64,000 bases of DNA from Kudoa neothunni. Its lineage: Eukaryota; Animalia; Cnidaria. This document shows positions 1 through 64,000 of this stretch, one piece after another (positions within the stretch are counted from its first letter, which is position 1; each line of letters begins with the position of its first letter). The notes under the pieces were generated by a model, which did no database searches, was not told the DNA's origin, and worked only from the letters and a program-made list of their open reading frames with translations. Position numbers and translations under genes: made by a program. The DNA is taken from positions 7,196,234 through 7,260,233 of the forward strand of contig OZ199839.1 of assembly GCA_964304625.1 (NCBI GenBank), read 5' to 3'.

Positions 1-85
1 ATAGGAAATTCGCAGAAATTATGGGGAACGTGACGTTATCTCTGCGCATGTGTGGGCACCACCAATTCTAAAGTGGAGGGGTTAA
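1..85. mobile_element. Probable right end of a piggyBac-like element cut by the window edge
   Basis: GC-rich block ending gagggg|ttaa; similar ggg|ttaa ends at 43974-43980, 47801-47807 and 55204-55210. Confidence 0.35.
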
Positions 86-1522
86 ACTTTAATTAGCGTC
101 AAGATTAAGTTATTTATTTTTGTTGTTAGATTATTTTAAATTTTTATACTTCAAATTAGAATCAATGTGCATTAAAAAATTATATAAACTAAAACTTTAC
201 ATTCGAGATAGGATCACACGATTATTTTTCTCATTTAATTTATAATTAATTAATCTGAAAAAACTACAAAATCCAACATTCCGTCGAGGAAAACCAAAGG
301 CACTGGCAGTTGACACGGAAGTTTTCAATCCAAAATGGCAAGCAAGGTCACGCATTATCCATTTTTAATCCCGACAACTCCTATCTATAGTTTATTTATA
401 AAGTTAGTTTCTTAGAATATGCTATATTTAATTATTTTTGGCACATCGCCTCGCTCCCGGTGGCCAAAAATAGTTAAATACGCTAAAAACTATACCTACC
501 TGGATATTACTATCCGTGTCTATAGCCACGCTCTTGTTAATATATGGTCGGAGTTGATACACCCCTGCCAGAAGTGATCATGATTTTAATTTCGTTGTTC
601 ACAGTTGTTAAAAGCATGATTCTTACAAAAAATGGTAAAAATGTATCATAGTGGCCGTAATCCAAATCAGCAACAACGTACAAAAACGAACCTGTTGAAT
701 ATTTTAATAATAAGTATTAATCAGTGTTACGTCATCTGTAGGGTACTTTCAGCAACCGATATTTGTCATCACAATAGCATTTGCAGTAATCTATTAATGC
801 AGAGAACTCCTAGTCCATCGCGATTAATTCGACAGACTATACCAAAAATTAAGTTGGATTGTCATATTTCATCCTTGGCGGTTGCCTATTATTAATCTGT
901 CTATAAGAAAAAAGAATTCGTACTTATACAAACATTAGGTGTTTAATTGTATCTAATGCGTAACCATAACATCAAAAATAATATCCAAACTAATTATAAT
1001 CTATAATCTGGAAATTAGGCCATTATTCTGCATTTTAACCCAAAAAACATCTAGCTTTAATGTTTCTGTGAGTTAATTTGAAACATTAATATGCTTTTTA
1101 AAGTTATTAGGAAATCTCTCAGTGCTTAATATTCCCAAGCAAAGCTGGGCAGTTCTTATTAATCTCTCATGAATGAACAGAGATATTTTACTGGAATTTT
1201 TAAATAATAAATTTTCTGGTAAACAGACTTGCAAGATCGAACAAAGTTTCCTAGTTTTGATGATCTTATTTTAATCATAGAATAGGATAGCTATATTTAT
1301 TAGCAATACGACATAGCGATTAAAATGTATTATATGGGTGTAACTATTGAATACAATATAAATCATACTTAAAATGTACATTTTAATTAGCATATGTTTA
1401 CAGTCAATATAATAAATATATATGTATTACGCGAATAAAACTCGAAGGGTATTAAAAGTATATATGAATAAACCACAAATTGGTCTGACTATTTTGACGC
1501 AGGTACCGCAACCTTGAGTGAT

Positions 1523-4500
1523 ATGCTGTGCAACCGTTTCACGTCAATAAATATATGTTGCTTCATATGTAAATATTTATTTGAAAAAATCAATTAAATT
1601 TTAATTAGGGTTTGTCTTGAATAATGCGGCATCTAATAATCTTGATAATTCCATCATGAAACTTACTTTCTCAAACGTGGACAATAAATATACTATTTCT
1701 CTTTCCGGATACGGAATCGAAAATAGTAGTAAAAAATGTGCCCTCCAATTTTATGAAAAAGCAACCAACGCATTCAAATTATTTTCTTCATGTGTTAATT
1801 ATATAGAAAATAGTGCTGGGGAACCAGGGTCAAGTATGTGCATCTATGACTGTAAGAAGGTTGAATTCAAAATGAATGGAGACGAATTCAAAGAAATTAA
1901 ATCTCTAAGATGGTGCCAAGGTAAAAACAATGAAGATCTAAAAATATGCCCCATCAAAAAAGTTTTTATACTCCAAGGTATAACTCATTCATGTTAGAGT
2001 GGATAAATTCGTTTCAGATATTTACGTAAAAACTACGATTTCATCAGTCAAGGCAGATGAAGAGTTTACATTAACTATTCAAAGCAAAGTCAACGGAGGC
2101 TTTACCTCGAAAATTGATGGTACTCAAGAATCGAGGGTAGTATCAAATGATGCTTTCTTCAAAGAAAATTCTATTAAATTAAGTCCATTGTCGGATCAAC
2201 CTAAGTATATAATCGAATTTGATAATCGATCACCTGAAATATTTTTTAATCCACAAAAACCCACAGAAGATTTTTTTATAGCAACCGGTGCTCGTTGGAC
2301 TACAAGTTATGGTAGACATAAATTTTTCTATGTAGTAACGCTTGTAAATCCAAAACCTTCATTAATATGTTACTTCGGAATAAAAGCTATTGCAGAAAAC
2401 CATTTTTACTCTAGTTGTTCTTCATCGAACACGTATGTATCGTGTTATAAACCTTGTGACAAGGCTTATTTGACGCATCCAAGGGTTACCATGTCATATG
2501 CCAATCTACTTGTAAGGCCGATAACTAAATCTATATCAAGGGATTTTATTCAACTATTAACATGTAAATTTTAGTCTCATTATATAAATTAAGTATTTCT
2601 TAGTCAACAACCATCAACACGACGTTACTCATAAAAATAATAATGATGTTACTGTTGATCTCACACATTTTAACAAAGTTGGATCAAATGAAACTGTTAT
2701 AGACGGAGTTAAAATCGGACAAATAAAACTAATAAAGAAATATATGGGAATCGGAAATAACGGAATTATTCCTACTTGTATTAATGATAAATGTGATACT
2801 TTCTCTTCAATAACTTTGACCTCACTTCTGCCGTCGACAGAATATATTCTCAGAATTAAAATAATTGGAATGATTAAAAGAGATTTTAAAGAATCAAAAT
2901 ATTACTATAGATATTTTTATTTTAAAACTAAAGGTACCTTTATACATATTTCATAAATATCTTTATATGTTTTAAAAAGGAAAGGAATTTCTATCTACCA
3001 GGACTATCACAGCGACTTTTGTGGAGGGAAGTCCCACAAAGTTGACTCTAACTCTAGCTAATCTGCTTTCCGCTGAAACTGATACCAATGCTAAATGTGA
3101 ACTCTACTATTCGACTTTTGGAAGTGAATCATCCAAGTTTCCTGCCACTTGTGAAATGAACGGGAAAAATGTTTTTTTGTCTTGGTGCTTGCAATGGCAC
3201 TTTTAAAATTATAAATCTTGATCCAAAAACAAGGTACAAAATAACGGTGTGCTCTAAAAGGTACACGTGTGTCGACAGCAGTGAAGTAGAAAGTAACATT
3301 TATTTAGTAAAAGCGTTATATTGTTTAATAGCTACCGGAGATACACTGTCACTTACTTCAAGTAATGATGTCACGAAACAAAAGACTACTGTCAAAATGA
3401 CTCCTTCAAGAAAAAATTCTGAATCTATGTGGACTTATCTTTTGATAGAAAAAAATTCCATGGAAACAATTATTGATTGTTTGAACAGCAACTGCAATCC
3501 TTCGGTGTTAGTTTCCGAGGGGACCACTAAATTAGATATTCCATGGAGCAAACTTAATTTTGAAGTCATATACCAAATAATTGCAGTAAAACAAAGGATA
3601 TACAAAATATTCTTACAGAGATATAACAAGTGGTTATTTTCTTAATACTTAAATCAAATATTCTTAGGTGACAGAGTTGATGGTAATGAAGAAATGATTC
3701 TGCGATATGATTCGAATGCTCAGAAATGTAAAGTTAAATTTAGGGGTGATCTACATAAACTTAAGTGATAAACAATGCACTGTCAAGAAGGCAAAATCCG
3801 ATTTGAGTGTATACGAAAATTCTGGTGTAAATGGAGCCTCAAACGTACACAATTGCAAAAATTTGGGAAAGGAATTTTTTATTTCTCACGATACCACCAA
3901 TAAATTGAACTATATTTCTGTTGTATACAAAGAAACAGTAACTATAAAATCGGACACAAGTGAAAGTGTAACTTCTCCAGAAATACAGCCCACTGTGTCA
4001 GTTGTATCTAAAGTTGAGTCAGTTACATCTGAAGTTGTGCAAAATTCAGGTGGGGCAAATGAAAAAGATGAAGAAACCACAACGCAGAAACTAGCCGAAC
4101 CACAAATAACTACAAAAGAAATTAATAAAGGAAAAGTTTTTTCATATTATATAGGTAACATTTAATCGTAAACAATCTTATAAAATAATTAAGATTATTT
4201 TGAGAATGTCCATTACGAAGCAAAAATTGGTCGCGATCTACTTTATTTACGCTCACACAAATGTTCCTTAAATTGTGCAACCTACAAAGACAATCAAAAA
4301 CAAAATTCTATCGAAGAAACACAAAAAATATTAAAAGGTTCTTGTAATTGGGGAGATTACATAGTTGCATTCGATGAAAACGTTGAGGACTACCACATAA
4401 TTTGCCCCAAACATTTCGACTTCCATTTTTTTTATGATAGTACGTTGATAAAAAATGGTGCGACCATTTTTAATAGATTCTATTTTGAGCTGGCGATTAA

Positions 4501-7500
4501 TGAATCAAACAGGAAGTTGACGGTGAAATTGGTTAACGAGGAACCATCGGAATTATGCACATTCGAATGGATCGATGCAACACCATTATCAGAAAATACC
4601 TTTTATTCTACCGAGTGCAAAAATAATAGAAACTGCTTATACAGCTTATGTAGTAGTATTACTTTTGATAGTATTCCAGAAAATGTGAAGGCAGTAAAAA
4701 TTCGCGTCCTTAAATTAGGAATGGTACCGTTATATAGTTATGATAACAACATTCACTTTTGTAATTTTAAATTTGGTATAAAATTGAATTAACTTATTTT
4801 AGTAAAACACCTAAATGATATTCCTCCTACAATATCCGGTTCTAATATCAAAATTAATATCACGAAGGCTAAGTTGGATGAGGATGGTAAACCATTTGCA
4901 ATTCTTGTTGATAATCTTTGTACCTTAAATTATTGGAATGTTTATGCTCCGTTGAATTATGAATGGGATAAAAAAAGAATCGATAATGTGACTTGTAGGG
5001 TAGGTGAAATGGAAATATCGCTAGGCACACGTCATTTACTTAATGAGGTTGCTGTGAATATCGAAACGATTCCCAATCATGAAGTAATGAAATACTTTTA
5101 TTATAGAAAAAGTAATCCTTTATAGTAAAACATTTTTATAATTCTTTAAGAATCGTCGAACAGTCTTTCAACCACCGCCGTTAGTACTACTTCCACCACT
5201 GACGGATTTAATCTCACCCCAGTTCCACAGCCCCGACAAGCAAATGCACAATTTACTTGAAACAAACAGATTCAAATCTTGGATACATTCCGGCAGTTTG
5301 TAGAGGAAATAAACCATGTGTCAATAACTGCGATACACAATTTAATATTATTGGATTAAATTCGGGTGCCAACTATGATATAAAAAGTAGTGCCTACAGG
5401 AGATTACGCGGAACAAATATTTAAAAACCAAAAAACAGGTAATATTTTTATTCAAATTTTCGAAAATATTCTTTAGCTGGAGAGCCAATAACTTTTAAAG
5501 TTTCCAATGAATCAACAAGGAAAACACTTAAAATAATTCCTGACAAAAATTTTGAAAACATTAATGAAACTGATTGTTATTATCAGCTATGTAAATATGA
5601 AATGGATGAAAGTAAATAATTAAGAATTTTCTAAAATAAAATAACTTAGATTCATCAACGGATCTGTCAAAACCATGTACAGGACACACAACTGAATTCT
5701 TGGTCTCAAAATGCAATCAAATTAATCTACATAATGGCTTATATAGCAGTGAAAACAATTACAGGGTAATCGTGTACGCAAGCGGAAAATCAGCGCCATA
5801 TGAGCTTTTTGTGCCAGGTGAAAATTATAACGTATATTAGAATAATATCAGTTTAGCATTTTTCCGATCTGGTAAACTAAAGCAGAAGTTCATACCTTCA
5901 AACGAAGACGAACCCGGAATTGGAAAATTTTCGATTTCTCTGTCAGAATTTCCAAAGAGTAATAAATGCGCAATAAAATTTCTAGCTTTGAAATAACCCC
6001 GGCTTACAAAAAACCAACTTGTTCTTCAAACATGAATGGAAATTTTTGTGTTGTGAATTGTGATGTAACAGATTTTGAAATTGGTTATGTAAATTCAAAA
6101 GTGGATCGATACATAGCAGTTTTTTACGGTGATAATGACGATAATGCCAAGAACTCTATTAGGGTTCGGTTTTTCCAATAATAATGGGTAAATAAAATAA
6201 CTTATGATGCTTATCTATATAATTAACAAAAACAGTTGGTTCAGCCAAAACATATTCATTCTTCTCATATATAAAAACACTCATTAAATATATGTTATTT
6301 ATTATAGATAACCTACATGAAAACACGTACAAGTTGGAACATGTTGGCGACAAAATTAGTTTTTTCCTACAAATCAACATCCAAAACCGACTTTAGAATT
6401 ATTGCTGATAAATCAAAGGTGATAAATAGTGATAATAATGGTTTATCTGTATTTGACTATTCTGATACACCTGAAAATAAATCAGTCACTCTCCCAATTA
6501 ACGAGATCAAAAATAATTATAGGATTGATTCAACCATTATGTGGCCTCAGTTGCTTTATTTCAAAGATAATACTTTTGTGAATGATACAATTCCTTTAAA
6601 AACGAATATTATTTTCTCCATTTCTGAAGTTAATGATAACAACAGGAAGTTAAAAATCAATTTCTCTCCTGGTCCATATAATGATGAAATGTGTCACGTT
6701 AAGGTCTTTAAAGTGGATGAAATGGGTGCAGATCAAGAAAATAAGGTTTTGAATACCTGTGATAATATAACAGATGGGTGTTATCAGTTATGCCAAGACG
6801 GTATAATAAATTTAAATGAAGATTACGATAAAGTTGGAGTCACTGTGAAACGAAGATATGATCTAAAGAAACACAAACAATATTTTAAAAGTAAATTTAA
6901 TTTTTTCCCCCACTAATTATTGCTTTTAGAGGGTGACAATGGATTCACTTTGTCGGAATTAACCAAAACCGGGGTTACTTTGACTGGACTAAATACTTAT
7001 CAGAATATAAACAAAGATGGCGAAACCCCATCATGTAACATTAGAATCTCAAAAGCACACTCCTCTTCTATTGAATCAACGGCTCAGTGTGGTTCTAACG
7101 AATGCACCACTACCTGTGATAACTCATATTCGATCACTGGTTTGTCTCCTGGTACTAATTATGTGGTATCAACTCAAGTTTCAAACCTCGGATTTAAGGA
7201 AAATTACACCAAGAAAATCACCTTCAGAACCCGTATATTCTATTTTAGATTTTTTGGTTAAAATTAACTAGTTGGTGATGCTGCATTGAGTGAATCAAGC
7301 AAAGGTCCAATCCTAGATAAAGAGGGCGTTAAAATCACCCCACTTCAATCTAATAATGAGGAACTTATGTGCCAATTGTATGTTAAAAAGAAAGGCGGAT
7401 CCAACTCAAAATATATGGCTGTTTGTCATGGAATGGGAATTTGTGAAAACAAATGTGATAGTGAATTTAACATAGCTAATCTCGAGTTAGGAGAAACGTA

Positions 7501-8490
7501 CGAAATAATTGTTGAACCATCTGATGACAAACAAGATAAAACCTATGAAATAGAAATAAGTAATGAATAATATTTAGTCTACTTATAGAATAATTTTTAA
7601 GAAAATGGTGAGATTGATATCAAATGTACATATTATGGAGAGAGTGATTTGAAAATCGATGTGAATTTTGATCAAAAAAATGAAAATTCGATTTGTCCTT
7701 TTATGTTTTACGAGAATACAGAATATAAAGAAAAACGTCCATTGATTGCTTGGTGTCATGATAATGATCGGGAGTGTTCAGCAAATAAATGCGTTATTCA
7801 GATAAATGGATTGTCTAAAGACAAAGATTACATTTTGGAAGTGAAAGCGAAGGGCTACTCAAAATACAAAATAGAAGATGTTCCATGTAAATAAGTTGAT
7901 TACATTATTTTCAATATTTTTAAACTAATTATCTGTTTATATACATATGAAGACAAAAAAGTGTCACGATTAATAGGGTAAAACCAAAATATCCTTTATG
8001 TTTTATAATATTCTTTTTAGTAAATGTATTATTGAGAGGAACTATATTAACGTAAATATATCTACAAGAGCAACACATAAAGAGCGAATATGATGATGTT
8101 GATTTTGAGGATATCACCGAAGATGTGATTACAAGAGTTCAAGGAGGGTATATATTTATTTAATGATACGCAGAGTAGTATATATTTATTTAGTTATTCA
8201 ATTAATATATAAATATTTATTATTTAATATGAGTAGAAGCTAAAGGAACCTTAGACTATGAGACGGCGACAAATAATTATGCGTATTTTATGCTATCATT
8301 CTAATGTTTTACCCTTTAATAGGTCTTATGAATTTTACATGTAAATTTATAATCACATCATTCTGTTTAAATAATGGTTTTTAGTCTTTATGCCTTGATA
8401 CCACTTGTGGAATCAATATTATTGATCACGGGTATATTTATTTTTAGAAGGTGGAAAAGAAGAGTAAGAAATAAAGGGAGCCATCCTTAA
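1523..8490 (+). CDS. Large multi-exon type I membrane protein (roughly 2000 aa) with about 12 Cys-containing FN3-like repeats
   Basis: ATG 1523 plus intron 1569-1608 gives a signal-peptide-like N-terminus (MLCNRFTSINICCFIWFVLNNAAS). A chain of same-strand ORFs is joined by short GT-AG introns (e.g. 4155-4193, 4776-4802, 6891-6929). FN3 tyrosine-corner motifs recur: ITLTSLLPSTEYILRI, IINLDPKTRYKITV, ITGLSPGTNYVVS, IANLELGETYEIIV, INGLSKDKDYILEV. The last exon (8385-8490) encodes LYALIPLVESILLITGIFIF-RRWKRRVRNKGSHP*. Several homopolymer frameshifts are present. Confidence 0.85.
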
Positions 8491-8532
8491 GGACACACCT
8501 ATGATCATAATTTACATATAGTAGTTTTTAGT

Positions 8533-8560
8533 TAATTCGCTAATTCGCTAATTCGCTAAT
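8533..8560. repeat. (TAATTCGC)x3 short tandem repeat just downstream of the stop codon
   Basis: taattcgc taattcgc taattcgc taat read directly. Confidence 0.8.
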
Positions 8561-8759
8561 TAATTAATTATTTTTTGTTTTTCCTCAGTTGCGCAATTTG
8601 TTTAAATCATAGCTACTACCTTCTGTCTATATAAAGTAATACAATAGAGCCTCTACAGCCTAATTTGTACTTTTATAAAAGTTTGGATTCAGTTCGAAAA
8701 TTTTTCGATTGATATGGTTTTAATATCTTAAACATTAATATAAAGAACGAAATAATAAT

Positions 8760-9470
8760 AATAAAAATATAATATGGGAAGATTTTAATGATTTGCTATA
8801 GCGAAGTAAAAATGTCTATTTTTAATCCTATTAATCCCATAAATTACACATCTAAAGATCCAATATGGTGACATTTTAGAGAAGCTTAGTGTAAAAAATA
8901 AAAATATTAAAGTATTTTATTAGGCTGAAATTACTTCCTGGTGCAATGGCAGTGTCTTTAAATTATATTAAAAAAGAAGCCGTTTTGTTAATATTAGCTC
9001 AACTTAGATTAGTAAAAGATTATCAACCTTCGATACTATTCTTATTGAACAAGCGCAAATAATAGGTTCAAATTTTTTCGAATCCAATAATTATTCAAAG
9101 ATGATAATATATTTAAGCTGAAGAAATCAATAATCTGGAGATCCTTAAGAGAAAAAAGATTATGCGTGAATTCTTGAGTCTCAAAAAATAATGGTTGATA
9201 TTGATCTTGTTATAAATGATTTTAAGACACTGTGAAGTGTTTATTTATTTTTTTATTTTGTTACCGAAAAAATATAACTACATCCTACTCTAACAAAAGG
9301 ACCATTGATATGATATAAAGTTTGAAAACCAGTTGCAAACAAATATTTTAGTACGCAGCTTCTTTTTGATAACAAAATTAGTGTATGCGGTTAAGTCTAA
9401 AATTTAAAATTATTTAAATGTATTGACAACGATATTGGGGGCCGGTAGAGGAGCGTCGTCAACCATTAAT
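8760..9470 (+). mobile_element. Possible heavily decayed hAT transposase relic
   Basis: Fragmentary SKDPIW (~8851) and VDIDLVINDFK (~9195) resemble the N-terminal and C-terminal motifs of hAT transposases. No clear TIRs. Confidence 0.3.
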
Positions 9471-9707
9471 GAAGAGATCGGAAGATGAGGTTCTATATTA
9501 TTTCATCGTTAAAATTCAAAAATTAAAATATAATTAAGCGCCAAAGACAAAAACTAATTCAATGCAATCAAATATTCAAAAAATAAGCTGGCTTAAATAA
9601 TAGTGGGGAATAGTTCGATGTAAGAAACTTTCAAAGATACAGAAAGGACATTAGTATATGAGTGGTTTTCAGTAGGAGGGTCAGATAAGATCTGTAATTT
9701 TAAGGGT

Positions 9708-12228
9708 TTATTTTCTGGAAGAATCCTTTACTGAGGGATTTCTCTCGATATTTTTACTACTTACTTCAGCAACTGTGTTTTGGTCTGGTTTGCTATCAGT
9801 TGTATTAGTTGAGTTGAAATTTTTCTTCGATTTGGATTTTCCCCTTTCCTTAGATGGAGGAGTAGAATTTTCATCTTCGGCAAGATCGTTTACCGCAGCT
9901 GGATGAACCCCTGTTGTCAATGCTGTTGTCGCTGCTGCAGTAAACATAATGCTCATCGTTGGTTAGATCAGACACTGGGGTTTTGGTCGCATTCACATTT
10001 TTATTTTTCACATTACCATTATTAGAACTATCTTCAAAGTTTGAAGTTGGAGAAAGTAGTTGATGGTGTAAAAGCGAATTGTGAGATCTCACCTCAACCG
10101 GTAACGAATGTTCACCTCCTCTTTCTTTCCATTCCCTTTGCATGCACACTTCACATGATTGAATAAATTTTGTCACTCCTTGAGCAATGTCGTTTGAGTA
10201 GCAGTAGCGCAACATTCTCGAGATTGTCTCATTGCGAGTGAAATGTTCGCCATTTTCTTCTGAAATTTTCAATATATTAAAAAAATATACAGTAACAGTT
10301 GCAAAAAAGTACTAATATGAAACCGAGGAGCATGTTCGATCACAGCATCGACATCTCTCAACCAAAGACGCAATCTCTCGCTGAAAGACGACACACTGTA
10401 TATGTAGTTGTCAATGATTTTAAATTTTTTGGATTTCCGCCGTAAATAAGCTTTTCTTGAAGGGTCAGCGTTTGGGGGCCATTTTCGATGCAATTTGTAG
10501 TAGTAGATAGTGTCATAATCATCATAGCAATATTTCGCCATGAGGTTTCTTGACTGAACCGAACTCGGTTCGTCTTGGATGAAAAATGGGTCGGTTTCAT
10601 TGCGTTTGTTGGAGGGGACTATAGGAGCATCTCTCACTTCGCTTATGGTTTTGACCTCGTTGGAAATGGTTAAATTTTGTATCGAATTTGTGACCGCTCT
10701 ATTGGGATAGTTTGGAGTAGTTGCCAAATTGGTATCAGTTCCGGCTGAAGGTTGGTTTGTGTCAGCGGAAGAGCCATCATTCGTATGCTGTACATCAAAT
10801 TTGTTTGTGGATTCTTCGAACGGTGTGATATTTACGTCATCTTGAATACGATGCCCACTTTCACGAATAATTTCCCTCGATTCCATTATCAGTTTTTGGC
10901 GAGATATCAAGTAGAGGGGATCCCTTAAACACAATTGGAAGGCAACTTCATTCATTAACATCTCATTGAGATTTAGCGACGATGATTTTCTTCGATTGTC
11001 ACTTCTTCCAAATATTACAGATGAATTTTTGATCATGTTGACGCGATCTTCATCCAACGAATCCAAACGTATTAAAAAAGGGATCCTGGTTGGTATTCGT
11101 ATCGAGTGATACTTGAATATCGGTGGATCTAACAGATTATATTTGTGAAGAGGTGAGTTTTCCATAGCTTTTGAGCCTTCAAAGATTGGACAATAGCTTG
11201 GAAACGGTTTACCTTTGGCTGGCGGATACATTCTAATGTTGTTTGGATGAATGTCATTGGGGTGGTTATAATCAGGTTGGCTGGACGAGGGTTGATTCAA
11301 AGCAATAGTTGAGTTTGGTGATATTGTTGTCGGGTTGAGTTTATACATCATTGGGGGTTTGTTATGATTTTGAGATGGTGGCAATACATTAGTGGTTGGA
11401 CAGAATCCATGGAAATAATGTCTAGCTGGTTCCGAGTTCATTCTATTATGCGAATAATAACGCAGTGGGAGACTGTGATATGGATGATAGTAGCTTCTAT
11501 TGTACGCTGGTTGGGTGATGTTAGTTCCAGAGTTGTGCTCATGGTTGTATGGATGTACAGGCGAGATTTTACCTATACTTGCTGGGCCGCTTGAGTTGGT
11601 GAGATTTTCCTCTGGCGTTGTATTGTAAACCTCTTCACCGGTCGATTCGATGTAGTAACGTTTGGTATAGCTGGGCACAAAATTATTTGGGCCAACAACC
11701 TTGTAGGAAATATGATGAACGCATGTGATGTCCTCGGTCTTGGGCTTTTTGGTGGGGCTATCAAGTGTGGAAGTGTTATGTTCGATAGTTCGTTGGTTTG
11801 CAGGTGAGAGCTCAACCCATTTTTCGGTAGGACTGTGAGAAGTATTTTTAGCAGCTCCATTGAAGTTAATTCCTACAAAAGTGCCAATACAAAATTTTCT
11901 ACCGCATAAACCACCCACCTTCTGTCGAGATTGGTGTGGGTTTTCTATCCGAATCGGATTCCATTTCAACTTGATTATCTAAATCTATTAACATCAACTA
12001 TTTCCAAACAGCTTTCAACCTACTATAATTGTTATCTAGAGCTTGCTTTATTCGGGCCTTGTCCTGCTGTTTCAGAGACGCGAATATATGATCGAATTTT
12101 TCCTCATCGACAGTATTTTTATGCACATCAATAATATCATCCAAATGATGTGTGGAGAGCTCATCCCAATACTCGAGTAGGTCCAGCTCTTTCAAAATAT
12201 CGTATATAATTTGGCTAGTGTCGCTCAT
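9708..12228 (-). CDS. NAB: NGFI-A/EGR-binding corepressor (NAB) homologue with a C-terminal integrase-type HHCC zinc-binding domain
   Basis: NCD1-like IYDILKELDLLEYWDELSTHHLDD...ARIKQAL (12020-12228). NCD2-like MIKNSSVIFGRSDNRRKSSSLNLNEMLMNEVAFQLCLRDPLYLISRQKLIMESREIIRE (~10855-11055) matches NAB IRKYSAIYGRFDSKRK...LTLHELTVNEAAAQLC. Introns at ~11980-12022, ~11875-11919 and 10260-10312. The 3' end (9871 or 9708) and a possible extra 5' exon are uncertain. Confidence 0.85.
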
Positions 12229-14636
12229 CTAATAACAAAAATACAACCTCGCTACCAATTCAATAGTTGTGTATTAGTTCTTAGTATTCATCAAATGGTG
12301 ACAACTATATTATAAAGTGTAGGTGTTGTTGCTTATTAACCACCAATAGCTCCTATTAAGAGTGTTAAGTACTTGTTTTGAAATGATGTTGGATTAGATG
12401 GCTGATGGTTGACGACTAATTGATAATTGTTGCAAGCTATTCGTTTTTGTAATTATCCTCTGTGGGAATTTGACTTTGCAGATGTGAACACACTTGCTTT
12501 TAGATTAGCTGGAAATTGGTGTGGGGATTTTTCAACACCCACAGGATTGTGCAACTCCTCACCGACATCTGCAGGTAACTATTTGTTTACTATCTCTGTT
12601 ATGGTAACCAATTTTAGAATAATATTTTTTCGAATATCACACGTCTTTGACAGCCCCCTTGGCACATTGAAGAGGATCCCGCACCGGCAAGGGTCTAGTA
12701 GAGAAGAGGGGTGTGTGAAAGTTGTTGTTTTGATTAATCGAATCTTAGATTAGTCATGTAAAGCCATTGGATGCTATTGCTAAAAAAATTCTTTTAATTC
12801 ATGGATAATAAATAAAATATTTTTTTGAATATTATTAGAAATAAATTTAATTGGTTTTGTCAAAAATCTCGTAATTGGATTAAGCCGACCCTAAATTACT
12901 AGATTATATGGAGTGAGTTATCACTCCCTGTACTTGACAATTTTTGATGATAGACTTGGTATATTTTAGTAAAAATAAAAGACTTTTTAATTATTTATGA
13001 TGATATTGATGATTTAAAAGGGTCTTTTAGGTGGTTTTCTCCTCATGTTTTGTTAACTCCTGGTAGAATTAAGTGATAATTCCCATTTGCTTATCATCTG
13101 GAGAAATTAATTGAAAAGAATTGGTGTCATAATTTTGTAATTTCTAAAAGTTGCCTTTATATCGCGTAATGTACCACTAATTGAACATGTTCTTCTAAGC
13201 ATATACATTCTTAAGTTTCCTTTGTAAACATTTGGGGATAATTGGAACAGATGGCGCCAAAAAATCTTCCATCTATTACCAAAGACCACATTGTATAAAT
13301 ATGACGTTATAATAAACGTAAAATAATTTAAAAATTTATTTTTCTCCTTTTTTTACTCAACAACAATAAACTTTTTATCGATTATTAATCACATTAGTGA
13401 GGATTAATATTCTGATTATATTGTTGATGTAAAGTGTGTTAATTTTGTCATATTAATGACATCAATAACCCCCGTCTATTTCACAAAAATTATTATATAA
13501 CCGTTTTTAACGTTATAACCGATTTTTGCTAAAATGAATGAATTGTGCCAATACTTTTGTGCTGATTATTGCAGATAGGATGACCTAAAATGGCCTTCTA
13601 TTGAACAGAATCTAATATAACTACCAAAAGGTAGATATGTGATTTATTACGATTTTGTTGTTCAATAAATATAAGCCGCGGTATATTTATTTACCTATAT
13701 CTTACGTAAAGAGATTATGGATAGCAAATGAATATATTTAATGGAAAACAATTTATAACCTAATCAACTTATTCTCACAAAAAAATAAAATTCTAATAAA
13801 CATTCAACGTTAACATATTTTCGTCACAACATAATCTCTCCATAGACTCGCCAATATACTTTGCCACAATTGTGATGTGATCCGACAATTCGCTAGGGAT
13901 ACACCAGCCAACCAATCCAACAGGGAATATCGGCCTATTCTCTAGAGATGCTAGTAACCCAACCTTTTTCAGGCCCCAATCTCAAATAAATGTTTGTTGT
14001 GACCCGAAATCGTCATGTGTCTTCTATGTTCTATAATGGTGGTAGATTTTTTCCGACTGCAATAGATTGTGCCTCTTGCTGCCATGACTCATTGTTTGAC
14101 GAGAAGGTGACCGCTGGTCCACCATAGGACTCATGTGTGAAAAATCTGATCAAAATCTATAGAAAGTATTGCCAAGGTATCTATCATAAGGGAGCAGATT
14201 TTTTCGTTACTGATCGTAGAATTAAAGTTAAAAATTCTTCATTAAATCACTAAATCAGTGCTTCCCAAATCATAATTAGATTAGTGCCTCTTATATATAA
14301 AAAGTGAACTTCATTTATAATATTTAGAGTCAAATTACTATGAAGAAGGAAAAACTTAAAAATTATTCCAAGCTGATTCAATTGTAGCATATTGTTTTGT
14401 TATAAATTATTTTCCATCAATTTGTTTTGAACAAGTACTTAATTGGATTTAAATTTTAGCGTAAATTATCTATAGAATTGTTTCAGAGGACCTATTATTT
14501 TACAATCTATTCATATTTTAGCTATATGACGCTGTGGTGCGTATTCCGTTGTATATCTATTTGAATATAAAAAACGAAGAATATTTACAAATAGAATTCA
14601 TGACTATTTTGTTTGAATGATAATTATTCTCTAATA

Positions 14637-15215
14637 CATTGGTTCTCAAACTTTTTTTGCAATGGCACCCTTATCTAAATTAACCCATTAAGATTTATTC
14701 AACAAACTTTAAGGGGTTATTACTTATTGTAATAAAATAAAATTTTATTTGTGGCACACTTATCGAAATTGTAACAGCCAATACATATTTTAATAAAGCA
14801 AATAATTTAAAACACCGTAAATTTGAACATACTCCGAGTTTTTTGGATTAGAACTTACAGATCGTTCATTTGCAAGTTAATCTATTTCTGTCATTTTTAG
14901 ATGGTGTACTTATCTTTTCTAACCATGTCTCCATTGTAGACCTTAAAAAATAGCTAAAATAATTCGTCTAATAAAAGAAATACTTGTATTAAAAGAAACG
15001 CAGCACATTCTTCCTACACGTACATTGGTGCGTTGCTTACTGGCAAATGCCAGCTATCATCAGTATTGCCAACCTTAGCTATCGGTGAAAATTCCATGAT
15101 GTCATAAGATGGGATATGTAACAATTTTTTATGTTACGATTAAATGTTTTTTTTTCCACCGTAGCTTTGTGGAACCTCTGCGCTCGTTTCATAGAACCCA
15201 CTTTGAGAATCACTG
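14637..15215. mobile_element. Non-autonomous hAT (Charlie/Buster-like) MITE
   Basis: TIRs cattggttctcaaa / tttgagaatcactg. Perfect 8-bp TSD ctctaata at 14629-14636 and 15216-15223. Confidence 0.9.
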
Positions 15216-15324
15216 CTCTAATAACTTAGGAAACTGGAAAAAATTATTTAAACTAATGTAAGAATACAAATTACCCCAGTGAAAAAGCTATAGGTTATTT
15301 TTGATTTTTTGTTGTATATTGAGC

Positions 15325-15720
15325 TATGGTGAACCCTCGAATTCTCAAAAATCGCTCTTAGCATCACCAGGTAAGGAACGCTGTACTTGATGAATTGCTA
15401 TCTTTTCCAGTCAGTTACATAGGCGAATGAAAAATGGATCTAATGGATGTCAGCAAGGAATTGCGATGAATGGCTTCAGACGATCTCAAAATGCCTTAAT
15501 TATTTTTGTAACTAGTTAAGTAAAAAGTTGTTTCGAATCTCTTTTGTCGGTTTTGATTCACAAGTGTTAATAAAATTATGGCATCTCGATCTTATAAAAT
15601 TAAAGATGATATTCTTGTAAAGGAGGTGAAACAAATCTAGATGCAAATTCTGAAAAACTTGATGAGAATTATCCGATCGTTAAAATGCAGGAAAACCCTC
15701 ATTAATTCATTTCCAGTACT
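15325..15720 (+). mobile_element. Small pogo/Tigger-like relic
   Basis: TIR-like ggtgaaccctcga followed by a fragment resembling the P-V-x-Y-x-A-N-x-K-x-W-M region (frameshifted). Confidence 0.35.
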
Positions 15721-15894
15721 GTTTACATCTCAAAATATGAATAATTTAAGATTCAAATTATATACATTTATTGAGACTTAAGAAAAACGTAATCTATTTT
15801 TTAAATGATTATTACTATGTTCTGTCTAATTTAAAATTTTTGTATTAAATGCAAAAAATAAGTCGAATTTGAACCATCTTACATTCGAGTAGCT

Positions 15895-15965
15895 TACCCA
15901 ATTACACGGTAGGTAGTTGACCGGACCCATAACCAGAGGAGCATGAATCGAACCCTATTATCCGA
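15895..15965 (+). pseudogene. tRNA-Met-derived fragment (pseudo-tRNA or SINE head)
   Basis: cggacccataaccagaggagcatgaatcgaaccc aligns with initiator tRNA-Met GGGCCCATAACCCAGAGGTCGATGGATCGAAACC. No intact acceptor stem. Confidence 0.5.
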
Positions 15966-16009
15966 CTTAGCAATGTGCAAAGTTTCTCTACTTATAATCC
16001 GAAATTATG

Positions 16010-16383
16010 TACTGTGTTTTCTCGGAAATTAGACCCCGTCTTATATCAATTTTACACAAGAAATATCAATTAGGTCTTATTTTCGGGGCAGGCCCTATCT
16101 TTCTGCCGTAAAATCCAAAGGATTATAATTCTATTGGACTATCTAAAATAGTAATGCAGATTAATTTTTTATAGCAAAGAATTATTACCTCCATAGGAAA
16201 CGTAATCATTTATTATTGTTGTGACTAAAACTTATTAATCAAGGTCCCACCGAATAATCATTATCGTTATACTCTGAAACAATGTTAAGTCTTATTTTAA
16301 TTCCTACTAAAAATATCGTTAGGTCATATATTAAATACAGCCCTAAAAATCACAATTTGTCTTATTTTAGACGGAACACGGCA
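16010..16383. mobile_element. Tc1/pogo-type (Tigger-like) MITE, copy 1
   Basis: Ends tactgtgttttctcggaaattagac ... gtcttattttagacggaacacggca. Internal sequence is shared with 57430-57540 and 62561-62869. Confidence 0.7.
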
Positions 16384-17159
16384 GAATGCTATGTAATTTC
16401 AGAGGTCGACGATTAATCGTAACTACTTTCTCGCATTTGTGATGGGAGTTCGACAAGAGGATAGAACTCACGCGCGTTTATAAACCCCAAGGTACGGGAA
16501 CGAAATATGTCTACTAGAGCTAGGAGGTTACCATAGTTACAATTTTTTGCATTCAAATGGCTTTCTCAGACTGATTCTGTATTTGTCTAGGGCAGGGAAT
16601 CCAAAGCTTTGGTCTTTTTATCAATCTTGGATTCTTGATGTTGTTTCAAATTTATAAAAAAACTAAGGTTTTATTGAATAATTAGGTTATTCTACAAATA
16701 AAAATGACATTAAATCTCGAAACTACGGAATATCCATTATTTGATTACTGGATCACATTAAAAAGTGTACAATACTTCGAATCCGCATCATATTCGGTGA
16801 TACAACTCGTTTTCTCCTGAGTGTTGCCTTGGTATTGTATTTTTACATATTAGTTGTTGACGTGTTTTGATTCTATTTGGTAATTAATTGAATTGCATGA
16901 CTAACTCAAAAATTATTTTGCATTATTTTTCCAACATTGAAAGGGTTTTCTCCTTAATAAATCCCATAAAGATGAAGCGAATCAACTCACTGAAAGCGGC
17001 ACAGTAAAATATGTAGGGCTTTCAAAACCTTTCATTAGGCGTAATAATAATTCATGCGTAATAGGAAGCCACATAAAAAATAATTTTAAGAAGTGGGTGT
17101 TGGTGCTGCGTGTCTAAGATATCATATGTCATATGAGCTTAAATATCAAAAAAGGCCCT

Positions 17160-18953
17160 GGCTGTGTCTATTTTGCGGACGCGCTTTTTCTCTCAAATTA
17201 ATAATTCAATCGTTACCATCTTTTCCAACAAATATCTTTTATAAATGCAGAATATAAATTTAGTTTCATTAATTCAGCAAAGTATTTCAACATAGCCAAT
17301 TTTTATCAATAAAATCCAAATGAAACCAAGATGTAGTAGAACTATTTGGCTCATTCAATTTTTAAAATTCTTACAATACGATAAATATTCACATAGAATG
17401 ATTTATACATCACTAAAATTTAATAAAATATAGAATTTGCTATTTTTTAATTTGCAGATAATTGATACTGTGTAACTTCACATAAAATTATATTTGAATC
17501 CTACATATATCGGCTTTGTTGTTATATTGTCATCATCATCACATGAAAAAATTTTTAAGCTAAAATCTATACCTGTTTGTAATACACCATTTGGTGTACC
17601 TCTTAACTTCGTTACTGTTTGCGAATTTCTTAAAATAGATAAAATTCACACACCCTTCAAAAATGAAATTTTATCTATAGAATCATCTACAATATTTAAG
17701 ATTTCCATATCGGTAATTGATGATATGTCATTATCACAAACTGTTTCAGGTATATCCACATTCCCCTTTTTCGATTCTTCAATAACTAAGCACAAAATAG
17801 AAATTTTACTAAACGGTTATTATTACATTTTGGATATGATATTCCTCGATTGTTGCTGATAATAGTTTCAGACGTTAATTTAAGCTAAATTAAGTTGATA
17901 CATAAATAGTAGAAAAAATGAGCTATCTTATACAAAAATCCCCATTGAAAACAAACGACATAGATTCATCCAAAATCTTTTTTGATAAATCATAGAGAGT
18001 CCCCGTTTGTTTAAACCGTAGTGATTTTATTTTCTTCGAAAGAATTTTATCTTCCTATATCGCTTAAATGTAGAAGTTTGAGCGGAGCATTGACTCGAAA
18101 TTTTTGTGATTGCTGGCTGCACACAACATGAATGATTCTGAAAATGTATATCTTTGCTCAGTTGAATAAATGATAGGTAATATTTCTTGTATCACGTCAT
18201 ATTACATATTTGTTGTCATATAAATCCATATTCATTTTCTTTCTAATAGAGATAGTATGTCTACGTGGCACCTTATACTTATGTAGAAGCAACATGTGTA
18301 ATTATTGGAAAAGATTCGATTTAATTATTTCTTCCGACATACATAACATTGTATGCATATAACATTAATGATGTGTTGTATCGTATGTTAGTGTCTGAGT
18401 TTAATTTTTCAACAGCCTGAGTTGTGAGCTCTCTAACTGCATTATTTTCCCGCTCAGTTCTTATACTTGATAAATAAATTAGCAAATCACCGACAAAACT
18501 TATATTGTTGAAAATTTTCTAAAGTAACGGATCCAATAACAAAAGTGCTTCAGATATGAGTACGTATCCATTGATTCTTTAGTCTTTCCTAAGTTTGCGA
18601 ATGCATCACCGACCTTTAGATCTGGTAAAATATCTTGAATAAGTAATGTTAGATCACACTCTCCTTCCATAATGACTAATCTCGGTACGATCAACGTTAC
18701 AGATGCATTCAAAAAGTGATTTTACTTGTATATAACGTCATACTACATAAAATTAGCCTTGTTAGAGAAATTTTCATTGGTTAATTGAAAACTTGAAGTA
18801 TTTTCTATTGATACTGATACAACAATTAAAAATATCCTCGATGTATTTTGATGCCTTAATGTTAATTGAAGAATAAATGAAATCAAATTTACATTCTGTA
18901 TTTATAAAAAATATTTTAGGAGAAAAAGCGCGCCCGGCAAAGTAGACACTGTC
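17160..18953 (-). mobile_element. Decayed Mutator-like (MULE) DNA transposon
   Basis: ~35-bp TIRs ggctgtgtctattttgcggacgcgctttttctc and rc gacagtgtctactttgccgggcgcgctttttctc. Degenerate 9-bp TSD aaaggccct/aaaagtctt. Minus-strand remnant FANLGKTKESMDTYSYLK...VGD..IYLSSIRTE..NAVRELTTQAV resembles the MULE DDE core. Confidence 0.7.
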
Positions 18954-19590
18954 AAAAGTCTTTAAACTACGGTCAGGACAAGAGGACGATGGTTAGCCGA
19001 CGGTGTTGATTAGCGACAAGCGTTAGATATTATTCTAATTCTTCAAGTATTATAATGGTTTTTTAAACTCTCATTGAATGCTCTGTTTCCGGATAAGAAA
19101 GGGGTGACGGTCTCCCCTAAACTAGGATGTTTGGCGGATTAAAATCTAAAATCCCACGTTTATGAAGAATCGTAAATTGTATTAAATGACGCTGTGAGGT
19201 GCCAATAGCGTAACGAAGCACACCAACTAACAACAACTTAGAAGTCAATTAAGTTGCGCTCGGGGGTAGACTTATATTTGAAACCAACTGAAACTTGCAC
19301 CGCCCAAAAGCATGAAATATTTTCACGATATCATTTATGCATCGTTATTTCAAATACAGAGAGCAAATCTTGTGAATACTTATCCATTGAGTTAGAGCTT
19401 ATTTAAAATGCTAGGTAATCGACCAAGGTAACATAAAAATCGGAGTTAAACTATTTCGATTATATACACTACTACGAATGGAATTTTTTAAGATTAAAAT
19501 AACTGAGATGGTTTGAAACTGCCAAAAAACACTGTAAATAACGAGTTAATATTTCAACCCTTGTAAAGTGGAATATTTTATAGAGATAAG

Positions 19591-20581
19591 CTAATCGTTT
19601 TGGGTCGAAAAATAGTCGCTAGCTTGATGAGGATCGATAGTTTTGCATCCAGGCTTCCAATTGATTGGACAGACTAATTCAAAATAAACATACTGACAAC
19701 CATAATTACAACTACCTTCACCGTGTTTATCAGAGTATTGGAATGCTTGTACGATTCTCAAAATTTCCTCAATATTTCTTCCCACGCCTGTGTCATTCAC
19801 GCTCATATGCCTGAGAATACCCCTGTCGTCGATCACAAATAATCCTCTATGCAATCCACCGTAATACGTGACAAGTAAATCGACATTTCCACATCAAGTG
19901 GTTACCTATTAGGAAAACCTTTGCTCTCGTTGAGAACATTATAAATTTTTGCCACTTGCATGCTCTTATCGGCCAGCAGTGGTATAGTCACTTTTCCAAT
20001 TCCACCAGCTTTTCTATCCTTGCGTGTCCTATCCAGAGTGTCTGATATGACCAACAACACACACTCTAATTCACCATTCCAAATGAGAGAAAAATGAATC
20101 ACAAGAGGAAGCCAAAACTTCACAATTCAACTCTTGGAATCGACCCAAACAATCACTGAAAGCAGTGATTTCAGTTGGGCACACAAACGTGCTAAATATA
20201 GCTCATTAGATTGCAGCATAATGTAGTGGTCTCTCACAAATCCAAGGGATAGAAAAAAAGCACCAGATATTTGCCTAGATTTAAGTTGGATTAACATTTA
20301 AAATCCATTTCTCCACAAACCCTTGTAATCTTTAAGACTGACAGTTTTTTCCTTGCCACTCGGCATTAGAGCGGAGCACTCAAATTCGGGAGCTTTTCTA
20401 CTGACAAACGGAAACACCAATTGTGTGGAAGTGGAACAATTTCGAGCGAACTATACAACAAAATAAACGCGGATAATATTAATTTGGCGCATCATCAAAA
20501 CACTTTTTTATAAGGAAAGTGGGTGGTGTAAGTTGACGAAATCAACTTTAGTGATTGCAAAGTTGTCCTGTGAAACAACAT
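19591..20581 (-). CDS. PRDX3: Typical 2-Cys peroxiredoxin with N-terminal mitochondrial-type presequence (PRDX3-like)
   Basis: Spliced product [26 protein letters not shown]|FARNCSTS...KAPEFE...[11 protein letters not shown]|TFVCPTEI...GGIG...RGLFVID...VGRN...VCPINWKPG...DYF. First intron 20451-20503. Peroxidatic and resolving VCP motifs both present. Confidence 0.93.
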
Positions 20582-21761
20582 AATCTAACAACTGTGTGGA
20601 GAGTTAAGTGCGCAGGATTCAAATTGAAATCTGTTTTCGGATGTGATGCGCATGCGGATCTAATTGTATCTTAGCATGATGTTTTGGTATGTGTGGAAGC
20701 ACAGTAATGGTGTATTTATTGGACACTAAAATTCGGCATGATATCGTGGCTTGCTTTCTTCGATTTTTTATCATAAGGTTTAAATAACTATAAAAAGTTA
20801 CATTATACAAAAATAAATCAATTTGTTGTTTCCTAAATTCTAAAACCATAATCCTTCATATGTGTCATTAATCTTACTTATAACACGACTTAAAGTATTC
20901 TTATCGAGTTCTAACTTTTTAAAATAAATGTTTTCATCAAGTTTTTTAATTTATTACTAAAAAAGAATTTTTTTAACACGGTGAACGAACTTATTGGAAG
21001 ATTTGATCAACTAAAAATAAAATATTTTAGTTTAGAAATTTTTCCAGTTTACATATTAATACTGAAAACAGAGTTTAAAAATCTACTATATAAAGTAAAC
21101 CGGTAATCCGTGTGTGTGTGTGTCAGTGTGTACACATTTTTCATTTTTGATAGAGATACATATCGCTCAACTGGAACATACACATGGAAAGATAAAATTT
21201 TATTATAACACAGAAAAATACGTAAAAGATTATAAAAGGTTTGCATCTTGCAAAATGATTAAAAACATTTTCACGTGATACGAATGATATGATTTTAGGA
21301 TTTATGCTAACATATAGATCATTTCGTTTAAGTTATAAAAAGTTAATTTTCAATATACCATCGTGTTTATTTTACTTAAATATTGTTGAAAAGTAATTTA
21401 GTAATTGAAATAGTTCAAATAAGGAAAGTAATATTAGGTTATGTAGCCAAACATTAATACGAAATTCATTTGTTGATGTTTAACAAGATTAGTCATATTC
21501 ATATGGTATGATTTAGAGATTACTGCAAACAACAAGGAGAAAATCGATATTATAGGAACTCTAAATAGGAAATTCAAACGCTCAGTAGTATTTATTCTTT
21601 TTTAAAACTATTAAATAAGGTTCGTGCGCCAAACGAATTAAATAAATCATCAGTTAATTGGGTAATCTTTGTACTATTTATCTATATACTCTGAATTTAC
21701 TTTGAACTTCAAATGATCATGGCCTACTCAAAAGGCTTTAGTCTGCGTGGCCAGGCAAGGA

Positions 21762-21792
21762 AGCCCATGCGAAGCGGGGCTTTTGCGCTAGT
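21762..21792 (+). mobile_element. Helitron-like 3' terminus
   Basis: GC hairpin agcccatgcgaagcggggct followed by CTAG|T at 21788-21792. 5' end not identified. Confidence 0.45.
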
Positions 21793-23129
21793 ATTTAATA
21801 AAAGTAATTAGATTCTTGTAATTTATAACTCTTCAGTATATAATTTTCTGTCATAAATTAGATAATATTGTACGTTTAAGTAAATTAGAAAAGAATATTA
21901 TTTTCAACACCTGATAATTCCTATGTCTTATGTGAAATTCTTTTTTACCTACTCAAAAAATGGTCTTGGCCGATGCTCTAAGTTCAAAATTTCTGTAATG
22001 ATAAAAAATGTGCTCATAAAACGCCATTAAATTTTATTTTGTGTGTAATTAGAATAATTAGTATAAAGCTTCAAAAATTACTATTAAATGATATTTGAAA
22101 TATTAATGCTTTGAACATTTAAACTCCTCTTTAATTAAGTTTTATCGTTGTTAATATTTCATTGAATATTCATTTATTTTAGGCTATTTGAGAAAGCAAA
22201 TTATAACCCTTGGGAGCACGTGGATTTAATTTCGCCTATACTACTACTAACTGGAGTTATCTTGTTCGTTAATAAATTTGTTATTCATGTATTTTTGTCG
22301 ATTTAACTGTTTTTAATAATAAATGTATTTAAAGAGAATTTTGAATCGTGAAAATGGCAGTTCAAATCTGTCAGACATGGATGGAATATTGTAGCAGAAC
22401 CTTTTGTTATGATAATGTATTGGTGGAAAGTAATGAATCCAGATTTGAGCATTGTGAAAATAAAATTTAAGATAATTTAATTAAAAATGGTTCAACATGA
22501 GAAATTTTGTCTAACGATGAGAGGCTTTGTGGTAAAAATTTCGAATGATCTGTTTATCCTGTAAAATTATTTTCTAAAAAAGTAAACAAGACATTATAAA
22601 ATATAAACACAAAATCGATATTCCTGATAATTTTATTACGGAAAATGACAATAAAAGTTTATTTTTAAAGGATAAAATCTTAAACAATATAATTAGCTAT
22701 ATATATAATTTACCAAAAATAACTTTAAAATTTAAAATTCTGTTAAGCTCATTGTATCATTGGCTAATAATAACATTACAACATCCACAATTATTCCCAG
22801 AAATTATTCCATTGTACGAAAGGAGGAATACACTCAGTTACTCAAATGTTCATTAACTATTGAACCTACCAAACAACTAGAAGATGGCCAGTGGTTATTT
22901 TACACATTTTGTTAGATATAATGCCAATAAATGTACATGTGTTATATTGTATGATAACAGAAAACTCAGTCACACAAAAAAACTGATTGAAATCGTTGCT
23001 TACGCAACTTAAAGAAGAGCAAATAAATAATAAAGATAAAAAATAATTATATGTTTATTTAAAGATTTTATAGAAGCAATAAATAGAAATTTCATGCACG
23101 TATCTATCTTTATTTCAAAAAACGGTGAC

Positions 23130-23348
23130 ACCTCTGTGTTCGTCAAAATAATAGAAAAACGAGAACTACATGCCTTAACAGCTTAATTTCATTTTGTAAA
23201 TAACGTTCCAACATTATATTTTAATAGTTATTTTGAACATTAAATATTTATAACAGTATGTTACAAAATAAACTAATTTTACCGCCTGGGGTCCATTGAA
23301 TCTCACGCGTGTGTTCGAGCAGTTTTTTGCGCGTGCCACAGAGGTTTA
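23130..23348. mobile_element. Small piggyBac-like MITE remnant
   Basis: cctctgtg...cacagagg inverted ends; the right end is followed by ttaa. Confidence 0.35.
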
Positions 23349-23521
23349 AATAAAACGTTTAAAATCGCTAATATTCCAATATATTTATTACATTTTATTA
23401 AGAATTTTATTTAAATTTGCCTTATAAATATATTATTGATTATTATGATTATTTGGCAAACAAATCGAAGAGGTTATTCAGTTTGGTAATATTTATCAAT
23501 AATATTCAAATAATTATTGAA

Positions 23522-24860
23522 TACAGTGGTTGAGGGATAATCGGTAGTTTGGCTTATCCGCACTTTTTAACATGTGCATAAATCAAATGTATTTTGAACT
23601 GATATTTATCAAATATTTAGGTTTATTTTACTTTAATAGAGAAACACACGTCGAAACAGAAACTGTTGAGAATTGGAAATGACAATTGAAATTTTTTTTA
23701 ATTATATAACTGATCAAGTTTAAAATATAGATGAAACAAATATATTTTACCATCAACAACCAATTATGACTAATATCTAAATCAATCAGGATATGTTATT
23801 TTATTAAATTCTTTATTTATGGAACAAGTTATGACCTTTCCAGCAAGACAAATGTTAAATGTTTCAAGCGCTCAGAAAGAGTTAAACTTTTATTAGGTTC
23901 CTCAATGTTGGGCGTAAAACTTGAACCCGTTATAATTGGTCACTATTGTAATCCAAGGTGTTTTAAAAACCTATTTTTCAAACAACAAAGCATGGGTAAC
24001 TTTTGATATAGTTACCAATTATTTAATAAAATTAAGTAACAATCTTTAAGACAAAATAAGAAATTACCGATATTCCTTGATAACGCTAATGCCATCTATC
24101 TTTTGATTTTGTTTAATTTTTGAATATTAAATTAATCTTTATTTCTAGAAACACAACTTAGGTATTACATCTTGTAGGTAAAGATGTTATTAATTCGGTT
24201 AGGTCTATTTACAGAAGACAGTTGATAGAAAGACCAACTTTCTTAATTGAAAATCACATTAAAATCAAATTAATGAACATTTTAAGTGCATTATTTTGGA
24301 TTAAAGTATCTTGGGAAGATATAACAAAACAAATTATATTTAATTGTTTTAAAAGGCAGAATTTATTCTCGACGCATATGACAAAACGATTTATTATGGA
24401 GTTTTATTAAAAAATATCATTTATATGTGACATAAAATAAAAAAGAATCTTTGATCATATCGGATGAAGATAATTTCTCCGTTTTCCTCGAATCTATAAA
24501 TGAGGGGAATCTTATGAGAGTCTGAATATTATCACCGACATAAATATAGAAACATTAATATTCCAGAAATTATGGATAATTTATTTGAATATTATTGATC
24601 GGAAAACCATCAAGCATCTTAGGTTTCGAATGAAGCTTTCAAAATATAACTGTCTTAAAGGTTATTTTACAGAAAATAGCCGATGTATGAGAATATTTAA
24701 ATAAATTTGAAAAGATGTTTTACCATCTCAGAAAAAATGAAATACAACCTAAAATTACAATTTTTTTGATAAGAAGATAAAATAATGCCTGTAGAAAGAA
24801 AGTATGGAGTTAATGCGCATGCTCATGTGGTGAGATTATCTATTATCCTCCAGTGTTGGA
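23522..24860 (+). mobile_element. Decayed pogo/Tigger (DDE_1) transposon
   Basis: tacagtg left end. Remnants NIDETNIFY, KRSERVKLLLGSSMLGVKLEPVIIG..NPRCFKN, NKAWVT, IFLDNA, RNTT*VLH, NILSALFWIKVSWEDITKQIIFNCFK. Confidence 0.85.
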
Positions 24861-24929
24861 TAGTCCATCCTTTTCTTGCAGTCCCAAGGAGACTGCGTTT
24901 TACCTGCCACCCATTGTATAATAATTTTT

Positions 24930-25900
24930 CCTCCCATAATAGATCGGAACCATTCTTCATGGAGATAACTCGAAATTTAATTGACTTACACCTCTCTTAA
25001 TTTTGAGGATCTTATGTTTAAGCCAATCCAACAAGATTCTATAGTATTCGAATGTATTCGAATGTATTCCATGAATACAATAACATTTGGATGTGATTGT
25101 AACTTCATTCTGGTAATTTGCTGTAAGCCGGTCATTCGTCGCTGTAAATGGTTGACCCCTTAAAAGATCCCGTCCTCAATTATTAATATCCAAAGTTTCA
25201 TGGTTTCTTTTTTAAACACTTAAAACCCCCACCTTTTAATAGTCCGTTTCCCATTGATATCAATTGAGCACAAGCAAAGGCCAAAAACTCAGGGACCGTC
25301 TACTATATTCCCGTATTTCTCAGAATTCGAATAGAGAGCTAATTGATAACATTCACTATCTTATAATTAAAAAAAATATACATGTATATCCGTCGGTTAA
25401 TTTCCCACGATCCGGAGAATACTTATTTCCACTTCAATCCTTCTATCCTTCCAGAAGATATAATAAATTATTACAAATTTTTTCCTTATTACCGTCAATT
25501 TATTCTCAGGGATGAAAATTTCTTTTGTTAAACAATTGTTTTAAGAATCTCCTCTCAAGTATCGGTCCCATTATTTTTCCTTTTGTCGTGTAAGAAACCC
25601 TCATTTGTTTCAATAGCGTAACCTTGTCCGCCAAGTTTTTGTGGATTTAGAATGTAATTTGTACAAATAATTCGAATTTTTACGAATCAATACATAATTG
25701 ATTATTTAAAGACAGGATCCATTAACAATACCGATTCAATAATGATATCCAAAGACTAATAGTACAATACCTTTAAAATATTGTTGGTTGTATATTTTTG
25801 TTTTGTTCCATCACTATTTCCCTTAAAAAATGTTTGTTGGTTTTACACCTGTATCTCATTTATTGATATATAAATGATCCACTTCAATTACTTCAAACAT
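24930..25900 (-). mobile_element. Decayed Merlin (IS1016/ISXO2-like) transposase
   Basis: Minus-strand remnants KLGGQGYAIETNEGFLHDKRKNN, VDGP*VFGL, GSTIYSDE*PAYSKL, GIHSNT..IESCW, KRGVS...YLHEEWFR are all characteristic Merlin/ISXO2 motifs. Outer boundaries are approximate. Confidence 0.8.
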
Positions 25901-27559
25901 ATGTATATAACAATATTTTCATCATTGTTTAATGAAGAAATCAATTGACTGGTTTATTTCTTTTTCTTGTATATTTTCTTGTGGAGATATAATTGCGTTG
26001 CAACCTCTTTAGTTTCTACATTGTTGGGAAGGCCATGGTCATGTATGTTTTTTTTTAAATCAAGAAGTTAAGCAGAAGATTATTATTATTATTATTTACA
26101 AGTAAAACATTAATCGTCCAGTTTGATATCTACCATTATCGCTTTATTTGTTGAAAGCGTGCATCCTTCAGACCAAACGATAAAAATAAATGTAAAATAA
26201 CATGTGTGCCTAATAATATTAATATTTTCTACAATACTAACATATTATGAGATGTATATCACGATAAATAGAGACGAAACATACAGTTTAACGATATTTA
26301 TTTTGATATCCCGTGAAATGACGTGTGTCAATAAATGAATTATGGTAAATGAATTTAGGAAATATTAGTAATAAGAATTGATTTATTTTTCCTATGCTAC
26401 AACACTTTAGAATAAATTTTTTCAGAAAAATATGTGATCCACTTAAATATTGAAAATGTTTACTAGGATTAACAGTTAATTTTTTCAATAATATTTTTAA
26501 CGCCATATTTTATATAATAATTTCGTAATAATATAAATTGTATACTTTAATCAATTACTTTTACTCTATGGGTCTATAAGTATTATTTAGCACTAATTTT
26601 ATTGGACATTTCAAACATTTACATTAAGCTTCAAACGAATATTATTAAACCAGCAAGCTACATCCGTATCGACTTACCAGTCCTGCTTTTTAATGAATTT
26701 CACGATTTTCTTACATTTTAATCTTTTTAAATATAATTTTTCTATTTGTAACGTGAATTATTAGTTATTTTTAATAAAGTGGTCTTTGGGGCCAATTGGT
26801 ACTATCAATAAAAAGTTAAAAATTACTGGTATTTGTTAATTTTGTTGTCTACATATTCAATGCAACGAACAAAAAATGTTTCTATCTATAATTTCTTTTA
26901 ATGAATACAAAATATTAATTAAAATTATTATCGTTTTTATCGTAAATTTAATAAAATATAATTTTAATTTTCGATGTCTTTCAGATAACGCAATTTCAGG
27001 ATGATCGGAGATAACTTTACTTTGATAAATGCGTGTGCCTCATTTACAATATATTGGTTTCATGGTGTAAATTTCCGTTTCGTTCTATATATAATACATA
27101 ATAAATGCAATAATTTGATGTAAAAATAAATATTTTTGTTAATTTTGGAGTTGAATCGAAAATATAACTTCATTATTCCCCATTAATTGTCATGACGATT
27201 TAATTTTCTTTATTAAATACATTATATAAAGTCAGGAACAAGTCTATAATAAGTGGAAAAAAAATTAAAAGTAGTGCATATTCCAGTACCTTCTTATGTT
27301 TTTAAAGATAAGCACATTATTTATCTTGTTTAAATCTTCTATAACTTAAATCTAATTCTACAATAATTTTCTACTATGTTAAGATGTTTAAAAAATTTAT
27401 TTGGTTGATTATAAATAATATTTCTGATATATACGGATAGTAAAAAATGTAGTTTGTATGTGCGAATTATATTTCCATAAATAGTTTCAAGCACATTGTT
27501 TAATTGTAAAAACCTTTTATTTCATTTAAATGATGATATAAAAAAATAAAATATTCTAT

Positions 27560-27668
27560 CTCAAGGGTAGCCTACACGACATGGGGCGGGTTTTCTTGCA
27601 CCTTCCAAATTAATCCAGAAATTCTTCATGACACAAAATCTGTAATGACCCCAGGTTAAGAAACACTG
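27560..27668. mobile_element. Right end of a hAT MITE
   Basis: aggttaagaaacactg followed by atctagtg; same TIR type as 56220-56235. Left end not found. Confidence 0.5.
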
Positions 27669-30010
27669 ATCTAGTGTAGAAATAGCGTTTATTATCTGGA
27701 ATGCTCTATTGTTCATAAACCCATGAAAGCAATCGTTCCTACGTGGTTTTACCTGCAGTTGAAAGTATCTATGAAATTTAAGCTATTCGCGATGTTTATG
27801 CTGAATATATAATATTGGGAATTCTTTACTTGATGGATATATTGATAAAATAATGAGAAAAAAATAATATTGAATCACTCCTGGGCCTTAAATGGTCAGT
27901 GATTTGTCAATATTAAATTAGGATGTTGAACTTCTAGATAAGAATTCTTTTTTAGTGTTTTAATAATTTTTTTCAGTATATTTGAAACTTTTTGTGGATT
28001 TTGGGGTGATGTTTAAACTCAAATTCATTTTATATACTTTCCCAAAATATCACATTATTTTTCTAACGACCTGGAATTCGATTTATTCATGTAAATCAAT
28101 GTAAAGTGTAATTTTTAATGTTTTCTTGTCAAATAAATTAAATAAGTGCAATAAGTAAAGTCTGTGTCCAAAAAATGTGGAGATTTATCGCGCTTAATCA
28201 TGGTGACATTTTTTTTGTTTACATTACTCATAATGTTGAAGTCCATTTTGTTATGCTTTTTTAAACACTCTACTTTATGATATAAATATTACAGTTGATC
28301 ATAACTATAAAAATCGGTAATAATGAGTTGAGCTGATGAAATATATAACAAGTATCAACCATCTTGTAGCTTTTATGGGCATTGTCAGTTTTAACTTTCA
28401 GATAACTGAAATAATTATTAAGAAATGAATGTGATAAGTTAGTTAAAAAGAAAAAACGGATTTATTTTTAGAATAAGTAATCCCGTTGAAGAATTCTATT
28501 ATAAATTTAGTGGATGCAATCTTTTAAGTTATTGGACGCAACATGTAAATAAGTTACGTACAAAACAAGAAATATAGTAATCGAGATTTTAAGCTTTAAC
28601 CTTTTCGTGATCAATGTTCACTTGAAATTAAAATGGACAAGAGAAAAATTACATTTCCGTGGCGCCAAATTTATAAATTTGTTCCAAATGGTGTTAAAAT
28701 GTTTGAGAAAATTTTATCAGTTCAAAATAAAATTAAATATTAATTTTTATTGGAGAAACGCATTAAAAAATTTAAACTAGATCCATTTTAAATAATGTGA
28801 TTCATTTTTGGGAATAATCGTAATATATTCCATAAAATACTCTGTTAAAATAATTTTTCATGGTTTTAAAATATTTATATATATATATATATTTATATAA
28901 ATGTAAAATTAGGAAATTAACTTGAATAAGTTATACAGGGTTTTTAATGTGTATTACCTAGCAAATCATTATTGGGATTATTTGTAATTTTATATCTATA
29001 TCAGGGAAAAAATTTATACAATAAAACTCGATATGATTTGGATTTATTTAAAGACTTTGGCTTAAAATATTTTTAGATATAGAATAGTTTCGAAAATGAG
29101 AAGTTGGCACCTAATTTGATACGCACGCGCAAAATAAATTTATCGATTTAAATATGTTGATAACATTAAGCCGTTGTTTACAAATCAGATACAAAATAAA
29201 TTGTCAATGAATTTTAAAGGCAGAGTTAAATTCTTAAATTGTTATGATGCATACGAATAGGATTAATTTTAATTATTTATTTTTTCCTGTAATTTGACGA
29301 TAATGGCTGACGAAAATTTTTCACATTTTTTAAATTGTTATAACTAACCATTGTACGTAATATATTATCTCCAGACTGCAAACGAAAAATTTGGTCACGG
29401 AGGGATCGATTTGATTATAATTTTGGAATGTCTCGGAAGCAATAAGTATATTTAATCTAATTAAATAATAAAATACTCAATTATTATTTTATAATAGCGA
29501 TATTTATTTTAATAACACTTTAAGAATTTAATAACCCAAAAATGAATCCATATTATCAATTATTGACAAATTTTTATTATATATAATGCAACATGGAAAT
29601 CATCGAACAGTTATTACAATCACAATCAAAACGCTTCATTCTGTACCTTTTATCTAACAGATTATAAGATAACCGCTATTTTTGTTAAAACCACCAACTT
29701 ATGATTTAAAAAAAAAGGTATGCCAACAATAATTTCAACAGATCAATATCTAGACAAAATGCTTCATGAAGTTAGTAAAAACCCTTAAATTATCATTTCG
29801 CATTGAACATAGAAAACATGACAACAACAAGATGCAAAGAAAGAAAAACAGATTTGTTTAAATATAAATCAGTATAATAGATTGAATAATTGATTGTACG
29901 AATGAGTGTATATGCAAGGAAAAAATTATATATTTTAAGACACTTTATTAATTTACTTAAGAGTGGAAGACAATTAAAAATTATATTTGAAGTTGATTGA
30001 AAACAATGTC

Positions 30011-33000
30011 TTATTTTTCAAATTGTTTTTCCTTTTTCCTTTTATTTGAGGAGAACTTAAATAGACTTGATTTCTTTTTGCATTTCTCATCGCTGGTCAT
30101 ATTTACGTCGGGACCACTTTTCATAGAAATATCGTCATTGCTAGGAATTGTTGAATCAGTTTTCTGGTCGATGGTAGCACAGCGACCATTTAAAGGACGT
30201 TCTTTACCGCTAGCCACTTTATTTGGTAGATTTCCAGAGGATAAGGATGATTTTATAGGCAAGGGACTACCATTGGTTGATCGGATATTAGTACTGAAAG
30301 GATCGCCGAACGAAAATGCTGAATGATGAGACTTGGTTTCATCATTGGAACCAGTCTTGAAGGGATCAAAAGGTGAGTTACTTTTGAAGGGATCATTAGT
30401 AGATACATCCACGGCTGGAAAGACGCTAGTGTTTCTCGTGGTGAAATCATAATTCATATTGTTGGGGGAGTGCTCATTTGAGAATGGTTTGGCTTCAGCA
30501 AAGTTATTAAATGGAAGTTGGCTGGCAAAAGGATCCTGCTGGTTAGTGTCGCTGATAGGAAATGGATTGGATGCAGCATTATTTGTGGAAGTAGAGAATA
30601 TGGCAGCTGAAGGTTCACTTTTGAAAGGGTCTGAGAAATTGGTCGCCTGAGATGGATCACCAAAAGGAGTTTCCACACCTAATCGAATCATTGTTATTTG
30701 TTTCTAAAATAAACTCTTACTTTTGAAAGGGTCTTGTTTGGTGGTATCATTGAAATGGTTCGTTTGACCGAAGGCATTTTCTGCCGATAGATCGTTGCTT
30801 TTCCTCGAGGAGGAGACTACAAAAAATTCATCGTTACGTTCTCCATTTCATAAAAATTTGTCAACAAATATTACTTGGAAATAGATTAGCGGGTTGAAAA
30901 CCTAGGAAGCTATCATTTTGATCCAACACAGCGTTGGGAAATTGGTTGTCAGTTGGTGAATTTTTGGTAGGTTCATCTGGGGGAATCTTTGGTTTTTCAT
31001 CAGTGCTTGTTACAAAAGGGTCAGCTATTTCAGAAGTTCCTAAAATCGATTAAAACAAATTATTTAAACAATTGAATTATACTTTGAGATGATTTAACAG
31101 GATTTGGTTGAAAGTTGGTATTGAACAGGGAGTTATTAAAAGGTTCTTGAGTGGAAAATGCTGGCTGTGAGCTCTCGCTGGGTGGCGGAGGTCGAGGTGT
31201 TTCTATTTTTTCATTGGAGAAATTGACATTACTTACCAAGTTGGCCCCTTTAAAGAGAAATTAGTTAGTTGTTACAAGTAGGTTTGCGATTAAAAGGCTG
31301 GTGGGTGGGTCGGAAAGTTAATATTACTTTCAGATTGTTGAATTTTTGATGTTGCTATGAGGCCTATGTTTAGATAAATATTTCGAAGGTTCAACTGATT
31401 TATCTCACCGTCAAGTTTATTGTGAATGCTAGCAAAATTTGTGGTTATATCTTCCTTTAAATTCTTCACACTCTCGGAAAGATTTAAATTCTACAATAAC
31501 AAATCTTTAGTTTATTATTTCCAATACTAATAGAAAAAAACCTCTTGCTTAATTTCTTCCACCATTTTATTTAGTACACCCATCTCCTTGACAATATTTA
31601 TGATATCATCGTTTAGTTTGAGAAATGATGATTCATGCTGTTCTAGTTGGCTTTTAAATGGAGAAATCTAATCAGCACTACTTATTTTTAAATAATATTG
31701 AACAAATTTAATAATTTTATAGTAAAAAAAGTCAACTCGACATATTTTCACTCAAAAAAAGCAAATTAAACATTATGTACCAGATTCAAAATAGATTCAG
31801 TTGAAGTTTTTTCAGCTTCCTTTATATTTTGAAAATTCATATTTATCTGAAAGTTAATTTTTGAATAGATATCATAAAACACGGACTACATTTTGGGTTA
31901 GACCCTGGATTAATTTGTCGACGTGATCAGAAATGGCCTTTTGCGAGGCTTCCCATTTGGAAGCATCAAAACTCATCAGTTTTGAATGTACAGCCTATGC
32001 CGACTGTCATAATATTATAATATGCTATTTACTTGTTGCTGTGGTTGTGGTTGTAGTGAACTATTTGATGGGGTTGTAGAGAATACATGAGCTAATTTGT
32101 CATTCATTGGTCGATTATAGAGTGGTGTGTTTGGACTAGTGAAATATTTAATAGTTAATCCAATTTTCGTTTACTTGGTAGAGCTAATGCTATTAGCTGA
32201 AGTTTGGTAGATTGTGGTTTGAGGGGGAACCAGTGATCCTTGTTGAGGCGATTGCGTTGATGGTGAATTTATTGTCTAAGTATAATTAAAAAATGAAATA
32301 TTGATAAGTAGTAATACATTGACCGTTTTCATTTTGAAAAAGCTTATCATTTTTACACATTTGACAAATGTTTCAAAAGTGATTTTAGACATGTTCCCCA
32401 TGCCACATTGGTCCCTTGATTCTTGGTAAAAATAATTGTATAGTAGAAGATAAATTAACCATATTTTGGCAAGAATTTCTTTGTTAAGGTTGGTGCGTTG
32501 TAGAAGGTTTTTCATGGTTTCCACTAAGAAAAATTCAAAATGAGGTTGAGTTCTTATATTCGATAGATTTTTGGGGGAAAAAATAAGTTAATTAGCAGTA
32601 TTATTTCTAATTTTTTAAGTAGATAATATTTTGACAATTTTGCACAACCAAGAATGAATGGAATATTTCATACTCGACAATGCACTTTCATTATTTCTAT
32701 CCAAATGATTGAATAGTTGTTGCATTTTAGTTACATCCATGCTAATTTCCTATGGAATCCAAGTCAAATATTGATTGTCAATAAATTTTAGAGGTACTGG
32801 AAAATTCGGGTCCATATTAAAAGGATTAGGAGATTGGACTGGTCTAATTTCGCTGTTGGTATTTGACAATCTTCGTAATGTGCTGGATGTGGATGAAATG
32901 CTATAGGAAGACAACTCTAATAATATTGAAAACTAGATCCGGCAGTCAGATGTACTCATCGATGGGTGGATATCTTTGGAAACAGTTCGGGGAGGCAAAT

Positions 33001-34482
33001 TCGGCCCGAGCCTAATCATCTTAATAAGAGAGGTGGGTAAAAACTTCGGCATATTGTGGGATTGGCTTAATTTCTTCAACACAGACGAACCCTAATTGTA
33101 ATTGGAATGATAAAAAGCTACAAAAAATCTAAATTTAACCACATTTATTACATAATTTTTTATATAAAACATAATAAGATTTTATTAGGCTCATTACACA
33201 ATAATGACTATTGTATTCAGTAATAAATTTTTAGGTATTATCAATTACAATATGTGATTAAACATTTTGTGCTCAACAAGAAAAAACTACGCCTTGCAAC
33301 CTCTCAAGATAACAATATCTATAACATTCATATAATGTAGATAACAAATATTAAATATATTCATAAATTTAAAACTGATGAATTTATACAAAATCATTAT
33401 TTATAAACAAAATTAAAATTAACTAATACAAGTAATAAATTCGATAAAAATTCGTATGTTAGTTTGTGTTATTAATTTGAAAGCATAAAGATAAGAAAAC
33501 GGCTAATTACGGCAACGAATTCGCTTTCGTCAATAAGACCATCCATATCAGCGTCAATATAGGACCAAATCTATTTTTTGAGATGAAACAATTAGAACCA
33601 CTCTACATTCAGCCACTGTGACAGAATCGGTCAAAATACCAGATTGAGAATTTGCTGAGAAACTCCGAACGACATAAATTGTTTACTAATTTTCTCACCA
33701 CTAACTGTTCCATTGATGGGTTGTATTTGATAAAAATCATGGGAAAATTTTGCGATATCTTCCAACTACAACACAACTCATTAAAAATCATTCAACGCAA
33801 TGAGCTATAATAGGCGAACACCCTCGATCTCAATAACATTGTATCTTTTCTCACAAGAAAAGAACGAGACCGTTACAAACACAAATCAATGAACACAAAC
33901 AGTTAAAATTACCGAAGGACTAAAGTCGCTTTCTTCCTTATCCGTTGGTAACTAATTAATCGTAATAATCATAATATAAATATTTGATATATTAGGAAGC
34001 TGTGTTAACTTACATTAAAATAGGGTATGGGTGCTCCAAGAGAAGCTTTTAGTGGATATTTGCTAGGAAGTTGTGATTGCTTGGCTTCAATCCGATCAAA
34101 TATATCGTACACCATCTATATGAAGTTTTTTACATTAGTGTTGGCCGAGTGGATAAGGATGACCATCAATCGAAAAAGCACAAGCATACTTTCTGATTTA
34201 GAAAAGGAATATCCCCCTGTATTTTCGTTTCATCCCAAACCTGCAACATACCAAAATCAAGTTAATCTTCAGTAATTTTCTGAATATCAAATGGTGTTAC
34301 TTGAGTGAGCAATTCATCTGGTAGATCTGATAAAATCAAAAAATATTTTACAATGGTTGCTGAAACTTGAGAATCGTTGTTTGGATTCAGCTAAATCCGA
34401 ACTCACCTATTCAACCAGTTCCAACCTTATCAAATACTCTCTTAAATAACTCATCGTATTGAGCCTTTTTAGTGGTGTCCAT
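30011..34482 (-). CDS. EPS15: Eps15/Eps15R-like endocytic adaptor (3 EH domains, coiled coil, DPF repeats)
   Basis: EH1 MDTTKKAQYDELFKR|LNPNNDSQVSATIVKYFLILSDLPDELLTQ|VWDET. EH2 LEDIAKFSHDFYQIQPINGTVSGEKISKQFMSFGVSQQILNL|IWSYIDADMDGLIDESEFVA. EH3 MQQLFNHLDRNNES...KNLLQRTNLNKEILAKIW. Coiled-coil exons at 31330-31980. About 7 DPF motifs plus NPF in 30250-31030. Confidence 0.88.
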
Positions 34483-37331
34483 TGTGTAAAAACAACAGGT
34501 GATACGTTTGCAGTACTGCAGAAAATGGCAATGTTCCACCGTCGAATTTGAATATGTCACCTCAAACTCCACACCTTTCAGTGTATGCAAGTTTTAAATC
34601 TGTTTATTTAATTATTAAACGAAGTTCATACGAGTCTCGATTTATGGTTTGATAAGCTAATCTCTAATGGTTTCGTATTCACTTAAAACGTTATTCGTGT
34701 ACCAATCCATATCACATTGACAACGCAATCATAATAAAAAGCGACATGAGGGGTCACTATGGTTATACGTTCCGACAGCCAAAATATAGCAACATTTCAT
34801 TGATCTTCATAAAATTATAGGCAGATAGAACTAATACATTTAATTTAAAGGTGAAAGTATTCAACTTTTCCGACAAACTTATTGCCTACCTAATCAATAT
34901 TACATCTCGCATGGATACCACGTTGTAAAAATCACAATAGGTTTTCTGCAATATTGAATACCCTTTTATTTTCCCTTAAAAGTTGGACCCACCTCAATTA
35001 ATTATGAATATATAGTTATATTCATAATTGTGCTTCGTGATGTGTGATGATATTTTTATTTTTATTAAACAATAGGATCCATTGTTTAGAACTCCTCAGG
35101 GTACGACCACAACCACTACAATGTGATGCATCGGTTTCCAACAATAATCATAATTTCCTATCAGTTCTAAAGATATTGGCCCCATTATTTTTTAGAAGTG
35201 AAAATTTTTCAATATAAGAGATAAACCATGAAAATCCTAACCATCCTATTAATTTAAGCTTATTCGTCTTATTATAATCTTATAATATCCTCTAATTATT
35301 TGGATCCCGAATATTAGTTATTATTGTAACATAAACTCAGAGATGAACTATGAGGAGTAATGTGATTTTATATTCCCAATCGGTAGAAATTGTCTACATT
35401 ATTTCACCCTTCAATCAGAATATCCGAATTTTACATATGACTCCATTTTATTATCGAATTTATAAAATTTATATTAAATTGATTTATTGAGAATAACCTA
35501 CAATATATTTACATTTTTATACGAATATTACTTCGTCTAAGCGCTCGCTAACTGAAAAAGGCGGCCTGAGTGTGTACAGTTTATTATAATCATATTAATA
35601 TTATAGTGCTTAATTTCAATAATCTTTTTATCTTAATTATTATGTATTTTAAGTTGAATTGAGTGAAATTTTTTTTCTCTATGATGTGTTTTATCAAATG
35701 ATGTGAAAATATGAGTGGGAACATAACGATAACAGCATAACACTAAAAGTGCTAAACGCGATAAAAATCGTTAATTTCTCTTGAAGATAAACAAGCTTTT
35801 GTTTATCCTTCGTGAACAATTTATTTACCGTGTACAAAACACTCTGTAATAGTTCAAAGGAATTCCTCGTCGGATTAGCGAAAAAATATTAAATATATAT
35901 TTAATCCTTTCTTTTTATATTTAATTTGAATTATATATCTTGGCGTTAAAGTAAATTTTGGTCAAAAATTGGGGTGAATCTAAAAAAAATTTAATTTTTA
36001 TTAAATATCAATTAATCTGAATAAGATAGTTTATTTATACTGTGAGTGACGAATGGTTCTTGTTTTGAGAAAATGCTACAAAATTAACGTATACATAACT
36101 TTATAATAAGTCATTTATTACTCAAACTATTTAAAAACATTTATTTGACCATTAAAAATATAAATAAAATATTTTTAAATTAATTAATGGTTTTTGAATG
36201 ATTATTTTGTAGTGACGTGTGGTTAGTAAATTTTCGGATGCGTTGAGATTTTTGTTTTCAATTGGTGGCGAAATTCGGAACAGAAATAAAAATTGAGTTA
36301 ACACATTAAAAGAAAAATATGAAATAATAAAGTTTTTAAAAAATTAGCGAAGGTATTGGGCAGAAACAACATTGAAACCGATGCCAATATTAACGATTTT
36401 ATAAGTGAATAGCAGGAACTGTCCAGCGTTGCTTGGGGAAGATTTCGCATAGAGACGTTTATTAATAACATTCAAAAAAATATCATGTTTCAAATTGATG
36501 TATAGAGGAAGTCTAACTAAATTTTTGTAAGCATCATACTTTGTTGATTTTGATGTCGAAATGTAAATTATGATCATTTCTGTGCAGGAGTGTATCAATC
36601 CTGGGTTTTAATTAACAACTTCTTGTCCCGGCACCAAAGCTAAATAATTTGTGCGTTATATTTATTTTGGTTTCCGAATTATTTAAACTCTCTTAAAGTG
36701 CAATCTAATACGTCATTTTTGCCCCGACTCAAAAAATTTGTGAAACACTGTTTACTGGAGGCTAATAAATAGAAAAAGATACAGAGATGGAAGAAAATAA
36801 ATTTTGATTACTCAAACTAATATCCTCTGGCCCGGCAAGAGCTTAACGCACTTTTTCCCATGAACAGCCAGAAATCGCGTCAACTTTAACATAAACAATT
36901 TAAATAATTAGGTGAAATAAAAGTAAAACCATCTGCATTGAATTTAATCGCGGAGGGTTAGACTTAGCCGACGATTTTAATGAAATCTACGGACGTAGTA
37001 TTTCCATTATACTGTTTCATTCAATGTAATTTTGACGTTCTCCACCAATTCATTATTCATGAAACATATATAGATTTTTTATCATAGCTAAAACCATTAA
37101 TAGAACCTTCAAAACGTGTTGATCAAGTCAAATACGTTAAAATTCCACTAATAGGGAATGTGTTTACACAAACACCCAAATAAAAACGCCAACCATTTAC
37201 ATAACGATATATGCCATCGCTTAGTTGATATTTGATAGAGCATGTAAGGAGGAAAGTTAACTTAAACTGACCCCTCCTATGACACAAGCAGGTGTTAATC
37301 CTATTGTTGTAACCTGGTAACCCCTTTAACA

Positions 37332-37778
37332 GCCAAGGACAGATAACAAATCGGTGTGACACTCGGACTCAGAACCTTGAGGTAATTGGTTCGAATCCTC
37401 CGGTGGTCAAGACTACTGCTTCCGTGTCGGTGGGTCTCTATCCCATATTTGGGAGCTGTGGTTAAAGTGTACGCTCGCTGTGAAGTGGGGTGAGCGTGAA
37501 TAGGAGTTTGAATCTCCAGAACCCATCGAAAAGCAAGTAATTTGCAACCCTCATAGAGCCGACGCTCTTAAAGGGATAAGATTTGGGGTGGTGTTCGCCC
37601 TGAGACGAGGATGTCTAGTGGGTTAAAGTCCCACATTACCGCGTAGAGATAAGAGATTAGGGGCGAGGTTTTATGTTACGTCCTGCGGTGCCTAAAGCGT
37701 TAACGCAAGAGGTCTGACCAACCAGAATTCCACAACCTAACAAGATTCGCCAGGGGTTTTACCTAGTAAACAAAAAAA
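37332..37778 (+). mobile_element. tRNA-derived SINE
   Basis: tRNA-like head with B box GGTTCGAATCC (37388-37398), a GC-rich body against the AT-rich background, and an A-rich tail at 37767-37779. No TSD seen. Confidence 0.7.
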
Positions 37779-39118
37779 ATGTATACGATTTTTATCATTT
37801 TTCGAATTATCCAGATAAATAAAGATAAAAATAAAGAGGAAATTAAATAAATATTATAAATTGTTCTACAAATATCAGTGTTATACATTAAACTAGAAAT
37901 AATAATAATAACAAGCGTGTCTATCGCTCACGCGAATTCTCTGAATAGACGAGGTTTTATCTGATCAATACTCACACTTATTTCGATATTTTTATTTTAT
38001 TTTAAGAGTTAATGTCGACTTTAATCTTAATAAATAAACTATTATGCGTTTAGGTCTATTCCTAAACTCACTCTGACTAGTGATCCTAATTACTTTTCAA
38101 TAATGGACTTGTTTCACTATTTAGATATCCATATTGTATCATAAAGTAATTCTAATCATTTTTTTGGCTTGATAGTCTATATTATATCAACTTCCAACTT
38201 TGGAGGTTGGTAAATGAGTAGTTTTACGTTTAATATGACCATAAAGGTTGGGTAGGAAATAGATACAAAAATTCAATTAATTAAATAATAAAATTAAATA
38301 AATTTATTAAAACTAAAAAATCAATAAAATGACGAAAATATGAATTTACACCCAATTAATAACTATAATAATAGTGATCAATTTTTAGCAAGATAAATAG
38401 AAATAATCATATTCTAGTCGAAAAAAATTTATAAAAATATTAAAGATATCACCTACATATTTAACTAAATATTTCAAGAGTTCTCTAATTATTATCGGTT
38501 CTATCGACTTATACACAATGCAAAAATTTGTTACAAATAATATACATCAAAATAATTTATTGCACATAATCATCGTATTATTTAGACGATTTCGTAGTCA
38601 TCATAAAATTTTATAGTTTATCGCTTGTATGATAATAAAAAAAGGTAGAAATATTGTCTACATTAAAGAATGTTATTAAAAGTTTTCAAGTAAAAGAATT
38701 ATCACGTGCTAATAAATTTATCAATTTAAATGCTTAATTAGACTCCTACCTAATTTACACTCGCGTACACCATGTAGTGAATGTTTTAAAATTAGAGATA
38801 TTTATGAGTATTTTCCAAATTTGTAATGCAATAATTTAAGTGGATGTGTCGTGTGCATTATGGCTCAAACGCAATTTTTCAAATTTATTTATAAATTACT
38901 TATCTTATCTGGACTAGATTTAAATAGGTACTTAAATACACAAATAAATAATTTACTTATAAATAATTAGTTTTCAACCAAATATTAAGGTTGGAAACTT
39001 ACTATTATCAAGTTAATTCTTCGACGCACACGCAGTGCATTATCTAAATTTTTGCATAAATTAAAGTACGGAACCTCAAGTTTAACGAAACAGAATCATT
39101 TCATTCGTCTAAAAACCC

Positions 39119-39146
<28 letters not shown>
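39119..39146. repeat. (AT)n microsatellite
   Basis: direct read. Confidence 0.9.
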
Positions 39147-39149
<3 letters not shown>

Positions 39150-39179
39150 TATAATTTCGACAAAACTGATTTATTTTAT

Positions 39180-40280
39180 CAAATGAAGAAACTTTAATAA
39201 ATATTCATATATAAGATTGATACATTTTATAAGTTTGTGGTTACGTTTTCGCTAACTTTAAAAATAAACATAGATGGTTGTAGTTTATAAAAAGATTTAC
39301 AATATTTTCCGTACGTTCTGTAACTTTCGGAAAACTCTCCATCTTGATTATGGTGAATTACAAAAAGCTATGATGTTTCCTTCAGTTGTCTCAAAGATTT
39401 GCCATTAGAATATTACGCCAATAAAAACGCCTGGATGACTAATTCAATTTTTTTATCTTTTATTTCAAAATATAATGGATTATTTATTGTTTCTAAGACG
39501 AAAATTATATTATTTCTCGAGAATAATCCAGCCCATAAAAATAAAAGTTGACCTGCATAACCCTTTACTACTTTCCTCCGACACAAACAATGTGCCCCAT
39601 CTAATGAAACGTAGAATTATCTTTTTTAAGTGATATACATTAGACATCTAATGATGTGACTAATACATCGTTTTGAGTCTCAAACTAATGGCTACATTGT
39701 GCCTAATGTCATAGGAACTATCTATACGAAAATTAATTCATAGGAATACATTAAAAGGGGAACTATAGTTAACTTTGTTAATAAATAATGTTCCCTCTTT
39801 GAAAATCCACTAACTGACGATTCTGATGACAATCCATTTGAAAATGAAATAATTGAGCTGTCTGAAGACGAGAAATCAATAGAAGTAACACGAAAATCTA
39901 CCGAAAAATCGTCCACCAAGGAAAATTTTATAACACACGACAATTCTGAAATTGAGAGAACACCAAATATGACTGATTTCTAAAGGATGATGACGATCCT
40001 GATTAAATAGAAAAAGTTATTATATCAAACCAAGAAACACTAATATCATTAGCAAAATTTGAAAAATTCTTTCTAAATAATATTCTGTGAGTGCTTAACA
40101 ATATAACCAAACTTGAAATGGCTGATTCATTATCTGAACAGTTGATTCAGAACGAGGAATTTAAACTGCTGTTTTAATAATAAAACATAGTTCAGAGTGT
40201 TTATCCTTCAAATTATTTATTACTTAACCCTCGAATATCTGGAGGTGGCTAATCAGCTCTTATTATATCCAGAACTTTTA
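39180..40280 (+). mobile_element. Decayed pogo/Tigger transposon
   Basis: Remnants FKNKHRWL (CENP-B-type HTH), DLPLEYYANKNAWMTNSIF, RRKIILFLENNPAH, and an acidic C-terminal region. Confidence 0.75.
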
Positions 40281-41382
40281 CAAAACATTTTGTTTCCTTT
40301 TTTCCTTGTGTGTATTTTAAAGTATAATGGTGCTTTTAAAAATATTCAAATAATGGAGTTATACGTTTAATATTTTCGCTTGGAATCGAAAAAAGAACAA
40401 AAGTTACACATATCTTAAGATGACCACCATATAAATAATAACGTTTAGATAGTTTAAATATATAAATGTATTTGAATCAATGAATTTTTTTAAATTCATT
40501 TTTTTGTTTTTATAACAACTTGATTTTGTTAACTAATTTAATCTGGCATTGGAATCGCGCATATTATAATAATTTTGTTAAATTACATATCAACAAAAAG
40601 TACTACGTTAATTATAGTGTTAGAAGTTTAATTTGGACCATTTTGTCATAACTTAAATTTAAAATATAAAAATCCTTGGACTATAAATAAATTTTGTATT
40701 CATAAATTAATTTGTAATGCCAAATTTCAATTTATAAAGTACGAATTTATATATATAACATATTTCTGTCAATAGGAGAAGATATTTCATAATAAGTAGT
40801 GGATTTTGAGAACAAAATAAAGCCTTAGCTGTTAAAATAACAAGAACTAAATGTGAAAAATGAAACAATAATAAAACAGTTTAGCTCTGATTTCTGGAGC
40901 TATTCAAAGTCTATACAGACATATTTATTCCTGTTCCTTACACGAGTTCAAATTAACGATACAAAAATGCATTACTGATTTATTTTTATTAAATCTATTA
41001 TATTTTGAAAAGTTAAAATAACGTAAATAATTATGTTAGTAACCTTAACTGACTGCAACGATTTTTATTATTTTAATACGTTCTTGTATATGACCACCTC
41101 CAGGTATTCGTGTAAACCTTTCTTCATATATTCGAGGATTCATAATGTTATCGGTGAAAAAATATTTTTGTTTATACGCATGCGTCATATCAATGTATAT
41201 AAACGCAAAAATGGATGCAATGCAATGTTTTCTTCTTCCGAAATTCTCCATTACATCCTTAAATTATTATATATACATATATTTTTATTTTGGCATAAAT
41301 ACAAATAAGCTAAAAAATATTAGGGGATATATTCGCGCAGGCGTACTAATAAAATCAGAACTCGTCCGCTGAACCCTTGAGG

Positions 41383-42769
41383 ATGGACAACCCTAAAGAT
41401 GTGTTAAGATTCAATGGAATAGGCTGCTTACGCCAACGCTTAACATTGTCGATAGTTTCACAAAAACCAATTTTCATTAATAATATACGGAAAGGACTGG
41501 CTCCTGCTGGGATTACAGATTATGAATCAAATTTACTAAGTTTGTTAGATAAATTGATGAATGGTTCAATTATTCAAGTCAATGAGAATGGTAATATTGT
41601 AACGAGTTCCACTTTCAACATGGTTACTAGGCTCCAGTGTGTATTTTAAGCCAGGCACACTCATTGGCGGTAAAGTGATCCACACCTGTAACGATTCCCG
41701 TGATATTGGCTACTATTTGGAGTGTGTAGTATGGTTGGTTCCACTAATGAAGAATGCACTAGAACTAACACTACAAGGGATCACAAACGGATTTGAAGAT
41801 CCTTCAGTGGATAAACTTAGATATACGATTTTGCCTTTGTTGAAGAGATTTGGGGTGGATGACGAGATTTCGCTTGATACGGTGAAGAGAGCCGCGGCAC
41901 CTTCGGGTGGAGGTGTTGTCAGATTTAAATGCCCACTCATAAAACAACTTAAACCAATTAATGTTACTGATATCGGCTTTGTGAAACGGATACGAGGAAC
42001 CGCTGTATCAATGAGAGTGTCACCTGCCATGAGCAGTCGTCTAATCGAAGAAGCCAAGTCCATTCTCTCCAATTACATCCACGATGTGTTTATCACACAG
42101 GACCACTGTAAAAATATGAGTACCTCAAGTTCGCCAGGATTCAGTATCGCGTTGGTGGCTGAAACAACCACGGGAGTAGCTATCACTTCGGAAGCCAGTT
42201 CACAGCCAAAATCAACCAACCCTTCCGAGAACCCTTCTGTCATTGTTACTCCTGAGGAAGTGGCAAAAAATGCTGCCTACCAACTTCTAGACAATATCTA
42301 TTGTGTAGTTTTTTGTTTAGAGCTAACAAGCAACTAACAAATGGATATTTTTAGCAAACATGTATCGATTTATCTCAACAACACTTGATGTTGTTATATA
42401 TGGCGTTGTGTCCTGCACATGTATCCAAAATTATTATCTACCAGCCCAACACATATACGTACCTATTAAATGTAGTTAATTGACAAAAATTCTGGTTTAG
42501 GGTACAATTCTTGAAGCATATTGAGTTGTTTTTGGGTGTTGTATTCAAAATCGAACTTATTCGCAATACCCCACAAACCTTGAATAATGGTTTTTTCATC
42601 TCTAATCACAATGAATTTAATTTATTTTTAGATGGCGATGATGAATGTGAAAACATCAAAATAAGAAAATTCTCTAAAATCTGAAGATAATGATGCCTAC
42701 GATGAGAATAGATTTTATTTTTCGTGTGTTGGTTCTGGGATCACCAACTATAATAGAGCTATTTGTTGA
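41383..42769 (+). CDS. RCL1: RNA 3'-terminal phosphate cyclase-like protein (18S rRNA processing)
   Basis: LRFNGIGCLRQRLTLSIVSQKPIFINNIR...GITDYE, FKPGTLIGG..HTC..SRDIGYYLE, KRIRGTAVSMRVSP, SPGFSIALVAETTTG, PEEVA, and C-terminal SCVGSGITNYNR. Introns 41591-41630 and others. One apparent homopolymer frameshift near 42665. Confidence 0.95.
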
Positions 42770-42989
42770 TAGTTTTTGTAATTGTTTAATAAATCACTCA
42801 TGAATGCGCAGACGTTTTTTATTCCTTTTATTTTTAAAAAAATTTGTTTGGAACAATGCAATACGAGAATTTTTCACTGGATTTTATTATTAACCGAATG
42901 TTCCATGAATTACTGATTAAGTTGATAAACATTTTGTTCTCCGATTTCGAATGAGTTTAACTAAATCCTCCAGGCACACGAAGGCGACT

Positions 42990-43980
42990 ACACTCCAACC
43001 AACTTGGGGTCTTTTGTAACTCATGTTTTTATTCTACGACAGTTAATAAGAAAATATTTTAAATTGCTTTACGAAATTTACGAAATTTCTATCGACAGAA
43101 TTTTGAAATAAAGGTGATTCATTGGGAGAGTTAATCTTTCAAAATCCTATTCGGTAAGCTTATATAACGTTTCGTAAATTTTCGATTAAATAAATCCACA
43201 ATTTTTCATATTATAGAGAAAGAAATAACATAATTGAAACAAAAAAAAGTGAATATCTAAGCCGATAGATTTTTATTTTGAACACTGATAATACTTGTTC
43301 GAATAATGAAATCGACCAAGATATTCTCATAACTAGTGCATCGAGTGTTTATTATCAATTTTTTATAAGAAAAAAATTTCACAGAATACTTTCTTAAAGT
43401 TCGGTTCCATTATTCCGATTTCTTAGGAACATATGAATCGGGTGTTTTAGTTACATTCTGATCCTCTGATTGTTAACTAAATAATGGTCGGTAAAAACAT
43501 AATAACTATTATACTATTTAATTTTAAACACCCTAAGTTGATTGAAAGCCTATGAATTTGCATTCTAACCATGCAACAACTCTCGCGCTTGATTTTATCA
43601 TTCAGCGAGTTTGTACGAAGTGTTATATTAGCTTGCCGAATTGACTTCGGGAGGATTAACTGGCCCAATGAATCTTCATTTTCTCAAAATTCTGTCGGTA
43701 GAAATTTTGTAAAATTTGTATGGCGTTTTAAAATAGTTTTTTATTAACTGACGTAAAATAAAAACCCGGGGTCTAAATGACCCCAAGTTCGTTGGAGTAA
43801 TTTTTTATTTCAATGCGAGATTTTGTTAATTTTTTTCTCCCAAAGTTTAGTAAGTTGCATATATCGCAATTTAATGGAAATATATGAATTTGAAATATTT
43901 TGAAAGAATAAGTAAAATATTATAATCCATTTAAAATTACTTTGGCGTCCAACAGACCCCCAAGTTCGTTAGAGGGTTAA
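42990..43980. mobile_element. piggyBac-like non-autonomous element with ~200-bp inverted arms
   Basis: 42990-43200 is an imperfect reverse complement of 43590-43800. The right end reads gacccccaagttcgttagaggg|ttaa. Confidence 0.7.
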
Positions 43981-44085
43981 ACCTAACGATAGATTTATTG
44001 TACCGAAATTAACGAAAAATAACAAAATTAAAACACAATAAAAAGAATTGCCGCTAAAAAGTGACCATTAGTATGTAGGTAGAAT

Positions 44086-46850
44086 TCAGCGGGGGAAAAG
44101 TTCGAGTTTGGGTGAAAACTTGTCATGTCTGAAACCAAAGTCTTGATCATCCTCAACAACTTCCATAATATCTCTATCGTTTTCGGGCATTGTATTATTC
44201 TTTAGATGCTTAGATTCATAAAAATGTTTCTTTGGGTAGTTATTTGTTCCCATTTTCTGTAATAATCAATCGGCTTGAACTTCTCGTACATACAAGATTT
44301 GTCATTCGTTTCCATGTTAAAAGGCAGATAACCCATAACTTGAACGTTATCTGTTCTGATAATTAGTGGAGCAATTTGTTGGCAGCCGGAACAGAGACTA
44401 AAAGGGACGTCGTATTTTCCATTGGAACATTTCAAAATCATTTGTTGGTGTCATCGCAATAGTAGAACATAGGATGACATGGTTTGTCACTACAAAATAG
44501 ACATACTAAAATATAATTGGTAAACTAACATAACGTACTCTTTTCTAGGGATCACTTCGTTACATTGATTTTCTACACAGTCTTTGAAGGGTGGTAGAGG
44601 TGGACATTCTGGAGTCCCTTGCGACAAACATTCCTCGCTTGATGAGGTACTATCTTGGTTACATGGAGGATCTTTTACTGGACATTTTGCAAATACAGGA
44701 GATTCGCAAACCAAACTTTTTTCGTAGAAACCTTTTTGGATAGACCGGGTCTCCATTGTTAAAATGTTCAATTATGCTTGGATTTTTAGTTTGTTTGCCA
44801 TTTGCTTTGCAGGGATGACTCTTTTTACATGGTTCTTTTTTGTTTTTGTTGGTATAATTGACTTTAGGCACGCACTCTTTCACATGCTTTCTAGGGGAAC
44901 TGTTTATAATGCTAGTCCTCTTTCTTTGTTTTATTTGAGACGATTTTAGCTGGGCATTCATCAAATTGCTTTTTGGTGGACATTCACCTGTGTGATTTCT
45001 GGGACGACATGATTGATGTTTTTTGACATTAACTTTGGAGAAAAATCTTCATTGTCACATTTGGGTGAGCATTCACCAAATTTCTTTTTTGGTGAACATT
45101 CACCGGTGTGATTTCTGGGACGACAAGATTGATGTTTTTTGACATTAACTTTCGGAGAAAAATCTTCATTGTCACATTTGGGTGAGCATTCACCAAATTT
45201 CTTTTTTGGTGAACATTCACCGGTGTGATTTCTGGGGACGACAAGATTGGTGTTTCTTGACATTAACTTTTGGAGAAAAATCTTCATTGTCACATTTAGG
45301 TGAGCATTCATCAAATTGCTTTTTTGGTGGACATTCACCAATGTGATTTTTTGGACGACATGATTTATGTTTCTTGACATTAACTTTTGGAGAAAAATCT
45401 TCATTGTCACATTTAGGTGAGCATTTTTGAGGAGTTTCTTTTTTAGGCAATTTATTAAGATTAAGTTTTGGAGGACACTTTCCAAGAGGAGTGTTTCTTC
45501 CACCAAAATTAGTTTTAGGAGTAGAGTGATCAACGTCTATTGTAGAAAATATTTTATTATGGGGATTTTCGATGAGGCTGCCAGCGCAAAATTTTTCGAT
45601 TTCATCGTTGACGGAGACTTTTGTTTTCACATATGTTTTCTCTATAATATTACTATTGTTGTAGTCCTCAGGGCATGGTGGGGTCAACTTCTTCGAGAAA
45701 ATCACAAAGATTATCATCCTTTTCTCGGATTATTTCAGTGTTGACAATTCTTTTTATCGGATCGTTACTTTGTGGAGCCTATAGGATCAGTAAAATCACC
45801 TTTAAATAGTTGAAACTTAGAAAAGTACCATTTGATTGATAAAATAGTTGTTTCTAGTGAAAATGCTTTTGGGCTTGTGCAAGATTTGTGTTGTAGATAG
45901 GCAACGATTCAGGGGTTTAGTTAGTTGGACGTTAACTTCCGGTGTCTTGTCCATTTGATCAAGATTTTTATCCTGATTAATGGTGGTTTTAGCGGGTTCG
46001 TACATATGAGAATCTCCAACAATTTTATCATTTAATTTCGACTTAATATCTTGAATCAATTTGTCATGCAGTTGGATCGATTTGATAATATCATCTTCAA
46101 TGTTCATCGATGGATTTGACTTTCTTTTCTTATCTTTATCATGATTATCTACATCAACTTCAACTTCTAACATTACAATTAATAAAATGAATTAATTAAA
46201 TTAATATGTAAGGTACTTGTTGGGGAACAATCATTTTGAAGATTTTCGATTTGGCAGTTTTCATCCTTGGGAACTCGAACTTTTTGGCAGGCTTGTTTTA
46301 AATGCTTAGTTAAAAAAAGTTAATGACCTGATTTTTAGTCCAACTTACGCCGTTGTTTGAAATTTTAAGTTCATAATTTTTTACAGCTCTCTGAACGTCT
46401 CCTTTAATTATGGGGAATTTTTGCCTCTTGAATACATACAGTGAGGAGCTGCTTGATTCTCCCAAGAAATCACTCATTACGTCGATATATGCTGAAGATG
46501 ACACTGATTTCTTATCACAATTTGACTCTAAATATTTAACCAATCACTTCTAATACCCGAGATAGATTTTAGATTACTTTGATGGGATTTCTTAGGTGGT
46601 TTGCGCTTCTTAATCTCTAAACAGCAACAAAGTAGCGACCTAGCGTGTTTCTTATTCTGCTTCCTGCAGTCGTTGTGACGCCTTTTTTGAGGTTGCTTGC
46701 TGTGCTCGCAACCAAAAAATTGTTGCTCAATACACGAGTTATTATCCTCTTTGACGCCAAAATTATCGGATTTTAATTTTTACATTGACCATCTTGTTTT
46801 AACTATTTTTGATAGATCACAGCCAAAATTATCCGGGGAGATATATTCAT
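44086..46850 (-). CDS. Orphan Cys/Pro/Lys-rich protein with 39-aa tandem repeats
   Basis: Stacked minus-strand ORFs separated by short introns and homopolymer frameshifts. The last exon ends ...FSPKLELFPR*. Start position is uncertain. Confidence 0.7.
44952..45425 (-). repeat. ~117-bp coding tandem repeat, about 4 copies
   Basis: Unit ECSPKCDNEDFSPKVNVKKHQSCRPRNHTGECSPKKKFG, near-identical at DNA level. Confidence 0.92.
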
Positions 46851-49731
46851 GTTTGATCTTAATTTTAATCAATTTCTCAATCACAGAAATAGAAAAATAA
46901 ACACAGTTTTAGGTAGGTAATTAAATATTTATCAATAAATCAGCTTTAATCTAACAATTAAATATAATCTATTGAATGGGGTACCTTATTTTTACAGAAA
47001 TATAAACACATGATAAGAATCTATTTGGTGTGCCCTTTAATTTTAAAGTTTTCTCACTATTACGAAATAAAAAGCTTAAAATTAAACAATTCTCTAAATT
47101 TTATAATCTGATCCGATTTGTTGGGAGCATTTGATTATAAATATTCATCGGAAGCTTTAATTTTTACTGCTAGACAATATTTAATGTAGTAATTTCGGTT
47201 GATCTCGTCTTTACACCATTTCTCAATAAGATTAATCGAAAGCAAACGCTATGTCATCGACATCACTTATTCTCTCCGCTTATCTTTTAAATTTAACAAT
47301 TTAATTTTATATTAGCAATGTATTGATCGAATATTATTTTAGGTTAATCAAATTTTATTTAAATCTAAAATTATTATTTCTATAGATATCTTCAACAAAA
47401 TATTCTTTAAACGATTTTTATCTACTAGAAAGGTAGCTTATATATTGCGACTCCTCGTTAAATTTTGAATGCCGCTTTCAAATATTGATTTTTTTGTAGT
47501 TAAAAAATATAATATTTGAATTTATTTAGAAAGTAAAATAGATAGGGAAGTGGCTATTGGCATAGTGAATAATATTCAGGTCATATTAGTCCTGATTATT
47601 TTTTAATTCTATCTGTTCTTACAGGGCCAAAAGTGGACCAGAAACAATTAAATACATCAGATTTTAAAAATTTTAAATTAGAAACTGTTTGTAAGTAAGA
47701 GTTGCCGAGGTTAAAATTCCAGTGCGCGTGCGTGTGCGAGATTTATGATCAAATTTTACCATGCTAATGGCCTCTACCATTTTTACCAAAAAGGTATTAA
47801 AGGGTTAAACATGAGATTCTTTTCAAAGATTTAGCACCAAAGAAATAAATGACTTAATGTTGTTAATTTTTTAATCTTTCATCAAAACGCCCTGAAAATT
47901 GAAAAGAGTAAATTTTTATCTTCATTTTAGAATTAATTGAATAAATACTGCAATTTAAGCGATACTAAAGCAAAACCACGACCTTTCTGTGGATTTAAAG
48001 TGATAATTTTTATTTGATAGCTAATATTGTGAGAATATTAGCAACTATTATAGTTGGAGGGATTTCTAAATTAAAAAATAGTAATAAGTCTATAGTCATT
48101 GGAAGAAATTTTATTTTATCGATGTCATATGGTCTAATTGTTCTATATTTTGTAAAAAGTAATTAATTTAGTTTTTAAGATCTTGGTAGAAATAATTTTA
48201 ATCAAACAATAATAATTTTTAATAAACCTTCCTGAATTGATATTAGGTGTCTCAATGATGGAAAATAACAAAAAAATTGAGACATAATTTCAACTAGAAC
48301 AGCTCTTTTTCCAACAAAAGGTAAAATCGCTGGTCCAGTTTGTTAGTCGTCAAATTATGGCTGGTCAGGCAAGCTTCACGAACGTTGTAAATACCACCGG
48401 GAATAATATGTAATTCTTAGTCTTAAATTTCTGAGATCGAGTGGATGTTTGAAATCACTAAATATCCACGTATTTGAGTCATTCTACCCTCTTTCAATTG
48501 CAATAATGTTGGCTCCTTACAGCCCGCAGGATCTTAATTACTTACCACGTCCCCCACGATGCAAACATCAAACCCAACCCTCGTCAATTCACCAACCTAT
48601 AACTGCAGGTGCATCACAAATACCAGATTTCCTCGAACACAAGGCAGTTCTTGTTTAATTTTCGCATTAATAAAAGACATTTAATCGTTGTTTCTGGTTA
48701 AACATGAAACTTAAAGCAAAATTTTCTTTACAATGAGAAAGGGTCCTACAAAATGATTTTTTAATTATTCTTGTTATAAAAATTGACATCTAATATACAG
48801 TAATTATAATAAAATCATTATTTTCGGATATTTATATTTACTAAAATTTGAGAAATTTTACCTGATGGAACTCCTCTCAATATCTCAAGATTTAATTTTT
48901 AACGTATAGTAAAAGAAATATCTGAACTACCTAATAATGGTACGTTATCCTCGAATACCAAGCTTGGAGCGTTTATCAAAAAAATTATCAATTTCAACGT
49001 AAGTGTTTTTCTCTCTTTTTTAATTATTTTTAAGATATAAATGTTTGGCAACATTTTATCGTTGTTTTTTCTTCATTCTGCCTCATATATAATTATTAAC
49101 AAGGCGTTTCCTAAAAATCCCAATACTTCAAATAATTGAAATTAGAAAATCCAAACTTGATCAATTATATTATTATTTGACCAAGGTTTGATATCTGAAG
49201 TGTCGCAATTAACACTAAATTCTAATTACAAGGCTTCTTTTAAACCTTCTTAAAGAGTGAGATCACTAGGTCTATCTATTTCCTTATGACAGATTATACG
49301 TAATAAGCTTTATACGTCAGAAGTATAACTCCAGAAAATGAGTTCTTTATCTTTAATATTTACTTCGGAGTTTATAAAAGCAAAAGATTCGTAAAAAAGA
49401 TGAATTGTCAGGTATAAGTTATCCTTACACTCTCTTTAAAGTATTTTGACATTAAATATATTGCTAGGTCATATTTTGAGGATAAGTCAAATAATCGGAG
49501 ACACAATGCACATTCATAGCAATAGATGGCCAATGTTTGTTTAGAAAAAAACTCATAGAATAAAGACAATTTTCATTTTCACACCTTAGAGGGTACTATA
49601 CAAAAACACAAATGATTTATGTTTTATAGTAGAAAATTATATATGTTTAATTAAAATATGTTAATAGAGTAATGAGGCTGTTTATTTTTCTGCAAACGAT
49701 CTTTTATACTAGAAGAATAGTCAATTACTAA

Positions 49732-52700
49732 TCAATAATATTCATAATATACCAAGGAATGGAAGTTGACAAAGGAATTTTCCAAATCATTGGCCATTTT
49801 AGACCCATTCGCCTGTTTAATAGCATATTTAAACTAATAAACAACACAAAAATTAATACTTGTCGTTTCAAGCATAGGAAATGGTGATCATCATCCATTA
49901 ATAAAGGGCTCTTAGTAATTTTATTATAAATAATTGAATTTGTGTTTATATTTTGAGCAAGATAATCCGAGCTTATTTTAAAATTATTATCACTGTGGCC
50001 ACTATCCATTTTTAAAACTATAAAATTATCACAATAGCACCGACAATCATCCACCAATCCAATATACATTGAGCAAGTGATTTTTTGGTAATATTTGTAG
50101 TATTGGATGTGGGTGGTGATGGGACTGTTGATTTTTGGTTTATTTCATCGTCATATGAAGATTTGATAATTTTGCACACCTGCGAGAGATGTTCGTTCAG
50201 TAGAGGAGGTAGAGGAGTACAAAAGGCAATCACACCTTCTCTATCTCTACAGAAAAATAGATAGATCGTAAAATTCTGTAGTAGTTGGTTCACCTAGGCA
50301 ATCTATTAGCCAAATCAAGCAACATATGTTGAGGTAGAACGTATCTGGTTGATTGGAAAACTTATTCAAATTCAGACACACACAAAAAATACTCGGGACT
50401 TTCATCATATTTTTGAGCAGTGGTTTCTCTCCAAACAAACAACTCTTCAAGGCAGCGAACCTACAATAAGTAGTTATTCAACAATATCCACAAAGAAATC
50501 ACTACAAACCTTGGTGCATGACATATTGCGAGAGAATTTTTCTTTGAATTTTATGAGTGCGATAAAAGCTTCTGGTGGTTTCTCATACACCTACAGCAGC
50601 AACAACATGAATAAAACGTTCAACTTCCAGCTCGACAAATGATGCAAATAATCTCACATTTAATGAAACATCTTTGCACTCGTTGAGAACATTCAACAAG
50701 ACAGTGCCTTTATTTTGGTCACATTCCAACAGATCAACCACCAATCTGTCATAGATGTAATGAAGATAGTGGGTATCGATACGAGCATATTTGATCATTT
50801 CATCAGTCAGGGGTCTATACGAGCGATGAAAGTTAGTTTGAATAAAATTATTTTAGCCATTAATCTTAAAAATGGTTGTAATACCGAATTCTCCAATCTG
50901 CCTTCTGGTAGGATTTATCGGTATCCACATCACAATAATGCTGTAGTAGATGTGCAAGATTCCGTCTCGGAAACGGTAGTATTTTACTCGCTACGTACGT
51001 GTCGAACATATTTACAACATAAATGCCGAAATCACGCTGTAACCATTTAATGTCACTATTGGCACCATGAAAGATCTAAAAAATTGACGCTCAATCCCGA
51101 TTGCATAAATACAGACTAGTTTAGTTGGCGAACCTTTAATATATTGGGGTTTGCGAACAACTCATTCAAAATTGTAAGGTGATCATGCAAAGCAATGGTA
51201 TCAATAATAAAATCTTCTTTTCTAGTAGACAACTGCATAAGACACACAAACCCCAAATAAGATCGCATAGAATGAGCCTATTAACAGATTGATTCAATTA
51301 AATCGACATAAACTAAACCTCCAGATCAACAGCGATCTCTTTAATATTTGAGGATTTGATAAAGTTCATAAACCTATCCAACTCATCCAATCTCTCAATG
51401 TAATGGAAATCTTTGCCCAAAGGTCGCGTCCCCCCTCTACAAATACATGTATTCCCTCAATTATAACCATTTAGTCGATTGTCGCTTACAATTTTTTGCT
51501 TATATCTCTTTCTATACTCCTTTATATCGTATTGATGCTGGTGGATCTCATATGCGTATAGATGTCTATTTAGATTGAATCGGGAGATCAAAAAATTGTC
51601 TACTTTTCGAATAGATGGATTATGCGTTCGTTATCGCATATTTTAACAAACTCTTCTTTCGCTATGACAAAATAATAACAATAATTCTAATAAATTCTAA
51701 TGGGGATGGGCTAATTATGCGGACGTTAATGTATTGGAAACTTAATTTCGACCACAGCTAAATAAATGATGTTTACAGAAAAAGAAAACGATAATTTAGT
51801 TCAACACGGCCGATTATTATTCGAAATTCATAAAATAAACATATCAATAAAGAATAGAAAAATGAAAGTTGAATTCGCGAATAATGCCATAATATTTCTC
51901 CTAACTTCAAGCTTAGGGGAAGTTTTTAGTGAATAGATATTTTGATATTTATAATAAACTTAAGAGAATTAAATTTGTCCGCTAAACTAGCCCCATCAAT
52001 AAAAATATTGTACACGTATCTAGGGCAATTAATGCATGCGGTTTAGTCTTTAAGCACGGTCGAAAGGGACTATAGTCGTTATTCAGTTTGTTCGTCCACT
52101 TCAATTGTGGCTTAGCAATATGGTTGCATTCATTTTTAAGAATGTTTCTAAAATTTGTCACCTACAAATACATATGAGTATTTTAATAGGTCACAGCATT
52201 GGATTTTAACGACATAATGATTATACATTAGATTGAGCAGAAGTATTGATGAGATTGTATTTGTCTAATAGTTGCTGATTAGTATCATTAGAGGATGTAA
52301 TAGAACTGTGTGATTCTCCATGGACTGCCTCGTTCAACGTTCTACCCTGTAAAAATGTTAATACATCTATTGTAATGTAGAGAACGTACAAATAATTCCA
52401 AAATATAATCGTTAACATCGATAATAGTTTCCATTTGCTGCTCATCACAAGTTTTCGATTTAAAATCATTAAGTTGTAGCTTTGGAGGCCATTTTGGAGT
52501 ACAATTCAATGTTCCAGGCAGTGCTCTTATGGTTTGTTGGATAGATTTATTCAGTTGGTCCAGTCGCTTGTTATAATCTTGAAATGTACTCATGTAGACC
52601 AAATCAGATTCTTCCGTAGGCAAAAGACACGACTGCTTCACAATCTTTTTCATACTTTTGACACAATCCTATAATACTCATTATTCTAGTCAATTATTTT

Positions 52701-52751
52701 GGAAAATCTCACGTCGAAAAATAACTTCGCTTTCTCGGAATCTTCAAACAT
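49732..52751 (-). CDS. EXOSC10: Exosome component 10 / Rrp6 (PMC2NT, DEDD exonuclease, HRDC)
   Basis: EIAVDLE|[62 protein letters not shown]|[22 protein letters not shown], and HRDC-like [19 protein letters not shown] 52751; 3' end approximate. Confidence 0.93.
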
Positions 52752-52789
52752 CGAACCCCAAACTACACCGCGTGCCCCCTATTGTTGGT

Positions 52790-52795
52790 CACGTG
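52790..52795. promoter_or_regulatory. E-box CACGTG about 40 bp upstream of the EXOSC10 ATG
   Basis: ggtCACGTGgtt; the proximal position is typical of Myc/USF sites at ribosome-biogenesis genes (motif only). Confidence 0.35.
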
Positions 52796-52928
52796 GTTAA
52801 GAAATTAGCTTAGATTAGATCAATTTTTTAGAAATATATAAAATTATTATTATTTTCGATTTAAAGAATAATATTAGTATTAAATGAATGAAATATTACT
52901 AATGTGAGACGGGAGCTAGTCTTTAAGT

Positions 52929-55900
52929 CAGCGGTTCTTAACCTGGAATCCGAGAACGAATCCAAGGAGACCGTGGGTGATTTAACCCTCCGATGATTTT
53001 GGGGTAGAATCTACCCCAATGCGATTTTAAAATTCAGACATCTCCTTATGTCGGAAGTGTTGGCGTTTAAGATTCTATACATTCCTGTAACACATGTTTC
53101 TTTTTAATTTTTGACTAAAATATTTTTTATATTAAAAAATCTATTGCATGTTTATCTTTTAAAGTATTTTGAGGTATAAATTACTCCACCCATTCTTTAC
53201 GTTTAAATTAAAAAAACGCTTAACTTATATATATAATGTTTTTATAAGCACAGCTGAAATAAATTTACATATCTCACGATAGGTCATTGTGGTTTAATCT
53301 TCTTCATCAATAATTCATTATAAATCTGCATGTCGTAATTTTATATTATGGTTAGACTCATCCCAGTAATTAAATATAGCTTTTAGCGCAAAAACATTAA
53401 TTTTAGTGAATATTTATTTTGAACAATCTAAAAAACTGTCTAAAAAATGTATCGGACAATAAAATTTGTAGCATTTGTGGCACCATCTTGTAATATTTTA
53501 TCATTTTTTTTGAGGACAAAACTCACATCGTGCACTTTTTATGTTTACAGGTGGTTCCAGATGGGAAATGTTTGGTTTATTGAAGTGCCTTTTTGCCGTT
53601 ATATTGGTAGAATGTTTGACCAACAACAATTTAAACAGTTTATGGAGTTGCTCTGCAATCTCCCTTAAGAAGGTTCGTCCATTATTCGATTCACCAAATA
53701 TTTCTTCATACAATGCAAAAGCATTCACCAATGACAAATCGACTGTGCTAAAGAATACGACTAGGGGCAATCTCCTTGTGAATCAACCAACAGAAACCAA
53801 TGCAAGCATCTTGTCGACATTAACTACGCCGCCCTTAATTTTATCATAATCCAATATTAATTGAGGTTTGAACTTAAGGTATTCTCCAGCAACAGAGTTA
53901 TCATGCGTGTCGGAAGTTAGAAGAATCACAGATTTTCTTTTTTTTGCCACATATGATAACAACATATATTTATCGTGAAACAAAAAAATGCTTAAATGAA
54001 GAGGCTCTTTTCTTGAAGGTTGAAGACAAGATGGTATCTCTTTTTTGTTTTTTATCATTGTTCCCAAAAACGGCAACTTCCTTTCCAACAATTTCTTCGC
54101 GAGAGACATCGATGAGAAGAAATTATCAGCGACAACATTTTGGCCAGAATAAAACAAATGAGTTGTATGGTTGAGTACGATGTTTTCACCTACGTTAGTT
54201 TGTCTGTTCGTCTCAGAATTATTCTTTTCCAAGTAAACGCTGGCATTATAAATGTAATTGGCGATTGGATCAACCAATAGAAAAAATTCTTATCATAGTT
54301 TGCCGACTTCATGGGCATACACTGGCAGGAAGGACATCTTCCATGGAACGGAACCATTGTTCATCAACAGTTACATCCTCATTCGGAGCAAAACATTTAG
54401 GTAGCACGTCAACTCACTTCTCCCATATATCACGAATGGCACAGAATTTGTCCAACTTTTTACGTTCTTCGCGTATATTAAAGTCATCGAAATGCAGTGC
54501 TCGGAAATATGTTTGAAGTGCCGAAGTAAAAATAATTGCCGATCAATTTCTCTTCCTTCCTTCTGGCTGAAAAACTCACATCTAGGCTCCTCTCTATCCT
54601 TATAGGTGGCCGTGAGTATTAAAAATCCTAAATATCCCCTAGTTTCTACCAAATCAAGATCGTATCATTGGTCGCCGAAATGATGTTTTCCAAGAATATT
54701 TGTAAACAAAACGATTTCGTTACTGAATTCATAATTCGAAAATAATAAAAAACAGTCCAACATTTTTTTATTTTTGTTTGGGCATAGGGTGTGTATAGAT
54801 TTTATTCTCCGAACCTCTGTTGGACGAGGCTTTGAAGCACTCCATTGAATACTATCTTTACTCGTAAGAACATCAATACCAACGTCGATTATTTCTATTT
54901 CGTCTGAAAATTCTTCATCTTCGTAAATGTGACTTTAACACTCACTTCCCGAAGAACACAAATTATCGTAGAAATCATCCGCCGAGCCGAGCCGCCCATT
55001 GAAAAAACGCACTCACGCAAATGCGCCAACAATTAATATATCATTTTATCGTGGGGTTTAAACTATATCCTCCCGCTGGAAATTTGTTAGATTCTAGTTT
55101 TGAAAACTTTGTAATATGTTTCGTACTTTAAACGAAAAAAATATTTTGGGTTTTTATTCACCTCAAATTACATTACACGTACACAGTTTTTATGATCATC
55201 AGAGGGTTAAATCAAATCTGAATCCAATTTTATCATCCTGAATTCATTAATATTATGTATTTTTAAACGTTTGCGTAATTATTAAAAATTTAAAATATAC
55301 TTCTTGATATTGCAGAAAATGCAATTAGATTGATTACTCTTTTTACAACAACCTGTTATTGCGAAATCAGATGTCCATGCTAGTTACCATAAAAAAACTC
55401 ACGGAATCGTTTATACTCGTGTTACTCTTTCAAATACTTGTCAGAATTTTGTGAACTTATTGCTAAAAAACTACAAAAGTCTCATTTAATACTTTTTTAA
55501 TGTCTATTATTTATAAAAGAGTAGAATTTTTGCATTAATCTCGCATTCTATTATATAAAAATTCCTCATTTGTGAACTCTTTATTGTAATAAACATAATT
55601 AACTAAAACAAAGATTTTATATAGTAAAAATATTTCGATTATTACTAGAACATTTTTCACCTCCAAATTTTTTATGGATTTTACTATAAAACAATTACCC
55701 ATGTATAGATAAAACTTCATTAAATTTTTATTTTAAAATAATGTACATCATTGTCTATATTTTGTTACAATTTTAATAAGTTATACAAAAATTCCAGAGA
55801 AGGATTTCATAGTTTTTATTTTTTTGTTTTAAAACCAAAAATAATTCACGTATTAATGATTAAACATTTTTAATACATATTTTAAAACAAAAGCACAACA

Positions 55901-56235
55901 TGATTAATTTACATAAAAAGAATACTTTAGTAAAATTGGTGATATTATATAAATAATTCAAGTTTTTCCTTTCGTTCCAAAGTTTTCTTTTTTATCACGA
56001 ATTTTTTAAATTAAACTAATATTAAAAATATGTACAATTTGAATTTTATTTTTGCTTAGATAAAATAAGTAACAGTAATTTTTAATTCTTCTTTAGTTGT
56101 TCACTGAAGTGAACAATGGGAACGAAAGTGTAAAATATATGTATGATTGGATTATGCATTAAAACAAGATGGGGTCCGTGATAAGTCCATTCGGCAAATT
56201 AGGGGTTCGCGAGGAAAAAAGGTTAAGAACCACTG
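52929..56235. mobile_element. hAT (Charlie-like) non-autonomous element hosting a nested piggyBac
   Basis: TIRs cagcggttcttaacct / aggttaagaaccactg. TSD ctttaagt (52921-52928) vs ctttatgt (56236-56243). Confidence 0.85.
52986..55206 (-). mobile_element. Full-length but decayed piggyBac transposon
   Basis: TTAA|ccctccgatgat ... atcatcagaggg|TTAA. Transposase remnants DVTVDE, VVADNFFSS, KPQLILDYDKIKGGVVNVDKM and C-terminal RCEFC, with multiple frameshifts and stops. Confidence 0.92.
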
Positions 56236-57229
56236 CTTTATGTGAGTAATGAGAATTCCCCTTTTTGATGTCCGACACGATTAAAAATCAATATAAAGAT
56301 ATTGTAAAATAATTATTTCATATTCCTAAATATTTTGGTAATCGTAAAGTATTTGGAATTTAAAAAATTCGATTTTTCTTATATTTTTTTAATTTCTCTT
56401 TTTACGATAGTATAATTAATAAGGAAGAATATTGTGTAATAAAGTTCAACATAAAAAAAGTTCTAATTTAGAACCAATTTATTTAGACCTTTTTATTTTA
56501 TGAAAAAAGTTCATATTATGTTGTAATAAACAACCAAAATTTCTATATTTTACTAATGTTATTAAAAAATATAATCTAGAATAATTTAAATTTTTTAGAT
56601 AAAGTGTATTATTACAAGATTTATTATAATTTTGTTATTTATATAAAAATCGAAAAATTGTGTTAAAATAATGAATTTTTAATTTTTCGCTCATAGTTTG
56701 TTAAAACCTGATTAACATCTTTCATCATATTATAAAGTAGGAGTAATTAATATTTTGATTTTCGACACTTCTTATGTATTTTCGTTCCTGGTGTTTGTAG
56801 ACTAATAATAAATTTTATAACTATAAGGATTAATTTTAATCGAAAAGAATTGAAAGTCCTATTTTAAATTATTTAATGGTTATGTTTAATAAATAAATAA
56901 ACTGTAATCTTTGATTAGATTTCTCATTAAATTAAGGTCGACATATTTTTGATCAATAATTTGTAAAACAAACTTAAAAATACTCTTTGACTTTCTCCCA
57001 ATACCTCTATTTATATTGGAACGGGAAGTGCGTGAATAATTTGATTTATCTGGATCACTACAGTACAGAAATAATAATACCTAGCGTTAAAGTACATAAA
57101 TAAAATTAGGAAGATGAAATTTAGAGGGTGTAAATTTAGAGGGTGTAAATTTATTAATTAAATTAATTATATCCAAAAAATTATCCATCTGAAGAGAAAA
57201 CTAAAAGTCAAAATTTTCGATCACACATT

Positions 57230-57258
57230 ACCAGGCAAAGACGGGCATTAGCACTAGT
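57230..57258 (+). mobile_element. Helitron-like 3' terminus
   Basis: ccaggcaaagacggg hairpin, then cattagca CTAG|T. Confidence 0.4.
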
Positions 57259-57429
57259 TGAGTATATAAAGATAAAACAAACCATCGAAATTTGTGATAT
57301 TATTGCAAAAATAAGATACTAATGCCTAAGTAATGTGTTTCGTTGTTAACCAATAATAATAATAATAATAATAGTAGTAACTTTGAATTTCACACTTAAA
57401 GAAAACGTAATTATTCCCGTTATAGTTAC

Positions 57430-57540
57430 TTAAGCCTACTACTAATCAAGGTCTCGTCGGATAATCACTACCAAGATACTCTGAAACAATGCTAAGTCTT
57501 ATTTAAAATTCCCATTAAAAATCTCGCAGTCTTGTTTTAT
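57430..57540. mobile_element. Partial copy of the Tigger-like MITE family
   Basis: taatcaaggtc...ataatca...atactctgaaacaatg.taagtcttattt shared with 16235-16300. Confidence 0.65.
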
Positions 57541-57899
57541 AAGAAAACCTTCCCGCTTATTCGCCTATATCTCATAAGTTCGTCCCACCTAACACAGTCT
57601 CTCTAGAGTTATTAATTAATAAATAAAGATATCAATTAAATTATAGAAATTAAGCCCCACTTCATTTAGATGAGTTGACAAAACGAGGGTTATAAGTTAT
57701 AACTACTAGTATAATTCCTCCCCCGAACGCGATAATCCACTTAAAATCACCCAGAAAGCACGCGTATTTCATTCGTGACATATTTTCACGTGATATCGTT
57801 AACTATTCCATTTGAATTAGTGGGGGATCAGGTAACTAGCAATTGCCTGTTAGGTGTTGATTTCGGATTCGTAGAAATTCATTAGGCATAATCGGAACT

Positions 57900-58771
57900 A
57901 TGGCACCCACCTTAGGCTCAATATTTCCAAATTTCTTAGTAAAAACCACGAAAGGGGATTTCTACGTTCATGACTGGATGCGAGATTCGTATATTCCATT
58001 ATGTGTCATCGGTGGCTTCAACATAAAAACTCCATCCATTTGTTTAGATGGGCGTTGATATTTTCTCATCCGGCTGATTTTACTCCAGTTTGCACCACCG
58101 AGCTGGCCAGAATGGCGAAACTACAGCAGGAATTCAATAAAAGGGGCGTCAAAATTATGGGCCTATCTCTGGATTCTTTGGAGAACCATAACCGCTGGAT
58201 TGATGATATAAAATGCTATGCTAAAATTAGTTCGGTTGATTATCCCATAATTGCTGCTGATAGAAAATTGGCTTATGAGTTGGGTATGCTTGACGAGGCC
58301 GAATTAGACTCTACAGGTCTCCCTCTAACTGCAAGAGCTGTAACACAATTTGTTGTTAGACTCACTTTTGAATAATTAAATTGATGAAATAGGTGTTTTT
58401 CGTGGGTCCTGATCTTAAACTTAAAGCCTCAATTCTCTACCCCGCAACTAGTGGAAGAAATTTTGAGTATCATCTAATAGCATCTGCCTTTATCTGATTC
58501 GATTTTGTGTTTAGTGAAATATTGAGACTCATAGATAGTCTGCAGCTCACACATAATCATACTTATGTCGCTACGCCCGTGGATTGGAAAGTAATACGAT
58601 TGTTGTGAGTGTGTTAAAATATCGCCATTTGTACAGACTTCTGAAAAAGTTCTCCTTCAGCCAAAGGTTGAAGTATCCGCCACACCTTATGCAGAAAGTG
58701 ATGTGGAATATTTTCCATTCCCTTCCGGTTTGAAGTATGCTCGTTTTGTGAAGGACCCCACACTAAAATAA
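57900..58771 (+). CDS. PRDX6: 1-Cys peroxiredoxin (peroxiredoxin-6)
   Basis: [12 protein letters not shown]...VHDWMRDS|[19 protein letters not shown]...LTARA|[25 protein letters not shown]|[12 protein letters not shown]...ATPVDWK|...[10 protein letters not shown]; four short introns. Confidence 0.96.
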
Positions 58772-59515
58772 TTCCATATCCTCGTTACATTCATTATTAT
58801 TCAATCTGATACTTGTCGCATTCAAAAAGATGTTTTATCTGAATAATTATTTCTTTTTTTACGCGTTCGATACATTATTTAATCTGTGTTAAATTGCAAG
58901 TCTCTGCAACTGGTTAAGCGGATTCGACCATTATTAGTTGTCTAAACAATGAGTTAAACAAACTTAGATTTGACTTTAAAAAATTCGAGTCGTTAACTTT
59001 TTTTATTTGGCCGCACTAATAAGTGCATGATTTTATCATGTAATAAAAATATCAACAATATTGATTAGTCTTCATATTTAATCAGTGAGTTGGAATTATT
59101 CTACATCACTGGGGTTGTGTTTGAAAACAACACTACGGTGTTTTCAACTATACGTTAAGCGGGAGATCCTCTGTTTAGCGACTCAATTCGATCTAAAAAC
59201 ATTATATTCTAAGAATTGCTGTGTTAATATCTATAAAAATAGAACATCTATTTTTGAGTCTCCATGATTCTTTTACTTAATTATTAAGTTGCACAACTAA
59301 AATGAAGTGAAAAAATGTGAGGGGGGATTTTTCACCTTTGTTTAAATATTATTAAAAGAAAGAAAAAAATATAAAAATACATAGATTCAATTGTGAACTT
59401 ATTTTAATATTTGTTGATTAAAATTCAATGATTAATAATGGTTTCAACAAAAAATTTTGCAGGCGGAAACACTTAGAGGGTATTTCTGAAAATCCTGACT
59501 GTCACGAGTTTTAAA

Positions 59516-61013
59516 ATGGCTGAGGATGTGCCGCTTTGTTCGAAACAAAACTCAAAATATGATAAATATCATCACCGTAAATTAGCTATGATTACAAGAT
59601 ACTTTGGTAAACAGTTGAAAATAATTTTGATTCTATTGTTTCTGTTGGTGGCGATTTCGATGTTTGTGTGGATGCGAATGCATCGTGTATGCCAAGTTTT
59701 TATTTTAAAATTGCCATTATTTTAAATTTAGCCAATTCCCAAAGAACTTAAATATGACGAAATGAAGGTTAAATCTGTTACAGCAAAACGGGGCCATCTA
59801 AGCAGGTATATAGTTGGGCTGACTTTGCAATCTTTAGACACACTCATAGTACCCCTAATGGGAGGTAAATTATCTTTAATTTTTTTAATATAGACGGGTC
59901 TTATTTAAGGTATGGAATATTGCATTAGACTCAATGGGTTTCTAAATGGAGCCAAATCTGAAAGTGTTCCTGGAGTAGAAGCATTCGCTAAAGTTAATAA
60001 TGCAGGCCCAGAAGGATTCGTTGTCTATTTCTACGTAAATAAATAAATAAACAAACAAATCTACTTCATTAGAACTCTCTGTATTGTGTAGACCCATGAA
60101 GGTTTAACCCAGCCCACCATTTATTATCGGTATTGCCAAATTAAATGTTTGATCCTAATGTATTTCTGCCCGCAGTTCAAATACCAAAATGGAAGCCATG
60201 ATGAAATATGCTCATTATCATGATACAAATCCGACAAGCTTCAATCTATCATTTGTTGGGCCTTTCAATTATAGTAAGGTCTACCTATAATAGGAGTTGT
60301 GGTGATTTATTGATGTAAAGATAATGGCGAATTCACGTTTTTCCCTACACATATTCCATACAACTATCGAATAGTTATTATGACAGATTATATGAGTTGA
60401 AGTCGTTTAGTTTCGATTTGAGTAATTCGTTCTCTCTAGCTTCTTATTACTTTGAAGATATGGTAATGCATTTCTACGACCACGGCCTGCCTCTTCACAT
60501 TGTTTATATTATGCCAGTGGTAATTCAACAATTAAAAATTAATTAGTGGATACATTAGGTTCGAAATATTTAGGAATGTGTAAGGGAAGCTTACGTTGAA
60601 ACAGGTTTCAACGATTTATTTTTTAAACGATACTAAAATTTCCAGATAGATCACCAAAGACTGAACCGTGCTATCTGATCCAAGACTGGGCCAGACTTAG
60701 CAACAGGACTGGCAGGGGTGTTGCTTCCAGAATAACACTGCAAGTACAAACCTTGTCCTCTTACGCATCGCTGCATAATTCAAGCTGTATACTACCATTA
60801 ACGTATTTTCGCCCCTCACAACTAAAATTTATTGCGTTAGATGAGTTGGTGGATTTGTTTTACAACGAAACGAGTGATACTGCTCCTAGGGATATTATTA
60901 GAGCATTCGTCTACAGCAGCCATGCATTCCTTCTTTCAACAATTACCGATGACTATATAAAAAAACTCCAAATCACAGATTACTTTAAAGTGAATTGTTT
61001 GGAAATTTACTGA
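59516..61013 (+). CDS. Orphan type II membrane protein, many small exons
   Basis: Basic cytosolic N-terminus, TM LKIILILLFLLVAISMFVWM, then spliced lumenal exons (NGFLNGAKSESVPGVEAFAKVNNAGPEGFVVYFY; YLIQDWARLSNRTGRG; DELVDLFYNET...). No family recognised. Confidence 0.7.
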
Positions 61014-62560
61014 ACGATATCCCCGATAACATGGATCTAAAATTTTAGCCTACGGCATGCTAACATTATTTTACTCGCATTTATTCTCCATTAAAAAATT
61101 GTCTTTATTTCTTCGCATTTGTTCGTTTCGAATTCTCTCCTTTATTTTAGAATAAAACCAATGCAACGGAATTAAATCTTAAAACAATTGATAAATTATT
61201 CTTGGGGGTTTTATTTGTCAACGTCTTTATGGCCACGTCGAGTGCAACTTAAATATTTTAATATTATAGAATGATCTTATAAATGCGAGCTTCACGATAA
61301 ATGCTTGAAACGGGTGCATTACATTTTAAGAGGGTGTAGTTATCTTAAAAAATTTATCAAATTTAACGATGTTATAAAATAAAATAAACGATGTACGTAA
61401 GAATATTTTATTTTTATTCTAAATTTGTAGCGATTTAAAGAAATTTTTGAATCCAAATGTACAAAATTTGGCTCACTCATGAACTATGGTAAATTTGAAA
61501 AAATCATTCTATAATATTTTCTCAATGTCCATTAACGTACTTATTTGTATTTGTTATATATAAGTTATTAAAATAACTTATAATACCATAAATAAGAGAT
61601 TTTTTAAGGTTGGGTGGATGAAAGTGTGTAAAAGTAGCCGTTTGACCATCTTTACTCACGCTTGCGCAGTCGCAAAATGTGATTTAATTCACGAGAAATG
61701 TTTGTGCATATATAAATAAGCAATATTATATTATTATTAATAAATTTATAAAAAATATTTACTTTGAGAGATAAATTTTATAAAATCATTCATAAATATT
61801 TTTTAGTAGAGAATGAGAATAAATCGCAATGGGGAAAACTACCCTCTGACGTAAGTGCGCACCCGTGTTGTCAACGACGCCGACTTTTTCATTATTATTT
61901 TTTTAAGTTTTACATAATTGCTAAATATTTTTTTAAAAGTATAAAATTATGGCACATTCAAAATAAATGGGAACATAGCTGTAGTTTATTTCAGCACGAG
62001 AACCCTCAAAAAAAAAATTTTTATATTCAGTGCAATAATTTATTGAAAATTAAAATATCATCAATCAAATTAATACACTTAAGTTAGAACCTTGTTATTT
62101 ACAAAATCATCCTCACATATACAAAAAATAAAGGAATTCAGGCCACAATGAAGATGCTAAAAAAGAGAGAATTAGACACATTTTAAGATGTTATATTTTA
62201 GTTGAGACCAAGAATTTTAATTATTTTCGTCAGTGATCGCGATGCATTATCTTAAACAAGAGAATGGATTATTTTTGAATTATCACGAAACATGTTAGAT
62301 GTGTTGTGCTGGAATTCTGAAGAAGACTTTGGTGGCGGTTGTATGAAATACAAAACTGTCCTTAATAGTGTTGGTTGATCGATCGATTTTTAAAAATTTT
62401 TAATGTTAAGTAATATCCATATAAATCAAAATTAAACTAAAAATGATGTAATTGACTATTTTATCCAAATTTTAATCGATGAATGGTCGTACAGAAAGAT
62501 AAAACTTCGTTTAGATTTAGTTGTTTTATTCAAAAATAGAACTAAAGGTCCGGTTACAGA

Positions 62561-62869
62561 TACCGTGTTTTCACAAAAATAAGACTGAATGTGATTGTTA
62601 GTGGAAAGTTTTAAATAAGACCTGGTATTGTTCCAGAGTATTTTGGTAGTGATAATTCGGCAGAGTCTTGATTATTGGAATTTATTTACGAATATAATGA
62701 ATATGTACGTTTTCAATAAATATAAAAAACTTAATCTACATCACTTTCTTAGATAATCACATAAGTATATTATCCTTTGATTTTATTTCATAAATATAAG
62801 ACCTAGTAGCTATTTCTTGTGTAAAATTAATAGAAAATACGACCCTAATTATTCCGAGGAAATTCGGTA
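62561..62869. mobile_element. Tigger-like MITE, copy in opposite orientation to 16010-16383
   Basis: taccgtgttttcacaaaaataagac ... ttattccgaggaaattcggta; the interior is the reverse complement of copy 1. Confidence 0.7.
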
Positions 62870-64000
62870 ATTGGAATTAAAGGAATATACAGATAAGACT
62901 TCAAAAACAATTATTGATGAATTTGATAATCAATAATTACTTATTATGGGTTCGAATATAATAATTTAATCGGATATAGGTCTGATGGTGCTATTTTTAT
63001 GAACAAAAACATAATAGTTTGGACTCTAAAATTTTATACTAATATTAATGTTGTTCAATTTATTTTTAATTGCCATTCATTTGACACGAATATTGAAGAA
63101 ATATTTCCTTTTCTCCACATTCCATGAGTGGTTTTTTGTAAAAAATCAGAAATAGTTAAAAAGGCGATAAGAGAAAGTCAGATTATCTGCAAACTTAAAT
63201 TTTTTCAGAGCAATCAATCAGTTATAATGTGTAATCTGTAAATCATCATCACTTTAGGCATCAGAACGATGATATATTTGAATTGTTCATTAGCAATTTG
63301 GATCTTATTCAATATTTTCCAATAATTTACCGATATCTTCTAAACAGTTAGATATTTAATCATTATCTTCTAAAAAAAGTAAATCGTTTAAATTATATTT
63401 CTGTTGTTATGCTATTGAGAAAAAAAACGATACTTTTTTTATAAAGCTCATCGACTCATGAATTTCAATGGACAAATTTTAATTATTTAGAGTTTATTAA
63501 TATTTAATCAAATTAGTGGTCAATTTTGATGACTAGAATCGCATGCATTGACATAAATTTACTTCCAATTCCCCCAAAACTATGTTCACTAAGAAACTCA
63601 ATTAAATTTTAATATAATGAAATTTTAACAATTGTATCTAAAATAAAATTATACGCTTGCTTAGTAATATATGAAACAAATTTTAGTAATATTTACCATC
63701 AAACAATTATCCAATCAAATTTTAAGTTCAATTAATTAGTTGATCTCTCTAAAAACAGATTTAAAAAAGTAAAAATATGGTTAAAAATAAATTTGTGATA
63801 ATGCAAAAATCAGAATTTTAGAAAATTTAAGGAGGAGGACTTTCAAAGGTATATACACATGTTATCATATAATTTTAAGCCAGACTCTATATAAACAAAT
63901 GGTAATTATCCAAAAGTACGATAAAGTTTGTCTCAATCAATAAAGATTAATAAATAATTTACATTAGAAACATGTTTAAAAAACCGGAAAAAATTAGAAT

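Follow-up and report, generated by a model that had tools for sequence, protein, structure and literature searches.

Structure of the NAB gene

The window, the whole stretch of 64,000 nucleotides of Kudoa neothunni DNA that was analysed, carries a gene of the NAB corepressor family on its minus strand. The features that we could delimit, in window coordinates and in the order in which they are read, are:

11998..12228, minus strand: degenerate NCD1/SAM-like exon, the first coding exon; its limits are those of the open reading frame (ORF)
10313-11969, minus strand: ORF of the large exon
10836..11162, minus strand: NCD2 block within the large exon (PF04905 match, residues 294-375)
10569..10835, minus strand: variable linker between NCD2 and the integrase-type module, poorly conserved in the sister species, with several indels in the alignment
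10313..10568, minus strand: block resembling the N-terminal extension (NED) of integrases, with the first HHCC helix; two helices and a three-stranded sheet
10260..10312, minus strand: GT-AG intron of 53 nt, phase 1, read directly from the sequence
10137..10259, minus strand: remaining part of the HHCC domain, with the second His and the C-x2-C pair; PF17921 match
9871..10136, minus strand: rapidly evolving C-terminal tail, closed by the stop codon

The large exon matches NCD2 with 49.3 bits (gathering score 25, E 6.2e-13), which bears out the original prediction that NCD2 lies upstream in the same long ORF. A scan of the 40-Mb genome returned this as the sole NCD2 match (52.4 bits), and the gene is the only NAB-family member in this small, AT-rich genome. 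A nematode origin, considered on account of genome size and AT content, was dropped: no SL1 sequence was found and the best relatives are myxozoan. The N-terminal part is less easily recognized. Pfam SAM_NCD1 reached 14.5 bits on the first exon (cut-off 24.3, E 0.035) and gave no match in the genome-wide scan. A profile built from five myxozoan N-termini was nevertheless aligned to canonical NCD1 with an hhalign probability of 95.9% (E 6e-9) and, judged from this profile comparison, the exon appears homologous to NCD1 and strongly diverged. Where this exon should meet the large one, the most evident GT/AG pair breaks the frame. In NABs the SAM-like NCD1 is the domain of EGR binding and multimerisation. 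The Pfam family of the EGR N-terminus had zero matches in the genome, but zero in the controls too.

The HHCC domain is split by the intron. The ORF 10269..11969 of the minus strand ends in ...IEHAPRFHI, and the block 10313..10568 finishes at the first His (..RFHI) plus one base of the junction codon. The exon from 10259 downwards encodes ENGEHFTRNETISRMLRYCYSNDIAQGVTKFIQSCEVC. The intron thus separates the two His ligands; the codon joined across it is A + AA, that is K, and with this residue the ligands are spaced H-x6-H-x29-C-x2-C. The peptides, the 53-nt intron and the spacing had all been named in the original prediction, and each was found in place on the minus strand. Read-through of the unspliced intron runs into a stop after 14 codons, which would leave the unspliced product without the second His and CxxC. 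The gene may end further downstream: in a contig of run X3 one base at 9893 is missing, a loss that would extend the frame to 9708.

An integrase-type module without a catalytic core

Exons of the window were searched singly, and tests of the whole domain were done on orthologues that encode the module unbroken. In the Pfam check that had been proposed, NCD2 and H2C2 came out positive in this way and NCD1 remained below its cut-off. The HHCC exon alone matches Integrase_H2C2 (PF17921) with 27.6 bits against a gathering score of 25.5 (E 3.2e-6), over profile positions 18-54 of 59; the scores for the gene and its orthologues together, 27.6-32.7 bits, are barely past the Pfam cut-off. The four zinc ligands fit H-x3-7-H-x23-32-C-x2-C. 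Sequence searches of the PDB yielded no match for the 40-residue HHCC exon, while the profile of the module found Ty3 and PFV (prototype foamy virus) integrases as its best, non-significant matches (E 0.5-1.2).

The fold was examined on the unbroken module of the Henneguya orthologue in place of the split domain of the window. The AlphaFold (AF2) model has a pLDDT of 88.5 and a pTM of 0.75, and its top 11 Foldseek matches are all Ty3 or PFV integrase, with probability 1.00. By VIA, Ty3 integrase is matched with Z 9.8 over 114 residues and PFV integrase with Z 8.3-8.7 for most entries (99 aligned residues at Z 8.7), followed by MLV with Z 5.5, after which the next unrelated chain falls to Z 2.6. 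Fold matches in the Atlas (TM 0.72-0.81) are clusters of GIN1, ZBTB11 and Gag-Pol proteins. In the orthologue model the part equivalent to the block 10313..10568 takes the place of the NED in the Ty3 and PFV integrases, and this fold together with the weak PDB profile matches argues for an integrase origin of the upstream block. Structurally the module corresponds to an integrase N-terminal extension followed by the HHCC N-terminal domain (NTD), about 115 residues in all and predicted to bind zinc, which agrees with the proposed integrase-type finger preceded by a helix-strand block. A homodimer prediction with two copies of the Henneguya segment scored 0.00, which speaks neither for nor against binding.

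As had been claimed, the DDE core is absent: neither rve nor any other Pfam family was found after HHCC in the tail of the window, and no Pfam family was found in the tails (137-149 residues) of three orthologues. The surroundings of the gene showed no LTR-like direct repeats, no long ORFs, and no RT or rve nearby.

Comparison with resident retroelements and with the sister species

The genome has at least 138 H2C2 matches of up to 75 bits, among which that of the NAB module is one of the weakest. For the upstream block (10313..10568) no paralogue was found in the genome, and the best other match of the HHCC exon is 31% identical over 36 residues (E 0.08). When ten resident retroelement copies were compared pairwise by phmmer, the upstream block matched none and the HHCC exon matched one (L015, 19 bits). 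The genome holds one copy of the module, with a sequence far removed from those of its resident retroelements.

In the sister species (L011) the intron is 35 nt long and lies at the identical codon position and phase, and all four ligands are preserved. NCD2 is 92% identical over 109 codons (pN 0.08, pS 0.91), the block 10313..10568 is 78% identical (pN 0.13, pS 0.94) and so is the HHCC exon 10137..10259 (78%). Similarity ends directly after CxxC, with the tail only 7% identical over its first 40 codons. We give pN and pS here since synonymous sites are saturated and dN/dS is not computable; the module shows pN 0.13-0.18 at pS of about 0.9, compared with pN 0.72 in the tail. By this measure the module is under purifying selection. 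The match to the integrase domain is beyond chance. The same two Pfam families occur in three orthologues, and the block, the ligands and the position and phase of the intron are kept in the sister species.

Orthologues and distribution

NCD2 and H2C2 occur together in Henneguya salminicola (KAF0992971.1), where they form one uninterrupted genomic ORF (L017:4001-5863), in Myxobolus squamalis (MXB_5598), and in a third relative (P0003 on contig L016), again in one uninterrupted ORF. Orthologues with the unbroken domain match PF17921 with 28.5 and 32.7 bits, and P0120 has a precomputed match. The two His are spaced H-x7-H in Henneguya, as in the third relative, but H-x8-H in Myxobolus (from a pattern match), in each case followed by x29-C-x2-C. 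The four ligands, which had been described as intact here, are so in five species. The upstream block could be aligned to those of Henneguya, Myxobolus and the third relative, and also to the exons P0060 and P0077. In a maximum-likelihood tree the five myxozoan rows group together as one clade (support 99%), while P0006 and L018 are on long branches and unplaced. Both domains are in one reading frame, across the conserved phase-1 intron in K. neothunni and in a single ORF in the relatives.

A domain-architecture search found H2C2 in two of 78 representatives of NCD2-bearing NABs, both of them myxozoan-type, and in none of the 120 relatives listed for a cnidarian NAB, in accordance with the statement that canonical NABs have no such domain. 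Among these representatives and relatives, NAB with H2C2 thus appears confined to a few myxozoan “hypothetical proteins”. GenBank already contains two such proteins with both Pfam domains, and to that extent the architecture has a precedent. Our literature searches found no paper linking NAB or NCD2 to an integrase domain, nor one linking Myxozoa to NGFI-A or to domesticated integrases. A scan of JGI metagenomes for the NED block gave 170 pattern matches, of which 0 were confirmed.

Two cnidarian-like, non-myxozoan-like genomes (ENA ERZ25878582 and ERZ17091519) bear on the age of the fusion; the link there consists of the NCD2 exon and the NED block. In a cnidarian-like genome P0060 and P0085 lie 4-6 kb downstream of an exon with canonical NCD1 and NCD2, on the same strand. 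In the distant relative L018 a GT-AG intron allows the NCD2 exon to be joined to the block in frame, and a phase-1 GT donor stands directly after the homologous His-Ile of the block. The intron that was noted to split the domain therefore recurs, in position and phase, in the sister species and in L018. We infer that the fusion goes back at least to the common ancestor of the five myxozoans, and it is probably older, perhaps predating Myxozoa, because two cnidarian-like genomes join the NCD2 exon to the same block.

Origin and possible function of the module

From these results we consider it most probable that the C-terminal half of the sole NAB gene contains an exapted NED and HHCC domain of a Ty3/gypsy-type (GIN1-like) integrase without the DDE core, and that the fusion is ancient. 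The traits of a domesticated transposable element are found together: a single copy, presence in five species of one clade, purifying selection, and no LTR, RT or rve. The original description of an old domesticated module gains support from this selection and from the dissimilarity to resident elements.

NAB1 and NAB2 of vertebrates, Nab of Drosophila, MAB-10 of C. elegans and the NABs of cnidarians and sponges have a SAM-like NCD1 followed by NCD2, as probably does the gene described here, which is the single family member of its genome. Canonical NABs are without the integrase-type domain, whereas in the gene described here NCD1 is below the Pfam cut-off and the integrase module with a variable tail takes the place of the coiled-coil/Nab1-type C-terminus. 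A close parallel is ZBTB11, a vertebrate BTB-zinc-finger repressor that has a core-less NED and HHCC domain with the same HX6HX29CX2C spacing (PMC5384227) and matches the fold with TM 0.81 over model residues 6-126. The module is N-terminal in ZBTB11, in a host with BTB and C2H2 domains, and C-terminal here, in a host with NCD1 and NCD2. Since the lineages differ, vertebrates in one case and myxozoans in the other, the two acquisitions were presumably independent. GIN1, NYNRIN and KRBA2, domesticated Ty3/gypsy or Ginger integrases, likewise have Integrase_H2C2 of the same fold under host selection (TM 0.76 for GIN1), but, as far as is known, all of them retain the integrase core; in the first GIN1 Atlas cluster the rve core is present in more than half of the proteins, and in the other GIN1 clusters in a smaller share. 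In the NAB gene the N-terminal 115 residues alone are grafted onto a corepressor. Integrases of Ty3 and prototype foamy virus (7q5b, 3l2q) share the two helices, the three-stranded sheet and the HHCC bundle at an identity of 11-16%, but the NAB module lacks the catalytic core, the C-terminal domain and the chromodomain and stands outside any polyprotein or mobile element.

We tentatively suggest that the zinc-stabilised helical bundle with its beta-sheet extension would act as a protein-protein surface, either for self-association or for anchoring the protein to a factor bound to DNA. In integrases the NED is a binding site for host transcription factors and may also associate with itself (PMC6101501), and the repressor ZBTB11 needs its HX6HX29CX2C finger for function (PMC5384227). 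The module could then be a second route of NAB to its targets, beside or replacing the degenerate NCD1, while NCD2 would still supply repression.

The main alternative to a protein-protein surface is direct contact with nucleic acid, DNA or chromatin, by which NAB would become in part a DNA-binding repressor itself. The NED and NTD parts of integrases touch the DNA ends of their element; an isolated NTD is not known to bind DNA in a sequence-specific way. The chains that match the module come from intasome-DNA complexes (7q5b, 3l2q), and Lys and Arg are abundant in the block and in the sequence on either side of it (the RRKSKKFK stretch). It has also been argued that the HHCC domain of ZBTB11 is necessary for target repression even without C2H2 fingers (PMC5384227), but NED is documented as a platform for protein interactions (PMC6101501). 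On this evidence we regard nucleic-acid contact as the main role of the module as possible, yet rather unlikely.

A further question is whether the module was taken directly from a retroelement or was acquired, through exon shuffling or a gene fusion, from a host gene of the GIN1/ZBTB11 type that was already domesticated and core-less. Identical ligand spacing is reported for GIN1, NYNRIN and ZBTB11 (PMC5384227), TM values to GIN1 and ZBTB11 clusters (0.76-0.81) are on a par with those to Gag-Pol clusters, the module contains an old intron, and a core-less NED and HHCC domain recurs in host proteins, for example in a fish THAP protein (P0050). However, among solved structures Ty3 integrase matches best (Z 9.8), and in the intronless copies of myxozoans the two His are spaced H-x7-H or H-x8-H. 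With about 115 residues at 15-30% identity the class of the donor is not resolvable, and a host gene seems to us an improbable source. It also seems unlikely, to a similar degree, that the fusion is much older than Myxozoa and represents a cnidarian form of NAB missed by annotation; in myxozoans with decayed NCD1 the module would then be the main device for targeting or oligomerisation, and NAB would be independent of EGR.

It could also be argued that in K. neothunni the HHCC exon stands outside the NAB mRNA, as a separate small gene, a rare alternative 3' exon or a decaying relic. No reads were recovered from three raw RNA runs that bear the label of this species, a fourth run is low-coverage and DNA-like, with an unspliced contig spanning the intron, and the read-through ORF stops before the second His and CxxC. 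Yet the GT-AG intron preserves the frame, the sister species keeps its position and phase as well as the ligands, is 78% identical on either side of it and loses this similarity abruptly after CxxC, and two relatives have the whole arrangement in one ORF, which makes an exon outside the mRNA very unlikely. Chance adjacency of a recent retrotransposon fragment that landed beside or inside NAB is effectively refuted: Ty3/gypsy-type copies are abundant in this genome, but the best of them is 31% identical over 36 residues, the upstream block is unmatched, LTRs, RT and rve are missing nearby, and orthologues in at least five species share the arrangement.

NABs are regarded as adaptors that depend wholly on EGR-type factors for their targeting. 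An integrase zinc module kept on NCD2 while NCD1 decayed would be a natural experiment in the re-targeting of a corepressor. Besides ZBTB11 it would be the second independent case of a core-less NED and HHCC domain inside a transcriptional repressor, which strengthens the view of this pair as a reusable regulatory part and more than a leftover. The practical impact is modest and the finding is a comparative one; for the biology of myxozoans it offers a lineage marker that may be traced through their extremely reduced genomes.

Structure of the NAB gene and its integrase-type module

The sequence of the minus-strand NAB-type corepressor gene in the window was searched exon by exon, while tests of the unbroken domain were run on its orthologues. 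The features are:

10269..11969, minus strand: NCD2-bearing ORF, ending ...AVIEHAPRFHI
10312 down to 10260, minus strand: predicted intron of 53 nt, GT...AG, phase 1, read from the sequence
directly after this intron, minus strand: exon reading ENGEHFTRNETISRMLRYCYSNDIAQGVTKFIQSCEVC
11998..12228, minus strand: upstream SAM-like ORF, Pfam NCD1 below threshold (E 0.035)

NCD2 was matched in Pfam (PF04905) at residues 294-375 of the long ORF with 49.3 bits and E 6.2e-13. The codon at the intron junction (A + AA) is Lys and the ligand spacing is therefore H-x6-H-x29-C-x2-C, the same as in the original prediction. From the 40-residue exon part alone, Integrase_H2C2 was matched with 27.6 bits (E 3.2e-6) over profile positions 18-54 of 59, a score only just above the Pfam gathering score of 25.5 bits, and the absent profile positions are those encoded 5' of the intron. 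The sequence after CxxC matched no Pfam family, which bears out the claimed absence of the DDE core.

Orthologues with the same architecture

Of 1.84 billion representatives searched exhaustively with a profile, 84 matched, and 78 of these have NCD2. Only two of these NCD2 carriers have Integrase_H2C2 above the cut-off, with 28.5 and 32.7 bits: P0002 from Henneguya salminicola (KAF0992971.1, annotated as 'hypothetical protein') and P0003, encoded on Logan contig L016. Myxobolus squamalis MXB_5598 (P0120), found by word search and alignment, also combines both domains. The Henneguya protein is encoded by a single uninterrupted genomic ORF of 1863 nt (L017:4001-5863) and P0003 likewise by one unbroken ORF, and the fusion is therefore independent of any splicing model. 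All four ligands are kept in these three proteins, as H-x7-H or H-x8-H followed by x29-C-x2-C, and in the orthologue alignment the two exon pieces of the window flank the intron position cleanly, with neither overlaps nor troublesome gaps. In the NCD2 tree the five sequences form one clade with 99% support. This grouping, along with a genome that is small, AT-rich and has short introns, points to a myxozoan. Known NAB1/NAB2 proteins had been said to lack an integrase domain; this holds for annotated hexacoral, octocoral, sponge, arachnid and vertebrate NABs, and the domain is likewise missing from all 120 relatives listed for a cnidarian NAB. The C-terminal tails of P0002 (residues 560-575), P0120 and P0003 share a short basic motif, ..KK/R-x-RKS-x-P-x-KL, which in these three intronless orthologues could be a nuclear localisation signal. 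A K/S-rich stretch is present in the alternative-frame tail of the window.

Our literature search found no paper connecting NAB or NCD2 with an integrase domain, nor one connecting Myxozoa with NGFI-A or a domesticated integrase. The combination of NCD2 with an integrase domain already exists in two GenBank 'hypothetical proteins', where it has drawn no comment. Host regulators with core-less integrase HHCC modules are already known (ZBTB11, GIN1-type genes). A further odd host use of the same module is P0050 from Engraulis encrasicolus (XP_063039816.1), in which three repeats of THAP and core-less N-terminal extension domain (NED) plus HHCC are fused to a D-Tyr-tRNA deacylase domain.

Fold of the module

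For residues 370-495 of the Henneguya protein, which hold the module, AlphaFold2 with alignment A5 gave a confident model (pLDDT 88.5, pTM 0.75) of two helices and a three-stranded sheet followed by a helical bundle. Its first eleven PDB matches in Foldseek were all Ty3 or prototype foamy virus (PFV) integrase chains (probability 1.00, E 4e-3 to 3e-2). With VIA-align it was superposed on Ty3 integrase with Z 9.8 over 114 residues (chain residues 24-146), on most PFV integrase entries with Z 8.3-8.7 over residues 9-110, which are NED and NTD, and on the MLV NTD with Z 5.5, after which the next value falls to 2.6. In the ESM Atlas, clusters of GIN1, ZBTB11 and Gag-Pol gave TM 0.72-0.81 over 109-120 residues. 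The integrase-derived 'helix-strand block' proposed from the sequence is thus the integrase NED, by the fold matches of the orthologue.

Selection on the two domains

The sister-species orthologue (protein P0001) was found on Logan contig L011 from another run; its intron is 35 nt long and has the same codon position and phase as that of the window.

Comparison of the window with the sister species (synonymous sites are saturated)
Segment; codons; amino acid identity; pN; pS
NCD2 block; 109; 92%; 0.08; 0.91
Block before intron; 85; 78%; 0.13; 0.94
HHCC exon part; 40; 78%; 0.18; 0.87
Tail, next 40 codons; 40; 7%; 0.72; 0.64

Indels abound in the linker that joins NCD2 to the module, and together with the identities and pN of the segments this points to selection confined to exactly NCD2 and the module, ending directly after CxxC. 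The data thus show a NAB in which selection preserves an integrase NED+HHCC module that lacks the catalytic core.

A contig of sequencing run X3 (depth about 6) has one base fewer than the window at 9893, without which the frame of the NAB tail continues into the ORF 9708..9956 (minus strand) and the protein ends at 9708, not at 9871. Two further 1-nt differences, at 9523 and 9578, are both non-coding. Like the one at 9893, they reflect either indel errors in assembly or allelic variation.

Origin of the module

The NAB locus is a host gene rather than a piece of a retroelement. The genome (40.26 Mb in four contigs) contains a single NCD2 match, in the NAB gene itself, and at least 138 Integrase_H2C2 matches of up to 75 bits, many in open frames of 700-1300 codons, among which that of the NAB gene ranks with the weakest. 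The 85 residues before the intron matched only themselves in the whole genome, while the HHCC exon matched itself and one retroelement copy (31% identity, E 0.08). No LTR-like direct repeats were found in the window between 7900 and 12600. A run of short ORFs with Cys-containing repeats of about 90 residues lies at 6920-7894 on the plus strand. Six Integrase_H2C2 copies (L001-L006, at C1:4245473, C1:9803235, C1:16897188, C2:891241, C2:11416549 and C3:9436454) with identical 75-bit scores and open frames of 729-1302 codons apparently represent young Ty3/gypsy-type families. The donor of the module may have been a retroelement, or else a GIN1-type gene that had been domesticated before.

For two small ORF clusters, P0060/P0085 and P0077/P0088, the match is limited to the block 5' of the intron. 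In ERZ25878582 (ENA) the block exon lies on two contigs, 4-6 kb downstream of a canonical NCD1+NCD2 exon (P0006/P0103) and on the same strand; the nearest named relatives of the latter exon are hexacoral NABs, with only 45-49% identity. The arrangement is compact at locus L018 of ERZ17091519, where the NCD2 exon ends with AAG/GT in phase 1, an acceptor 483 nt further on leads back in frame into the block, and the block ends with CAT ATT G/GTAAG, a phase-1 donor directly after the homologous His-Ile (CAT ATT A/GTAC in the window). Judged from these sequences, the fusion of NAB and integrase module is probably older than Myxozoa.

Possible role of the module

NCD1 is the EGR-binding, multimerising, SAM-like domain of NABs. 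In all five myxozoan NABs, including the window (11998-12228), P0002, P0003 and P0120, it is below Pfam detection and was recovered only by profile-profile comparison, in which the profile of five sequences (the window exon 11998..12228 and four relatives) matched canonical NCD1 with 95.9% probability. By its sequence, NCD1 of these NABs appears badly degenerate.

By precedent, the module would form an interaction surface stabilised by Zn. The NED of Ty3 and of the Dictyostelium element DGLT-A binds the host Pol III factors Tfc1 and Tfc4, and may also self-associate (PMC6101501). Repression by the vertebrate repressor ZBTB11 requires an HX6HX29CX2C finger, identical in spacing to that of the window's NAB module, with every ligand essential (PMC5384227). 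Direct contact of the module with DNA or chromatin is the main alternative, somewhat less likely than the reading favoured here. Self-association, or tethering to a DNA-bound partner, is tentatively favoured by these precedents and the degenerate NCD1, and in the myxozoan corepressors the module may in this way supplement or replace NCD1.
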